A program made the position numbers and the translations under genes. 64,000 nt of DNA from a virus: positions 64,001 through 128,000 of the IMG/VR virus record IMGVR_UViG_3300035188_001379. One strand, 5' to 3'. Below the pieces are notes generated by a model, which did no database searches, had not been told where the DNA came from, and saw only the letters and a list, made by a program, of their open reading frames with translations. Every line of letters starts with the position of its first letter. Positions within the stretch are counted from its first letter, which is position 1. Shown here piece by piece: positions 1-64,000 of this stretch.

Positions 1-94
1 GCCAGGATACCGCACAAGCTATGCAGAAAAACAGCAGCTGCTTGAGAACTTGGCTATACACACTAACCCAGGGCATAGACTACTAGATGTATGA
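1..94 (+). CDS. Partial CDS (C-terminal end, runs in from window edge)
   Basis: Open frame from position 2 (PGYRTSYAEKQQLLENLAIHTNPGHRLLDV*) whose TGA overlaps the ATG at 91 (ATGA coupling). Confidence 0.4.
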   Translation, partial: PGYRTSYAEKQQLLENLAIHTNPGHRLLDV

Positions 95-642
95 TTGAAT
101 CAGTTACAATTACTAATCTTGCTGAAGCAAAACACAGGCCGTTTCAAAAAGACTTGCAGCAGGATATATGGGTTACGGTGATAGACCCTGAGGATGAGCC
201 CAAGATTAAAAAAATGCACACGCGGTTTGCCAAGATCAGCGTAAAACATCATTTCCAGTTTTTCAGAGACTGGAGTGACGAAGATTCTGAATCGTACATT
301 CAGGAGAGACTTGAGACTGAGGGACCGCAAGAAAGGCATATCAATAGCATTATTAGCTTTTTAGATTTTTACACCACTGACAATGCAGCTCATCACCTGG
401 GAGTTAATTGCTATGCAGGCATTAGCCGCAGTTCAGCGATAGGAGTTATCGCGTGGGTTATGCAAGGCAAGACCGCTGAAGAAGCGCTAGCTGAAGTTTT
501 AAGAGTTAATCCTATATCTTGGCCTAATCTACGTATACTTAGGCTGGCGAGTGCTAGACTAGGTAAAAACATCATGACTCCAGTTCTTGACTGGAAAAAA
601 CGACAAAGCGAAAGAGGAATTATAAATCCATTTGAACTATGA
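91..642 (+). CDS. Protein-tyrosine/dual-specificity phosphatase-like protein
   Basis: CX5R P-loop: VNCYAGISRSSA. Confidence 0.75.
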   Translation: MIESVTITNLAEAKHRPFQKDLQQDIWVTVIDPEDEPKIKKMHTRFAKISVKHHFQFFRDWSDEDSESYIQERLETEGPQERHINSIISFLDFYTTDNAAHHLGVNCYAGISRSSAIGVIAWVMQGKTAEEALAEVLRVNPISWPNLRILRLASARLGKNIMTPVLDWKKRQSERGIINPFEL

Positions 643-959
643 ACGCAAAAGAAGAGCTGCTCATGACGTTGCAGCAGACAGACAATCTCAATAACGTCAA
701 ATGTGTCTATATCTATAAAGAGACGGACTTTTACAACATAAGCAATATTGCTGTGTTGAAGTTGGGCTACTCAGAGGAAGATTGGCAAAAATTCCTTGAA
801 GCCCTTGATTTTACCTACGACCACGGCTATGGCTCTCAAGAGCTGTTCGGTAACGTGTGGTTCAAGGACGGCTCATGGCTGTCTCGAGCAGAATATGACG
901 GCTCTGAGTGGTGGAATCACTCCACATGCCCAGAGATTCCTGAAGAATGCCTCCAGTAA
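639..959 (+). CDS. Hypothetical phage protein
   Basis: 106-aa ORF, ATGA-coupled to upstream gene; YDHGYGSQELFGNVWFKDGSWLSRAEYDGSEWW. Confidence 0.65.
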   Translation: MNAKEELLMTLQQTDNLNNVKCVYIYKETDFYNISNIAVLKLGYSEEDWQKFLEALDFTYDHGYGSQELFGNVWFKDGSWLSRAEYDGSEWWNHSTCPEIPEECLQ

Positions 960-977
960 TCGTTAAGTATTTGAGCT

Positions 978-1637
978 ATGGAAAACTACTCAAAAGCAGA
1001 AAAGCTAAGGGTGGCGACAACCGCTCGCTGGAATGATCCCACGCAAAGAGCGCGCATGGTGGACGGAATTAATAAACCTGAGGTAGCTGAAAAGCGTAGT
1101 AAAAGCATGAAAGCTTGCTGGGCCGACCCACAGAAACGAGAAGCTTGGCTTGCAAAGAATGTTTTTCATACACATGCGCCTGAAACACTAGCTAAAATCA
1201 AGGCATCGTTCTCAACAGAGGAAGTAAAGCAGAAGTTTCGAGAAAACGGCAGAAGGATGGCGAATAAGCCAGAATTTAAAGCTTACGCGTTGAAAGGGGC
1301 CAAGAGCCCAAAGAAGGGAGAAAAAACAAAGCGCAATAGTGAAAAGCATCCGAGGGCTGCACATGTTGTGCTGAGGGACCCTAGCGGTAGAGTTTGGCAT
1401 GTTAGAAATATACTTAAGTTTGTCAGAGAAAATGAGCATTTGTTTGCTCCTGAAGACGTAGCATGGACAGGTCCATACTTATCTCAATGCAGGATAGCTA
1501 AACAACTTAGTAATTTGTGGAGTAAAAAACCGCAAACAACAGTCAAAGGTTGGACCTTGGTAAGCAAAATTGAAAAGGTTTACAACAACGGAGAAGACTT
1601 AATTGAAAGACAACAATATGACATTTATAGCATTTAG
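978..1637 (+). CDS. Homing-endonuclease-type DNA-binding protein (NUMOD-like repeats), no nuclease domain seen
   Basis: Basic helical repeats (WNDPTQR, WADPQKR) and C-terminal LRDPSG...KFVREN...KGW module; no GIY-YIG, HNH or LAGLIDADG motif. Confidence 0.5.
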   Translation: MENYSKAEKLRVATTARWNDPTQRARMVDGINKPEVAEKRSKSMKACWADPQKREAWLAKNVFHTHAPETLAKIKASFSTEEVKQKFRENGRRMANKPEFKAYALKGAKSPKKGEKTKRNSEKHPRAAHVVLRDPSGRVWHVRNILKFVRENEHLFAPEDVAWTGPYLSQCRIAKQLSNLWSKKPQTTVKGWTLVSKIEKVYNNGEDLIERQQYDIYSI

Positions 1638-2721
1638 CGACCAGCATCTCGAAAAGAAATTGTTCAATATTCCTGAGCTTGAGCAGGACCTCAGGGACCT
1701 GTTCGAGATGGTTATTGATAAAGCCCTAGAGCTTAAAGTTGATTACCTTGTTAGCGTGGGTGACCTGTTTGACCACAATAAACCCAGCAGCGATACAATT
1801 AACTTTGTAACTAAACAACTCAAACGCCTAGAAGGTGTTACAATTCCTGTCGCATTGGCTGGAGACCATAGCAAGCCCATCAATGGGTCTACATGGGAGA
1901 CAGTATGCGGTTTTAAACCGATCAATGACGTGCCTGAGTTTGTGGGTGTCGATTATAGCGACAATCCTAGCGATATAATCACGCTAATTAACCACGAATT
2001 GAACAAGAAACCAAAAGACTCTGTTTTGTGTTTATTTATGCACCAGCAGATTCCTGAGCTCTGGCCGTTCTGTGAAGAGAAAAAAACCGTAAGCCTTAAA
2101 GATTTAGATTTCTCTAATCAGTGCGCTAGCCTTCGTGGAATATTTCTAGGAGACATCCATATCAGAAGGCAAGCACGCTTTCATAGCCCTGATTGTGAGA
2201 AAGAATTATTTATCGGCTATTGCGGTAGCCTTGGCGTAACTGCGACCAACGAAACAGAGAAGGAAGGCTTGTACTATTTCGATGGCGAAAAGCTAAGAAA
2301 TATTTCATACGACCTGCCGAGGCAGTACATTGTTGTTGATGTATTTCCTGATAATCTTGAAGAAATAACTCAGTCTGCGAGATACGCTGCATATAAGCTA
2401 GGACCAAACCGTCCTGTGTTTGTTGTAAAGTTACATGACGGTGTAGATGTCGGAAATAAGCTTAATTTCTTATATGATATAGGCTTTGTACGCACAAGCA
2501 GAGTTAAGAAAACCGAAGAAGGAGCGGAAGAAATGATAAATATCCGCTCAGAGCTAAAAACAGCAGATCGTATTAGCGGCGTTTTAAAAGATCTCACGCA
2601 TAACATTGAGTATGGTGATGTTGTGTATGACCTAGCCTACCGACTGCTGACTTCCGCTGAAACTAAAACAATCCTAGATCATTTCAAAGCAAATATCTAT
2701 GAGCCTAGACAAAGCAATTAA
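1618..2721 (+). CDS. sbcD: Mre11/SbcD-like (T4 gp47-like) recombination nuclease
   Basis: Calcineurin-like motifs FSDQH, VGDLFD, AGDH, MHQ, GDIH, YCGS; likely start is the ATG at 1618. Confidence 0.85.
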   Translation: MTFIAFSDQHLEKKLFNIPELEQDLRDLFEMVIDKALELKVDYLVSVGDLFDHNKPSSDTINFVTKQLKRLEGVTIPVALAGDHSKPINGSTWETVCGFKPINDVPEFVGVDYSDNPSDIITLINHELNKKPKDSVLCLFMHQQIPELWPFCEEKKTVSLKDLDFSNQCASLRGIFLGDIHIRRQARFHSPDCEKELFIGYCGSLGVTATNETEKEGLYYFDGEKLRNISYDLPRQYIVVDVFPDNLEEITQSARYAAYKLGPNRPVFVVKLHDGVDVGNKLNFLYDIGFVRTSRVKKTEEGAEEMINIRSELKTADRISGVLKDLTHNIEYGDVVYDLAYRLLTSAETKTILDHFKANIYEPRQSN

Positions 2722-2914
2722 CCATGGAAAAGAATATCGTAAGCCTTACTATGGCAGCAGTAGGCATGACCCTACTTGTCGTCCGCATGGAGGGTGCCCA
2801 CACTGCACCAACAACAGAGCCCATAAAAATAGAGCTAGAGCGGCTGGAGCCAGAGAGGAATCCTTATATTGGGAAACCGAAGAGTCTAAACAACGTAGCC
2901 AAGAAACCGATTAA
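2699..2914 (+). CDS. Small Cys/His-rich conserved hypothetical protein
   Basis: MSLDKAINHGKEYRKPY...CRPHGGCPHC pattern; ATGA-type overlap with sbcD; the overlapping 2724..2948 frame is probably spurious. Confidence 0.6.
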   Translation: MSLDKAINHGKEYRKPYYGSSRHDPTCRPHGGCPHCTNNRAHKNRARAAGAREESLYWETEESKQRSQETD

Positions 2915-2964
2915 ATCTAACAGCTTGCACCTCATCGTGCAGTGCTAGAAATCCAAAAATAAAA

Positions 2965-4280
2965 ATGAAAACACTAGCAGTATTTTCGATCGCTGCGCTA
3001 GGGCTTATGCCTATAGCAGCTAAATTTGTAAATAAACCTAAAAAAGAGTATGTCGCTCATTTTGAAATTGAGTTCGAGGTACCTGCAGAGCAGCCTCTAG
3101 CTGCACTTCAGGAAGAAACCACAGCGCTGTTTGGTCGTCATTGCGTCGACTGTAGCGCAGGTATGTACTCTATGCGAGAGGATGGATTAAAACGCTGTTC
3201 TGCTTGTGGCAACGCTGATCCAGAACAACGATAGCGTATGGCTATATTGAGCAAAAAAGGAGTCACTCCGAACATGGAGTTCAAATGTAGTGATTGTGGA
3301 GACACCACTACTGGAAAAGATGTACTGGAAGGCGCTTACCTACATATCGTTGAAATAAATCCAGTAAACCGTATGGAGTCCTTGTTCAGATGCGAGTGCT
3401 GTCACGAAGACAGATACGAAGACTGTAACTGTGAATGACTATGTGTGTTCATGTATATAATAAAGACACCAAGTCTTACGCAGGCACTCCCTACGAGTTT
3501 GCAGACATGCTGAATATACCTATTAGTGCATTGCCTGTAGACAACGCGTATAACCAACTGATTCCTGAAAATTGCTTGTGTCAGGTAGATATTGAAAAAG
3601 CATGTAAGTTGGCTGGTTACAACTACACAGAAAACTCAGACTTTGAGCCTGTGATTTCCAAGAAAACCCAAGAAGAAATCCTAAAATCAATCAGAACGTC
3701 GAAATGAATACGAAAGAAGAATGTCTTGCTTTCCTAGATAAAATAGAGGAAGAGATCAACAACCATACATGGGAGCCTCAAGCCGACGAGTGCGATGAGT
3801 TAATACCCCACCAGGACTTTTTAACAGTCTTAGCCGATTTCAATATCCCTGCTCCTAGTTATGTAGATCGTGATGGAGTCTATCTTCCCGAAGGTTGGCT
3901 ATCTTCACATGATCCAGAAACTTCAGAAGACTACAAACAGGTAGCTGAAAAGTATTTTGAAATTTACACAACTCTACGTGAAGAAGTTTCTAAAGAGCTT
4001 GAAGCTTTTCGTATAGAGGCAGAACGAGATGAACGTGACGCTCATGCTGAGTTTTATAGGCTTGTAGGCTGGAGGAAATAATATGTACGTAATTGAATCT
4101 CAATCAGGAGTGAACGCATTTAAAACATGCACACTAGGTACAGGCAAGACTGAGGCAGAAGCATGGCTGGATGCATTAGGTCCAAAGCCTTGGTCGGATT
4201 ACACGAAAAAAGTGAAAAAGAACTATAGCTGTAGAAAGCTTGAAGAAGGCGAAGAGCCATCTCATAGCTACGAAGACTAA
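2965..4280 (+). CDS. Cluster of five small hypothetical CDSs (2965-3234, 3238-3438, 3435-3707, 3704-4081, 4083-4280)
   Basis: Abutting or overlapping ORFs; the first two have CxxC pairs (Zn-ribbon-like) and the first has an N-terminal hydrophobic segment. Confidence 0.6.
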
Positions 4281-4281
4281 T

Positions 4282-4799
4282 ATGCTTACCGAACCTGTTA
4301 CGAAAAAATCTTTAATCGTACAGTGCAAAAAGCCGAAAGCTGTTAAGTGGCGAGACTATATGGTGTGTCGCGACAGCATGGACGCGGTACAGATCATGGA
4401 TCAGATATACCAAAGCGGATATCCCGAGCTCCACACCTATAACATACGACTGATCAGTAGGTATGTTGTCGAGCAGCCATTGAACATACATACAGACGAT
4501 GTGTGCGCACATGCAGACATGCTGGGTATACCTGAAAATTGCAACGGCCGCTGAAAATGCTACGAAATAAAGGTATGAATATTCAAGCGGAAACCATATA
4601 CGCACTACAAAGAAAGCATAGGCGTAAAAACAGCGAGTGGAGGGACTATATGTACTTTAACGATCACGATCGTGCAATGTCTCAGTATCATGACATGCTA
4701 GCCCGCCCTATACATCACGACTTGCAAAGCTACCCAAAGCTAAGAGTCATATTTAAAGAAGTTAGAGAGTTGCAATTAATTTCAAATGATCAGGAATAA
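4282..4799 (+). CDS. Two tandem paralogous small proteins (4282-4554, 4539-4799), accessory family A
   Basis: Both contain WRDYM followed by a D..AM/AV helix and a terminal beta strand. Confidence 0.6.
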
Positions 4800-5712
4800 A
4801 GGTGTGTGTTGTATCGTACTTGCATTGGAGGAAAATGACCCTCCACTCAAGTTCAGAACAATGACCTATAAACGCTTCAGCTCTTTGCACAGGGATGAAG
4901 CGTTGACTAAGCTTGGAGATGTCATCTTAAACAATCTCCTAGTTACAGAGAAAGCCATCGAATACTGCGGTATTCACAGGCACAACTACAGGTTGAGTAG
5001 TGATATATTTCCGCTGATGACCTATGATAAGGCACACATCTCATTTAGTGAGCTGCCTCAGGTAGATGAGATATTTCAAAGTATGGACAGCATCAAGATG
5101 ACTAGGCTGTACCATAATGTTAGATTGAGCAGTCATCCCGATCAGTTCAATGTTTTGGCTAGTCCTAACTCTGATGCGGTGGACCGCACTATACGTGAAC
5201 TAGAGTTTCAAGGTAAGTTCATGACATGGATAGGATGCTCTCTAGATTACAACTCGCCGATAAACATTCATGTCAACCGAAGCGCTCAGTCTGATGATGC
5301 TCGCAAGAGTGTGAGAGATTTGTTCTACAAGAACTTTGAAAGACTGTCAGACAATGTCAAAAAGCGTTTAGTGCTAGAGAACGACGACAAAGCTGCAGGA
5401 TGGACAGTTGCAGAATTGTTTGATTATTTCGATAGGCCTGAAATACCAATAACATTCGATTATTTACATCATAAATGTCACCCAGGGGCAGGGTATTTCG
5501 CACAGGAAGCGCAGGCTTTTCTATTAGCTCACGATACCTGGAGAGCTAGAGCACACATTACTCCATTGTTTCATTATAGCGAAAGCATTCCTGGAAATAA
5601 AAATCCTAGGAAGCATAGCGATTATGCAACAACACTACCTGACACCTACGGACAAACAATTGACTTGGACTTCGAATTCAAAATGAAGGAGAAATCTTTT
5701 CAAAACTTATGA
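4786..5712 (+). CDS. uvsE: UV damage endonuclease UvsE/UVDE
   Basis: YRLSSDIFP, RLSSHPDQF, INIH, LVLENDDK, TFDYLHH, FHYSES, HSDY, DFEFKMKE motifs. Confidence 0.9.
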   Translation: MIRNKGVCCIVLALEENDPPLKFRTMTYKRFSSLHRDEALTKLGDVILNNLLVTEKAIEYCGIHRHNYRLSSDIFPLMTYDKAHISFSELPQVDEIFQSMDSIKMTRLYHNVRLSSHPDQFNVLASPNSDAVDRTIRELEFQGKFMTWIGCSLDYNSPINIHVNRSAQSDDARKSVRDLFYKNFERLSDNVKKRLVLENDDKAAGWTVAELFDYFDRPEIPITFDYLHHKCHPGAGYFAQEAQAFLLAHDTWRARAHITPLFHYSESIPGNKNPRKHSDYATTLPDTYGQTIDLDFEFKMKEKSFQNL

Positions 5713-6253
5713 CAGAAGAAACAAGAGCAAACCTAACGGTACGTGCTAGAGTGCATGTTGACTATACGGATGGGTCTACTGGCTGGACTAACTGGTTCTG
5801 CTTAAGCCCTAGGGTAGTTTACAGCTACGGACCAAATAAAAGATATAAAACTGAGCAGCTGGCTATAGATGCAGTTCATCGAAAGATAGCTAAGTTGCAA
5901 CAAATGGATTCTTTGGCAAATATTGTAAGAGAATTCAAAGCTGTGAGAATTGTATCGCAGTCAACCTACGAAGACTTATGATCTTTAAACAAACAGAAAA
6001 AACGCACCTCGCTGTATTCATAAGAGTCTATATAGATCTTGCGACGGATCCTGGATGGGGTGCTTGGCATATCGCTCATCCTGTGCAGAGGTACTATTAC
6101 GGCCCCATGGAAAGGTATGCGGATATAGATGCAGCTATGGATGTTGCGCAGCGAAGGTTGATTAAACAACAAGCAGCATACTCAAATAACCCATATCGAA
6201 GAGAGTTCAAGATAGCTAAAGTCACAACCCTAACAACCTACGAAGACGTATGA
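5709..6253 (+). CDS. Two tandem paralogous proteins (5709-5981, 5978-6253), accessory family A
   Basis: Shared GW..W...YGP..RY....A...V/Q R...REFK...TYED pattern. Confidence 0.7.
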
Positions 6254-6946
6254 GTACTACTAAATTATACAAAGCCACATATCATACTGTGCTGTATACC
6301 GCGGACGACCATCCGCAAGCTATAGCTAGAGAGTTAGCAAGCGAGTCATCTCCATACACATATCAAGAAGAGTCTATAGAGGAAATTCTTTCCGAAGAAG
6401 ACCTTCCTGAAGGATGGGAGACGATGCACTACCCAATTATTAATGAAAATGGAAGTTTTGCTGACTGGAATATTCGCACAATTCTACAAAAGGGAGCAGA
6501 AACCTTTAAGCTAAAAAAGCGTCTTAGAGAATTGGAGAAAGAACTTGAAGAAACAAAAAGGCAACTAGAGCTGAGACAAAATGACCAAAGAAAACCATAA
6601 GAAGCTGTTCAAAATCACTGCGACCACAGTGATCCTAGCCGACAGTGTGGAACATGTGTCAAACGCCCTTGCAGACAACAATGCAGATATTTGGGCATTT
6701 GAAGACAGCGCTATAGAAGAGGTACGCTCTTTAAGTGACCTGCCTGATGGGTGGGCACAGTATAGTTGTCCTGCAGTAGCTGATAAAGTGTACACCGCAG
6801 ACCCTTGGGCCAACGCAGCCATTGTCTCATTATTAGAAGCTGCGGCAATTGTACCCAAGCCCACAGAAGAAAGAATCACCGAGCTTGAGAAAGAAGTCGA
6901 AAGCTTGAAACAGCTATTGAAAAGACATGCATTGACAAGCCTTTAG
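6250..6946 (+). CDS. Two tandem paralogous proteins (6250-6600, 6581-6946), accessory family B
   Basis: KL(Y/F)K.T...SIEE....DLP(E/D)GW plus C-terminal coiled coil ELEKE. Confidence 0.7.
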
Positions 6947-6952
6947 AAAATT

Positions 6953-7288
6953 ATGGCTACAGGTCATACATCCACGGTTATTAAAGTACTACAGAGACGC
7001 TCACCTCATCCTGACCTCCCGCCATCATCATATACGTGGTGGTGGGAGGTACATCGAGCAAAATACAAATGCGGCGAGAATGGAAGCTATACAGAGGAGC
7101 GGGCAAGAGCTTTGTGTGAAGCACGTATAGCCCGCTTCAAAGAAAGAGACGCCATCAACACTCTGACGCAACAAGGCAGCAGCCTAGCAGGCCCAGCCCA
7201 CTATCGTTACGACTATAAAATAGTCAAAGAAACCAACATAAACATAACACAAGAACTAGAGGTATTTGAAACCTCCCTAGAACAATGA
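6953..7288 (+). CDS. Hypothetical protein, family A-like
   Basis: LQRR...W..V...Y.EERA helix...YKIV pattern. Confidence 0.55.
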   Translation: MATGHTSTVIKVLQRRSPHPDLPPSSYTWWWEVHRAKYKCGENGSYTEERARALCEARIARFKERDAINTLTQQGSSLAGPAHYRYDYKIVKETNINITQELEVFETSLEQ

Positions 7289-7566
7289 AACTATACAAAT
7301 TAACTGTAGAATACTCTATCGTCGTGGCAGCCCCAGACAATAGCTCGACCCATTCGGTAGAAAGCAACGCCACTCACTATATGATGCAAGGGGCAAGCGA
7401 CATCATTTCACACTTCCCTGATAATGTGCTGGCTGAAGAAATAAAAGCTATCGCCGATCTGCCTGAGCGATGGACCGGGGAAGAGTTGCCTTTCCTGCCT
7501 CCTGGACATTATTCTGACGAAGAGCGCACAATCAGCATGATGCTAGGACTAACCCACAAGAAATAA
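7285..7566 (+). CDS. Accessory family B paralog
   Basis: MKLYKLT...EEIKAIADLPERW. Confidence 0.65.
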   Translation: MKLYKLTVEYSIVVAAPDNSSTHSVESNATHYMMQGASDIISHFPDNVLAEEIKAIADLPERWTGEELPFLPPGHYSDEERTISMMLGLTHKK

Positions 7567-7569
7567 ATT

Positions 7570-8172
7570 ATGGGAATGTATGACTATGTTACCTGTAGAG
7601 CTCCTTTACCTCTTACCGAAGAGCTTGCAGGTCTGGGAAAAAATTGGGCAGACCTAGGGTTTCAGACCAAATGCCTAGATAATGACCTAGCGCATTACAT
7701 CATAGAAAGCGATGGGTATCTCTACATTGAGAATATCGAGCGCGAGTATATCGAGTATACTGAAGAAGAGTTAAAAACTATCAAGCCTAAGCCTTGGAGT
7801 GTGTTCAAGGAGGTTGTAATAAAGAGTAAAACTATTGAAAAAGTAGAATATCATGGCAGTGTCATATTCTACGACGTTGTAGATTACTCTGAAGCAGAAG
7901 ATCTCTGGGTAGAGTTTTCTGCTTCTTTCATATACGGCAAGCTCGATAAGATTGAATTGATTAAGAGCTACAAAATGAAAGCTAACCACGTGATTATGCT
8001 GGAGTTTGAAGCGGAGCAGCGAAAGCGCCAAGCTCGCCCTTGGTATAAGTTTAAAGCTGCTGTAGGCCCATACGGCTGGAGGCGCTTCTGGCTGATCATG
8101 ACCAGATTGTGCGGCAAGACCTCAGAGCTCGCCGGGAAGATCCAGAACCTAATATTTAGACACATGCTCTAG
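7570..8172 (+). CDS. Conserved hypothetical phage protein
   Basis: MGMYDYVTC..PLP...FQTKCLDN.L..Y.I..DG.L pattern. Confidence 0.65.
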   Translation: MGMYDYVTCRAPLPLTEELAGLGKNWADLGFQTKCLDNDLAHYIIESDGYLYIENIEREYIEYTEEELKTIKPKPWSVFKEVVIKSKTIEKVEYHGSVIFYDVVDYSEAEDLWVEFSASFIYGKLDKIELIKSYKMKANHVIMLEFEAEQRKRQARPWYKFKAAVGPYGWRRFWLIMTRLCGKTSELAGKIQNLIFRHML

Positions 8173-8173
8173 T

Positions 8174-10219
8174 ATGCAATTAACAAACATCGTACTTAGA
8201 AACTTCAGAAACCACAGAAGTTCAGCGTTTGACTTCACAGAAGGAGTCACCGCCATTATTGGCGGCAACGGAAGCGGCAAGTCTAGTATTGTCGAAGCTA
8301 TTCTTTTCCTGTTCACAGGTGAAGGTTATAGCAACAAAGCCGATATGCTCACTGTCGGACAGACTGGCGGTTGGGTAATCGGTAAAATGCTGATTGACGG
8401 TAAAGAGGCTGTGCTCGAAAGGCATATCGACACAGCTAAAGTAAACTTCATGTATGATGGTAAAACATACAAGAAGAGTGGTGAAGTGAATGAAATTTGG
8501 GACAAGCTTTTCCAGATCGATAAAAATATTGTGCACAATGTGATCGTCTCCAACCAGGGTGAGATCGCGTTATTGTTTAACGGAGACAACAGCACGAAAG
8601 AGAAGCTGTTTCAAAAGATCTTCATGGTGCCCAACACTACCAAGATTAGAGACACAATCTGGAACAACTACATAAAGGATGCTCCTCCTGAGTATCCTAT
8701 AAAAGATACAATACAGATTAGCAGCGATATTCAGTGTCTTGAGCAGCTTGTCTCTATGAGTGAGTCTTCCCTGACTCATCTCGTTGTTGACGAGGAGGCG
8801 TACACTTCTCTTGTGGCTAGGCAGGCTTTCTTGCGTAGCGTAGAGCAAGCTCAAGATGATTTTAATCGTTTTACTTCTGAGCAAAACTCTAGTCAGACAA
8901 AGCTAGACGCACTGACTGCTGAAGTAGATGCTTTGCACAACAAAATGCAAATCATCAATATTCAAGAGTATCGCGAATGCCTAGCCAACCAAAAGGCATC
9001 AAAAAGCATTCATGAGAACAGGCTTCAGCTGGAAACCAGAAAAGCTGCGCTAGTTGAACCTAGCGCCCCTGTAATCAGTAAAGAAGAACTAGATAAACTT
9101 CAACAGAAAGTTGCTGATCTTGACGCTGGGTTAAAGGTTAAAAGAACCTCACTGCAGGAAATACAACAAAAAATCCAAGAGTACGAAAAGTCTGGACTAG
9201 GCTCTGGTGTATGCCCTACCTGCGGCAGTGAAGTTGATAATGTTGTAAAACTGATAGAGCACCTCGAGAACGAGAGAACTCCTATTATTGAGGCAGGTAA
9301 GCGCGAGAAAGCTCTCTTTCTTGAGGCTACCGAAGAACTTAAATCTGCATCTAGCAGCTATATTGCTTGGGAAGATTACAACAAAGAGTATGCTGCTCTT
9401 GAGTCTGCTCTAGGCGCTTATCGAGACGTAGTTCCTTTTGACGCTGAGGCGTATGAGCTATGCTCGAGCGTGGTGGTCAAATACACTAACTGGGAAGATA
9501 AGTTAAAAACGCTCGAGAGACAGAAAACGCAAGCAAGCACAGAGCTGAACGCTATTAACGTTAAGCTTGCAGGTCTTGCGAAGTATGATAAATCTCTAAA
9601 CGAGCTCGCTGCCGAGAAAGCTAGTGTTCAGGATAAGATTACACAAATCTTGAACACGCGTGAAGAAGCTAAAAAGCTAGAGATTGAGATTGCTGCAAAC
9701 AAGAGAGAGATTAAATCGCTACAGGCCGAACTAAAAGACAACAATAAATATGTTGAAGAAAATGCCAAGCGTAAAGAGTATGTTGCTGTGCTCAGAGGCG
9801 TGTATGATCTATTTCATACAGGCAAGTTCCCTCGTGCGTTAATTCAGACATATAGTAGCACAGTGTCTGAGTATATGAACGATGTGCTCTCTAGCTTTGA
9901 CTTCCCATATACAGCAAAAGTAAACGAGCAGTTCGGTATTGATATATTTAATGAAGATGGTCTTCAGTTGCCTGATATATCTGGCGGACAGCAGGTGATG
10001 GTCGGTTTTAGCTTACGCTTGGCACTACATAACATGTTTGTAGGCGCTTTCCCGTTCATGATTGTTGACGAGGGCAGCTATGGCTTGAATAGCGAGAATG
10101 CCAAGAAGTACTTCGAGATTATCAAATCACTAGGCAAGAGCAGCAAGTTCAAGCAGGTTATTGTTATCGACCATCACAGCGAGCTGAGCGAATATGTAGA
10201 TAACACTATTCAGTTATGA
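8174..10219 (+). CDS. sbcC: Rad50/SbcC-like (T4 gp46-like) SMC ATPase
   Basis: Walker A GGNGSGKS, Q-loop SNQG, coiled coils with zinc hook CPTC, signature SGGQQ, Walker B IVDEG, IDH H-loop. Confidence 0.9.
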   Translation: MQLTNIVLRNFRNHRSSAFDFTEGVTAIIGGNGSGKSSIVEAILFLFTGEGYSNKADMLTVGQTGGWVIGKMLIDGKEAVLERHIDTAKVNFMYDGKTYKKSGEVNEIWDKLFQIDKNIVHNVIVSNQGEIALLFNGDNSTKEKLFQKIFMVPNTTKIRDTIWNNYIKDAPPEYPIKDTIQISSDIQCLEQLVSMSESSLTHLVVDEEAYTSLVARQAFLRSVEQAQDDFNRFTSEQNSSQTKLDALTAEVDALHNKMQIINIQEYRECLANQKASKSIHENRLQLETRKAALVEPSAPVISKEELDKLQQKVADLDAGLKVKRTSLQEIQQKIQEYEKSGLGSGVCPTCGSEVDNVVKLIEHLENERTPIIEAGKREKALFLEATEELKSASSSYIAWEDYNKEYAALESALGAYRDVVPFDAEAYELCSSVVVKYTNWEDKLKTLERQKTQASTELNAINVKLAGLAKYDKSLNELAAEKASVQDKITQILNTREEAKKLEIEIAANKREIKSLQAELKDNNKYVEENAKRKEYVAVLRGVYDLFHTGKFPRALIQTYSSTVSEYMNDVLSSFDFPYTAKVNEQFGIDIFNEDGLQLPDISGGQQVMVGFSLRLALHNMFVGAFPFMIVDEGSYGLNSENAKKYFEIIKSLGKSSKFKQVIVIDHHSELSEYVDNTIQL

Positions 10220-10652
10220 CAGACGCTCAAAAGCTCAAACGCCTGTATATCATACTCAGATGGTACGATACTCATGCGGTGCATGTTTTAAACAAAATGG
10301 AAGAAATTCCAGAAGAAGATTTAAAACTTATGCATGAGCTAGAGAGAGAAATGCTCGACATACAACGAAGAGCAAACGCAGTTAAAAAACCTAAGAAGAA
10401 GAAAAAATGAATAGCAAAATAGACAAAGAAGGATTGATCGTATCTTCACTTCTTGCTGGTGCAGCCATCTACTTTGGGTTATCCAAGAAAGGAGGACAAC
10501 TCGAGGATTTGGCTCGTACAGCCGTGGGGCGCGTGATTGATGACCAAGTGAGCGGTGCGAAAGAAGCCATTGGGCTTCCGCAGCCTCCCAGGCTCCTTGA
10601 GAAGCACACTGTCCGTAATAAGCAAAGAGCTAAGCGCAGGTTTAAAAAATGA
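10216..10652 (+). CDS. Two small hypothetical CDSs (10216-10410, 10407-10652)
   Basis: ATGA-coupled ORFs; the second has an N-terminal hydrophobic helix and a basic tail. Confidence 0.6.
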
Positions 10653-12103
10653 AAATTACTGTCACCCGATTTGATGGAGGGCTAAAGATTCAGCCAGCTC
10701 CAATGTACTTGAGTAAGTTCTTGAAATATAGCCATAGAACCATGCAGACTATTGGCTATAAAAGAGAATGCGTTTTTGTCGAGCGAGTATTATACTCTAT
10801 GGACGAAGACGGCTCAATGTTTACTTTGCCTGGCTTCTACCACAGCATTGTCGGGTTGATAGGAAAGAACATGGACGTTGTGGAGGTCGTTGACCTCCGC
10901 ACTCCTATGCCTAGCCCTGACTGGACTGCGATAAAAAAGATTAAGCTTAGAGATTATCAGCTGCAGCCAACTCTTGACCTTGTATTCAAGGGCATGGAAG
11001 ACAGCGGAGTAATTAACGCTACTGGAGGGTTTGGCAAAACACACATCCAAGCTATCACATACGCTGCATGGAACAATTTGAATACTATTCTAGCTATTCC
11101 ACTGAAGCAGGTGGTGGTACAGACCTACGAAAAGTTCAAAAAGTTTTTTCCAGATAAGCACATAGGCATTATGGGAGACGGTAAAAGTGAGCTTAGTGAA
11201 CACATCACGATCACTACATTTAAATCTTTACAAAGCTGTGCGCTAGAAAAATGTAAACTGCTTCTTGTTGACGAAATGCAATCAGCAGGACAGGAGACAT
11301 TCCAAAAGGCGCTCACTCAGATGCGTCCGCTGCGTATGTTTGGCTATAGTGCAACCACAGAAGGCATCTTCAATAATACAGACAAGCTACTAAAGGGTAT
11401 GTTTGGCGAAGACCTCATATACTTCCCATACGAGGATGCTGAGGCTGCTGGGGCTGTAGTAAAAGGTATGGTTTATATGGTCAGATTGCCTGACCAGCTA
11501 ATTACCGAAAGCTATACAAGTTTTGATAGTAAGTTTAAGTATGGTATTAAAAAGTGCGAAAAGCGTAACGAGCTTATAGGCAAAGTATGCTCTTTGATTC
11601 CTGATGAATGGCAGACAATTGTCTTTATAGATCATGTAAAAGATCACCTCATACCTATGTTCAAGTATATGCCTAGCGACACGAAGTTTCTTCATCGCGA
11701 AAGCAGCAAAAAGAATGTAGGGTCATTCGCACTCAGCGCTAAACAGCAGAACAAGATCATTGAAGAGTTCAGCAACAATGAGTTCAAAATACTTATAGCC
11801 TCAGACGCTTTTCGTGCAGGAGTAGATATTCCTAACTGCAGAGTAGTTGTACAGGCTAGTGGCGGCAGTAGTAAAGTAGAAGTACTACAAGAAGCCTATC
11901 GCGCAAGTCGTATCATTACTGAAGAGAATCTGCAAAAGTTCAACCTGCCTCCAAAGACTCATTTTGTGCTTGTGGACTTTATGGATAATCACGATCCTAC
12001 GCTAGAAGGTATGGCCAAGAAGCGTATGAAATACTATGAAGAGCAGGGTTGGACGGTAAAGATAGTCAACAGACCTGAGGAAATAACTTGGAACACTTAT
12101 TAG
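10649..12103 (+). CDS. Superfamily 2 DNA helicase (UvsW/XPB-like)
   Basis: LRDYQ, Walker A ATGGFGKT, LVDEMQ, SAT, GVDIP, QEAYRASR. Confidence 0.85.
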   Translation: MKITVTRFDGGLKIQPAPMYLSKFLKYSHRTMQTIGYKRECVFVERVLYSMDEDGSMFTLPGFYHSIVGLIGKNMDVVEVVDLRTPMPSPDWTAIKKIKLRDYQLQPTLDLVFKGMEDSGVINATGGFGKTHIQAITYAAWNNLNTILAIPLKQVVVQTYEKFKKFFPDKHIGIMGDGKSELSEHITITTFKSLQSCALEKCKLLLVDEMQSAGQETFQKALTQMRPLRMFGYSATTEGIFNNTDKLLKGMFGEDLIYFPYEDAEAAGAVVKGMVYMVRLPDQLITESYTSFDSKFKYGIKKCEKRNELIGKVCSLIPDEWQTIVFIDHVKDHLIPMFKYMPSDTKFLHRESSKKNVGSFALSAKQQNKIIEEFSNNEFKILIASDAFRAGVDIPNCRVVVQASGGSSKVEVLQEAYRASRIITEENLQKFNLPPKTHFVLVDFMDNHDPTLEGMAKKRMKYYEEQGWTVKIVNRPEEITWNTY

Positions 12104-12112
12104 TAACCTGTT

Positions 12113-12382
12113 ATGAGCATAAAGCAAGAAATTGAAAAAATAAAACTCAAGCAAGAGGCGATAGATCAAACTGTGGAAGAGCTGCGAAAATACTGGCGAG
12201 CTCGTCCCTACTTAAGATTGGCTCAGATAGTGAGTAACGCGTGGCAGATGCATCCGGATTATAAAAGGGATCCTGAACCTGATATCAGAGATATCTATTA
12301 TTTTACAGACGCAAAGTTCCTGGAAGGTTTACAGCTCCTAATTGATAATGAATCAGCGAGTACAAACGCTTCTAAAGAGTAA
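12113..12382 (+). CDS. Hypothetical phage protein
   Basis: YW...PYLRLAQIVSN pattern; in-operon ORF. Confidence 0.6.
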   Translation: MSIKQEIEKIKLKQEAIDQTVEELRKYWRARPYLRLAQIVSNAWQMHPDYKRDPEPDIRDIYYFTDAKFLEGLQLLIDNESASTNASKE

Positions 12383-13259
12383 GTTTGGGAAAGTTAAAGC
12401 AGTGTCGGGCGGGAGTTATAGAATTCCTTGCCCGACATGCGATCCCAAAGACAGCAAAAAAATGAAGCGCTATATCAGCCCTGGCTGGAAGGATAGTCGC
12501 TGCTTTATTTGCTCTACCACTGTAACCATACAAGAGCTCCTTGGAGAAAATGTTATTTTTGAGCGCGAGGCTGGAGAGGTGCATGAAGTCTCTTACCCTT
12601 ACGCTACCATAGTTCCGTATCAGCACTCTGAAACTCTGGCTAGCTTGGATAGCGCGCACCCAGCTATCGCCTTCTTAAAGAAAGACCATCTTGAAAATCT
12701 TCATTACTACGATTCTCTAGGTATAAGATACATTCCTGAAGGAGGAGGTATAAACATCTCCTTTGACAGCGGCTTCACAGTAAATACTAGCGGAGCGCTA
12801 TTTTTTCCTGTTTTTGCTAAGGATGCTGAGTATGCTGGTTGGCAGGTTCGGTTTATTCCAGGCACATGGAACGGAGATAGATTCCAATTCATGAGGTATA
12901 TGCACCTATTTCCTAAAGGAGATCATCTCTATAACTATCATGTTGCAAAACAATACAACAGCGTGATTGTTGTGGAGGGAGTTAAAAAAGCTTTGAAGCT
13001 GGCTAACTCTGTAGCTACTCTAGGCAAAGGTGTCGCAGATAAGCAGAAGCAACTCATCCAAGAATGGAAGCACATCATACTAATTCTCGATGGCGAGGAC
13101 AGTGCACAAGAGCTTGCTAGAGAGATGCAGCGAGAGTTCATTAGTAACGGGCGCAGATGTGTGAACATAGATCTTCGGAAGTATGGGTTCGAGTCTCCTG
13201 ACGACACAACCGCAGAAGAACTTAAAAGCATAATTCAAAAAGAATGCACGAAAACATAG
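12348..13259 (+). CDS. DNA primase (Zn finger + TOPRIM)
   Basis: N-terminal CPTC...CFIC; TOPRIM VVEG and LDGED...D; lies beside the DnaB-like helicase. Confidence 0.8.
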   Translation: MNQRVQTLLKSKFGKVKAVSGGSYRIPCPTCDPKDSKKMKRYISPGWKDSRCFICSTTVTIQELLGENVIFEREAGEVHEVSYPYATIVPYQHSETLASLDSAHPAIAFLKKDHLENLHYYDSLGIRYIPEGGGINISFDSGFTVNTSGALFFPVFAKDAEYAGWQVRFIPGTWNGDRFQFMRYMHLFPKGDHLYNYHVAKQYNSVIVVEGVKKALKLANSVATLGKGVADKQKQLIQEWKHIILILDGEDSAQELAREMQREFISNGRRCVNIDLRKYGFESPDDTTAEELKSIIQKECTKT

Positions 13260-13822
13260 GTGCGAGCGACAACTCAGCTCTCATAGAAGAGTTAATCTAC
13301 TATTACATAGAGAAAAAGCGGCTTACTACAAAAAACTATAACTACGTCTCTAGCATAAAATGGGACAAATATTTTGCAGAAGCTGCTGAGCTATGTGTTA
13401 AGCACGCTCAGCCCGCACAAGTATACGTGCAAAAGCTATACGACAGGATGGAGAACAAGCGGGCGTTCTTCAGTCCTGAGCATCTAAGAGGAGGCAACGT
13501 AGATAAATTCTTCGATATCCTGAAGACCTCTCCAGAGGACACCTATACTGTAGAGATTACGAACGATAATCTTGACTATGCAGAGGTATGGAGACATCAG
13601 CACGAATTGGCAATGAGGTATATTCGCAGAGGAGAAAGTACCGAGAGCGTGCTAATTGACAGCTCTCTGAAATTCTTTGCATGGTACCGTATATTGAGTA
13701 CTCCTAAGGCACATCCTGAGATAATTGCTAAGTACAAGCATATAGCCAGGAAAGAAATAAACCCCAGATTGCGGGAGTTTATTGCACAGGAAGGTCTTCC
13801 TCTTGAGCGAATATTGTCATGA
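13244..13822 (+). CDS. Hypothetical protein between primase and helicase (possible helicase loader)
   Basis: 192-aa ORF overlapping both neighbours; function inferred from position only. Confidence 0.55.
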   Translation: MHENIGASDNSALIEELIYYYIEKKRLTTKNYNYVSSIKWDKYFAEAAELCVKHAQPAQVYVQKLYDRMENKRAFFSPEHLRGGNVDKFFDILKTSPEDTYTVEITNDNLDYAEVWRHQHELAMRYIRRGESTESVLIDSSLKFFAWYRILSTPKAHPEIIAKYKHIARKEINPRLREFIAQEGLPLERILS

Positions 13823-15231
13823 ACGAAATATACAACAACTCAGATTATATTGAGCTAACTATAAAATGCTTGTTTAGAGAAAAACAAGTATTGCAGAAGG
13901 CGATAGATTTAAAGGTGCGTCCTACCGACTTCGGAACGATCAACATCTACAACGCTTTTGTTGAAGCCGCTATCACTATAGCAGAAGCTCCAGTAGCTAG
14001 CCGACTGTGTTTAACATATGTTACGCCGCTGCTTAAAAAGCACAACATTCTAGAGGCTGACAAAGAGTCTGTGCTCGCCTTCTGGGATTTTATTTATAAC
14101 GACGAGCCTACCAATGCAGAGCATATATTGCAGCATCTGGCAGACTTTATCAAATTCAGAAGGTATCAGGCGCTAAAGGTAGAAAAAACCAATTCTCCTG
14201 AGGAGCTGGTTAGTGAGGCCACAAAGCTCATAGACGATATCTCGCTTAAAAATACCTCAGGAGGTATTCGTACGTTTGATCCCTTCGAGCAGCTTGTGCT
14301 TGTAGAGCATAAAGAAAGCCTGCTTACAGGCTTTCCTGCAATAGACACGGTTGCTCGAGGCTTAAACTATCAAGAAATGGGCATGATTCTTGGGCACTCG
14401 GGTAGCGGGAAAACAGCAATGGCTGTATACTCAGCTATTCAAAACGCTAAACAATTCCGTAAAGTTTTGTATTTGAGCCTTGAGGAGCCTGCTGAGAACA
14501 TATGCAGTCGTGTATACAGCAACATCTTTAGAATTCCGTACACTGACCTACACAAAGGCAGCGTACTGATCCAACAAGATCTGCAAGAATCGTTCAAGCA
14601 CATGAACTGTAGAGACAGGGAAGCGCTGAAAAATCTAAAAATACACGATCTGCGCGATGCTACTCCGCTCACTGCTAAATTTATAGCAAACTATCTCGAT
14701 AAGCTTTACCTTGACACAGGCTACCATCCTGATTTGGTGTACATAGATCAGATGGACTATTTGACCACTCACGATAAATATGATGCAGAGTGGCAAAAAT
14801 ACGGCAAAGTGAGCTTTGAGGTTGACGATCTGTGTAATCACTTGATTGGCGGCGAGCACATGTTTAGTGTGTGGCTCCTACATCAAGCCACAGGCAAGAT
14901 GACCAGAAAGTTTACAAACGGCGAAATCAGCGGTTTCAAGGGTATCATCAAGCCCACAGACATGTGCCTTGCTATAGGTAGAGACAGTAGTCAGGACAGT
15001 ATAGTGAGCATCTTCAGTCTAAAGTCTCGACACGCTAAAAATTTTCAATTTGACTATCTTGCTGAGCTAGAATTCATGAATTTCGAGCAGCAAGATCGCG
15101 GAGCCGAGGACAGGATTAAAGAGGAAAATCGGGATAAGCAAGAGAGACAACCAGCAAGCAACTTCAAGAATATCCCAAGACGAGCCAATCTACTGCCCGA
15201 AGCAGACTCAGGCTTTCATAGTCGTGTTTAA
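13819..15231 (+). CDS. dnaB: Replicative DnaB-like helicase
   Basis: Walker A GHSGSGKT, YLSLEE, YIDQMDY, LHQ, KSRH. Confidence 0.85.
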   Translation: MNEIYNNSDYIELTIKCLFREKQVLQKAIDLKVRPTDFGTINIYNAFVEAAITIAEAPVASRLCLTYVTPLLKKHNILEADKESVLAFWDFIYNDEPTNAEHILQHLADFIKFRRYQALKVEKTNSPEELVSEATKLIDDISLKNTSGGIRTFDPFEQLVLVEHKESLLTGFPAIDTVARGLNYQEMGMILGHSGSGKTAMAVYSAIQNAKQFRKVLYLSLEEPAENICSRVYSNIFRIPYTDLHKGSVLIQQDLQESFKHMNCRDREALKNLKIHDLRDATPLTAKFIANYLDKLYLDTGYHPDLVYIDQMDYLTTHDKYDAEWQKYGKVSFEVDDLCNHLIGGEHMFSVWLLHQATGKMTRKFTNGEISGFKGIIKPTDMCLAIGRDSSQDSIVSIFSLKSRHAKNFQFDYLAELEFMNFEQQDRGAEDRIKEENRDKQERQPASNFKNIPRRANLLPEADSGFHSRV

Positions 15232-15236
15232 AAATT

Positions 15237-17942
15237 ATGTCAGACAAAGTAAAAGTAGAACCCAAGTCAGGCGAAAATCCTGAGCTATTTATTGTATTCA
15301 GTCATCCTAACAAGGATGATCTAGAGGCCAGAAAATTTGGTGAAAAGGGCTATGCTGCTGAGGAAATTCTCGGAGCATTACAAGCAGCCAAGATAGACCT
15401 TGATCGTGTATATTTCACAGGCATGATCAAGCACGGCATAGGCAGTAAGAGTAAACCTAGCGCAGAAGATATTGAAGAGGGGCGCGAGGAGCTTGACCAG
15501 GAGATAGAAAGAATAAAGCCTAAGCTGATTATTCCTCTAGGTGCGGAAGTGTTCAAACGCATCATGAAAGGTAACATCAAGATGGGTGACTATATAGGAG
15601 AAGTCACAGACACTCCCTACGGCAAAGTCATGGCAAACTATGCCCCAGGCATGATTGTTATGATGGACCCTACCAAGCGTCCTGAGTTCAGAGATGTCTT
15701 CTGCTTGGCCCGTAAAGTCATTGACGACAATCTTAAGTATGATGATTACAAATATATTGTTATAGATGATCCTGAGATAAACAAAGCCATACTTCAGCAG
15801 TATATTGATGAAGAAGCGTTTGATATCGGCTATGACGCTGAGTGGTTCGGCGATAAGTTTACTGACAACGAAGTGATGTACGAGTTTCAGTACTCTTGTA
15901 AGAAAGATAAGGCAGTAATTCTAAACATTAGCAAAGACGGCATCACTGAAAATCGTGAGCTGCTAGACTCTATGAAGCTCATGCTAGAGCATCCGAAAGT
16001 CCGACGCATGGGTTGGAATATTCGTGCTGACGATCTCAGGCTACGGCATAGAGGTTTTAATCTTGCTGACGAAACACTAGCCTTTGACGGCATGAAGGCT
16101 GTGGCTTTCTTTGACTCGAGGCTGAGTAAAGGTCTTGAGACAGGTATCAAATTGTTTACCAGCTACGAAAGATACTATACAGAGCTGTATAGAAAGATGA
16201 AGCAGCACAAGATAGCCAAGGCTGAGATGGCTAAGATGAAGTTTCTAGAGCCTGACGTATACTACAAGTATTGCGCCGGTGACGCTGTAAGTCATCGAGA
16301 GGCCTGCTTGTCTATGATGAAAGACTTTCCAGAGCACCTCAAAAGCTGCTATTACGATATCTATCTGCCCCTGACGCATTATTTCACCGACATGGAGCTG
16401 ACAGGTATCGGTATAGATAAACAGGTACTTGAAGAAATTACTGAAAAGTATTCATCAAAATACGATGAGCTTCGTGAAGAGCTGTGCACCTTTCTCAAAG
16501 AGCGCTTCGGTGTAGAGGATTTTAATCCGAACAGTGCTCCACAGAAAAAAGATCTACTCTTCAATATTCTTAAGGTAGAGCCAGCCTACTATACAAAATC
16601 AGGCAAAAGCCCGAAGAGCAAAGCTTGGTACGACAACCAAAAGCCTCAAACACAAAAGATGTATGAGCCTAGTACCAACGGCAAAAGCTTATCCACGATA
16701 AAATTTCAGCTGGAGGAGCTGTTAGATAAACATAAAGACATGCCTGAGAGCGCGCATATGCTCGAGAATATCCAGGATGTGCACAAGGCTATTACTCTAT
16801 TGCTGAGTGTGAGCCGTGTGGGTGTGTTTGCTACAAAATTCCTCAGTAAAAAAGGGGTTATGATTGACCCTGAGCAGGAATTTGATGACGAGGATGAGCC
16901 TTTGAAGCAGAGCTATTGGGCGGCGATTTGTAATGATGGTCGTGTACATGCAAGCTTCTTCGAGTGCCTCAAAAACTTCAGAGCTAGTAGTAGCCCTAAT
17001 GTTCAAAATCCTGCGTCTAAAGTTTTGGCTTATATTCCAGATATATTCGTTCCAGGCTATAGCAAGTTTACAAACGATGAGCAAAAGAAGCATGAGCATC
17101 TTCTACCAAAAAACATCAGAAATATTTTCTGTACAGGTAAAGAAGATTATCACTGGGTAGAGCTTGACGTGGCTGGTGCGGACTTGGCCATCATGGCCTT
17201 TCTTAGCCGAGATGAAGACTTCATACACGACATCCGTGCAGGAAGCTTTCATGTTACTAAGATGCGTGAGTATTTTAACGACCATACACTTACTAAAAAA
17301 GATGTGAGTAAGTATGTGATCGCAAAAAGTATCACCTTCCGTGTGTCCTATACTGCAGGTTTGAAATTTGCTGCCATCCCTATTCAGGCAGACATCTATG
17401 CAGAAAACGGCTTGCATGTAGGTCTAGGTACTCTCGAATATGCTCTAGAGACCTGGACTAGATATAAAAAATACATGCAGTTCAGAGACAGGTGTACAGA
17501 AGAAGTCAAAGAGCGAAAGAGAATCACAAACGCTCGAGGACTAGTTCTTGATTATGAGGAAACTGATAACTTTGGCATTCTCGCTGGCTGGATGAACGAG
17601 AGCCTGGCCTTCCCTGTAGCAAGTGAGCTCGCTTGGTTTATGTGGGAAGCTAGCGTGAACCTCAAAAACATACTGAAGAAAGAAAATCTCTGGATGAACT
17701 ATGTGTATCCAGTAAATACCGTACATGATGCAGGCTACTGGGCTGTGCACAAAGATCTAACTAAAGATAATTATATTCAAGAAATCTTGAAACATGTTTT
17801 CTGTCATCAAACGAAACTGGCGACTGGCGACAATGTAGGTTGTGAGCTCGCTGTAATGGATCGTTGGAAGGGTAAACAGAAAATTTTTGAAAACGAGACT
17901 GTATGGAATTTCGATAAAAATGTATGGGAGTGGAAAGCTTAA
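15237..17942 (+). CDS. polA: Family A DNA polymerase with N-terminal UDG-like domain and 3'-5' exonuclease
   Basis: UDG4-like N-terminus (EIERIKPKLIIPLGA); ExoI DAE, ExoII NIRAD, ExoIII YCAGD; SSSPNVQN; motif A ELDVAGADL, motif B AKSITF..SY, motif C TVHDA. Confidence 0.9.
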   Translation: MSDKVKVEPKSGENPELFIVFSHPNKDDLEARKFGEKGYAAEEILGALQAAKIDLDRVYFTGMIKHGIGSKSKPSAEDIEEGREELDQEIERIKPKLIIPLGAEVFKRIMKGNIKMGDYIGEVTDTPYGKVMANYAPGMIVMMDPTKRPEFRDVFCLARKVIDDNLKYDDYKYIVIDDPEINKAILQQYIDEEAFDIGYDAEWFGDKFTDNEVMYEFQYSCKKDKAVILNISKDGITENRELLDSMKLMLEHPKVRRMGWNIRADDLRLRHRGFNLADETLAFDGMKAVAFFDSRLSKGLETGIKLFTSYERYYTELYRKMKQHKIAKAEMAKMKFLEPDVYYKYCAGDAVSHREACLSMMKDFPEHLKSCYYDIYLPLTHYFTDMELTGIGIDKQVLEEITEKYSSKYDELREELCTFLKERFGVEDFNPNSAPQKKDLLFNILKVEPAYYTKSGKSPKSKAWYDNQKPQTQKMYEPSTNGKSLSTIKFQLEELLDKHKDMPESAHMLENIQDVHKAITLLLSVSRVGVFATKFLSKKGVMIDPEQEFDDEDEPLKQSYWAAICNDGRVHASFFECLKNFRASSSPNVQNPASKVLAYIPDIFVPGYSKFTNDEQKKHEHLLPKNIRNIFCTGKEDYHWVELDVAGADLAIMAFLSRDEDFIHDIRAGSFHVTKMREYFNDHTLTKKDVSKYVIAKSITFRVSYTAGLKFAAIPIQADIYAENGLHVGLGTLEYALETWTRYKKYMQFRDRCTEEVKERKRITNARGLVLDYEETDNFGILAGWMNESLAFPVASELAWFMWEASVNLKNILKKENLWMNYVYPVNTVHDAGYWAVHKDLTKDNYIQEILKHVFCHQTKLATGDNVGCELAVMDRWKGKQKIFENETVWNFDKNVWEWKA

Positions 17943-17943
17943 T

Positions 17944-18657
17944 ATGTTAAGTTTCAAACTTACAGATAACAGCAAAGTAAGATTTTGCAAAGAGCACAAG
18001 AATACCTTTAGCTTATCTCAAGGATTGCCAGAAAATGGTGGTACTTGCGTTCATGCTACAGAGTCTTGCTTAAAAGTGTGCTATGACGCCAACCTGCGAA
18101 AGCTATATAAAAATTACGCAGCCGTTGAAGACTATAATACGTCTCTGGTAATAAATGCTACCTACGAAGAGCAGGTCGAAGTTATTAAAAATACTATAAC
18201 CAAATGGCGCTTGAACGGAGGCAGCAAGCCTTTGTACTTCAGGATACATACCGGCGGAGAGTTCTTTAATGCTCGCTACGCTTGCGCCTGGGCTGAAGCG
18301 ATTGAGGCTAACCCTGATGTAAATTTCTGGGCGTATACTCGCTCGTTATTTGCTGTGCCTATTCTGGCCGACCTCTCGAATTTAACATTGTATTTAAGCT
18401 GCGATAAAGATAATCACGAAAAAGTGCTCGCTATCTACGAGGAGTATAAGAATTATCCGAACATCGCGGTAGCCTGGATGGGTGATAATCCTCCAGAAAA
18501 CTTTCCCAACGACAGAGCAGTTCTAGATTGCCCTGAAGTGACAGGAAAAACAAAAAAAATAGGCTCTGTGGGAGCGTGCTCTAGATGTAGAGCATGCGTT
18601 GATCGCAGGCTAAAAAGTGGAAAAACAAGACATGTGCGCTTCCCAATCCACAGGTAA
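17944..18657 (+). CDS. Gp88-like Cys-rich protein
   Basis: GTC...T..C.KVCY, FRIHTGGEF, FWAYTRS, CPEVTG, CSRCRAC; likely start is the ATG at 17944. Confidence 0.7.
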   Translation: MLSFKLTDNSKVRFCKEHKNTFSLSQGLPENGGTCVHATESCLKVCYDANLRKLYKNYAAVEDYNTSLVINATYEEQVEVIKNTITKWRLNGGSKPLYFRIHTGGEFFNARYACAWAEAIEANPDVNFWAYTRSLFAVPILADLSNLTLYLSCDKDNHEKVLAIYEEYKNYPNIAVAWMGDNPPENFPNDRAVLDCPEVTGKTKKIGSVGACSRCRACVDRRLKSGKTRHVRFPIHR

Positions 18658-18691
18658 TACAGCACAACTCAAACATAAACCAACAAACAAA

Positions 18692-27324: not shown

Positions 27325-28108
27325 CAACAACACTATTATGAGCGAAACACAAGAGAATCAAATCAAGAGAGTGCTTGCAGAAATGGTTGCAAGTGGAGAA
27401 GTGAAGACCACGCAAGTAAATGGCGAAACCCACTATTATCTTGCTGAGGATAGCTTGGCCTCGACTCCCACAAATGAACTACAAGAATTGATCGACGACC
27501 AGGAAGTGATCAAAATCTTTAGAGAAGGAGACATAGGCTTTCCTGCTAAATACAGTCCTCCCGCAGACCTGAAAAGCTATAAAGCCTCACTCAGTAAATT
27601 CGACACTAGGAGAAGCGAGTTAATCCGTAGATTTAAGGCTTTACTGTGATGAAAATTTGTAAAATAATTTTGTCATGGATCAGCCTGACTGGAACGAAGA
27701 ACACGACGCAGAGCATCAGCATCTAGAAATTCAGAAGCTTTTCAAACTCATGGAGGCTAAAGCAAAAAACGCCATGAATTACCTAATACTTGAAGGCTTT
27801 GTAGCTCCTACTAAAACACAAGGAGTCTATGAATATACACCAGAAGGCTTGGTGCTGTTACAGCAACACTACAAAAAACTAAAAGACGAAGGATCAATAT
27901 GAGTACATCAGCTAAAGAACTGCGAAATGCAGCATTGCATCTAGCAACAACCCAGTTACAGGCGCGATTCGAGCACCTCGCACAGGCGGTCACTAGCAGT
28001 GGTGATCCTAACGCTTACATTGAATTCGTGCTTGAGTACTATCCTACGACAGAGAATATCATCGCTGAGGCTGAAAAATACACTAAGTTTGTGGATGCTG
28101 TAGAATAG
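27314..28108 (+). CDS. Three small hypothetical CDSs (27314-27649, 27675-27902, 27899-28108)
   Basis: In-strand ORFs; the first two have winged-helix-like LxxxG.V...y patterns. Confidence 0.55.
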
Positions 28109-28157
28109 TTGTTGCTGTGTGCCCTGCATGTAGGCTAATCTATATGCAGGGCGATAA

Positions 28158-28232
28158 GCCAGCATAGCTCAGCGGTAGAGCACCGGTTTTGTAAACCGTA
28201 GGTCCTCGGTTCGAATCCGAGTGTTGGCTCCA
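28158..28232 (+). tRNA. tRNA-Thr(TGT)
   Basis: Full cloverleaf, loop TT-TGT-AA, TTCGAAT T-loop, encoded CCA. Confidence 0.95.
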
Positions 28233-28236
28233 TTTA

Positions 28237-28311
28237 CGTGACGTAGCCTAGAGGCCAGGCACTTGCCTTGGGAGCAAGATCACGTGAGTTCGATTCTCAC
28301 CGTCACGACCA
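28237..28311 (+). tRNA. tRNA-Pro(TGG)
   Basis: Cloverleaf, C1:G72, loop CT-TGG-GA, encoded CCA. Confidence 0.95.
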
Positions 28312-28325
28312 ATTTGCAACAAATA

Positions 28326-28424
28326 AACTCTGTAGTTCAGTGGTAGACCATCGCTCCCTCAAGGTTAAGGGCCAAAAAGCTGGGAATAAAGCGAGTGCCG
28401 TTGGTTCGATTCCAACCAGAGTTT
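28326..28424 (+). tRNA. tRNA-like gene with 34-nt anticodon loop (intron-containing or pseudo-tRNA), identity unassigned
   Basis: Acceptor AACTCTG/CAGAGTT, D-arm TAGTTCAGTGGTAGAC, anticodon stem TCGCT/AGCGA, T-arm GTTGG-TTCGATT-CCAAC; no CCA. Confidence 0.75.
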
Positions 28425-28494
28425 TTTGTTGCAACTACAATAAAAAGAAGAGATACTTCATAAAGCTGATCTGCCATGTGTAGACACAGTAAAA

Positions 28495-28529
28495 GCCTCG
28501 TTATGCGGGGCCTGCTTTGTTCTTTAACA
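28495..28529 (+). promoter_or_regulatory. boxB-like hairpin + rrn-type boxA antitermination signal
   Basis: GCCTCG-TTATG-CGGGGC hairpin, then TGTTCTTTAACA (28518-28529), one mismatch from TGCTCTTTAACA. Confidence 0.6.
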
Positions 28530-28537
28530 TCTTAAAT

Positions 28538-28611
28538 CGCGGGATAGTGAAGTGGTAAAACGACAGTCTCATAAGCTGTAGTCCTAGGTTCGATTCCTAG
28601 TCCCGCAACCA
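28538..28611 (+). tRNA. tRNA-Met(CAT), initiator-like acceptor end
   Basis: Cloverleaf, loop CT-CAT-AA, C1xA72 mismatch, encoded CCA. Confidence 0.9.
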
Positions 28612-28625
28612 ATTTTTCAGCAACC

Positions 28626-28878
28626 GCGAACCCTCCGGTAGTAGGTTAACAGGTAATATGGAAAGCTTACTTGATGTAAATCCTGCTGAAAAGCGACACC
28701 TGCCGTACAGTGCGATCACAGTGCGCTTGGCCCGGACGCGGGCGACTGAGTGGTGTGACAGCTGGAGAGACAGCAAAGCTTGCTATGCGATTAATAGTAA
28801 GTTAACCCCTGAGCGACACCTGCGAACTTGCGATGCTGCATTTCAAGGCTAAAGTGGTGTGACACTGGGAGAGACTAG
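28626..28878 (+). ncRNA. Tandem two-copy structured RNA motif (unknown family)
   Basis: Both copies contain TAGTA(A/G)GTTAAC, GCGACACCTGC, AGTGGTGTGACA and a stem-GAGAGA-stem. Confidence 0.6.
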
Positions 28879-28887
28879 GTAATTTTG

Positions 28888-28961
28888 GCGGGTGTAGCAT
28901 AGTGGTAATGCTCTAGTCTTCCAAACTAGCTATGAGGGTTCGATTCCCTCCATCCGCTCCA
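28888..28961 (+). tRNA. tRNA-Gly(TCC)
   Basis: Cloverleaf, loop CT-TCC-AA, T73, encoded CCA. Confidence 0.95.
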
Positions 28962-28966
28962 ATCAT

Positions 28967-29053
28967 GTAGGAACGCCGGAGTTGGAGAGCCGGAGTGGAC
29001 TGTAAATCCATTGCCTTCGGGCTGACAGGGTTCGAATCCCTGGTCCTACACCA
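28967..29053 (+). tRNA. tRNA-Tyr(GTA)
   Basis: Loop CT-GTA-AA, long variable arm (GCC-TTCG-GGC), T-arm, encoded CCA. Confidence 0.92.
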
Positions 29054-29061
29054 CTTCAAGC

Positions 29062-29587
29062 ATGAAACAAAAAAAGAAAAAAAGCGAAGTAACCCTAGCG
29101 CACACAGGAGACAAGTCCGTTGTCTACGATGTAGATATTGACGCTGGTAAATTTTTAGTGATATACTATACAGCTTTAGACGAATGCGAAGTATACTGGA
29201 AAAACGGTACTGTAAGTCTAGCAGCTCACACAGAAGAGTATCGTAAAGCTGTGCAAGCTGTAGACAAGCTATACTCAAAAAATTCTTATGGACATTATTA
29301 AACCTGCAAAGCCCATCATTGAAATTAATGAGCCTTCCAGAGTGACTGGAAACATTAGAGTTATTCCAAAACCTGGTAAGTTTTATTATATTGATTATAA
29401 GGATGCTGAAGAACCAGAAGGAAGCTATTTTGGACTAGCTCGCTGTGTGGGTGTCTATGAAAGAAATGTAGAGGGAGAACAAATCTACCCTCCGCTATAT
29501 GAGTTCATGCATACAACAAAAGAAGGAGATCAAACACTGAGTTTGTTTTACGCTTCAGAAGTAGTCATGGAAGCAAAGACCCATTAG
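29062..29587 (+). CDS. Two small hypothetical CDSs inside the tRNA region (29062-29301, 29288-29587)
   Basis: Overlapping ORFs between tRNA-Tyr and tRNA-Gln. Confidence 0.6.
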
Positions 29588-29592
29588 ACCAT

Positions 29593-29666
29593 TGGCTCAT
29601 GGTGTAATGGTAACACAGCAGATTTTGAATCTGTTATTCTAGGTTCGAGTCCTGGTGAGCCAACCA
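29593..29666 (+). tRNA. tRNA-Gln(TTG)
   Basis: T1:A72, loop TT-TTG-AA, encoded CCA. Confidence 0.95.
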
Positions 29667-29672
29667 TTAACA

Positions 29673-29747
29673 GGGCAGTTAGCTCAGCGGTAGAGCGGCT
29701 CGTTTACACCGAGTTGGTCGGGGGTTCGATTCCCTCACTGCCCACCA
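29673..29747 (+). tRNA. tRNA-Val(TAC)
   Basis: Cloverleaf, loop TT-TAC-AC, encoded CCA. Confidence 0.95.
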
Positions 29748-29756
29748 CATTAACCC

Positions 29757-29783
29757 AGCAACCATAACTTGGTTGCTTTTTTT
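29757..29783 (+). terminator. Intrinsic terminator ending the tRNA operon
   Basis: AGCAACCA-TAACT-TGGTTGCT followed by a T-run. Confidence 0.85.
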
Positions 29784-29791
29784 ATTGCGTT

Positions 29792-30740
29792 ATGGACAAC
29801 ATCGTACAAATTGAACCTGCTGTAGAAGAGTTGATTCAGAATAATATCCAGCTCAGATACACAGTAGAAAAACTCGAGAAAAAACTTGAAGTATTCAAGG
29901 CAATGACTAAAGAATTGCTTGAGTGTTCAGTGGCTAGCTCAGACCCTCTAAAAGAAACCAGGTACATCTGCGCTAGCTGTTTTCTTGAACCAGAACTAAA
30001 AGACATATGACTGACGAAGAAAAGAAAAAATATATGGAGCAAATTCAAGACGTTCTTCTTGACTTGCAGCTAGAGGGTAAAATTCATATCGAAGAAATCA
30101 CTGAAGAAGCTGGTGATAACGGAGAGCAAATTACTACAATCAGGATTCAGCCAGTGCTGAAAACCCAAGAAGAAGTTGAAGAGTTCTTGCAGAGGGTAAA
30201 GGCTCTTGGTTACATGAGCGATGAAGAGCATAATTCTGAAGAGTAATCATGGCTGAGGAGCTGTACATGGTAGAGTTCAAGCTACCGCAGTTTGACTGGA
30301 CGCACTGGGCAGTGTGTGCGTCTATTGCAGATGCAGAGCAGGCTCTTATCAGACGCAGAAGAGAGCTGACGGACCCTAGCGACAAATATGTGCAGTTTAG
30401 GATAGTTAGGCACGAAGTTATAGAGAGTGATGTTGCAGGTCCTATAGATATAGAGCGCTGCGCTCAAGGGCACAGCTTTACAAAGCTTCCTAGCCATCCT
30501 AAAAATCAAGGGGTAGCCGAATGCCCCTATTGCCTTAGCGTGGCTAGTATCGCTCTAAAAGACGCGCTCGAGGCACAGACACATCAGGTACAGCTCCTTT
30601 CTAGCCTACTCAACAGTACACAAGAAAAGCTATCAAGGCTTGCTAGCATAGTTTTAAAGTTTTTACACACAGCAGACAAAACTATGTCTAGTGAGGCTTT
30701 TGCCGAATATGAAAAATACAGAGAAGACACAAAACAATAG
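29792..30740 (+). CDS. Three hypothetical CDSs (29792-30010, 30007-30246, 30249-30740)
   Basis: Coupled ORFs; the third has a family A-like N-terminus, a CxxxH...CPYC Zn-ribbon and a coiled coil. Confidence 0.6.
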
Positions 30741-30957
30741 TGAAGAGGTAGACCATCCCAATCACTACAACCAGATCACAGGGGTCGAATGTATCGACGT
30801 TATTGAGCAGTTAAAATTAGGCTTTAACCTAGGCAATACTCTCAAGTATATCTGGCGCTGCGATGACAAAGGTAAACGCGTGCAAGATCTTAAAAAAGCC
30901 GCTTGGTACCTGCAGCGAGAAATTAACAACGCAGAGAAAACAACTGAATCACAATAG
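30709..30957 (+). CDS. DUF3310-family phage protein
   Basis: VDHPNHY...ECIDVIE...GFNLGNTLKYIWR...K...DLKKAAWYL. Confidence 0.85.
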   Translation: MKNTEKTQNNSEEVDHPNHYNQITGVECIDVIEQLKLGFNLGNTLKYIWRCDDKGKRVQDLKKAAWYLQREINNAEKTTESQ

Positions 30958-30960
30958 CCT

Positions 30961-31404
30961 ATGAAAACCATTCCAGCCTTGCTCTTGCTGCTCGGAGCAC
31001 AAACACTAGACGCAGGAATTAAAGCAGAAGAGAAAACTATTCCTGGATTAAAACTACGTATTGAAGGCGAAGTGCCTCTCACAGATAACAATGGAGTGGT
31101 AATTCCTTCGCAAGTTATCAAAGCGCAGGTAGGCAAACTTGTGTCGATATACAGAACAGATTTGTTCTGCTACAAAGGACAAATCACAGAGATTGAAGAG
31201 AGCGACGAAGCTTTAAAGATATACGGAAAAATACTCAATGTTCCTGAAAGTAGATTTGGCTTTATCCTCGCTAAAGGAGGGCAATTCGCAGGAGCCGTTG
31301 TAGAAGGTAACGAAAATAACAGAGCCTATGTACTGGAGTTTAGCCCTTCACATAAAGGGTTCATCTTCATTAGAAATTCTAAATACGAAAAGCCTGAGTT
31401 ATAA
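30961..31404 (+). CDS. Hypothetical exported protein
   Basis: Signal-peptide-like MKTIPALLLLLGAQTLDA. Confidence 0.6.
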   Translation: MKTIPALLLLLGAQTLDAGIKAEEKTIPGLKLRIEGEVPLTDNNGVVIPSQVIKAQVGKLVSIYRTDLFCYKGQITEIEESDEALKIYGKILNVPESRFGFILAKGGQFAGAVVEGNENNRAYVLEFSPSHKGFIFIRNSKYEKPEL

Positions 31405-31808
31405 TGCCTGCAAAATACGAAAACATAAATGTCACAGAAGAATTCCTAAATAAAGACCCTAACGCCTTTTTTGTATTTGGAAACAACTTACAAAACAAAG
31501 GAACAGGAGGAGCAGCTAAATTAAGACATCATCCAAGGGCAATAGGATTTCTTACTAAAAAAGCTCCAGATCATGCACCCAAGTCTTGCTACACTGTAGA
31601 GGAGTACAGCAAGATTTTCTTTAAGTTACTTGCGCAGCTAAAAGAGCACGTAATCAAAAACCCTAGCCGTAAGTTTTACGTCTCAAAACTCGGTGCAGGG
31701 CTAGCTAACAGATATATGATCTGGGAGCTATTAATCAAACACAACCTAGAAGCTGAACTAGGAGAATACGATAATGTCATATTCTGCTGGGACGAAAACG
31801 AGTCATAA
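31404..31808 (+). CDS. Macrodomain-like protein
   Basis: FVFGNNL...GTGGAA...GFLTKK...YVSKLGAGLA resembles macro-fold N/GGG loop and GxGxA motifs. Confidence 0.55.
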   Translation: MPAKYENINVTEEFLNKDPNAFFVFGNNLQNKGTGGAAKLRHHPRAIGFLTKKAPDHAPKSCYTVEEYSKIFFKLLAQLKEHVIKNPSRKFYVSKLGAGLANRYMIWELLIKHNLEAELGEYDNVIFCWDENES

Positions 31809-31812
31809 ACAT

Positions 31813-31938
31813 ATGCTTAAACCTATTCTAACTTTAATCGCACTAACATTATTTTTAGCCTGCTCTGCAATATATGTGCATGTGAAATTGATCAAGTACA
31901 TCGCAGGCCCAAGCTGCAGCTGCAATCAAAATAAATAG
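31813..31938 (+). CDS. 41-aa membrane peptide (below ORF-track cutoff)
   Basis: MLKPILTLIALTLFLACSAIYVHVKLIKYIAGPSCSCNQNK fills the intergenic gap. Confidence 0.45.
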   Translation: MLKPILTLIALTLFLACSAIYVHVKLIKYIAGPSCSCNQNK

Positions 31939-31961
31939 CCCTAACCACTAGAACTAAATTT

Positions 31962-33008
31962 ATGGAAAAATTAGCAGTAATCGCAAAAGTATTAGAACTC
32001 GCACCCATCGAAGGAGCAGATCGAATCGAACGTGCTACTGTGCTTGGTTGGCACGTAGTTGTGAAAAAAGGTGAGCACAAAGTGGGAGATCTTGTGGTAA
32101 TGATCTTCCCTGATTCGTACGCATACAAAAGCTATGTAGATGCAACATACATAGGCAGTCAAGAAAAGACAAGAATCAGAACAGTCAAAATGCGCGGACA
32201 ATATAGCGCAGGGCTAGTCTTGCCTCTTGCCGAAGTCTATGCTGCAGCAGAACGAAAAGGTCTTCCTTCAAGAGTTTGGGAAGAAGACGAGGAGGTGAGT
32301 GTGCTCCTTGACATCGAGAAGTGGGTAGCTCCTGTAGGCATGAGTACAGGAGGAAAAGAAATTGGAGATTTTCCTACACGCTACATTAACAGAACAGACG
32401 AGCTCAATTTCAGAAGCGAGCCTGGAGCCCTGCTTGAGGCAAGAACAGACCCTAGATTCAAGAATGTGGAGTTTGTGGCTACGCTCAAATGTGACGGCAC
32501 CAGCGCCACCTATATCAGTGTGCCTGGCTACTTCCATGTATGTGGCAGGAATAAAGAGTATGCTGATGTAGACGGCAGCATGCACTGGGAGATAGCCAAA
32601 AAGTACAAGCTTGAAGGTAACCTAGAAGAAAACTACGCAATTCAAGGAGAGATCTGCGGCCCTGGGGTGCAAGGCAATCCAATGAAGCTAGACTCTCGAG
32701 ACTTGTTTGTTTTCAGAGTTAAAAATCTTGCTACTCACGAGTGGCTTGGTTGGGATGATCTTAAACTATTCTGTGCTCAGCACTATCTCAAACATGTGCC
32801 TGAAATTACCAGATTCGTGTTTTCGGCAAACGTACCTAGCATTGAAGATTTGCAAGACATTGCCAATGATGCCAAGTACGACCATGGGCGAGCAAACGCT
32901 GAGGGAGTTGTAATTTTCCCTGTAGTACCGATCAAAAGCCTCAGCCTGCAGAAAAGCTACTGGAGCCTTAAAGTAATGAACCAACCTTACGACATGAAGA
33001 AAGGTTAA
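31962..33008 (+). CDS. RNA ligase, DRB0094/Rnl2-like with N-terminal OB/tRNA-binding-like domain
   Basis: PIEGADRIE, RTVKMRGQYSAGL, FP...I.RTDE, motif I KCDGTS, IQGEICGPGVQGN, EGVV, KV. Confidence 0.88.
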   Translation: MEKLAVIAKVLELAPIEGADRIERATVLGWHVVVKKGEHKVGDLVVMIFPDSYAYKSYVDATYIGSQEKTRIRTVKMRGQYSAGLVLPLAEVYAAAERKGLPSRVWEEDEEVSVLLDIEKWVAPVGMSTGGKEIGDFPTRYINRTDELNFRSEPGALLEARTDPRFKNVEFVATLKCDGTSATYISVPGYFHVCGRNKEYADVDGSMHWEIAKKYKLEGNLEENYAIQGEICGPGVQGNPMKLDSRDLFVFRVKNLATHEWLGWDDLKLFCAQHYLKHVPEITRFVFSANVPSIEDLQDIANDAKYDHGRANAEGVVIFPVVPIKSLSLQKSYWSLKVMNQPYDMKKG

Positions 33009-33009
33009 T

Positions 33010-33678
33010 ATGAGTGACCATACAAACAAAGTAGAATGGATCGGGCATTATGGCGGCGATCTCACACACGGCTTGTCCGCGTGGACAAGCACATACAGAG
33101 ACCTAGATGAAGATAAGCTAAACAGGCTACCAAAAATGCTAGCCAGGTTGGCTGCAGATAAGCACGATACGCCGTTTGAAAAAAGTGTTCTTCATTTTCT
33201 CGTAGACACTGAGATCGCTTCACACATCCATCTTCTCAAGCATAGGATCGGTGTAAGTATTAATGCTGAATCGGCGAGATACAAGGAGCTCAATGAAGAT
33301 AAGTTTTATATCCCTCCTGACTTCTACGATGTTCCAATTTCTGAGGATAGTGGTTGGGGAGGTTATGATAATTGGGCAGAGCTACTGATTGATCACTCAA
33401 AGCAGAGTAACCGACTGTATCACGCCTGCCTAAAAGATGCTGAGAAAGTTCTTGGTCGTAAGCGGGCCAAGGAGAGTGCCAGGTTCTTTAAGATGTACAA
33501 CAGTCAGATAGCTTCTGATGTTATGTTTAATTGGAGAAGCTTTGCGCATTTCCTGTATTTACGTAGATCAGAACACGCACAGAAAGAAATCTGCGAAGTA
33601 GCAGACAGGATGCTCACAATGGTCAAAGAGCTTCCTTCCAACCCATTCAACCACACACTAGAAGCATTTGGATTATGA
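33010..33678 (+). CDS. thyX: FAD-dependent thymidylate synthase
   Basis: HDTPFE, HLLKHRIGVSINAESARY, NWRSFAHFL.LR.SEHAQ.EI. Confidence 0.9.
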   Translation: MSDHTNKVEWIGHYGGDLTHGLSAWTSTYRDLDEDKLNRLPKMLARLAADKHDTPFEKSVLHFLVDTEIASHIHLLKHRIGVSINAESARYKELNEDKFYIPPDFYDVPISEDSGWGGYDNWAELLIDHSKQSNRLYHACLKDAEKVLGRKRAKESARFFKMYNSQIASDVMFNWRSFAHFLYLRRSEHAQKEICEVADRMLTMVKELPSNPFNHTLEAFGL

Positions 33679-34488
33679 CTATCACAAGAAAATCACAATA
33701 TTCAGGAATTATAAGGTCTGTAGAGATGGATATTACTGCAGAACAAGTCGAAGCATACAACAACGGCGCACTACTTCAGAACGCCTTTCCTGGTCTCTCA
33801 GCAGCAGATAGAGAATTCTTTAAGTCAGGAATTACTGACGAAGAGTGGCAGGAAATGTTTGGCCCCGAAGAAGACGATGAATAGCGAACTACAAGACAAG
33901 CTGTTTGCCGATTTTCCTGAAGTTTTACAAGAACACAAGCTCAGCATATATGAAAGCTGTATGAGCTGGGGGTTCGAATGTGGCGACGGCTGGGAGCCTG
34001 TTATACGCCAGATGTGCAAGCTATTGTCTCGTAAAGTATGCACGACAGTTAAAAAGAAGCAGCTGTTTCCTTATCAAGATGAGCTAGAGGTATGGCTACA
34101 TAACAAGTGTAGAAAGATTGAGAGATTATTTAAAATGCCACATAATACACTATATGTGGCTAAGTTCGAGCGCTATGTCCGTTTCCCTGGTTATTCTGTA
34201 AGGCTTACCCAGGTTAAAGAAAAGTTTGGTACATTACGTGTATATCACGATATACATCCAAATTTTACAAAAGACGAAGTAAAGCATATTTCTGAAAGAG
34301 AGCTTATGAGAGCTCAAGAAAACTATGCTGGCTATGTGGACGGGGTGATTAGCTTTGCTGAGCAAGCAAGTGCTACCATCTGCGAGATACATGGGAAGCC
34401 TGGTAAGCTAACCACCAGAGGCTGGTGGCATGTGGCCTGCGAAGAGTGCGAGAGCAACAAAAAAAATGAAAATACTAGTAATTCCTGA
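33675..34488 (+). CDS. Two conserved hypothetical phage CDSs (33675-33884, 33859-34488)
   Basis: LQNAFP.LS..DREF..SGIT.EEW; CGDGW...QVKEKFGTLRVY...CEIHGKPG. Confidence 0.65.
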
Positions 34489-35278
34489 CGTTCATCAAAA
34501 GCTCGAAAAGTTATCAATAATTCTAGAAAACAACACGTTTGATACGCTCATATCGCTTGGAGACTGGTTTGACGATTTCTATGATTCTCCAATGCATGCT
34601 GAAAATACAGCAAACTATATTCTCAAGCTGTATAGTAAATACGGAGAAAACTTCATATGGCTGCTAGGTAACCATGATGTGCCCTACCTATTCCCTGCTA
34701 CATACGATCGACGCGCATGCAGCGGCAACACAAGAGATAAGCTCAAGGTTATCAATAAAGTGTTTCAAGGAAGCAGCCCATTAGGATTTAGACCTAAACT
34801 AGCTCACGTAGTCGAAATAGATGAATGCTTGCCTATAGTATTGAGCCATGCAGGAGTCAGTGAGCATCATTTTGGGCATCCTCTAGAAAAAGATATATCT
34901 GCTGCAAGCGTGCTATCAAGATGCCTTATAGCCGAGACATTCCTGGCTCTAGGTCTAGATGATCCTATACTTGGCGCAGGAATGGCTAGGGGCGGACGTG
35001 AACCCGTCGGAGGCATAAACTGGCTTGATTGGAATCATGAGTATGCTCCTGTAGAGGGCTTGAGTCAGATTGTGGGGCATACTCCTCTGCACGCTCCTAT
35101 GGTTATTGATGAATGTAGAGCATCTATCACTCCCGACGATAAGATGCCTGCTATTGATAGATATCGTTTGAAGCCGGGGAAGTCATACAATGTAAATATA
35201 GACACGCATCTAGAAAACTACATCACAATAGAAAACAACGAAATCCTAATACACAAAACAGCCTGCCTTATATCCTAA
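34466..35278 (+). CDS. Calcineurin-like metallophosphoesterase
   Basis: IPDVH, LGDWFD, LGNHD, SHAG, VGHT, NIDT. Confidence 0.88.
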   Translation: MKILVIPDVHQKLEKLSIILENNTFDTLISLGDWFDDFYDSPMHAENTANYILKLYSKYGENFIWLLGNHDVPYLFPATYDRRACSGNTRDKLKVINKVFQGSSPLGFRPKLAHVVEIDECLPIVLSHAGVSEHHFGHPLEKDISAASVLSRCLIAETFLALGLDDPILGAGMARGGREPVGGINWLDWNHEYAPVEGLSQIVGHTPLHAPMVIDECRASITPDDKMPAIDRYRLKPGKSYNVNIDTHLENYITIENNEILIHKTACLIS

Positions 35279-35279
35279 T

Positions 35280-35717
35280 ATGGTCAGATTCTATTTTTCA
35301 GACAAAGGGGTGACTCGTAAAATGGGCTGCCCTAACTTGTGGCCTGTGCACGATCGCCAGTTTAACCGTGTACCAAGGTCACTATTTGAAACTCCTGGTC
35401 TTGTGGTGCATATCGAACCAAAGATATGTCAAAGTGGTCCAATGGCGAGAATAACTGTATTTGACACAGCTCGAGTACAATTCAAGCCTGTTTGGGCGGA
35501 CCATTCGCAAGAGCGTCTATTCGGGGGATGCGTAATGAGTGCCGAATACTACAATAGCGGCCACACCACGATTAGATCGAATATATTGGATCATGCCTCA
35601 ACCAGTAGAACACCAGAAGACTTTGAGCATGATTGGCAGGTTAGAGAAGCCTGCATACCTGTAATCAGACAAGCAATTGAACTACACCTAACCTACTTCC
35701 CTAAATTAATCTTATGA
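35280..35717 (+). CDS. Hypothetical protein
   Basis: 145-aa in-operon ORF. Confidence 0.55.
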   Translation: MVRFYFSDKGVTRKMGCPNLWPVHDRQFNRVPRSLFETPGLVVHIEPKICQSGPMARITVFDTARVQFKPVWADHSQERLFGGCVMSAEYYNSGHTTIRSNILDHASTSRTPEDFEHDWQVREACIPVIRQAIELHLTYFPKLIL

Positions 35718-36841
35718 GCCTACCTAAACTATTTAAAAAAACTGCAACAGGAGCTACCCAAGAGTGGCAAATCTTCTTCGAAAACGGAGAGTACTACACT
35801 GTGAGTGGTCAAACAGATGGTAAAAAGATTACTAACACACCTACGAAATGTAAGGGCAAAAACATCGGTAAGAAGAATGAGACTACTGCTGACCAGCAAG
35901 CAGAGCTCGAGTCCCGAGCCAAATGGCAAAAGAAAGTTGACGAAGGTTATGTCGAGGATGTGGCTGCTCTTAACGCTGGTAACTCTCTTAGGCTGGATCC
36001 TATGCTTGCAAAAGATTATGCTGACTATGAAGACAAGCTAGAGTTCCCTGTATACAGCCAGCCTAAACTTGACGGGCTGCGCTGTATTGTTACGAGAGAA
36101 GGCGTGTTCAGCAGACAATGGAAACCCTTTGCTACATTGCAGCATATTAGAGAGGCAGTGCAACCGTTGTTTGACAGCTACCCTGACTTGCTTGCCTTTG
36201 ACGGTGAGATGTACTCGCACGAGCTCAAAGATAAGTTTGAGGAAATTGTGAGCATTGTTAAGCAGCCAAAAGCAAGCCCTGCAGACATTGAGAAGTGTAA
36301 AAAATCTGTACAGTATCATGTGTACGATATAATCACAAAAGGAAATGATCCGTTCATGCGGAGACGCTCGGATTATAATCTTCTTGTACGTGCAGCTAAT
36401 AGTCCATATATCACCGCAGTAACTACGCTTTGTGCAGACGATCAAAAAGATTTAGACAAGCATTACCATTCGTATATGTCTGAAGGCTACGAGGGGCAGA
36501 TGATTCGCTCCTGGAATAGCCTGTATCAGCACAAACGCACGAAAGACCTCCTCAAGAGGAAGGACTTTCACGAAGGCGAATACGAGATCATGGGATTCAA
36601 AGAAGGTAAAGGTAGTCGTGAAGGCTGCATTATCCTACGCCTAGGTATGCCTGACGGCAAAGAGTTTGACTCTGTGCCTGTGGGCGGTATCGAGTATCAG
36701 AGAAGACTATGGACTCGCCGAGAAGATATTCTGGGTATGCAGGCAACTGTAAAATATCAGAATCTCAGCAGTGACGGAATCCCTAGGTTCAACAATACGA
36801 TAAAGATCAGAACAAGAAACCTTGAAGAAGTACTTATTTAA
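35714..36841 (+). CDS. ATP-dependent DNA ligase
   Basis: PMLA, motif I QPKLDGLR, FDGEMY, YHVYD, EGQMIR, LLKRK, OB domain ending GIPRF. Confidence 0.92.
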   Translation: MSLPKLFKKTATGATQEWQIFFENGEYYTVSGQTDGKKITNTPTKCKGKNIGKKNETTADQQAELESRAKWQKKVDEGYVEDVAALNAGNSLRLDPMLAKDYADYEDKLEFPVYSQPKLDGLRCIVTREGVFSRQWKPFATLQHIREAVQPLFDSYPDLLAFDGEMYSHELKDKFEEIVSIVKQPKASPADIEKCKKSVQYHVYDIITKGNDPFMRRRSDYNLLVRAANSPYITAVTTLCADDQKDLDKHYHSYMSEGYEGQMIRSWNSLYQHKRTKDLLKRKDFHEGEYEIMGFKEGKGSREGCIILRLGMPDGKEFDSVPVGGIEYQRRLWTRREDILGMQATVKYQNLSSDGIPRFNNTIKIRTRNLEEVLI

Positions 36842-36844
36842 ACT

Positions 36845-37391
36845 ATGGAAAAAGAATATTTTGTCCGCAGACTGACAGAGAAAGGGAAGCTCAAGACACC
36901 AAGATATAAAAGCGGAGAGCCTGTAGCTCCTTGGAGAACGTTTCAAACAGAAAAAGAAGCGTTTGATTTCATTAAAGAATACGAGATAGATAATGTGATT
37001 GTTTTTTCAAAAATTAGACAACTGCAGGTAAGCTCACAGCAAACAAACTAGCCTTATGCTTTACCGTAAAAAGCCTGTTGTAGTCGAGGCACATCAGTGG
37101 TTCAAGAACGGGGACCATCCAGAAGATCAGTCTACTTTGATACTGCCTCCTAATTGTCAAATCCCTCACTTGAGTGAGGGTAAAGTAGTGAGGTATTTCA
37201 GAGATCCAAATATAGATGGACATTATGAATGCTCTCACTGTGGTAAATTGGTTCATCACCATGGCTGGATAGATACCCTCGAAGCAGGGCATCGTGTCTG
37301 CCCTGGAGACTATATCATCACCGGAGTCAAAGGTGAGCGATATCCTTGTAAGCCTGATATCTTTGAAGAGACCTACGAAAAAGCAGAATAA
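36845..37391 (+). CDS. Two hypothetical CDSs (36845-37051, 37056-37391)
   Basis: The second has the common phage pattern YRKKPVVVEA.QW...GDYII.GVKGE.YPCKPDIF. Confidence 0.65.
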
Positions 37392-37402
37392 TACAAAAAA
37401 AA

Positions 37403-38191
37403 ATGAACAAGCAAGAAATTCAAAAAAATATTGAAAACGTCCTCGATTATTGGACCAGGACGTTGCCTCCTACTTTGGCGGCTGTAGTTAAAAGAAATGT
37501 GATTGTTAGTGGAGGCTGTATCGCCTCTATGCTCTTGAAGGAACCTGTAAAAGATTATGATCTTTATTTTAAAGATGTTCACACGGCTCTTGAGCTTGCG
37601 AAATACTATACTAGTAAATTAGGAGTTAATACCGCCTGCGTCATAGATGGTAAGGTAGTTTTAAATGAGGCTGTAGTAAGTATGGGTAGGCATATGCCCA
37701 TATCTAGCCAGGCATTTTCTCCAGTATATCTTTCTCGCAATGCGATCACACTGTCTGGAGGTATACAGCTTATTCTTCGCTTCTGTGGAAGTGTGGAAAA
37801 AATACTAGAAACCTTCGATTTTGCTCACACCAAAAGCTATTTTACTTTTGATACAGGCTTGCGGCTTGATCAAGAGGGGCTCGAAAGTTTGCTAAGCAAA
37901 GAGCTTGTCTATGTAGGTAGCGGCTTCCCTGTGTGTGCGCTTTTTAGAGCTCACAAGTTTATGCGGCGTAAGTGGAAATTGCGCCCTTCTGAGCTCATGA
38001 AAATTGTATATGACATTGCGCAGCTAGACGTGACTGACCCTCTTGTAATCAAAGAGCAGCTGGGAGGATATTATGGTCAGAGCATTGCTAAGCAGATGAA
38101 CATCCCAGGCAAACTCAATCGAGAAGTGTTCTTTGCTATTGCTGAGGGCTATGCTCCAAAGAATCCTGAGAGCGTAGGTAACTACATGTAG
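37403..38191 (+). CDS. Pol-beta-superfamily nucleotidyltransferase-like protein
   Basis: VSGGCIASML...KDYDLYF (GG + DxD), later FDF.H. Confidence 0.65.
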   Translation: MNKQEIQKNIENVLDYWTRTLPPTLAAVVKRNVIVSGGCIASMLLKEPVKDYDLYFKDVHTALELAKYYTSKLGVNTACVIDGKVVLNEAVVSMGRHMPISSQAFSPVYLSRNAITLSGGIQLILRFCGSVEKILETFDFAHTKSYFTFDTGLRLDQEGLESLLSKELVYVGSGFPVCALFRAHKFMRRKWKLRPSELMKIVYDIAQLDVTDPLVIKEQLGGYYGQSIAKQMNIPGKLNREVFFAIAEGYAPKNPESVGNYM

Positions 38192-38192
38192 T

Positions 38193-38814
38193 ATGATAGA
38201 GTGGCCGAAGGTGGGAAGCAGGGTAACGTTCAAACGCGTTACCCTGCATTGGTATAACGACATAGTGCAAAATGCTCGGGAGTTACTAGAACCTGAAAAA
38301 GAGTATACGCTTTCTAAGGTTACACCTTACAGTAGCTGGTGTGCTGTAGAGCTAGAAGAGCTCCCAGGTAAAAAATTCTCTCTAGGGTTTTTCGATTATC
38401 CTAGAGAGGTAGACTTGAAAAATAAAAATGACTGAAGAAGAAATTAACGAAACAATCGCCGAACATTGCGGGAAGAAAATAATTTCTCTTCCTTTTATTC
38501 CAAAAAAAATAACGGTAGATGATAATACTGTTTTTACAAGAGCAGCACAACAGCAATGGTATTCAGTTTATCCTACAGGAGCCACAGTCGATAGGGTGCC
38601 TAATTATTGCAAAGATTTAAACGCAATGCACGAGGCTGAAAAGACGCTAGATTACGAGCAGGCTGATGACTTTTGGGACTGCTTGTGTGATGCAACTGCC
38701 GAAGAAAACGATGTGCAAGCAAATCCGTTCCCGTGGAGGTTTGCGCGCACACATGCAACAGCCCGCCAACGCGCAGAGGCATTTTTGAGGACGTTGGATA
38801 AATGGGAGAAGTAA
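38193..38814 (+). CDS. Two hypothetical CDSs (38193-38435, 38428-38814)
   Basis: The second has the PNYCKDLNAMHEAEK...ATARQRAEAFL phage pattern. Confidence 0.6.
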
Positions 38815-39155
38815 ATATGCGAACGCTTAAATTCAGAGTGTACATCCCAGAGCATGGAAAATTCACTTATTTTGGAATAAACGGGTTTGACCACTCGGAC
38901 CGCTATCTAGATCAAACGGGTTATCCGGTACAGCAATTCATAGAGCTATACGACGTACACGGTAAAGAAATATATGAAGGGGATATCCTAAAGAGAAAAG
39001 GAAATTACTACATCTATGTTGTGGTATATTCACCAGAGTACTCCTGCTATCAGCTAAAGGACCTCGACGGAGACTATGTAAGTGTGGCCTACCATAAAGA
39101 TAAGCTCGAAGTGATCGGTAACATTTGCGAGCATCCAGAAATACTAAAGGTTTAA
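38802..39155 (+). CDS. YopX-family protein
   Basis: KFR...QF.EL.D..GKEIYEGDIL...EVIGNI.E.PE. Confidence 0.85.
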   Translation: MGEVNMRTLKFRVYIPEHGKFTYFGINGFDHSDRYLDQTGYPVQQFIELYDVHGKEIYEGDILKRKGNYYIYVVVYSPEYSCYQLKDLDGDYVSVAYHKDKLEVIGNICEHPEILKV

Positions 39156-39156
39156 A

Positions 39157-40060
39157 ATGAAATCAAAGAAGCCCACGCTGGAAGAAAAAGTTCAGATGTA
39201 TGAAAGCTTCCTGCATAGTTTGAACATGTATATGCTCTGTGGTAGTAATTACGCAATAAGTATGTTGCTACAAAACGCAGACGCTTGGAGCTATGCTCAT
39301 CGTTGTGGAGACGGTGAGCTCTCTGAGCAAGAGATTGAGAAAAACGTAAACAAAAAATTCTGGAAGCTTCTCGATATCCCAGACACAAAAAACAAATAAT
39401 ATGTCCGACATCCTTGAACCTCTTTTTGCATCGTTTATCGGTGCCGTCGCAGGCCTGTTTTTGGGTTTACTGATACAGGCTGATAAGTGCAGAGAAATTC
39501 AGCGTGAAGCCATTGATGCGGGGGCGGCTCGTTACGATGTAGATCATAACGGCAAAAGTACCTTCGTATGGAACAATGGTATGCGCTCAACCTACCAACA
39601 ACACTAGTAAATATGACAACATCTATAACAACAACTACAAAGCAAGAATGGTTCGTAGAAGTCGCTGAAGGACTAGACCGGAAGGAAGTCTGGTGTGACA
39701 CCTATTACGAAACAGAAGGTGAGGCTCTTCATGTGGCGAGAAAGCTTCAAAAAAACATCACTAACAACTATACGCTGATTACTGTAGTTGCCAGAGAGGT
39801 AACCACTACACTAAGAGAAGTCGAAGTGCTTGCTGTAACTCACGATGAAGAATGAAGTAATCGAAAATACGATGATGGAAGCATCAAAGATATATGACGC
39901 TTTTGTCACTGCGGTCGCCCTTCCAGGCATATTCAATAAAGTCGCAATTCAGCTGGTGATTAACACATTGCAGCGAGACCTGGAAAAACATTACAGCGAG
40001 GACACGCCAGAGAAGGCGGTCATGGTTCAATACGTACAATATTTAGAAACTTTAAAATGA
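39157..40060 (+). CDS. Four small hypothetical CDSs (39157-39399, 39401-39607, 39613-39855, 39845-40060)
   Basis: Tightly packed ORFs; 39401 has a TM helix; 39613 is family A-like. Confidence 0.55.
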
Positions 40061-40455
40061 TCACACTAGCAACATTAGAAACTGCAACAGCTCAAGAACT
40101 CTTTGACCAGGTTGCAAAACACCTGATGACACAGAAAACTAGAAGTAATCTAGAGGATGGTGTATGCGCCTATCGTGGGAATGGAGGGTTAATGTGTGCT
40201 GCAGGGTGTCTCATTAGTGATGAAGAAGCAGAGCTGCTTAATCTCGCAAACGAGACCATTAATACTCTCCCCTGGAGCTGCTTGATAAGTAGAGGTATAG
40301 CTCCTGATAAGCATAGAAGTTTGATATCAGCGCTGCAGGCTATACACGACAGCGCGGACGAAAATCCGAAAGAAGCCTGGGCAGATGAACTCAGAGCATT
40401 AGCTGGGCGATTAGGTCTCAGCTATAAAGTCGTCGACGAAGCATATGCTTGTTGA
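40057..40455 (+). CDS. Accessory family C paralog 1
   Basis: TAQELFDQV..HL.TQ...C.Y....GL.CAAGCLISDEE, shared with 44274-44654. Confidence 0.75.
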   Translation: MITLATLETATAQELFDQVAKHLMTQKTRSNLEDGVCAYRGNGGLMCAAGCLISDEEAELLNLANETINTLPWSCLISRGIAPDKHRSLISALQAIHDSADENPKEAWADELRALAGRLGLSYKVVDEAYAC

Positions 40456-40934
40456 GGTTGTTCCGCTGCAGACTCATCTGCAAGAGAGGCTAGATGAGGC
40501 TATGCATGAAATCGTAGGATCTTTATGTATAGCCTATATAGGAAAAACAGTCAGCCGTAAAGACGACCCCAGTTACCGAATTGTGGTAGATGATGTGACC
40601 ATGGATGTGTACGTAGATAAGCTTCTGCATACCACGCAAAAGATCACTTTCTGGGAGAATGATAAAAAACAATCACAAAGGACTATTGTGGTAGGAGAAC
40701 TCGCAGACCTAGCAAACATCAACGACCATGGACGAGGAGAGAATCCCAAAGGAAGGACTAGAAATTCTAGCTAGCCTCAAAAGCTATCTAGAAGATCAAA
40801 AACAGATCAAAGAAGAGCTGGCACACATAAAGAGACCATTTAGTGTGCCAGATATCTGGCGACAGTATCTCAGTGGAGCCTATAACGCAGAGCTGCTACT
40901 GCAGCACTGTCTAGTACACCTACATATAAACTAA
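40445..40934 (+). CDS. Two hypothetical CDSs (40445-40774, 40728-40934)
   Basis: Coupled in-strand ORFs. Confidence 0.5.
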
Positions 40935-41473
40935 TGAAAACAATAACACTAGAGGAAGCTTTCAGGCTTCTGCAAGATAAGACAGACGCAATAATCCTTG
41001 GTGATGGTACATTACTCTACCCAGCTTTAGCTGACTTAACAGGAGAGGACGAGAACCAGTTCATGTATTTGTCTTGGCAAGATGAGCTGGGAGGCGACTA
41101 TGCACTCAAGTTCTGCGAGGGAGATAATAGAGCCGTAACTGTGGTAGGCTCGAGCATGTTTCTTTATGATACAGACGCAGAAGAAGACGCAGACCATACA
41201 CAGATAAACCTACTAAGAACCGTGCAGCTTGAAGAAATCCTAGTTAAAGGTGCCCGCAAATCGGTCAAGATGAGTGACGAGTACAAGAAATGGTTGACAG
41301 AGGATGAAATTAAACCTGGGCAAGTGTGGAAAGCTTGCGATGGTAGCGGACACAAAGTGCAGGTAATTGCTTGTGAGAATAACTCTGTAGAATACTTCTG
41401 GAAAGAAAACAACAGAACAAAGAAGCACAGTAAGAGCGTATTCAGCTTCCAAGTGCGGTACTACCTAGAATAA
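40934..41473 (+). CDS. Accessory family D paralog 1 with C-terminal extension
   Basis: MKTITL..A..LL...F..L...KF.E.DN.AV, shared with 46079-46384. Confidence 0.65.
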   Translation: MKTITLEEAFRLLQDKTDAIILGDGTLLYPALADLTGEDENQFMYLSWQDELGGDYALKFCEGDNRAVTVVGSSMFLYDTDAEEDADHTQINLLRTVQLEEILVKGARKSVKMSDEYKKWLTEDEIKPGQVWKACDGSGHKVQVIACENNSVEYFWKENNRTKKHSKSVFSFQVRYYLE

Positions 41474-41476
41474 CTT

Positions 41477-42066
41477 ATGAAAAAAACCAAAATTAATTTT
41501 ATTAGTCCAGATATAGTTGACGAAGACGGTAACACATACACTATAGCTATAGATGGAAGCGGTATAGATTGGCGCACCCCAGAGATCATGCGCGCGATAT
41601 ATCAAGACAAGAAACTTCTAAAAAAATACCTAGCGACCCAGCGAGCGAAAGCAAAGTTATGAAATATTTTCCACCATCAAAATCAGGCTTTCATAGTTTA
41701 AGGATAAACTTCGTAGACGAAAACAATCTAGTGGTCGGATTTGATTTCGCGTCAAATTGCTGCGAAGATTTTGGCTGGCTCATCAGTGAAGAACTCGCGC
41801 CGCCAGCTGAGTGTGTGGCAGGGCTTGATGACACCGCCCCTGTGGATCATGTAAATAAAGAGTTAGAAGGTTGGGTATTTGACCCAAAATTCTATCTTGA
41901 TCTAGCTGAAGATAGAAAATACGAGCAAGAGCATTACGCTGTATTTAGAATGTTTAACAAAAACCAGAGCCGTTACCTACATCTGTACAACAAGCACAAC
42001 GGCTATTACAGTCATGGTTTTGAGTTCATGGACGGTGATAGAACTATCGAACAAGGGTCGCTATAA
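41477..42066 (+). CDS. Two hypothetical CDSs (41477-41662, 41659-42066)
   Basis: The second has the CCE.FG...HNGYYSHG pattern. Confidence 0.6.
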
Positions 42067-42069
42067 TAT

Positions 42070-42288
42070 ATGCAAATTGAACCTTGTCCTTTTTGTGCTA
42101 GCAAAACATTGTTTTTGCAAACCAGTACTGAAGATCGTGAAGGCGTACCATGTAACATTTTTTGTGACTCTTGTGGAGCAACAGGACCTACAGAGTACGT
42201 ACCTTCCGCCGAGATTGAGGAGTGTTATGCGAATGACACTTTCCCTCCTATAACTGTAAAACTATGGAACAAGCGAGCTAACTTATGA
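42070..42288 (+). CDS. Lar-like (restriction alleviation) Zn-finger protein
   Basis: EPCPFC...C.SCGATGP...WNKR. Confidence 0.65.
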   Translation: MQIEPCPFCASKTLFLQTSTEDREGVPCNIFCDSCGATGPTEYVPSAEIEECYANDTFPPITVKLWNKRANL

Positions 42289-42617
42289 CTAAACTATATA
42301 AAGCAAAAATTTGGACGATTGTCGAAGCCGAATCTTTGAAACAGCTTAAGAAAAGTTTTCAAATCGATCAAAAAGCTTTCGACGAAAGCTCTATAACCGA
42401 ACTTAAAGGTGTTGAAGATATACCAAAAGGGATAAGCCCAGAATCCTACGTCTCCACATATACAGGTTGGGGTGATCTAGAGATGTCTGGATTAACTATT
42501 GAAGAATGGTTTGAAGAAAATAGCACTGAAAGACGCAAGCAACAAAAAGAAGAAGAGCTTAAAGAGCTAGAAAAAGAAATAGCGAAAGTCAGAAAAGAAC
42601 TAGCGAGCCTAAAGTAA
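42285..42617 (+). CDS. Accessory family B paralog (distant copy)
   Basis: MTKLYKA...SITEL..VEDIPKG...ELEKEI. Confidence 0.6.
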   Translation: MTKLYKAKIWTIVEAESLKQLKKSFQIDQKAFDESSITELKGVEDIPKGISPESYVSTYTGWGDLEMSGLTIEEWFEENSTERRKQQKEEELKELEKEIAKVRKELASLK

Positions 42618-42642
42618 ACAGAAACAACCAGAAATTAATATT

Positions 42643-44287
42643 ATGCCCAAAGTATATTCAGTTTGGTATAGCAACAAAAAAGACGGATCGTGCTTGTATG
42701 CAAACAACATCGCTAAGCTAGAAACAGCGAAGCAAGATCTTAAAGATATTTTAACAAAACCTGGAGTATCGAAAGCTTGGATTAAGCTCTATGAAGAATC
42801 GACTGTAGAAGAAGCTTTCCCTGTGGTAGACCCTATGCAGAATATAGCCGATATGGATGAGCGCGAAGCGAAAGAAGCTCTGTTCCAGCTGCAAGTGCTA
42901 GTTAAGGCTATCCTAAATGTGCTGCCTAAGAGGCTTATCCCAAATAATGCGATAGCTAGTATTCCTGCAGTTATAAATGATTTTGTCTGTGAATCAGCAG
43001 ACCATATTATCGTAGTGGACCAGCTTGAAGAAGATGTTGGCATACTCAACAAAGAGATTGCTCTACTAGAACAAAGAGAAGCGAGACTTAGAAAAGTGCT
43101 CAGTAAAATTGCCGAAAATCTAGGTAACGGCAGCGCTATTTCTCAAGAGGCCAGCTTTGAGTTTATTGAGCAGATTCCTGATGAGATAAAGCTCGTAATA
43201 AAAAGACTATCTTCAGCGATACAAAAAGCTGAAAAAGAGAGTGAGCATTTCAAAAAAATTATTACAGATTTAAAAGATGCCGCCAAATAGTATAACTCAG
43301 GACGACCTCGAGGATATCGAGGTGCTATATTCTAACCACGCTAAGAGACGATACTGGTGCCATGATACGTGGGTACCTGCAGGCTATTCGGTTGCAATAA
43401 TTCCCAACGAGTTAGTCGAAAAGATATTAAGTCCTGAAAAACCTAGCATAGAAAGCCTGGCCGACAAACTTGAAAAAGAGTACGAAAGAGGTTATGAGGC
43501 TGGGCTAGATGCAGCTTACTATTCAGCGCAACACAGGAAAGACTGACCGGCTAAAAAACATGCACGACGACGCATCGCTAACTAACGTTCTTCTCGAAAA
43601 AGAAAGGGACGCTTGGCGCAATTGCGCTGACAATCTAGTAGACTATGCTCGAGAATTCGTAGCTAACCTAGAAACTTGGGGCAAAGGCTATGGAAGATAC
43701 GACAGAGAAATGCAAGAGGCCAAAAGCGCTATTTTAAAATACGTTGAGTTGACAGAAAAAGCAAAAAATGGAGCAACCTCCCAAACCAAAGCGAATAAAA
43801 ATTAAAATGTCTGGCTCTACAGGAATAGAATTAGGGGTAGTACTGGCTATGATCATTAGTTATGTACACAATAAATCCATATTGTGGGCCTTACTTCACG
43901 GGCTACTAGGGTGGATTTATGTCATATACACAGCAGTCAAAAACTGAAAATAAAATGAACGACAAAGAAAAAAACGACAAACTTGCAGAGTGGCTGTTAG
44001 AGCTTAAAAACATCAAATCAGATATACAGGGGCTTGTAAAAGAACTAGACAAGATCAAAGAAGCTGCAGTAACTCCTGAGGCAAACGCGCTTCAAAAAGA
44101 AATGGTGAGTTTCATCTCTAGTCTCAATGACGCCCAAGCAGCCAGTGTGCAGCCAGACCCGTCTAGATTAGAGATTGCTGCAAAATTTTATACTGCAGAA
44201 TGGTGTGATACTCCTGAAACTGCACTAGAGCATGCAGACAAACTTATTGCAGCACATCTTAGAACTAGAGAATATGGTAACACTTAA
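42643..44287 (+). CDS. Cluster of hypothetical CDSs (42643-43290, 43277-43546, 43560-43805, 43768-43947, 43955-44287)
   Basis: Coiled-coil-rich ORFs; 43768-43947 is a 59-aa two-TM peptide (GVVLAMIISY...SILWALLHGLLGWIYVIY) missed by the ORF track. Confidence 0.6.
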
Positions 44288-44654
44288 AACGCTAGATACA
44301 GCCTCAGCTCAAGAGGTATTCGACCAGATCACTGAGCACCTATTGACTCAGCAGAAAAGAAGTGTAGCTGGGCCTGGCTGTATGTACAAAACGACAGACG
44401 GGTTGAGATGTGCTGCAGGTTGCCTCATTTCAGATGAAGAATATCGTGAAGAAATGGAGGGATATGATTGGCGAGGTATTCTCGACACATTCAGCATAGC
44501 AAACAATCACATGGCTTTGATTGTTTCCATGCAGCGACTACACGACGACCGTCCTGTAGATGACTGGAGAGCAGAACTCGCAATTGTGGCAAGTATGTTT
44601 CAGCTGAACACAAAAGTGCTAAAGCAATTTGACAGAGACGAAACTTGCGCATGA
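44274..44654 (+). CDS. Accessory family C paralog 2
   Basis: MVTLKTLDTASAQEVFDQ...CAAGCLISDEE. Confidence 0.75.
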   Translation: MVTLKTLDTASAQEVFDQITEHLLTQQKRSVAGPGCMYKTTDGLRCAAGCLISDEEYREEMEGYDWRGILDTFSIANNHMALIVSMQRLHDDRPVDDWRAELAIVASMFQLNTKVLKQFDRDETCA

Positions 44655-46071
44655 AACATAAAATAACTAAGCAGGACTATTACTACGAGTGTGGTGATGG
44701 CTGCTGTAGCTGGAACGCTACAAGATGGTATCTCAACGAGGTCGAGGTGTATGACGGTATGTGTGAAGACACCGCTTTCCTTGAGCTGTTAAAGGCTCTA
44801 GGTATACAAGCCACTATGTCTGGACTTGATGAGACCGACGAAGAGTTGTGGGAACTATCAAACTACGCAGAAACTGAAAAACCCGAAGAATAATTATGTC
44901 TGACGAAACTAGAAATACCTCGCTAGCTATATGCCCTCACTGCGGTAAAGAATTTGAGGATAGCTGGGAGCTTTGCCAAAAGGACGAAGACGTCTACGAG
45001 TATGATTGTGATCGGTGCGAAAAACCGTTCACGGTACAAGCACACGTAAGCGTAACCTACACTACAACTAAAATAGAAAAATAATGAAAAAAGCGCTGTT
45101 TAACAGTAAAGAGGAGCATTGGGCTTGGGTGTGGAAAAACTACATCAGCCTCTTTGGCACGATTGATGAAGAAGGTCGCTGGGAAGAGACGAGTATTTGG
45201 GAAGATGAGGATTTACCCAAACTAGAAACTTTCTTTAAGTGGCAAAAAGATATGCGTAATTTCGGGCATAGTATGCCTCCTGAAGTAAGAGAAAGCTTCG
45301 ATCACTATATGCTAGTGCACGAAGCGGCAGGAGATAAAAGAGATAGAAAAGACTTGTGCAGTGAAATGGAGCAAACTCAGTTAGTGGAGGTTCTAGGGTT
45401 TTCTCCGTACGAACAAGATCCAGACTATGAGTATATCCATGACTGGAGATATTCTGCAGACAATATCCCTGAGCTTAACAAAGATTACGGTATCAGCTAC
45501 CCTTGCATCATGGTATACCACCTTGAGGTTACCTGGGATCGTGCAGGTACAGCTGTGCTCGCTATCGTAGACTTCGTGTCATTAACAGAATTCAGCGAAG
45601 CAACAAAGAACCAGTAAAATGAAAACCATAAGATACGCTATTGAGTGTAAGGAATATGTGTCAGCACATGCTTGGTATCGCTACGGCAGCTATGATACTC
45701 TAGAGGAAGCTGAGGCTGTTATGAGTAAAAAGCTGCACGAGACTGCTAATGTGCATGCAGTTCGTGTGCTTGAGGTTACGATGGAATCTGTTGAAATACG
45801 TAAACAGACAAAACAAAGACCTATCGACCCTAAACTTCTCGAGGATATCTTGAGTCAAGATCCTCTATTCACAGATGGTAGCGATTATGTTTGGAGACTT
45901 AGCTATGTGAATGCCCCAAACAAGGTATTTAAGTTAATACGCAAAGAAGGAGAAATGATCGTTGACTTTGAGAATGCGTATCTTGATGGAGGCGATTGGC
46001 TAACTGTTAGCGATCGTTTTGGAAATACGCGCAGCTTCCTTGTGTATACAAAAGAAAAATTTACCGAATAA
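44645..46071 (+). CDS. Four hypothetical CDSs (44645-44893, 44896-45084, 45084-45617, 45619-46071)
   Basis: 44896 is a CPHC...CDRC Zn-ribbon; 45619 has a family A-like N-terminus. Confidence 0.6.
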
Positions 46072-46078
46072 CAATAAC

Positions 46079-46384
46079 ATGAAAACTATTACACTTAAAA
46101 AAGCATACAGCCTACTAGCAAAAGCAAAATTTGTAAGTATCGACGGAGAGCAAGAAAAACAGCCGCCTCTATTATCAAGGTTGTTTAATGAGGAAGACAA
46201 TCGGTTTCTCTGGCTTAACAGCGGAGAGTCTGGAACAAAATGGATTAAGTTTTACGAAAAAGATAACAAGGCCGTGGAATTATCTGCTGACCGTAAAACC
46301 CTGACTATGACAGGTATTCAAAATCAGGTTAGTAAAAAAGTAAATTTAACTTTGCTGTCAGCTAGTGATGCTAGAAGTTTATAA
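46079..46384 (+). CDS. Accessory family D paralog 2
   Basis: MKTITLKKAYSLL...IKFYEKDNKAV. Confidence 0.65.
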   Translation: MKTITLKKAYSLLAKAKFVSIDGEQEKQPPLLSRLFNEEDNRFLWLNSGESGTKWIKFYEKDNKAVELSADRKTLTMTGIQNQVSKKVNLTLLSASDARSL

Positions 46385-46394
46385 TCTCTAAAAC

Positions 46395-47853
46395 ATGTCA
46401 ACACGTTCGCTAATCGCAATCAAGAATGATGATGAAACATACGATGCTGTGTATTGTCATTTTGACGGGTACCCTGAAGCTCCTGGTGTAGGACATAAGC
46501 TTAAACAACATTACACCTCTGAAGAGCAAATACGAGAACTGCTTGCCGCGGGAAACATGAGTTCTCTGGGAGAGGACATTAAAAAATGTGAGTTTTACTC
46601 TAGTCGAGGTATGCCAGTTACTTTTTATAAAAACCTAACTAGCGAGCAGCTAAAAGAGAGAGCCCAAAATAGCTGGTGTGAGTACATACACATCTTCGAA
46701 GACAAAAAGTGGACTCACATAGAACTGTAATTGTATGAAATCATCTGACAAGGCATTAATCGAAGCCCTCAACATTCTAGTAGAGGATATCGACTCTATC
46801 GACGGTGTCGCTAACGCGGTCATCGCAGAAGCAGCTATGCGCCTCATAGAGCTTACAAAAGGTATCGAAGAAGTACTCGAAGATCTTCGACATCTTGCTG
46901 ACGGAGATAACTGTACTCTAATTAAGCTTAAAAAACTCGTAAACAAAAAATGAAAAAAAGCATTAAAACACTTATAGATGAATGGGTAGACGCATACCAT
47001 TCAGATGAAGAAATACTATTAGCTGAACAATTTGAAGAGGCGTTCATCGGGATAGCCTACCAATTTGATAAAGCTATTGCTGTGTTTGATAGAGCTAAGT
47101 GCATCGAAATTCTTATGAGAGACATGACTCATGAGGAGGCTGAAGAATACTTCCAATTTAATGTAGAAGGCGCTTATGTGGGGCCTAATACTCCAGCCTT
47201 CCTGCAAAAATTTGAGCCAGATACTGAATGACCAAAGTACAACAAGGCCTTTGTGCAGCCATAAGCACATATACTAAAGTTAAAAAAGCCACAGTCACTC
47301 AGGTTGTAGAAGATTACTTGAAAGAAGAGGGCTGCGAATCTCCTATAATTACCGTTGCACTAAACCAAATTGATTTTGAGTTTACTGTAGGTGTATCGCA
47401 GCACACGATACCTCTAGGGGAGATGATGTTCTTCAAGTATCTCGAAAAATCTAGCCTGTTCGCAGATATGATAAATATGCTTAGAGACCAGGTAGAAGCT
47501 GTGGCTTTCTACTCTGGCGGAGCATTGCTCGTGGCTCGTATTGTTCCAGAGTATAACGGCACTGGAGGTATCTTTGTAAAAAGAAATAAAGATTCTATTG
47601 TAGGCTACGTCATTGAGCCAATACAGCATTATCTGGCAGATAACCATCCAATCCACAGAGAAGAATGAAGTTCAACTTACTCTACAATTCAGCAGAATTT
47701 TTAATCGGTATGATAAGAGAGAACTGCAATAATGCTGACGACTTATCGAAGATAGCTCTGGCTGTGGAGAGTATGCTTGAAGATTTACAAGAACCCTCAC
47801 AGCCCGCAACGCTAAAGCAGCTACTCATCCAGGTTGAAGAAAACGTGGAATAA
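46395..47853 (+). CDS. Five hypothetical CDSs (46395-46730, 46735-46953, 46950-47231, 47228-47668, 47665-47853)
   Basis: 46395 has MSTRS.I...Y.HFDGYP; 46950 has F..A.IG...EEA.EYF.FN..GAYVG..TP.F, both common phage patterns. Confidence 0.65.
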
Positions 47854-47855
47854 TT

Positions 47856-47864
47856 TGGTATAAT
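47856..47864 (+). promoter_or_regulatory. Extended -10 promoter TGGTATAAT
   Basis: Exact intergenic motif, repeated at 58156, 59617, 61029 and 61560. Confidence 0.7.
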
Positions 47865-47920
47865 ATATTGATGTAGCCGCTATTAGTGTCTGCATTCTTT
47901 AACAACTAAACCAAATCAAA

Positions 47921-48607
47921 ATGAGTGTTGTAATCCCTGAAACAGAAGAGAACGTGTTTGACGGTATTTTCTTAGAGGCCTGCCTCAAGAAAAGACTCCA
48001 AAGTCTGGTAAGCGAGACCACGCAGGAGCAAGACTTCTCCGTGTTTCCTCATCATCTCAGAAGCCCAGAAGTCTGGGTAAAAGATGAGAACGGTGAGGAA
48101 ATCAAGAGCGTAGAAAGTGTGATAAGAATGTTGCACAGCCTTACTGACGTACAAGAAGTCGCAACATACTACGGCTTCGACCACGACAAAGTCATAATGC
48201 TTAACGGCGCGCTACCTTTGAGTTGGCAGGCGCAGGTTAAAAATGTGATGGTCAGGCATCTACCAGGAAAGTATGTAAGAAATGGTGTAGACTGCGTATT
48301 TCTTGCAGAGATGCCTGCGATAGGTAAAGCGCCTAGAGGTAAGCGTAAATTAGTTGCTCGAGGTGTTCCTGGTGGAGCAATACTCACAAATGCTAGTTGG
48401 GACAATGTACCCAAAAAAGAAATTGTGAAGTATTACCATAATGTAACACTGAAGATCACCAGAGATAATCCAGAAGAGCAGATGCTGCTCAGCTGGTTCC
48501 CTGGGCTAGATCTAAAGTCCAACGTTTGCGATGGCCTAGAAGGAGTCTTTGTAGAGCTTCAAGGAGGTGCTCAATACAACAGACCTCAGTTTGCTGGGCG
48601 TCGATAG
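47921..48607 (+). CDS. Hypothetical protein
   Basis: 228-aa ORF with A/C-rich leader, downstream of the promoter. Confidence 0.7.
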   Translation: MSVVIPETEENVFDGIFLEACLKKRLQSLVSETTQEQDFSVFPHHLRSPEVWVKDENGEEIKSVESVIRMLHSLTDVQEVATYYGFDHDKVIMLNGALPLSWQAQVKNVMVRHLPGKYVRNGVDCVFLAEMPAIGKAPRGKRKLVARGVPGGAILTNASWDNVPKKEIVKYYHNVTLKITRDNPEEQMLLSWFPGLDLKSNVCDGLEGVFVELQGGAQYNRPQFAGRR

Positions 48608-48624
48608 TTCAAAGTATAGTGCAA

Positions 48625-48649
48625 GGTGGGGAGCTAATAACTCCCCACC
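48625..48649 (+). terminator. GC-rich hairpin (terminator or attenuator)
   Basis: GGTGGGGAG-CTAATAA-CTCCCCACC; short T-tail. Confidence 0.5.
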
Positions 48650-48656
48650 GTTTACT

Positions 48657-49353
48657 ATGAAAACCCTGGTATTCGTTAGCGGTATGGCTCTGATGGGCGC
48701 TATTGCGGTGGCTGTGAAAAACGACCTGCTGCAGTACGTCTATCTCATTACTTCTGCTGTAGTTTTTTCTGCAGCAGCTGTCGGAGGGTTACTACATTAC
48801 TTTAAAGAAGAAAATGTAGACTTCCGAGAAGTATATCGAGAGAAATACTTGATGCAAAAAGAGCAAATCGAAAAACTTAAAAAAGTAATTGAACAGCAAA
48901 AGCAATACACATCATGAGTATCTAGATCTTTCTTTGCTTATACCTGTTAAATTTCTTGTGGTGAGTGCAGGATTAAAAACGCTAGAAAAACACTACAAGA
49001 ACAATGAAGATTTTTACGACGATTTTACAAAGTTCAACTTCTGTAGCAACGCACCTAAAAAGCTTCCTAGAAATAAAAATGTAAATTTTTCAAACCTACC
49101 AAGAGAAGCAGAAAAAACTGTGTGCAACGCTAAAGAAAAGCTTTATAAAAAATCGACGAGAGAAATCTTTGATGTTTTGGGGATAGCCCCTACCTCTGTG
49201 AATAAATTTTCTCCTCTTGAGGCTAAATGGGAATTTGAGTACTGGCGAAAATTCAATACTCTTGAATATAAGAAGGAAAACGAGATAACTCTCGCAGAGC
49301 TTCTTCGCCCTTTGAACCAGCAAGAATTGCAAGAATATTTGCAGATGTTTTGA
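48657..49353 (+). CDS. Two hypothetical CDSs (48657-48917 membrane protein; 48889-49353, start uncertain)
   Basis: The first has two TM segments and a coiled coil. Confidence 0.55.
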
Positions 49354-49358
49354 ATAAT

Positions 49359-49398
49359 AAAAGGGAAGGCTCGTAAGGGTTTTCCCTTTTTTTTAGCT
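49359..49398 (+). terminator. Intrinsic terminator ending T-run+AGCT
   Basis: AAAAGGGAAGGCTC-GTAA-GGGTTTTCCCTTTT then TTTTAGCT. Confidence 0.75.
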
Positions 49399-49422
49399 AT
49401 TAGGCAAGCTATAATGGGATAA

Positions 49423-49710
49423 ATGGACAATCAATCAAACCCCCACGGATTCATGTTGCCTGAGAGTTTTCTTACCCAGCTATCAGAATATACGCGAGGG
49501 TATATGCTCCTTGTGTGCAATGAAAAAGGAGAGCTCTATGCTCACGAAGCTTACGATAACCCTGTAATTAAGCTTGGGTTAATCAACTTTGCAGATATGC
49601 ACATATCTGCAACATTAAGCCATATGCATAACGCAGCTATCAATGACGAAGATATGCTGCATAGCGAAGAAGAAGACGACGAAGATGAGTCTGGTGAGCG
49701 TGACAGCTAG
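49423..49710 (+). CDS. Hypothetical protein with acidic tail
   Basis: 95-aa ORF convergent with the lysozyme gene. Confidence 0.65.
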   Translation: MDNQSNPHGFMLPESFLTQLSEYTRGYMLLVCNEKGELYAHEAYDNPVIKLGLINFADMHISATLSHMHNAAINDEDMLHSEEEDDEDESGERDS

Positions 49711-50306
49711 GCGCACTTCTCAACAAGCTTTGCCTCTTTTTCGCGACGGTCTATAAGCCCGCTGCCTTTCTGCCACAGTCTTTTCATGCTTCTGATTTGC
49801 TGAGCAATTTGCTTATAATTTTTATCAGCAACAAGCTCCTTTATCTCGAGCATCTCTTTTCTAGTAGGGCCTTTTAAACTCATGCCTCTGTTGAATACTA
49901 GCGAAACGAGTGCAGTTTGTGCAGAATTACAAAGATTTTCTACTCCTGGAAAAGTGCGTTCCGTGTACTTTGTAAATTTAGGAAGAATGTGTAGCTCGAA
50001 TACACTGACAGCCTCATCCCATTCAAAAGTAATTCCCTTGAGCTTTTTGGTGTATGCTTCAGCGATTACACCCTTTTTACCTCTACCGTTCTGAATTAAA
50101 TCTAATTCATGCTCTGTAGTGAGAGGTTTGAAGATTTTGTCAATCTCGGTCGCAGTGTAGTAGCCTATATCTATACCTACCATAGCTGTAGGACCACTCA
50201 TTCCTTTAGGCCATATAAAGGTACGCTTGTATACTTGCTCGTAATAATCGCGACCACCTGTCTCTTCTTCGATGATAAAATCTACACCTGCTTGATCAAT
50301 TTTCAT
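49707..50306 (-). CDS. Endolysin, lysozyme-like (GH24-related)
   Basis: Catalytic-type E in FIIEEE, WPKGMSGPT..VG.D.G, ALVSLVFNRG, GL..RREKEA. Confidence 0.8.
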   Translation of the reverse strand: MKIDQAGVDFIIEEETGGRDYYEQVYKRTFIWPKGMSGPTAMVGIDIGYYTATEIDKIFKPLTTEHELDLIQNGRGKKGVIAEAYTKKLKGITFEWDEAVSVFELHILPKFTKYTERTFPGVENLCNSAQTALVSLVFNRGMSLKGPTRKEMLEIKELVADKNYKQIAQQIRSMKRLWQKGSGLIDRREKEAKLVEKCA

Positions 50307-50311
50307 AAAAG

Positions 50312-50728
50312 TTAGTCATGCAGCTCGTAGTCATCTTCTTTCTCATTTCCTACGTTCTTGGTAGTAATATCGACTATCTGTACATTGGTTGAAGTTGAAG
50401 CGCTGCTGCTGCTATTATAGCGAAGGTCGACCACTGCCTGTCCTCCAAGATAAACAGCCATAATGGCTGCAAATACTTCAATAGTTTTAGAGAACATTAC
50501 AGAATAAGTCGTAATTAGCTCTGTTTGATTTCCCATCAAAAAAAGAATTGCAACACTTGAGGCGTAGAATAAGCCTAAAATCAAAAAGCCCGAAAAAGCT
50601 ATGAAGAACTTTTTAGAGGCTAAATGGTTCGTATTCTCTAACTCTGCTTTTTTATTTTCAGGGGTGCCTGGGGGTGCTACACCAGTCTGTAAAAAAGAAG
50701 CGGCTGTTTTTAGTAATCTAGGCAGCAT
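50312..50728 (-). CDS. Holin-like membrane protein
   Basis: Two TM helices, charged C-terminal tail, next to endolysin. Confidence 0.55.
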   Translation of the reverse strand: MLPRLLKTAASFLQTGVAPPGTPENKKAELENTNHLASKKFFIAFSGFLILGLFYASSVAILFLMGNQTELITTYSVMFSKTIEVFAAIMAVYLGGQAVVDLRYNSSSSASTSTNVQIVDITTKNVGNEKEDDYELHD

Positions 50729-50731
50729 AAA

Positions 50732-51241
50732 TTAAAAAGTGAAATAGATGGCAAGATAACCTAACCAAAAAACAAGTACGGGAGAAGCAAGAGAAACTAC
50801 AGGAGACCATACACCAAACGCAGCTGAGAAGTTTTTTAAAAAAGGTGCACCTACAGATAAATAAAGAAATAGCAGCAACCCTCCACAGATATAGCCAAAG
50901 ATTTGTCTTACTCTATGATACTTCACAACAAGCTCTTTTTGCTTGTTCTTTTCTACATCTACTTCTCGCTTTGTTTCACTTAATTTACTCTCAAAGTCTA
51001 GAGATTCTTCATAATAGCGCTCTTTCTCTTCTTGCTGCGTCACACCCCAACTTTCAAGAGATTGCAGATTTTGCTGCAGCTTAAGATTGTCCTGTTGGAG
51101 TTCTCGAACCAAAGAATCAGCTATTTGAAGATCTTGCTGAAGCAGAGCGAGCTCTTCAGCGATCTGCTGCTTCAAATTAACTGGCTTTGCACCAAAAGAG
51201 GTACTAGCAAAGCAGATTAAAAATAAAATAACCCTTAACAT
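50732..51241 (-). CDS. Spanin-like coiled-coil membrane protein
   Basis: N-terminal signal/TM, long coiled coil, C-terminal TM segments. Confidence 0.45.
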   Translation of the reverse strand: MLRVILFLICFASTSFGAKPVNLKQQIAEELALLQQDLQIADSLVRELQQDNLKLQQNLQSLESWGVTQQEEKERYYEESLDFESKLSETKREVDVEKNKQKELVVKYHRVRQIFGYICGGLLLFLYLSVGAPFLKNFSAAFGVWSPVVSLASPVLVFWLGYLAIYFTF

Positions 51242-51244
51242 AAT

Positions 51245-51457
51245 TTACTCTAGGTTATCTAGCATCAGCCTTATCTTTTCAGCTCTAAAGTTAGCTTCAT
51301 TGATACTCTTACTTATAGAAAGAATACTGCTATTCATTTTTTCAGAGCTGACGGTGATTTTTGGTTTTGGAGTGTCTGTAGGGGCACCTAGTTTAGGCTT
51401 GCTAGTAGCGCACCCAACTAAAGTTAAATAGACAACAACCAGCAAAAACCTCCGCAT
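51245..51457 (-). CDS. Lipoprotein (o-spanin-like)
   Basis: Lipobox LVGC after a hydrophobic signal; Pro/Lys-rich linker. Confidence 0.6.
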   Translation of the reverse strand: MRRFLLVVVYLTLVGCATSKPKLGAPTDTPKPKITVSSEKMNSSILSISKSINEANFRAEKIRLMLDNLE

Positions 51458-51462
51458 AGTAG

Positions 51463-51981
51463 CTATTTTAATGAAGCTTTCGACTTGTAAAAGTCATCCT
51501 GCTGCTTGTTGATAAAGGCCAATGCTTTATTCAAATCTTCTTTGAGAGCATCTTGCTTTGTGTTCTGTAGGTTTAAAGACCATGCCGCGCCTACGAATTG
51601 AAACAGCAGGGCAGCTACAGAGGTGATCAGAAGACGTATCATCCAGGTTTTCATCTCAACATAACTATTAGCTGTTTGTCGGAGAAATTCAAAATCCTTA
51701 GCCATGCTGTTCACATCTTTAACCAGAGAGGCTAATGTTCCCTTTAAGCCGTTGTTACCATCCACACCTATAGTGATATGCTTGTTGTCTCTAGCCATAT
51801 CACGTATTTCATTAATGGTAGCTCCGAGTAACCTAAACTGCTCTTGTGTAGTAGCAATATAGGACTCTAGGCGTATTTTGATGTTAGTTATCTCGGCATC
51901 AGTAACTTTTTTCTGACTTTGAAGTTCTGTAACATCTGAGGCTAAATCTCTTATATCTGGGTCGTCAAAATGCGAACTCAT
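51463..51981 (-). CDS. Coiled-coil protein with C-terminal TM (lysis-associated or holin-like)
   Basis: Coiled coil, IGVDGNNGL, TM WMIRLLITSVAALLFQFVGAAW. Confidence 0.55.
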   Translation of the reverse strand: MSSHFDDPDIRDLASDVTELQSQKKVTDAEITNIKIRLESYIATTQEQFRLLGATINEIRDMARDNKHITIGVDGNNGLKGTLASLVKDVNSMAKDFEFLRQTANSYVEMKTWMIRLLITSVAALLFQFVGAAWSLNLQNTKQDALKEDLNKALAFINKQQDDFYKSKASLK

Positions 51982-52025
51982 AGGCGTAAAAAATAGAGGA
52001 TAATATGGTTTAATTATACCCTAAT

Positions 52026-52409
52026 TTAGCTTTCGTGTCGCTTGATAATTTCTATTTTTTCTTCAGGATCAACCTGCTCTTCATCAGAGACATAGTAATT
52101 AAACTCTTTTTCATTATATGCAGATTTTTCTTCTGCAGAGTCATCCGTGTCTTCGGCTGCAGCTGCCTCCTTTTTGCTTCCTCTAAAAACAGAGCGTACA
52201 GAATCATTGTACACCTTGCTTACAATTAAGAGTTCGCTGGTACCGTTTTCACCAAGATATACACCTTTTCTCGGGATATCTAGAGCGTGCTCTACACAAG
52301 TCCATCGAGACTCTGGTATCCCCAGCATCTCTAAAGCCTCGATTCGTTCAGGAGGAATCACTTTGCCGCTCACTACGCATTTGTGCTCTTTCTTTTGTTG
52401 GTTTTCCAT
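52026..52409 (-). CDS. DksA/TraR-type Zn-finger variant protein
   Basis: CVVSGKVIPPERIEAL...TCVEH matches C..CG..IP..RL.A.P....CV.C with C-to-S and C-to-H changes. Confidence 0.55.
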   Translation of the reverse strand: MENQQKKEHKCVVSGKVIPPERIEALEMLGIPESRWTCVEHALDIPRKGVYLGENGTSELLIVSKVYNDSVRSVFRGSKKEAAAAEDTDDSAEEKSAYNEKEFNYYVSDEEQVDPEEKIEIIKRHES

Positions 52410-52416
52410 ACGGTTA

Positions 52417-54186
52417 TTATTGTTGAGGTTGGGCTGCCTGCTGCTTTGCTCCTTGTAGGCCTTGAGATCTAGACTGGGCCGTCATTTGCTCGAGTTGAGC
52501 TTTGACCTGTGCATATAGGTCTTGATCCTGCGCCTTAATTTGCTGAAGCGTAGCCCTGCGTTGCGCTCCGTCCTGCGGAAAGAGTTGCTGGGCAATCTGC
52601 TGCGCTTGAGCAAGAGCGTCTTGAGGAGTAACTCCTCCTCCGCCCGGCATTCCGCCTCCGCCAGGAGCACCTTGTTGAGGTGTGCCCTGAAGCATCTGCA
52701 TAACATTCTGCTGCATTGCTTCGGATATCTGCTGCTTCTCTTGCTCCTCTCTTTGGATATCTGCAGTAATTCTGTCCTCTTCCATTTTCTTTCTGATTTG
52801 ATCTTCGTAATCGAAATTGTAGAGTTTGAGTAGCTCGGAGCGAGCAATAGAGTTGGCAGAAACAAGCTGACTCACAACAGACTTGCGCTCCATGTCGTCT
52901 GCAAATGTAATAGGAATTAAGGAAATTTTAGCCTTAGGAAGCCCGACAATATTACCAATCACACTACCCAGATGATTCAATAGCCTGTTATAATTGCTAG
53001 GAATAACGCTCCAAGCATTTTCAAACATACGTAGCATAGGTCCTGCAGCCTGCTGTTGAAAGCTCATCTGGAACATTTCAACTGGAACATCCAGCGCGTT
53101 CAGAATAGCGTTTTTTGCGTGCTCCATCATTTCTACAGGTGCAAGCTTGGTTCCTTCACCACCCAGCTGCTGGTAGTTTAAGGGGAATGGAAACTTATGG
53201 TATGACCCTGGATCTCTGCGGTGTTCCTCGATCATATTATCTACAGCAGACGACCAGACAGCACCATTCTGATTTAGTAGCGGGTTTGCTGCAGGGTTAG
53301 AACTGTCTCCCATAGCAATGATTCTAAACGGAGCGATGTCTTCAAAGCAGATTACTTCGTTATATCTTTTGAGTGTCTGCAGCATGAAGAGATCTTCAAA
53401 CACAAACATACTTGGAGGGATAGCCTTACCATCTGTTCTGATTGTGTTTGGTGTATCAAGTTTTAGGTGCAGAAAGTTTTTAGAATTGAATGCGAGCATC
53501 GTTTTATTGAAGATGCACTCAAAAATGATCTGAGGAGTCTTTTTGCTATAAAACTTATTGTTTTTAGTGACTACCTTTTTAGCATATTGCTGAGGGATGT
53601 CCCAAAAATACTCAGACTCCCCTGTAGTTTCTTCATAGCGAATCTTAATTTCTTTGGCAGGCCAATGCACAACATGAATTTTATCAATATCGTTTGCAGG
53701 CTTATCCTGGCATTTGTGCTGCCCCTTATAGCCACATTTAAGGCAGCCCATACTATACTGCCCCTTGTTAAACTCAAAGTTCTGGAGCTTGTCGATATTG
53801 GTTGTCTTTGCACAAGAGGGACAAACCAAATAGCGGTAAAAACCCTGGTTGACTGTGATAAACTCGTTACCAAAAGCCAAAAGATTCAGTCCAGCTTTAG
53901 CGCATATCTTTTTCCAATTAAGGCTATCCAAGAGCTCAGCATACTTTTTCTTTGCTTCTTCATCGTCACACTCAATGGACAATGACGTGATAAAGTAGTT
54001 GGCGATACGGTTTAGCGCCTGCTTATAGAAGCCGTTCCTGAACAAAAAGTGCTCTGCCCAAAGCAACATACCTTCAATATTCATCGGCAAATATTGCAGA
54101 GGAATATTATAGAATGGATTGGAGTATCTGTCGCGACCGTTATCGCCTACCTTGAAATAGCTTTGGGGATCGTCTGGAGTAGTCAT
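52417..54186 (-). CDS. Probable portal protein
   Basis: 589 aa, helical, next to lysis and virion genes, Gln/Gly-rich C-terminus, internal CPSC...CLKC insertion. Confidence 0.6.
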   Translation of the reverse strand: MTTPDDPQSYFKVGDNGRDRYSNPFYNIPLQYLPMNIEGMLLWAEHFLFRNGFYKQALNRIANYFITSLSIECDDEEAKKKYAELLDSLNWKKICAKAGLNLLAFGNEFITVNQGFYRYLVCPSCAKTTNIDKLQNFEFNKGQYSMGCLKCGYKGQHKCQDKPANDIDKIHVVHWPAKEIKIRYEETTGESEYFWDIPQQYAKKVVTKNNKFYSKKTPQIIFECIFNKTMLAFNSKNFLHLKLDTPNTIRTDGKAIPPSMFVFEDLFMLQTLKRYNEVICFEDIAPFRIIAMGDSSNPAANPLLNQNGAVWSSAVDNMIEEHRRDPGSYHKFPFPLNYQQLGGEGTKLAPVEMMEHAKNAILNALDVPVEMFQMSFQQQAAGPMLRMFENAWSVIPSNYNRLLNHLGSVIGNIVGLPKAKISLIPITFADDMERKSVVSQLVSANSIARSELLKLYNFDYEDQIRKKMEEDRITADIQREEQEKQQISEAMQQNVMQMLQGTPQQGAPGGGGMPGGGGVTPQDALAQAQQIAQQLFPQDGAQRRATLQQIKAQDQDLYAQVKAQLEQMTAQSRSQGLQGAKQQAAQPQQ

Positions 54187-54350
54187 TAGTTATTTTGCTC
54201 TTCGAGTTCTGAAAGCTTTATAGGTTTATTAAGATTATGCTTATTACTTTCATCAGCCACTGCGAATCCCTCAAGATCCACATACTCGGCGACTTTGGTG
54301 TTATCGAAGTCGCTTTTTGATTTTTCTGTTAACATGCCGTTTTTTTCCAT
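54186..54350 (-). CDS. 54-aa hypothetical protein coupled to the portal gene
   Basis: MEKNGMLTEKSKSDFDN...; its TAA overlaps the portal ATG (TAATG). Confidence 0.55.
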   Translation of the reverse strand: MEKNGMLTEKSKSDFDNTKVAEYVDLEGFAVADESNKHNLNKPIKLSELEEQNN

Positions 54351-54352
54351 AT

Positions 54353-54988
54353 TTAATTTTCTTCCGGTACTTTAAAAAGAATCATATATTTTTTAGAACT
54401 GTCGGGCGAGTCAAAAGTAACGCCAGGATAATATACACTATATGGATAAGAGTCTACAGAATAAAATGTAAGTAGCTCACCTGCCTTGGGTTCAAAAATA
54501 ACAGAGTCTGCGTCTGAAAAAACGAGCATAAAAGCAGCGCCATGTTCAACAACGTGCTCTACCTTTGCCTTCATTTTACCGAAGGCATTTTCAAACTGAA
54601 CTGTTTTGAATTTCACAGGCTCTAGCTCTTTCACTGGTATATAGGCTTGAGGTTCAGTGTATTCAAACATAGGAGAGGCTTTCCTGCTTTTGTTCTTTTT
54701 GGGAGCTTTGCCGTTGCGGTGCGTTGAAGTCTGAATAACTTTCCCTCCATTTCTTTGCAGAGCCTCATGAAGCTCTTTCTGCACAGACTCGATATCTGAA
54801 GAGTCGCCATAGATAGCTACGCCATTGTCTATCAATTTACTCCCTGTTGCAGAATAAACCGATTTACTTGGATCAGAGCTGCCAACTACCAAATCTCCCA
54901 CCTGGAACATGCTAGTGTCGCTGTTTGTTGTTTTCATAATTTGATTGATTTTGCAGATTCGCCGCCTTAATGTATAATATAGAAGCAC
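54353..54988 (-). CDS. Hypothetical protein
   Basis: 211-aa ORF upstream of portal; likely start at the internal MKTTNS. Confidence 0.6.
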   Translation of the reverse strand: MLLYYTLRRRICKINQIMKTTNSDTSMFQVGDLVVGSSDPSKSVYSATGSKLIDNGVAIYGDSSDIESVQKELHEALQRNGGKVIQTSTHRNGKAPKKNKSRKASPMFEYTEPQAYIPVKELEPVKFKTVQFENAFGKMKAKVEHVVEHGAAFMLVFSDADSVIFEPKAGELLTFYSVDSYPYSVYYPGVTFDSPDSSKKYMILFKVPEEN

Positions 54989-55013
54989 GATAGCAACCTA
55001 TTTCTTAGATCAA

Positions 55014-56480
55014 ATGGCGATCAGTATACAATTATTGCGGCAAAGTACGATAGAGGTTCCTGAAATATCCTCATACAAACTCGTTGTAAGTACGGTCAAC
55101 GCTCAAAATATGTCTGACAAAATTTTTGTCAAACAGAGAATTCGTAATTTCGCCAGAGATAGATTTGATGATGTTTTCGTAGCAGTATGCACGCCTACTC
55201 AGCTTGAAGATTTTGAAGAGGACGCTCCTGGTGAGGGCACATCCTATTTTAGAACAAACACTATAGAGCTTGTGGCTAGAACTGCAGAGGAAATTCAAAC
55301 AGTTTTTGACTCGCTTGTATACGAAACAAAAAAACTTGTAGTAGACCTCACCGATCTTGAAAACCTAGAACAAGCAAGAATTTTTAATATCTCAGCAATA
55401 GACCCTGTAGAAGAGTTATCGCCTGAGCCTGTCATCACAAACGTAGTGAGAAATGCTAGTGAGGGATTGATAGTTGTAGGCTTTACGGCAGAGGAAACAG
55501 AGCTAGCCCTGCCTGCGTTGAGTTATCAGTATAGCTTAGACGGAGGACTTTCCTGGAAAGATGCGCTTCCAAGAGATACCTCAAGTCCTCTAACAATCGT
55601 AGACCCGTCTCCTCTCACTACACATAATCTGAAAATTAGGTCTTTGCTAGGTAAAGGAAAATATGGAGTACCTTCTGCGGGGACTTTCGTGCTGCCTATT
55701 GCTTCTTCAACAGCTCCAACAGACTTGCAGGTAACTCCTGGTAACCAGCAGCTGAGTGTTGCGTTTACGCCTCCTGAAAACACAGAGGTAATCAATTACG
55801 AATATAGCGTAAACAACGGGGCAGTGTGGACGACAAGAACACCTCAAAGTAACTCTTCGCCACTAGTAATCACAGGATTAACTAACGGCACAGCATATAA
55901 CATTAAATTGAGAGGCATAAATACACTAGGTTGCGGAGTTTCATCTGCGGCAGCAACAGGAACACCTGTCGCACCTGCTGCAACTTTTTGGCAATCTTGT
56001 AGCGCAGGCGGAGGTATAGTTCAAATAGACGACTTGCAGTTGCTGGCAAATAATTGGAAGCAAGACTCTACAGGAACAGCCTCAGGATGGACGATAGTAA
56101 AAAATAACAAAGCTGTAGCGTTAAGTACACTAAGTGGTACAGGAACGTTAAGGTTGCGCTGTTGTTATAAAAATAAAAATCTAGGAAGTCATTCAGCAGA
56201 CGGCAAAGAATATCCAAGCATACAAGTGTCTCAACTTAGCGCAGCTATCGGACCTGCAGGATATTTTAGAATGACATGGAACGGTAAGCAGCTATTTAAT
56301 TTAACGGCACAAAACACTGTTTCAAATACGTTCAGTTACTATCCAGCTAGTTCAGTGAGCGGAGGCGGCTACGGAAATGCAGGTACACTTGATCTAAACC
56401 AAACAGGGCTTATAGATGTGTTGATAGAGGGCAGCAATTTAACTTCGGGTGCTTTAGGCTTCAATTTCTTCTATGACTAG
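55014..56480 (+). CDS. Fibronectin type III repeat protein, probable virion/tail component
   Basis: Two FN3 repeats (YQYSLDGGLSW; APTDLQVTPGNQQLSVAFTPP...YEYSVNNG..W...ITGLTNGTAYNIKLRGIN). Confidence 0.8.
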   Translation: MAISIQLLRQSTIEVPEISSYKLVVSTVNAQNMSDKIFVKQRIRNFARDRFDDVFVAVCTPTQLEDFEEDAPGEGTSYFRTNTIELVARTAEEIQTVFDSLVYETKKLVVDLTDLENLEQARIFNISAIDPVEELSPEPVITNVVRNASEGLIVVGFTAEETELALPALSYQYSLDGGLSWKDALPRDTSSPLTIVDPSPLTTHNLKIRSLLGKGKYGVPSAGTFVLPIASSTAPTDLQVTPGNQQLSVAFTPPENTEVINYEYSVNNGAVWTTRTPQSNSSPLVITGLTNGTAYNIKLRGINTLGCGVSSAAATGTPVAPAATFWQSCSAGGGIVQIDDLQLLANNWKQDSTGTASGWTIVKNNKAVALSTLSGTGTLRLRCCYKNKNLGSHSADGKEYPSIQVSQLSAAIGPAGYFRMTWNGKQLFNLTAQNTVSNTFSYYPASSVSGGGYGNAGTLDLNQTGLIDVLIEGSNLTSGALGFNFFYD

Positions 56481-56535
56481 AAAACTAAAAATAAGCTTGC
56501 TGAGTCAAAAGCTGGCCGTAAACTTGTAAAAGTGC

Positions 56536-56566
56536 GTACAATTTTCAAAACTACCCAAAATTGTAC
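56536..56566. repeat. Perfect 10-bp inverted repeat (operator-like)
   Basis: GTACAATTTT-N11-AAAATTGTAC upstream of 56608. Confidence 0.6.
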
Positions 56567-56607
56567 AGGTATTGTACGTAGCGTTAAGTAAACAAGCTTA
56601 GCAACTT

Positions 56608-58131
56608 ATGCAAAAACGAAAAAAGAAATCTGTAGTTTCACAAAAAATAAAAATGACTGTGCCTGCTAGCGTTATCGAAGAGTGCAGAAGGCTGAAGCAG
56701 CAGAAAAAGGGTTTTACGAAATACCTTTATGAAAAGCTAAAATACAATGGAGAGCAAATCGACTTGGTGTTGCGAGAGCTAAAAAAAGGATTTTTAGACA
56801 AAAAATCTAGCGGTCCTGTGGAAGAGGACGTTGAGTGGGAGAGCAGTCTCAAATTTACTGATAAATATATCTACAACAAGCAAGACGACAAATACATCAT
56901 GCATCTCAAGTCAGCCAACGGAAACATTGTTCTTCCGGGCGACACTGTGAGAGGAATCAAAGAGAACTATTCAAACTGGGTAGGTGAAGAGCATTCGATC
57001 AATCAAGTGTGTCGGAACTACCAGATTCCTAGAAACTATCTTGTAGAGATTCTCAAGGTACTCGGCATCACTCACGACAGCGAGCCGATCACAGATGAAC
57101 AGATCAACGAAAGAGATGTTAAAGACATCGCTAAAGACATTCTACAGAAAAAGAAGTTCAATCTCTATCAGGAGTTTCAAAAGCGTAGCTGGAAAGAAAC
57201 AGAAGAAGATGCTTCTAAATGGAGAAGATTACAAGAAGGTGTAATAGACCCTTTTACAAATTTTATCAATTCGTGGAATCCTCCGCCTAGAGAAAAAGTA
57301 TCGTACAAAGGCTCTCCAGTAGGTAATAAGCCTAGAAAATCTTTCGTAGTAGGTTTGTCAGACGTGCACTTTGGAGCCAAATCCAACCCAAAAGACTCGT
57401 ATAGAAATAAAGGCTATAGCACGCAAGACGCAGTAAACTATATTAAGAAATATGTACAAGAGATTAAAGAAGCAGTCGAATCGAGGAATTACCATTTTGA
57501 CGAGTGCGTGCTTGCTGCCATGGGTGATATCCTACACACTACAGGCGCTGGATTCACCACCAAAGGAACTATGCTTGTACACGATTGCATCAAGGAAGAG
57601 CAGTTCGCTAGCGCATTCAATAGCATTGTTCTGCTAATTGACTCTCTGCTTGAAATCTTTCCTAAAGTTCGTGTCAACAGCGTTAAAGGAAATCATAACG
57701 ACTTTGGAGACTGGGTGCTGTTTAAAACCCTCGAGGCCTACTATCGTACAGAGCCAAGAATCTCTATAGATGTGTTCCAAACTGACCACGGACTGTTTAA
57801 GGTTAAGAGCACTTTGTTTGTGATTTCTCACGGCTATAGCGCAGAATACAAAGGCAGGTTGCCGAGTGGAAAAGAAAGAGAAAGGTATATCGCAAATCTT
57901 TTCCTCAGTAGGCCTGAAGAGTTGATTGGAGCTAAACAAAAAGTGTTGTTAACAGCAGACCAGCATCATCTTGAGATGAAAGAATATGCTGAGTTCGAGC
58001 ACTATATGCTTTCTACCGTAGTCAAAGGAGACAAACACAGTGATGCGTTTGGATTGAACAATATCGCTAGGCAGAGTTGTTTTGTGGTAGACGAGACAGG
58101 CATCAAAGAGATAGTCTATTGCTACAGCTAG
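56608..58131 (+). CDS. Metallophosphoesterase with N-terminal helical/HTH-like region
   Basis: LSDVHFG, MGDILH, KGNHN, SHG, ADQHH. Confidence 0.8.
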   Translation: MQKRKKKSVVSQKIKMTVPASVIEECRRLKQQKKGFTKYLYEKLKYNGEQIDLVLRELKKGFLDKKSSGPVEEDVEWESSLKFTDKYIYNKQDDKYIMHLKSANGNIVLPGDTVRGIKENYSNWVGEEHSINQVCRNYQIPRNYLVEILKVLGITHDSEPITDEQINERDVKDIAKDILQKKKFNLYQEFQKRSWKETEEDASKWRRLQEGVIDPFTNFINSWNPPPREKVSYKGSPVGNKPRKSFVVGLSDVHFGAKSNPKDSYRNKGYSTQDAVNYIKKYVQEIKEAVESRNYHFDECVLAAMGDILHTTGAGFTTKGTMLVHDCIKEEQFASAFNSIVLLIDSLLEIFPKVRVNSVKGNHNDFGDWVLFKTLEAYYRTEPRISIDVFQTDHGLFKVKSTLFVISHGYSAEYKGRLPSGKERERYIANLFLSRPEELIGAKQKVLLTADQHHLEMKEYAEFEHYMLSTVVKGDKHSDAFGLNNIARQSCFVVDETGIKEIVYCYS

Positions 58132-58155
58132 ACTGTGCATATTTAGGCTATTTAT

Positions 58156-58164
58156 TGGTATAAT
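58156..58164 (+). promoter_or_regulatory. Extended -10 promoter TGGTATAAT upstream of tRNA-Ile2
   Basis: Shares TTGGTATAATATATTGAT with the 47856 site. Confidence 0.7.
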
Positions 58165-58202
58165 ATATTGATAGGGAAGCACTAGCTTTCAAATCAATGA
58201 AT

Positions 58203-58278
58203 GGGCCTGTAGCTCAATGGTCAGAGCAGGGCACTCATAATGCCTTGGTTGGGGGTTCGAATCCCTCCAGGCCTACCA
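58203..58278 (+). tRNA. tRNA-Ile2(CAT, lysidine type) more likely than Met
   Basis: GGGCCTGTAGCTCAA...GAGCAGGGCACTCATAATGCC body resembles Ile2; encoded CCA. Confidence 0.85.
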
Positions 58279-58312
58279 TTCATTTAAGTTCACCAACCCA
58301 ACCTAGCCCAAT

Positions 58313-59006
58313 ATGTATTCAACTCAGTTAGACAAAGTTCAAGTTAAGATCGCTAAGCTCGAAAAGCTCAAAGCGAAAGCAGCAAAGCTCAAGCACGAGA
58401 TTGCGAGTGCGTTGGCCCTTACTGCTCCTCTAGATCACAGGGTAAGTGCTCCAGAGATCGCAAACATTCCATCAGGCTCGAGAGCAAGAAACATATGGCC
58501 AAAGTCCCCTGAGTGGGACAAAGCCACTTTTCAAGTCTTAGAAGTCACTGGAAAAATCAATCAGTATTATGCTCCTGGCATCTGGTTCAAAACCAATGAG
58601 TGGGAGCTTGCCAAGCAGCATCTGGAAACAAACCTTACCAAAGGGAACATCTGGATCAGCGAGGCCTGGATTCAAGACGGAGAACTGTTCACAGGCAGCA
58701 GAAAAAGAGTAGCTACAAAGTAGTATTATGATTCACACAGAAATACTACTGAAGAAGGCTCTCGTCAAAGATGCTGTTGAAGCTCTTCGAAAAGAGATTG
58801 AAGATACCTTTAAAGGTAAAACAGTCTTTTTTGAGAAAGATGGTCCTTGCGCAGTTGAGAGCGTGTTCATATATAATGACGCATCCGAAGCTGAATGGAC
58901 CACTGGAGATCTATGGGTGACGTTTCTTCCTGAGAAAGAAGAAGACGACGACATGATGGTTTTTTGTCCCATAGATGATCTGGACAAGCTGAAAATTCTG
59001 GTCTAG
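58313..59006 (+). CDS. Two hypothetical CDSs (58313-58723, 58728-59006)
   Basis: In-strand ORFs with A/C-rich leader. Confidence 0.6.
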
Positions 59007-59017
59007 ATTAAAAGAAC

Positions 59018-59102
59018 GCCGGTGTGGCGGAATGGCAGACGCAACGGACTTAAAATCCGTTGGGGAGCAATCCTCGTGTGGGTTCGAGTCCCACCATCGG
59101 CA
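59018..59102 (+). tRNA. tRNA-Leu(TAA), CCA not encoded
   Basis: Loop CT-TAA-AA, long variable arm, A73 followed by CTT. Confidence 0.93.
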
Positions 59103-59263
59103 CTTTCAAATCTTATGCACGAGATATTTCAGTACTTGTTTTTGGTTATTCTAGATGTAGTTTTTATGAAGAATGTTTCTCCCATCTACATAAAAACTAC
59201 ATTCGCCCTGCTTGCTTTTTTGAGTGCATTGATGCTCACTAGAGCTGCATTGAAAAGATTCAC

Positions 59264-59340
59264 GCACCAGTAGCTCAGCTGGATAGAGCAACGGATTTCT
59301 AATCCGTCGGTCGCAGGTTCGAATCCTGCCTGGTGCACCA
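59264..59340 (+). tRNA. tRNA-Arg(TCT)
   Basis: Cloverleaf, loop TT-TCT-AA, encoded CCA. Confidence 0.95.
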
Positions 59341-59372
59341 CTTCGGTAAGTAAACAACAAACAAAGCAGACA

Positions 59373-59516
59373 ATGAACAAAAACACCCGAGCTAAGAAAA
59401 AGTTGGAAAAGTCCTCAACAAAAGGAACAGCATGCGTCTCAGACTTCAAGCTGAGGCATTTGAATCCTCAGAACAAAAGAGGAAGTGCATGGCAGGGCGC
59501 AAGTCCTAAGAAGTAG
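59373..59516 (+). CDS. 47-aa highly basic peptide
   Basis: MNKNTRAKKKLEKSSTKG...RGSAWQGASPKK with A/C-rich leader; last gene before a terminator. Confidence 0.5.
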   Translation: MNKNTRAKKKLEKSSTKGTACVSDFKLRHLNPQNKRGSAWQGASPKK

Positions 59517-59536
59517 AGAATACTCTATTTAGTTCG

Positions 59537-59586
59537 AGCCCCTATAGAGCGCAGATGTGCGTTTCTATAGGGGCTTTTTTTTAGCC
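59537..59586 (+). terminator. Intrinsic terminator ending T-run+AGC
   Basis: AGCCCCTATAGA...TCTATAGGGGCT then TTTTTTTAGCC. Confidence 0.85.
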
Positions 59587-59616
59587 TATAGAGGTGCATA
59601 TAATATGCGGTATTTT

Positions 59617-59625
59617 TGGTATAAT
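59617..59625 (+). promoter_or_regulatory. Extended -10 promoter TGGTATAAT
   Basis: Exact motif about 30 nt after the terminator. Confidence 0.7.
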
Positions 59626-59663
59626 ATTATGAGGGAGTTTTCCCTATAAGAAACAGCATACCC

Positions 59664-60493
59664 ATGGACCCAGATCCAACAAAGCACTGTGACTGCCCTA
59701 AATGCAAAGCATTGAGGGGAGAAAAATTACCCGTCAACAGATGGGTATCTAGAGAGAGACAAGTAGCGAAAAGCAAGAACACGATGCTTGCTGACGCTAT
59801 ACAACAAGAAGAGGACAGAGACCATCAACCACCAGGAATCAGACTATGGAAAAGAAAATAAACCTATACAACCTAGAGAACACAATCATATCACTCGCAG
59901 CAGTGGTAGTAGCAGTTCTCTCGTTCGTTTATCTGGGCGACAAATATCTCGACCAGAGACAAGCAGAGATAGATAAGCTCAACGATCTTCTTGACCAGAA
60001 GGTTGTAGAAGTCGAGCGCTTGAGAGGCGCACTTATCGAGAAAGAGGATGAAATCGTAGAGTTGAGATATACCTACGCAAGAGAAGTAACAAAAAAACTC
60101 GCAAGAAAATGACAAACCTACAAAAGCTAGCCAAGATTAATGAAGAGATGCGTAAGCTGCTCACTGAAGTTGAAAATCTTCGAGATCTAGGTCAGTTGCT
60201 CAGTATCCCAGAGATTCTGAGCAAGGCTGAGAAGCTGCAGAAAGAAGGAGCACTTTTGATTTCAAAGATAAATGCAAAACGTTCTAGAGATCATCAGAGC
60301 TGACCACGATAGAAGACTCGAAGCAGCACGAAAGCGTGTTGCTGAGGCTAGTGAGATGAGCAAGGCCTCACACTGGACAGACGGTTACATGACACTTGAA
60401 AAGCTACGAAAAGCTCACGAGGAATACATGAAGCTTATCAAAGAAGAAGCATTTCTAATGAACCTGCTTTTAGGTAAAGTGCCATTGAACTAG
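59664..60493 (+). CDS. Four small hypothetical CDSs (59664-59861, 59846-60112, 60109-60303, 60272-60493)
   Basis: Overlapping in-strand ORFs between promoter and terminator. Confidence 0.55.
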
Positions 60494-60502
60494 TTGAAGA
60501 GA

Positions 60503-60546
60503 GAGTAGCAGCAGGGTGACACCTGTTTGCTGCTCTTTTTTTAGCT
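60503..60546 (+). terminator. Intrinsic terminator ending T-run+AGCT
   Basis: GAGTAGCAGCAGG-GTGACA-CCTGTTTGCTGCTC then TTTTTTTAGCT. Confidence 0.8.
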
Positions 60547-60597
60547 CTTGGGTACCCCCCCGGTATATCTCAAGCATCTTGAGGTATATTATTATAG

Positions 60598-60933
60598 ATG
60601 AGAGCAACTAGCCCATCAATATACAAGCCTGTCAGTCAGGCAACCAGCAGAGTTGAATCTGCTTTGCGGGTCGAAGTAACACTTCAAGCAGGCATAGTCA
60701 CGCAAGTGGTTGTTGCCTCGCAAGATTTTCCTGTAGGGCCAGACGACCTCTGGTTTGAGGAAAACATTTCATTGAAAAATGCGGTATTCAATGAATCTCT
60801 CTTGGTAAGTCGTATCAGTACCGAACAGTATAGAAAGCTCATACGCTTGGTATACAGCTCGGACGAGATATTGTATGGCGACGGACCAACAGTGAACAGA
60901 GAGAACACTGAAGTAACCTTGGAGGTCTTCTAG
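60598..60933 (+). CDS. Hypothetical protein (single-gene unit)
   Basis: 111-aa ORF between an AGGTATATT -10 variant and a hairpin/T-run. Confidence 0.55.
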   Translation: MRATSPSIYKPVSQATSRVESALRVEVTLQAGIVTQVVVASQDFPVGPDDLWFEENISLKNAVFNESLLVSRISTEQYRKLIRLVYSSDEILYGDGPTVNRENTEVTLEVF

Positions 60934-61028
60934 ACCTGAGCGCGCTCCCTTTGAGGGAGGTAAGCCGCTTTTTTTAGCATATACCCCCACCCCTCTCCCC
61001 TACCCCCCTCCCTAAAACCTAGATACTC

Positions 61029-61037
61029 TGGTATAAT
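61029..61037 (+). promoter_or_regulatory. Extended -10 promoter TGGTATAAT
   Basis: Exact motif; ATG 7 nt downstream suggests a leaderless mRNA. Confidence 0.7.
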
Positions 61038-61043
61038 ACCTTG

Positions 61044-61211
61044 ATGAAAACACTAGCACTCAGCTTAGTTTTGTTGGTCACCGTAAACGCACAGGCTCTT
61101 GTGACTACCTGGGACTTTCTGTATTATGCAGAAACTGATCCTTGGGAATTGCAGGAAGAACTTGTGGAAGAAACACCGGTAGTTACTACCAGCGGTTCTT
61201 TCAATAGCTAA
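61044..61211 (+). CDS. 55-aa exported acidic peptide, probably leaderless
   Basis: Signal-peptide-like MKTLALSLVLLVTVNAQA; below ORF-track cutoff. Confidence 0.5.
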   Translation: MKTLALSLVLLVTVNAQALVTTWDFLYYAETDPWELQEELVEETPVVTTSGSFNS

Positions 61212-61231
61212 CCATTCAACCACCCATACAC

Positions 61232-61471
61232 ATGAGATCAAAAGAAATCGAAACACTTCACAGAATTAACGACGTGCTTCAGTTGCTGTTTGAAAAGATC
61301 AGCAACAACAGCACAAACCCTTTCGAGATTCTGGACGCACTTGATGAAACAATCGAACTTGTTCAAGAAATCGCTGAGATTATTCCTCACGACAGTTTCT
61401 ACAGACGAGTTCCAGAAGAGCATCTTGTGGGTTTGAAGAAACTTCGAGATGAGGTAGTTTCTGGGCTGTGA
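61232..61471 (+). CDS. Helical hypothetical protein, paralog of 62443-62679
   Basis: MR(S/T)KE...NPF(E/D)(I/V)(L/I)D.(L/V)D..(I/L)EL. Confidence 0.7.
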   Translation: MRSKEIETLHRINDVLQLLFEKISNNSTNPFEILDALDETIELVQEIAEIIPHDSFYRRVPEEHLVGLKKLRDEVVSGL

Positions 61472-61485
61472 ATTGCTGCACAGCC

Positions 61486-61528
61486 AAACCCCACCCCAAT
61501 CTGGGGGTGGGCGGATCTTTTTTTAGCT
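61486..61528 (+). terminator. Intrinsic terminator, duplicated at 62917-62960
   Basis: CCCACCCC-AATCTG-GGGGTGGG-CGGATC-T7-AGCT. Confidence 0.8.
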
Positions 61529-61559
61529 AGCAGCCCTTTTAAAAAAACATACATATTTG

Positions 61560-61568
61560 TGGTATAAT
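61560..61568 (+). promoter_or_regulatory. Extended -10 promoter TGGTATAAT
   Basis: Exact motif ahead of a ~460-nt region lacking a credible ORF. Confidence 0.7.
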
Positions 61569-61574
61569 ATTTTG

Positions 61575-62036
61575 AATAGAAATTTATAGCATATAGCTAT
61601 AGGCTACTGTTCCAAGCATGCTAAGAAAGTATGCAGTGAGTCACGACTAAACAGGGCTAACTATGCTGAGAATAGTATAAGGTTCGATCTGCCAAAGAGG
61701 TCCGAAGTATGCTATGATAGTATACAGCCTTGGGATACAGGCCAAAGTCGAATAACACATATCCCCAAAAGCATGCTATGTAAGTATGCAGTACGGTTCA
61801 CCGCTAAACGGGAGCAGTCTAGGAGTAAAGACTCAGCAGTGTATATTCGCAATTTAGAATATACAAAACTGCTACTCACTGCGCTATACAGCGAAAATAG
61901 CCCGATCGCTTGGAGAGGCGGAATGGCGTGGCACACACGTCTAAATACAAGTGTGTAGACTAGTGGACAGTCTGGAGTCCGTCCACTGACGAAGCAGGCT
62001 CTCGTCATGTCATATATAACAAATAGTTATATATGA
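61575..62036 (+). ncRNA. Candidate structured ncRNA or long 5' leader
   Basis: Four ATGCT-N5/6-AGTAT hairpins, a duplicated AAGCATGCTA..AAGTATGCAGT..TCAC..CTAAAC(A)GGG block, and several more perfect stems. Confidence 0.6.
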
Positions 62037-62446
62037 TAAAACCTGCAGCTTTTCATATGAAACCCATGAAACAGGAGAGAGTCAGAGTAGTACTTCCTTA
62101 CCTAGAAGGCTATCTTCTAGAAAGGTTAAGCAACCCAAGATGGCCTATGAACATGGGTAAAACCAGACATGTAGGCGGAGGAATAGAGAACAATGAAACC
62201 CCAGAACAGGCAGCAAGCAGAGAGCTGTTTGAGGAGCTCGGAGTAACTATACCTCCAGCTTCTTTTGAGAAACTTGGTTCCCACGAGAATCAACACTATT
62301 TGATCGTGAAAGATCATGGTCTTGTTCCTGGTGTGTATAAAGCATCTGTAGGCTCAGATGAGTATATACATCTTGTAGCAGGAGATCTCAAGGAAGCTCA
62401 GTATATCGGCCCTAGACTAGAAACCCTAACCCAACCCACACAATGA
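62033..62446 (+). CDS. NUDIX hydrolase
   Basis: NUDIX box GGGIENNETPEQAASRELFEELG; start may be a downstream Met. Confidence 0.85.
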   Translation: MIKPAAFHMKPMKQERVRVVLPYLEGYLLERLSNPRWPMNMGKTRHVGGGIENNETPEQAASRELFEELGVTIPPASFEKLGSHENQHYLIVKDHGLVPGVYKASVGSDEYIHLVAGDLKEAQYIGPRLETLTQPTQ

Positions 62447-62904
62447 GAACTAAAGAAGAACTCACGTATCTTATTGAGCTGATGAAAATCACTTTTAAGA
62501 TAATAGAATCGACTGAGTCACACAACCCATTCGACGTTATCGACAATGTTGACAGAGCGCTAGAGCTTTTCGAGGAGTTGATCAGCGTAGCTGTGGACCC
62601 GCAGTTTAAGTCTGAAGCTGAAGAAAAACGAGATAGCCTGGTGAATTTTCGGCAATTCGTTCTTGATAACGCAAACTAATCTTCAACCCAACCAACAAAC
62701 ATGACAGCCACAAAAGAGCAGCAAAGGCTCCTAGACTTCTTGTGCGAGAAATATGATCTTGCCGAGAAAGCTGGAAATCAGATCAAGCAGCTAGAGATGA
62801 TAGACCGTATCATTCTGTTTGATGAAGACCATCCTGGAATCATCTCTAAGGAGAAGCTTGAGAAAATTAAACAGATTGGTGAAGAGATACTAAAAAACCT
62901 CTAG
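62443..62904 (+). CDS. Two helical hypothetical CDSs (62443-62679 paralog of 61232; 62701-62904)
   Basis: Paralog motif NPFDVIDNVDRALEL; A/C-rich leaders. Confidence 0.65.
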
Positions 62905-62916
62905 CCGCTCAGATGT

Positions 62917-62960
62917 AAACCCCGCCTCGATTCTGAGGTGGGTGGATCTTTTTTTTAGCT
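62917..62960 (+). terminator. Intrinsic terminator, duplicate of 61486-61528
   Basis: CCCGCCTC-GATTCT-GAGGTGGG-TGGATC-T8-AGCT. Confidence 0.8.
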
Positions 62961-63129
62961 GTTAGGTTTAATTCTTGTTGTATATAATTACTCTAGCTTT
63001 AAGTGCGAAACTATATCCTGTGTTTTTTTGAATAGTATTTTTATTTAAAACAAATCAGTTTAAATTTTGACGTACGTTTTACAAGCTATCCGAAAGTTTC
63101 CAGCTTAAATTATAAAGAAAAATAAAAAT

Positions 63130-63576
63130 ATGCCGGCAGAATCAAAAGCACAACAAAGACTAATGGGTATGGCGCTAGCAGCTAAAAGGGGTAAAGGAGA
63201 GTATAGCGATAAAGTAAAAGAGCTAGCTGATAGTATGAGTGAAAAGCAGCTTATGGAATACGCTAAAACTAAAATTTCAGACCTACCCGAAAAGAAAGCA
63301 TTCATTCTAGGTTTTGTAAAAAAAGCCGAGGAATATAGCATATCTAAAAGCAATGCTCTCGAATTGCTGAAAGAGGCTGCCCCTGCTCTCAGAGCGCTGC
63401 AAGAAGTATTAGGTAGTTCTGCAGGGAGAGCACTTATGGAGGGAGTCGCCGATCCAACTAGAGCGGCTCTAGCAAGAGGTAAAGTTTCAGGACAAGATCT
63501 TATGCTAAGACGCAGGCTAGCTGATACTGCTAAAAAACTAAGAAGAAAGTTTAACACAGACCATACGTCATTTTAA
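63130..63576 (+). CDS. Hypothetical basic protein (DUF3008-like N-terminus), possibly virion-associated
   Basis: MPAESKAQQRLMGMALAAKRG...SMSEKQL..YA; KKAFILGFVKKA. Confidence 0.6.
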   Translation: MPAESKAQQRLMGMALAAKRGKGEYSDKVKELADSMSEKQLMEYAKTKISDLPEKKAFILGFVKKAEEYSISKSNALELLKEAAPALRALQEVLGSSAGRALMEGVADPTRAALARGKVSGQDLMLRRRLADTAKKLRRKFNTDHTSF

Positions 63577-63594
63577 TTATAGGCTAGCCTGCGC

Positions 63595-64000
63595 ATGAAC
63601 TACAACACACCTATTAGAGACGTTTCAAACCCTGTGATTAACGCAGGGCTTGAAGCTTTATTTGGCAAGAATCTTATTCCTTCAAGGCTTGAAGGAGAAG
63701 ACATGATAGACGCTCTTAATAGGCGAGATCGTACACTAGCTTTTAGAGAGAGTGCTGCAAACAATTTTGCAGATAATCCAATTGTTAGCCGCCTAGGTGA
63801 AAAAGGGTCTAAAGCCTTGGGTAAAATGGACGCACTCTCCGGGGGCAAGCTCAGCGGTTTCTTGAGTCCTATGCTTGGCGGTAACACATATAAGGCTACA
63901 GAAAATGTGCATAACATGCTGCACAATCCTGCAGCTATGAGTGCTTTTGGTGGAGGAAATCACAATTCCGAGAATATTATGAAGGCATTACACAAGAACT
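63595..64000 (+). CDS. Partial CDS running off the window end (possible virion protein)
   Basis: Open from ATG 63595 to the edge; Gly/Ala-rich (MNYNTPIRDVSNPVINAGLEALFG...). Confidence 0.55.
   Translation, partial: MNYNTPIRDVSNPVINAGLEALFGKNLIPSRLEGEDMIDALNRRDRTLAFRESAANNFADNPIVSRLGEKGSKALGKMDALSGGKLSGFLSPMLGGNTYKATENVHNMLHNPAAMSAFGGGNHNSENIMKALHKN

Follow-up and report, generated by a model that had tools for sequence, protein, structure and literature searches.

Within the tRNA cluster of phage T4, the small stable RNAs rnaC and rnaD (species 1 and 2) are made from the same transcript as the tRNAs and freed from it by processing, and their function has stayed unexplained; we know of no such RNAs from the 3' regions of capsid genes or from bacterial genomes. 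Among self-cleaving ribozymes, the hammerhead is built on a three-way junction with the core strands CUGAUGA and GAAA and a UH cleavage site, and the HDV-like fold comprises a P1 that runs from the cleavage site, and P1.1; its catalytic C lies in J4/2, past P4, and the 3' strand of P2 closes the fold. In type III toxin-antitoxin systems, the antitoxin RNA (ToxI) consists of nearly identical repeats in tandem, with the gene of a conserved endoribonuclease toxin downstream; ToxI units are cut from one transcript, and phage-borne arrays of them can neutralise host defence. HDV-like theta ribozymes have been found adjoining phage tRNAs (Kienbeck et al. 2024, PMC10879173), and an orphan structured RNA near a tRNA cluster has been described from a cyanophage (PMC9964418). 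In this study, two copies of a short RNA module were analysed in the tRNA cluster of a viral genome; both are members of a large, undescribed family of compact noncoding RNA modules, borne by uncultured phages and now and then by bacterial chromosomes and prophages, which is a new family among the orphan structured RNAs of phage tRNA and late regions.

The window, by which we mean the whole stretch of 64,000 nucleotides analysed, comprises bases 64001-128000 of a 184,465-bp IMG/VR virus record with an estimated completeness of 94%, and carries replication genes of the large-phage kind (an SbcC-like nuclease, helicases and a DNA polymerase). Its plus-strand tRNA cluster at 28158-29747 contains, in order, genes for Thr, Pro, an odd tRNA-like gene, Met, Gly, Tyr, Gln and Val, and both module copies lie in the 276-nt gap between tRNA-Met and tRNA-Gly, inside which there is no tRNA (Table 1). 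The odd tRNA-like gene (28326-28424) has an insert of about 34 nt in its anticodon loop (CCCUCAAGGNUAAGGGCCAAAA...), and the same insert recurs at array ends in two unrelated contigs (L069:2683-2780 and L099:8496-8593), its motif being present in 3 of the 120 viral loci listed; since it recurs in unrelated contigs, this gene is a conserved RNA rather than a decayed tRNA. A 348-aa RNA ligase (PF09414 with a PHA02142 OB fold) is encoded at 31962-33008 on the plus strand, 3 kb downstream of the tRNA and noncoding RNA cluster.

Table 1. Features of the interval from tRNA-Met to tRNA-Gly, in window coordinates
Feature	Position	Strand	Basis or remark
tRNA-Met(CAU)	28538-28611	+	ARAGORN; upstream neighbour of the two-copy region
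Motif X (5' domain, separate conserved structured RNA)	28615-28691	+	11 homologues; complete before copy 1 only
Copy 1, invariant 5' block GCGACACCUGC	28693-28703	+	P1 5' strand ACACC at 28696-28700
Copy 1, variable insert, 45 nt	28704-28748	+	Insert table, length distribution
Copy 1, invariant 3' block AGUGGUGUGACA	28749-28760	+	P1 3' strand GGUGU at 28752-28756; GACA linker at 28757-28760
Copy 1, P2 hairpin GCUG-GAGAGA-CAGC	28761-28774	+	Stem covariation, 80 homologues
Putative motif X relic before copy 2 (GCGAUUAAUAGUAAGUUAACCCCUGA)	28787-28812	+	Lacks P1, P2 and hairpin
Copy 2, module	28813-28878	+	GCGACACCUGC at 28813-28823; 29-nt insert at 28824-28852
Copy 2, 3' half	28853-28878	+	AGUGGUGUGACA at 28853-28864; P2 CUGG-GAGAGA-CUAG at 28865-28878
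3' tail/linker GUAAUUUUG before tRNA-Gly	28879-28887	+	Fits family tail A-C-N-N-U-U-U (136 unique modules)
tRNA-Gly(UCC)	28888-28961	+	ARAGORN; downstream neighbour, starts 9 nt past the P2 hairpin of copy 2

Both copies share one anatomy, in which a variable insert separates GCGACACCUGC from AGUGGUGUGACA and a 4-bp stem capped by a GAGAGA loop follows, copy 1 extending in all from 28693 to 28774. A preliminary description, made from the letters alone, had listed a series of strings common to the two copies, and a direct sequence check located every one of them, including GCGA (28626 and 28787), TAGTA(G/A)GTTAAC (28639 and 28795), GCGACACCTGC (28693 and 28813) and AGTGGTGTGACA (28749 and 28853). 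The pairing of ACACC with GGTGT that it saw around the variable insert is helix P1, which covaries across homologues, and its GAGAGA-loop hairpins, whose stems differ and yet pair, are P2, the stem of which covaries across 80 homologues. Its tandem two-copy motif is a real repeat, but the repeated unit is a module of about 80 nt that begins at GCGACACC, copy 1 being fused to a separate domain; likewise, GCGA, TAGTAGGTTAAC and CTGA are shared upstream of both copies but belong to a different conserved RNA domain, here called motif X, and TGCGAT, which had been counted as a shared element, sits in the variable insert and is no feature of the family. The combined module pattern gave 2 matches in the window as against 0.00 in 100 shuffles, and the entire 184-kb record holds these two copies only. 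The minimum free energy (MFE) fold of copy 2 recovers P1 and P2; taken singly, the two modules have folding energies (z -0.28 and +0.33) no better than those of shuffles, and the support for the structure is comparative.

The exact 23-base core, in the pattern GCGACACCTGC-N20-50-AGTGGTGTGACA, was found in at least 120 IMG/VR contigs, and a nearly identical pattern at 34 loci in bacterial genomes, where chance would be expected to supply about 0.04 matches to the exact core. This expectation was scaled from a looser control pattern made of type A variants with a base other than A at helix position 3, whose 104 matches were all chance hits in unrelated sequence; the scan of these variants added no covariation data and served to calibrate the chance rate. 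Over the viral and bacterial loci, 146 unique copies were collected, their inserts measuring 20-58 nt. No fewer than 120 additional contigs carry a sister form, GAACGCC-loop-GGCGUGAC-hairpin(GAGAGA), and among the matches listed 13 of 113 sister-form loci also hold the first form; viral contigs with one or other of the two sampled subtypes thus number at least 240, and the family extends to several bacterial phyla.

A covariance model built from 29 clean copies recovered 80 modules in 37 loci, divergent types included. In the alignment of these 80 modules, standard pairs fill 97.4% of cells, a share that falls to 78.4% in shuffles and does not exceed 49% once the partners are slid, and double-sided changes occur at 7 of 9 pairs, both helices covarying, with the qualification that the alignment was fitted to the model and that many of the contigs are related, so that the cell counts overstate independent events. 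P1 reads ACACC/GGUGU in the type present in the window and ACGCC/GGCGU, ACACA/UGUGU, ACGUC/GACGU or CCACC/GGUGG elsewhere, and the P2 stem is free to vary around a fixed closing G-C pair and a fixed GAGAGA loop. From 5' to 3', the members consist of a pyrimidine-rich flank, G-N-(G/A), P1 (ACRCC/GGYGU), whose far end opens into the variable insert, then GAC(A/U), P2 and an A-C-N-N-U-U-U tail. Nucleotides conserved in at least 90% of the 80 modules are the 5' G-N-G-A-C, then G-N-G-N-GAC-A, and G-GAGAGA-C; in type A the junction UGC...AGU is invariant as well, and the insert that it encloses ranges from almost nothing to two hairpins. Module size is about 45-90 nt, the minimal members measuring about 45 nt, and the 3' element is common to modules that otherwise differ. 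Both the 5' flank and the 3' tail are rich in pyrimidines, and pairing with the purine loop would be possible for the flank in 45% and for the tail in 54% of modules, as against 11-14% in controls. The two copies in the window have no pyrimidine-rich 5' flank, thus pairing between loop and flank is not universal. From these comparisons we infer that the module would fold as a small knot-like unit, in which P1 and P2 are probably stacked and the purine loop may pair with the flanking pyrimidine tracts.

An ORF of 64 aa (28658-28852) spans both copies. Among the 146 unique copies, insert lengths modulo 3 are distributed 63/30/53, with 83 of the 146 not being multiples of 3, and forward frames are open in only 23-42% of copies. 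The insert lengths thus ignore the reading frame, which marks the ORF as spurious, and a protein-coding gene was rejected, since the conserved blocks occupy every relative frame among homologues. The preliminary description had held that conservation of this ORF at the protein level, or homologues without covariation, would speak against a structured RNA; the ORF is not conserved, the homologues do covary, and its proposal of a structured noncoding RNA in a phage tRNA operon is borne out by the comparative evidence, while the roles that it suggested, as a self-cleaving or processing ribozyme or a protein-binding RNA, stay candidates. It had also been unable to place the motif in a known family, and in agreement with this a search of Rfam 15 (4227 covariance models) returned nothing on 28612-28887, either at gathering scores or at E<=10. 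With the same library, only tRNAs and a tmRNA were recovered from the arrays of 12 viral loci, from L026 (E<=5) and from 18 bacterial loci, and blastn against 50,697 GenBank phage records gave no real match to 28612-28887. In the literature searched the motif is undescribed, and one of the candidates left without a name by Fremin et al. 2023 (PMC10690425) might correspond to it. Mimicry of the 16S rRNA decoding site was considered on account of ACACC/GGUG, which we take to be common to the module and the decoding-site helix, and was dropped because type A has an A-U pair where the internal-loop adenines that define that site stand.

The domain fused to copy 1, motif X, is a second undescribed structured RNA that is independently conserved. 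It is closed by an 8-bp helix P1 (28615-28622 with 28684-28691), within which lie a 4-bp P2 (ACCG 28623-28626 with CGGT 28636-28639, ACCR/YGGU in the family) and a variable hairpin at about 28650-28673; its conserved single strands are CGAMCCC, GGUAKWUAGGU and RUAAAUCC, and the strings GCGA, UAGUARGUUAAC and CUGA are part of it. Across 11 homologues, 11 of 20 predicted pairs show compensatory changes, the fold is more stable than that of shuffles (MFE z -2.27), and no Rfam model matched it in the E<=10 search of the window region. A pattern scan found motif X at 14 viral loci. As in the window, the order tRNA-Met, motif X, type A module, with motif X directly adjoining the tRNA, is present in L046, L059 and L072; L037 also has an upstream tRNA-Met, but with an extra hairpin region intervening, and two loci (L264:5437-5518 and L265:6736-6816, both on the minus strand) have motif X by itself, with a terminator-like hairpin behind it. 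Comparison with copy 1 and with the motif X consensus suggests that the segment preceding copy 2 is a relic of this domain.

In phages, the modules lie on the sense strand, either in tRNA clusters or between the stop codon of the major capsid gene and the next start codon. Among the 120 viral loci listed, 56 carry an SU10-type major capsid gene (PF17236), and in every locus with a tRNA or tmRNA no more than 300 nt away, this gene and the module share one strand (23 of 23 loci). Arrays at the capsid locus contain 1-4 recognised modules (up to 5 by eye) and start 8-13 nt past the capsid stop codon; 90 distinct arrays were compared, 77 of them with a scorable downstream ORF, and 37 of these 77 end 7-13 nt before the next start codon. 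The module is transcribed on the sense strand as a part of polycistronic units, be they tRNA operons or late genes, and its surroundings hold no dedicated protein partner.

Phage tmRNA genes adjoin arrays at L072:13737-14156 and L025:2867-3213, the former starting about 20 nt past a module hairpin. Other recurrent modules, none of them in Rfam, were also seen in arrays (L003, L005, L016, L029, L069 and others; e.g. L029:10580-10700), including a palindromic hairpin CUCCAAUUGGAG immediately before GCGACACC, a hairpin of the form 'cccgccaaggcuag...ccucaaaccggcggg', and a 'gugcaagcg...gggcacaa' element.

The distribution in bacteria is patchy, as the module is present in 12 of 61 relatives of one Pseudomonadales genome, with 1-6 copies each. 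Some bacterial copies belong to prophages or have defence genes around them, the neighbours being an OLD/GajA-like nuclease, a dGTPase, Vsr with Dcm, PDC-S31, PDC-S48 and a portal protein, and many bacterial copies have no downstream ORF nearby. Several have a promoter-like element about 30 nt upstream, and single copies with such an element, which speak against the handle model proposed below, look more like independent small-RNA genes than like processing cassettes. In three related Pseudomonadales genomes (L131, L133 and L156, identical to L269-L271), a single copy occupies a syntenic chromosomal site, flanked by an SDR gene on one side and by a RidA (L-PSP) gene in convergent orientation on the other, with CTATAGACCTGACCCC about 30 nt upstream, and looks like a vertically kept small-RNA gene. 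Searches with Pfam, PADLOC and all-against-all tblastx gave no conserved partner protein beside the bacterial copies, the only shared neighbours being the RidA and SDR genes of these three genomes.

As a tentative first choice, to which we assign a probability of about 0.4, we propose that the module is a portable, knot-like RNA handle that would delimit and stabilise discrete small RNAs within polycistronic transcripts. The U-rich linkers that flank the module would be cut by general RNA-processing enzymes of the host, with RNase E-type cleavage in the linkers and RNase P cutting at the next tRNA, and the folded module would then shield the new RNA ends; discrete stable small RNAs might thereby accumulate, in the window motif X with module 1 and, separately, module 2, and at the capsid locus the 3' end of the capsid mRNA upstream would be protected. 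RNase E favours U-rich sites of the linker type, and the handle model fits the shared 3' element, the tight packing of the arrays and the composition of the linkers. On the other hand, a plain hairpin suffices to stabilise a 3' end, thus stabilisation alone leaves the roughly 30 invariant core nucleotides unexplained; about 20-30 near-invariant core nucleotides, kept across phages of different kinds and bacteria of several phyla, imply either an exact tertiary fold or a contact with something universally conserved in the cell.

The module might instead be a new class of small self-cleaving ribozyme, with the core of about 45 nt (GA, P1, GACA, and P2 with its GAGAGA loop) as the catalytic centre, to which type A would add the UGC/AGU junction. 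Such a ribozyme would cut the polycistronic transcript at or near the module boundary and so free tRNAs, mRNAs and modules without host nucleases; if true, phage tRNA and noncoding RNA operons and late mRNAs would be divided into units independently of the host. The distribution resembles that of hammerhead, twister and theta ribozymes, with phages, patchy bacteria, tandem arrays, positions beside tRNAs and unrelated gene contexts, and the 14-30 invariant nucleotides, the decorations tolerated at one site, the minimal forms, the abrupt start of conservation at the 5' G of GCGA and the lack of an accompanying protein would all suit a catalytic RNA. However, the signatures of known catalytic cores are absent, the Rfam ribozyme models are empty at E<=10, and the semi-conserved U-rich linkers already provide ordinary nuclease sites; furthermore, to our knowledge few orphan RNA motifs have proved to be ribozymes, thus the prior is low, and we consider self-cleavage rather unlikely.

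The same invariance across phages and bacteria of several phyla might also reflect a trans-acting decoy or sponge, expressed by phages as arrays at a high level, whose core would mimic or bind, and so titrate, a conserved host component such as a factor of translation or RNA processing, or a widely transferred defence nuclease. Tandem copies at the most highly expressed places, beside tRNAs and tmRNA and right after the capsid gene, would serve such a purpose, and the frequent location of bacterial copies among defence or mobile genes, together with the promoter-like element upstream of some of them, points in the same direction. Yet no cognate protein is conserved alongside, the three Pseudomonadales copies beside SDR and RidA genes lie in an ordinary metabolic neighbourhood, and CsrA in particular does not suit as the target, as the loop lacks GGA in several members. 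A role as titrating RNA appears rather unlikely. Hairpins of the CsrA-binding GGA type were rejected as an identity for the module on the same ground, several members having CAGAGAAU or UGAGAGA loops without GGA.

Control in cis of the following gene, whether as a riboswitch or through translation or termination, is a poorer account of these arrangements. The close approach of many arrays to the next start codon, by a linker without a Shine-Dalgarno sequence and with GGAG in the P2 loop, would agree with it, as would several bacterial copies that stand 25-45 nt upstream of an RBS and ATG, and riboswitches too show a conserved core, variable stems and tandem arrangement. But a riboswitch is a conserved aptamer, with an expression platform, that precedes a coherent set of genes, and here what follows in the window, as in 23 other loci, is a tRNA or tmRNA, downstream genes are mutually unrelated, many bacterial copies have none nearby, and arrays mix module types with differing interiors; a leader or riboswitch was consequently rejected, what lies downstream being tRNAs, tmRNA, tail-region genes, unrelated small ORFs or nothing, and regulation in cis appears quite improbable. 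That the element is no RNA at all, being either the short ORF that spans both copies or a DNA site (a recombination site, a replication origin or a REP-like repeat), to which the position of some bacterial copies beside tRNAs at island borders might be related, is contradicted by the frame data given above, by compensatory changes that tolerate G-U on one strand only, by an orientation that is always that of the flanking genes and by the low copy number of only 1-6 per genome, and hardly deserves further consideration.

Few natural RNA folds are at once so small (about 45-90 nt), so invariant in sequence and so widespread, and motifs with such properties have earlier proved to be ribozymes, riboswitches or binding sites of core machinery. 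The module occupies the most heavily transcribed regions of phages, being found in tRNA operons and just 3' of the capsid gene, and as no protein gene travels along with it, it probably acts alone or through universal host machinery. Its role, whether that of the RNA handle proposed here or another, would explain 'extra' RNAs in phage tRNA clusters, a question that dates back to T4 rnaC and rnaD, and the module could become the basis of a compact, portable RNA part with uses in processing, insulation or stabilisation.

With T4 rnaC and rnaD, the module shares its small size and a place within a phage tRNA cluster and, as proposed here, would share the release of a stable RNA from the tRNA transcript. 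Identity with them was rejected for want of similarity, as model R1, run without filters, scored at most 2.3 bits across T4 68-76 kb, with nothing on 70908-71171. The hammerhead, twister and HDV-like theta ribozymes are, like the module, compact RNAs with a conserved core and variable peripheral stems, found beside phage tRNAs, in tandem, and patchily in phages and bacteria. Unlike theta, the module has no nested double pseudoknot, only the A-C-N-N-U-U-U tail is conserved past its last hairpin, and its conserved loop sits in what would be P4, a part that HDV-like ribozymes can dispense with; membership of the HDV-like group was rejected on these features and in the absence of any match to an Rfam HDV-family model. 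Nor does it have the CUGAUGA and GAAA core strands of the hammerhead, GACA standing in place of GAAA and CUGA preceding GCGACACC in a subset of members only, and as no Rfam hammerhead model matched either, this class was likewise rejected.

The manA, wcaG, glnA, abiF, GOLLD and ROOL RNAs are, as is the module, conserved structured RNAs of phages that often lie near tRNA clusters, their roles being wholly or partly obscure, although their Rfam models found no match on the window region or on the arrays, and compared with GOLLD and ROOL the module is far smaller and its core more invariant in sequence. The arrays recall ToxI repeats and phage pseudo-ToxI arrays in being tandem series of small structured units, processing being only proposed for the module, but its units are not identical repeats, the core alone being conserved while stems and inserts differ; a type III toxin-antitoxin RNA was rejected, since no toxin or other protein family is shared downstream (Pfam, PADLOC, tblastx). 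Finally, intercistronic stabiliser hairpins, REP elements and flavivirus xrRNAs resemble the module in their position just after a highly expressed gene and in being often tandem. REP elements are each specific to a species and reach hundreds of copies, whereas the module has 1-6 per genome; with xrRNAs, to which Rfam revealed no sequence similarity, the module would share a knot-like fold with conserved nucleotides, as predicted for it here.

Follow-up and report, generated by a model that had tools for sequence, protein, structure and literature searches.

A structured RNA linked to a Nudix hydrolase gene in an uncultured phage: a probable new, lineage-restricted family and candidate regulatory leader

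The early region of an uncultured freshwater-type phage holds, between the terminator of a small gene unit and the start codon of a Nudix hydrolase gene, a sequence that raises the question of whether it encodes a protein, serves as a site in the DNA or acts as an RNA and, in the last case, whether it acts on the adjoining gene or in trans. The original prediction had described it as a promoter-driven structured RNA at 61575-62008 carrying four copies of a short hairpin, and had offered two functions, a multivalent protein sponge in the manner of CsrB or antitoxin-mimic RNAs and a large regulatory leader. The phage genome (184,465 bp, from IMG/VR) is estimated to be 94% complete, and the window, meaning the whole stretch of 64,000 nucleotides analysed here, corresponds to its bases 64001-128000. 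Its DNA polymerase is only about 23% identical to those of the nearest cultured relatives, and IMG/VR holds related uncultured phages of 110-205 kb.

The locus is a run of small genes on the + strand, split into units by terminator-promoter cassettes, and lies 2.2 kb from a tRNA cluster; the gene order shared with the closest relatives stops at the tRNA genes, at about 59349. The preceding unit encodes a 79-aa protein, and the tail of its terminator and the following spacer are kept in three of the homologous contigs described below (L037, L182 and L183). The predicted promoter belongs to a recurrent kind, TGGTATAATA..TTGA, which has eight + strand copies in the genome, and related phages share this cassette. 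By analogy with the leaderless genes of this phage, the RNA should start at A61575, 7 nt past the -10 box. A Shine-Dalgarno-like motif is missing at 138 of 158 gene starts, and the sequence upstream of the starts is rich in A and T, position -3 being A and position -1 being T.

The homologue search suggested with the original prediction, conducted through relatives of the Nudix protein and the members of their 90% clusters, found the RNA on four further metagenomic contigs, which together with the window form three sequence types: type A is the window itself, type B comprises L037, L182 and L183, and type C is L184, recognised by the covariance model R1 with 71 bits (E = 7e-21). The type A RNA also has identical copies in three other datasets, and the evidence for the family amounts to three independent lineages. 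On all five distinct contigs the RNA lies immediately 5' of the Nudix gene and on the same strand, and among the contigs recovered it was never seen apart from that gene. Conversely, more than 25 other loci with an orthologous Nudix gene have neither such an RNA nor a non-coding gap. No further homologue came from a blastn comparison with 50,697 phage records, from nhmmer and blastn against 27 syntenic loci of related phages, from R1 over 42 loci, or from exact-pattern scans of IMG/VR, the last of which gave three matches judged to be due to chance (L181 is a GC-rich ribosome-binding site). BLAST and R1 searches of ten related phage records (57-205 kb) matched the promoter only. The RNA was likewise absent from the metagenome contigs scanned with the pattern and from those scanned with a Nudix profile, and the 79-aa neighbour and a spurious 98-aa ORF, used as protein proxies, matched themselves only.

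The sequence from 61575 to about 62056 is very probably a transcribed-strand sequence selected for RNA secondary and tertiary structure, and a new RNA family with a core (H0-H7) of about 230 nt that contains a pseudoknot. Compared with shuffles, the + strand folds with z = -4.67 over 61575-62032 and z = -5.58 over 61575-62075, the - strand with z = -2.66, and the homologues L037 and L184 with z = -5.2 and z = -3.0. When the minimum free energy (MFE) fold of the window (96 pairs) is scored on L037, 73 pairs are unchanged, 8 are kept after a change on one side, 6 are kept after changes on both sides and 8 are broken, whereas the same 52 substitutions placed at random break 23.6 pairs (minimum 12 in 5000 trials) and compensate 1.2; as this test uses the window's own fold only, it is free of circularity between alignment and fold. 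One-sided changes are kept as wobble pairs in 8 cases on the + strand versus 1 on the - strand, where 14 pairs are broken, and this tolerance of G.U-type changes on one strand only indicates that the + strand RNA is the selected molecule. A consensus fold of the window and L037 (RNAalifold) has 86 pairs, 8 of them changed on both sides and none broken (slid-partner controls, 0-1). A five-sequence helix model that was partly curated by hand shows compensation on both sides in 13 of the 49 core pairs, two of these in the pseudoknot, and variation by wobble in 7; three helix-end positions are unpaired in one sequence each. The structured, non-coding RNA behind a predicted promoter (TGGTATAAT, of a kind recurrent in the phage) that the original prediction had described is supported. 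The element continues beyond 62008 to about 62056 and includes the hairpin around the Nudix ATG.

A protein-coding reading of the same sequence was rejected. Two 1-nt indels break both the 61-aa ORF of the + strand (61773-61958) and the 98-aa ORF of the - strand into different frames in L037; the former, whose conservation would have counted against a non-coding element, is frame-shifted after about 12 codons and is not conserved as a protein, and the latter has no relative among 5.8 billion proteins. The RNA does not belong to a recognised family either, as had been said at the outset. At the gathering score, Rfam 15 finds only tRNAs in the window and nothing in L037; with E<=10 over 61300-62200 no family emerges, the best relevant hit being ARRPOF, whose 17 bits fall well short of the gathering score (127). 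A literature search found no account of this RNA. That the family is new, lineage-restricted and linked to the Nudix gene can be regarded as secure. Several more specific identities were considered and discarded. ARAGORN and the Rfam tRNA and tmRNA models are silent over 61575-62056, and the T-loop-like GGTTCGATC noted originally lies within a predicted stem, receives no ARAGORN call and is absent from type B. For a hammerhead ribozyme, CUGACGA is present, but the GAAA core and an Rfam match are absent. An antisense regulator of phage genes was rejected, as the phage genome offers no target complementary to the invariant loops. The idea that the hairpin loops serve the phage tRNAs as codon-like specifiers was dropped because the loops are inconsistent between types.

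The features of the locus are collected in Table 1. All the stems listed in the original prediction, GTATATTC/GAATATAC inside GCAGT/ACTGC, ACACAC/GTGTGT, AGTGGAC/GTCCACT and GACGA/TCGTC, are present both in the sequence and in the folds.

Table 1. Predicted features of the RNA locus and its flanks, in window coordinates
Feature	Position	Strand	Basis or remark
Intrinsic terminator of the preceding unit (79-aa gene), T-run and AGC tail	61490..61524	+	terminator scan (hairpin 61490-61520)
Predicted promoter: TTAAAA -35-like, extended -10 TGGTATAAT at 61560-61568, conserved ATTTTGA	61539..61574	+	10/12 matches, with TG
Whole structured RNA, predicted start to end of the A/B near-identical block	61575..62056 (end approximate)	+	folds, homologues, identity profile
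5' terminal hairpin UAUAGC-loop-GCUAUA	61583..61603	+	predicted fold
Hairpin copy 1, GCAUGCU-AAGAA-AGUAUGC	61616..61634	+	motif scan, repeat comparison
Hairpin copy 2, U-AUGCU-GAGAAU-AGUAU-A	61662..61679	+	motif scan
Hairpin copy 3, GU-AUGCU-AUGAU-AGUAU-AC	61707..61725	+	motif scan, repeat comparison
H0: GGGAUA (61732-61737) / UAUCCC (61760-61765)	61732..61765	+	predicted fold
H1 = hairpin copy 4	61771..61789	+	sole copy common to all three types
H2: 6-bp hairpin, 7-nt loop GCUAAAC	61796..61815	+	3/6 pairs compensated on both sides
H3: AGUCU/AGACU (invariant), 8-nt purine-rich loop 61821-61828	61816..61833	+	curated model
Pseudoknot: H3 loop 61823-61828 with linker 61872-61877, 5-6 bp	61823..61877	+	two pairs changed on both sides
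H4: long hairpin, base kept	61835..61873	+	hairpin in every version
H5: GCUAU/AUAGC, invariant loop ACAGCGAAA	61883..61901	+	GCUGC/GCAGC in L037, L183
H6: bulged hairpin, invariant top GCUU-GGAG-AGGC, loop 61912-61915	61902..61926	+	consensus and curated folds
H7: GCACAC/GUGUGU, invariant 13-nt loop CGUCUAAAUACAA at 61938-61950	61928..61960	+	GCAGG/CCUGC in type C
H8 AGUGGAC/GUCCACU (61962-61987) and H9 GACGAAG/CUCGUC (61988-62006)	61962..62006	+	types A, B; absent from C
9-codon ORF across H10, stop overlapping the Nudix ATG (AUGA)	62007..62036	+	
H10: 13-bp A/U-rich hairpin, 3' arm with annotated Nudix ATG 62033-62035	62008..62038	+	inverted repeat, fold
Nudix hydrolase gene, 137 aa	62033..62446	+	PF00293, E 5e-10

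The RNA opens with a terminal hairpin that has a similar counterpart behind the same promoter in L002, there within a short 5'UTR. It is followed by a variable 5' domain, which holds the extra hairpin copies in types A and C and a different sequence in type B. H0 has its counterpart in type B as AGAUC/GAUCU at the same place, and was left out of the pair counts because a column-by-column alignment of it is not possible. In H1, the G.U pair is kept while the closing pair changes from C-G to G-C between types. The pseudoknot encloses H4 and shows a change of U-A to A-U and one of A-U to G-C, the latter with a G.U intermediate in type B. The distal part of H4 differs in sequence and length between versions: those of the window and type B measure 41, 42 and 53 nt, and L184 has yet another.

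Downstream of the core the types part ways. H8-H10 show almost no variation between types A and B and hence lack covariation support, and the substitutions found in H10 of L037 and L183 stay paired as G.U. The loop of H8, AGUCUGGAGU, is a near-repeat of the H3 strand plus loop, AGUCUAGGAGU. In type C, which has no H8-H10, H7 is followed at once by a run of seven U (L184 304-310), then by a TATAAT (321-326) that ends six bases ahead of the Nudix ATG at 333. This H7 and U-run were not flagged by a simple terminator scan, owing to an H7 loop of 18 nt.

The most conspicuous part of the 5' domain is the repeated hairpin. ATGCT-N5/6-AGTAT was confirmed where it had first been noticed, at 61618, 61663, 61709 and 61773 (within 61618-61787), and occurs nowhere else in the 64 kb on either strand; 0.43 occurrences per window are expected by chance, and none of 100 shuffles reached four. 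A second cluster is absent from the whole 184-kb genome, even with one mismatch allowed. Copies 1, 3 and 4 form a 24-nt repeat family with 79-92% identity, copy 1 opens a 48-nt duplicate of the H1-H2 module, and a 77-nt block with copies 2 and 3 is identical between the window and L184. The spacings of 45, 46 and 64 nt are neither equal nor regular. The inner 5 bp, including the G.U, are identical in all eight copies that were read, of which the window supplies four, L184 three and type B one. The constancy of the wobble pair holds for the four copies and for every homologue, and the closing pairs covary as described originally between C-G and T-A, and also G-C. The loops are AAGAA, GAGAAU, AUGAU, AUGUA and ACGAA. 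The number of copies varies as well, with four in type A, one in type B and at least three in type C, whose contig is truncated. It is conceivable that the hairpin is a protein-binding site, and the change in copy number hints in that direction.

The Nudix gene has in-frame alternative starts at 62057 and 62066, both outside H10, and is followed by genes for 78-aa and 67-aa proteins and by a terminator at 62921-62950. Its product matches the generic Nudix box only, with the RppH and NudC equivalogs below cutoff, and the Nudix proteins of the RNA-bearing contigs are 59-67% identical. No terminator was found between the RNA and the Nudix gene in types A and B. Between the window and L182, identity is 52% in the 79-aa gene, 74% in H1-H6 (including compensatory changes), 96% from H7 to H10 and through the first 8 Nudix codons, 60% in the rest of the Nudix gene, 74% in the 78-aa gene and 35% in the 67-aa gene. 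By this profile, the 3' domain of the RNA is the best-conserved block of the locus and the Nudix gene among the least conserved, with the near-identity of types A and B persisting to about 62056 and then collapsing.

In relatives, an extension of about 85 aa precedes the Nudix protein at its N-terminus, near PhoH; it is fused to the protein in 215-aa forms and otherwise encoded by a separate overlapping ORF. In the window phage the extension is a stand-alone 89-aa ORF (genome positions 162564-162833) beside PhoH and without a Nudix gene. That the extension was left alone at PhoH indicates that, in the RNA-bearing lineages, the Nudix gene was relocated by about 36 kb to a place behind the RNA in the early region. 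The first residues of the Nudix protein, IKPAAFHM, may be a vestige of the extension tail HKPTGFRIH. An intron in the Nudix gene was rejected as an explanation, since the sequence directly upstream holds a terminator and a promoter, an upstream exon is lacking, and the extension is found 36 kb away as an ORF of its own.

The reading tentatively favoured for this RNA, and one that could well hold, is that of a cis-acting leader gating expression of the Nudix gene. The leader would belong to the Nudix operon relocated into the early region, and its folded core would act as the sensor of a nucleotide-like small ligand, or of a protein recognising the AUGCU/AGUAU hairpin. The state of the core would then be relayed to an output module specific to each lineage. 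For types A and B this output would be H8-H10, where H10 would lock the Nudix start codon in the 13-bp hairpin; because the phage does without Shine-Dalgarno sites, initiation on the Nudix gene probably needs a start region free of structure. The output of type C would instead be the terminator-like U-run right after H7. The conserved structure, the linkage to the Nudix gene, the hairpin at the start codon and the lack of coding are shown, whereas transcription from the predicted promoter, any switching and the identity of the signal are inferred.

This reading is favoured by the constant position of the RNA, 5' of the Nudix gene and on its strand, together with the lack of a terminator before that gene in types A and B, and by a conserved block that runs through a start codon itself held in a hairpin. 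It is also favoured by the joining of a conserved core to differing downstream modules, as riboswitch classes usually combine a conserved core with different modules downstream. Several observations weaken it. A core of at least 230 nt within an RNA of 390-480 nt is far above most riboswitch aptamers, and shifts in hairpin copy number are commoner in protein-binding or sponge RNAs than in ligand sensors. The TATAAT of type C could give the Nudix gene a promoter of its own and leave the RNA as a separate terminated transcript, and the true Nudix start could be 62057 or 62066, beyond H10.

Riboswitches that control NUDIX genes do exist, namely ykkC subtype 2c, which senses nucleoside diphosphates (PMC7266159). 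As in ykkC 2c, a structured RNA with a conserved core and variable downstream modules lies here directly 5' of a Nudix gene on the same strand. Unlike it, the phage RNA has a core two to three times larger and a hairpin module that duplicates, is phage-borne and is confined to one small lineage; the ykkC aptamer model gave no match at E<=10 in this region of the window or in L037.

The main rival, possible if rather unlikely, is that the RNA instead acts in trans, as a stable non-coding RNA made from the early promoter that uses the hairpin and the invariant loops to bind and titrate a protein of the host or the phage. It would serve as a decoy or scaffold in host take-over and would be either terminated, as in type C, or released by processing of the operon transcript, as in types A and B; its adjacency to the Nudix gene would be inherited synteny or mere co-expression. 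The sequence-specific nature of the hairpin fits such a role, with its inner pairs and G.U invariant while the closing pairs covary, and so does the alteration of its number by duplication from one (type B) to at least three (type C) and four (type A). The same applies to the end of type C, where H7 and U7 precede a possible separate -10 box for the Nudix gene, to the invariant loops ACAGCGAAA, GGAG and CGUCUAAAUACAA, which resemble recognition surfaces, and to the placement of the element in an early region of small genes close to the tRNA cluster. Against it, the RNA is always found with the Nudix gene, no terminator separates the two in types A and B, the conserved block crosses the start codon, and those invariant loops lack targets in the phage genome. 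A search for the hairpin in one genome each of 185,579 prokaryote species found no hairpin arrays or mimicked repeats; the degenerate 24-nt pattern gave two single matches, both in coding-like sequence, where about two are expected by chance by the analysts' own estimate. CRISPR-repeat mimicry finds no backing either, as no Rfam CRISPR-DR model matches the hairpins. The four-copy hairpin is, moreover, not universal, and with a single copy in type B multivalency is not a defining property, which weakens the sponge reading in particular. Of the two functions originally offered, the large regulatory leader fits better, and the multivalent CsrB-like or antitoxin-mimic sponge finds no support as stated, given the single hairpin of type B, the irregular repeats, a Nudix neighbour that is not ToxN-like and the lack of hairpin arrays in the prokaryote genomes searched.

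Known trans-acting and phage-borne RNAs resemble this one in part only. Like CsrB and RsmZ, it has several copies of a short hairpin whose number varies between relatives, and it carries GGAG in the loops of H3, H6 and H8. Unlike them, its repeated-hairpin loops contain no GGA, its copies number one to four with a single one in one lineage, and the RNA consists for the most part of a large, pseudoknotted core that is not repetitive. Among the GGAG-bearing loops, that of H3 varies and H8 is missing from type C; judged by the translation signals, the host may not rely on a Csr-type system. With type III toxin-antitoxin systems (ToxIN, CptIN and TenpIN) it shares the order of promoter, repeat RNA, terminator-like site (in type C) and protein gene, but its repeats are not tandem, of equal length or near-identical, and the neighbour is a Nudix hydrolase rather than an endoribonuclease of the ToxN/AbiQ type. 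GOLLD and ROOL are likewise large, multi-helix, pseudoknotted phage RNAs found a few kb from tRNA clusters, but the present RNA is smaller, tied to one protein gene and continuous with a start codon in two of its three types, and the Rfam models for GOLLD and ROOL gave no match. The PeSL cassettes of T4-type phages are similar in that a terminator-promoter unit recurs in the early region and in related phages, but such a cassette accounts for 61490-61605 only, and the 450-nt body of the RNA has no counterpart there.

Within the leader reading, a more specific proposal, which is doubtful, is that the RNA represents a new class of riboswitch-like RNAs of phages, in which the pseudoknotted core, about 230 nt long, would act as the sensor of a nucleotide-derived signal of early infection and turn on the fast-evolving Nudix enzyme that would destroy this signal. 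Candidate signals would be second messengers of host immunity, derivatives of NAD or ADP-ribose, and damaged or unusual nucleotides; the AUGCU/AGUAU hairpin, being amplifiable, would contribute a layer of protein binding.

It is very unlikely that the Nudix enzyme has the RNA as its partner or substrate; in such a case it might remove a nucleotide cap from an A-initiated transcript, leading to autoregulated decay, or form a joint ribonucleoprotein with the RNA. RNA 5' ends are indeed acted on by Nudix enzymes such as RppH, NudC and Nudt16/X29, an A is predicted as the start base, the linkage of RNA and Nudix gene is strict across three lineages, and one module unites the fastest-evolving block, the Nudix gene, with the slowest, the 3' domain of the RNA. 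However, the protein has only the generic Nudix box, with no RppH or NudC equivalog at cutoff, the orthologous Nudix genes of the RNA-free loci mentioned above do without such an RNA, and no point speaks specifically for this role.

That the element works as DNA, be it as a replication origin, iterons or operator sites, is barely plausible: AAGYATGC half-sites are repeated about one helical turn apart, the promoter adjoins the repeats as at some phage origins and there is the weak sub-threshold ARRPOF match, but G.U-preserving changes are confined almost wholly to the + strand, 13 pairs are compensated on both sides and joined by a pseudoknot, the hairpin shape of H4 is kept with unrelated sequences, which would be meaningless for double-stranded DNA sites, and the cumulative GC skew has no turn here.

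We know of few large structured RNAs in phages, and of almost none with a function. The present one is tractable, having an architecture with a pseudoknot that is backed by covariation, a 3' domain much better conserved than the neighbouring genes and a fixed partner in the Nudix gene, which came into the early region from a late or virion-associated locus and is evolving fast. Although the phage is uncultured, the small size of both the RNA and the enzyme allows them to be tested directly in vitro. If the RNA is a decoy, the hairpin would mark a protein-RNA interface to be sought. If it is instead the sensor of a host protein or a nucleotide signal, RNA control would be tied to nucleotide hydrolysis by the phage at the onset of infection, and such control of early nucleotide hydrolysis would bear on the conflict between phage and host.

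By sequence comparison, the Nudix gene in the window's phage is a relocated gene, which has moved ~36 kb into the early region and left its N-terminal extension behind beside the phoH gene. The surviving extension is a stand-alone ORF of 89 aa that adjoins PhoH, outside the window, and shares 66% identity with residues 7-88 of the protein P0003. In related phages, the Nudix protein carries an N-terminal extension of 85 aa. Compared with its counterparts on the metagenomic contigs L037, L182 and L184, the Nudix gene shows ~60% nucleotide and 59-67% amino acid identity. Few parts of the locus have diverged as far, and its neighbour is an RNA block that is 96% identical. This divergence could reflect fast or diversifying evolution, or else the exchange of alleles. 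The RNA-Nudix unit is flanked by two small proteins that are paralogues of each other, a layout also found in L182 and suggested for the contig of P0002, and this layout may be a trace of the route by which the module was inserted.

Within the RNA, the loop of helix H8 (AGUCUGGAGU) is a near-repeat of the 5' strand and loop of helix H3 (AGUCUAGGAGU), so that it could act as a competitor for the 3' strand of H3 and for the partner in the pseudoknot; this is a candidate for a second conformation of types A (the window) and B (L037, L182 and L183). The hairpin H10 is covered exactly by a nine-codon ORF (MSYITNSYI), open in every type A and type B sequence, whose stop overlaps the Nudix start codon (AUGA); it could serve translational coupling or be a coincidence. 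In L182, a type B phage, 740 nt on the upstream side of the RNA locus hold no called genes.

Coordinates of the features discussed (window positions unless a handle is given)
Feature	Position	Strand	Remark
Promoter copies	47856, 58156, 59617, 61029, 61560	+	
tRNA-Met	58203		
99-nt tRNA	28326-28424		
tRNA-Tyr	28967-29053		
79-aa protein gene	61232-61471		small, helical; without family match; one side of RNA-Nudix unit
H3 5' strand and loop	61816-61827		
H8 loop	61969-61979		
Nine-codon ORF	62007-62036		
Nudix, compared part	62057-62446		
78-aa protein gene	62443-62679		small, helical; without family match; other side of RNA-Nudix unit
89-aa ORF	G000:162564-162833 (L178:2065-2334)		
Stretch without called genes	L182:569-1311		

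Two tRNA calls differ between programs: the 99-nt tRNA, which may contain an insertion or intron, was called by Rfam (48 bits) and not listed by ARAGORN, while the tRNA-Tyr was called by ARAGORN and not listed by Rfam at gathering score. A tRNA-Met is predicted to be driven by one member of the promoter family TTTGGTATAATA..TTGA, which has eight + strand copies genome-wide. These promoters follow a terminator ending in T(6-8)AGC, forming a cassette similar to the mobile early-promoter cassettes known from T4-type phages. Several copies have an ATG exactly 7 nt past the -10 box and are leaderless. Across the whole genome, Shine-Dalgarno motifs are nearly absent (missing at 138 of the 158 ORF starts), and A is enriched at -3 and T at -1 of these starts, which together point to a host with Shine-Dalgarno-independent initiation.
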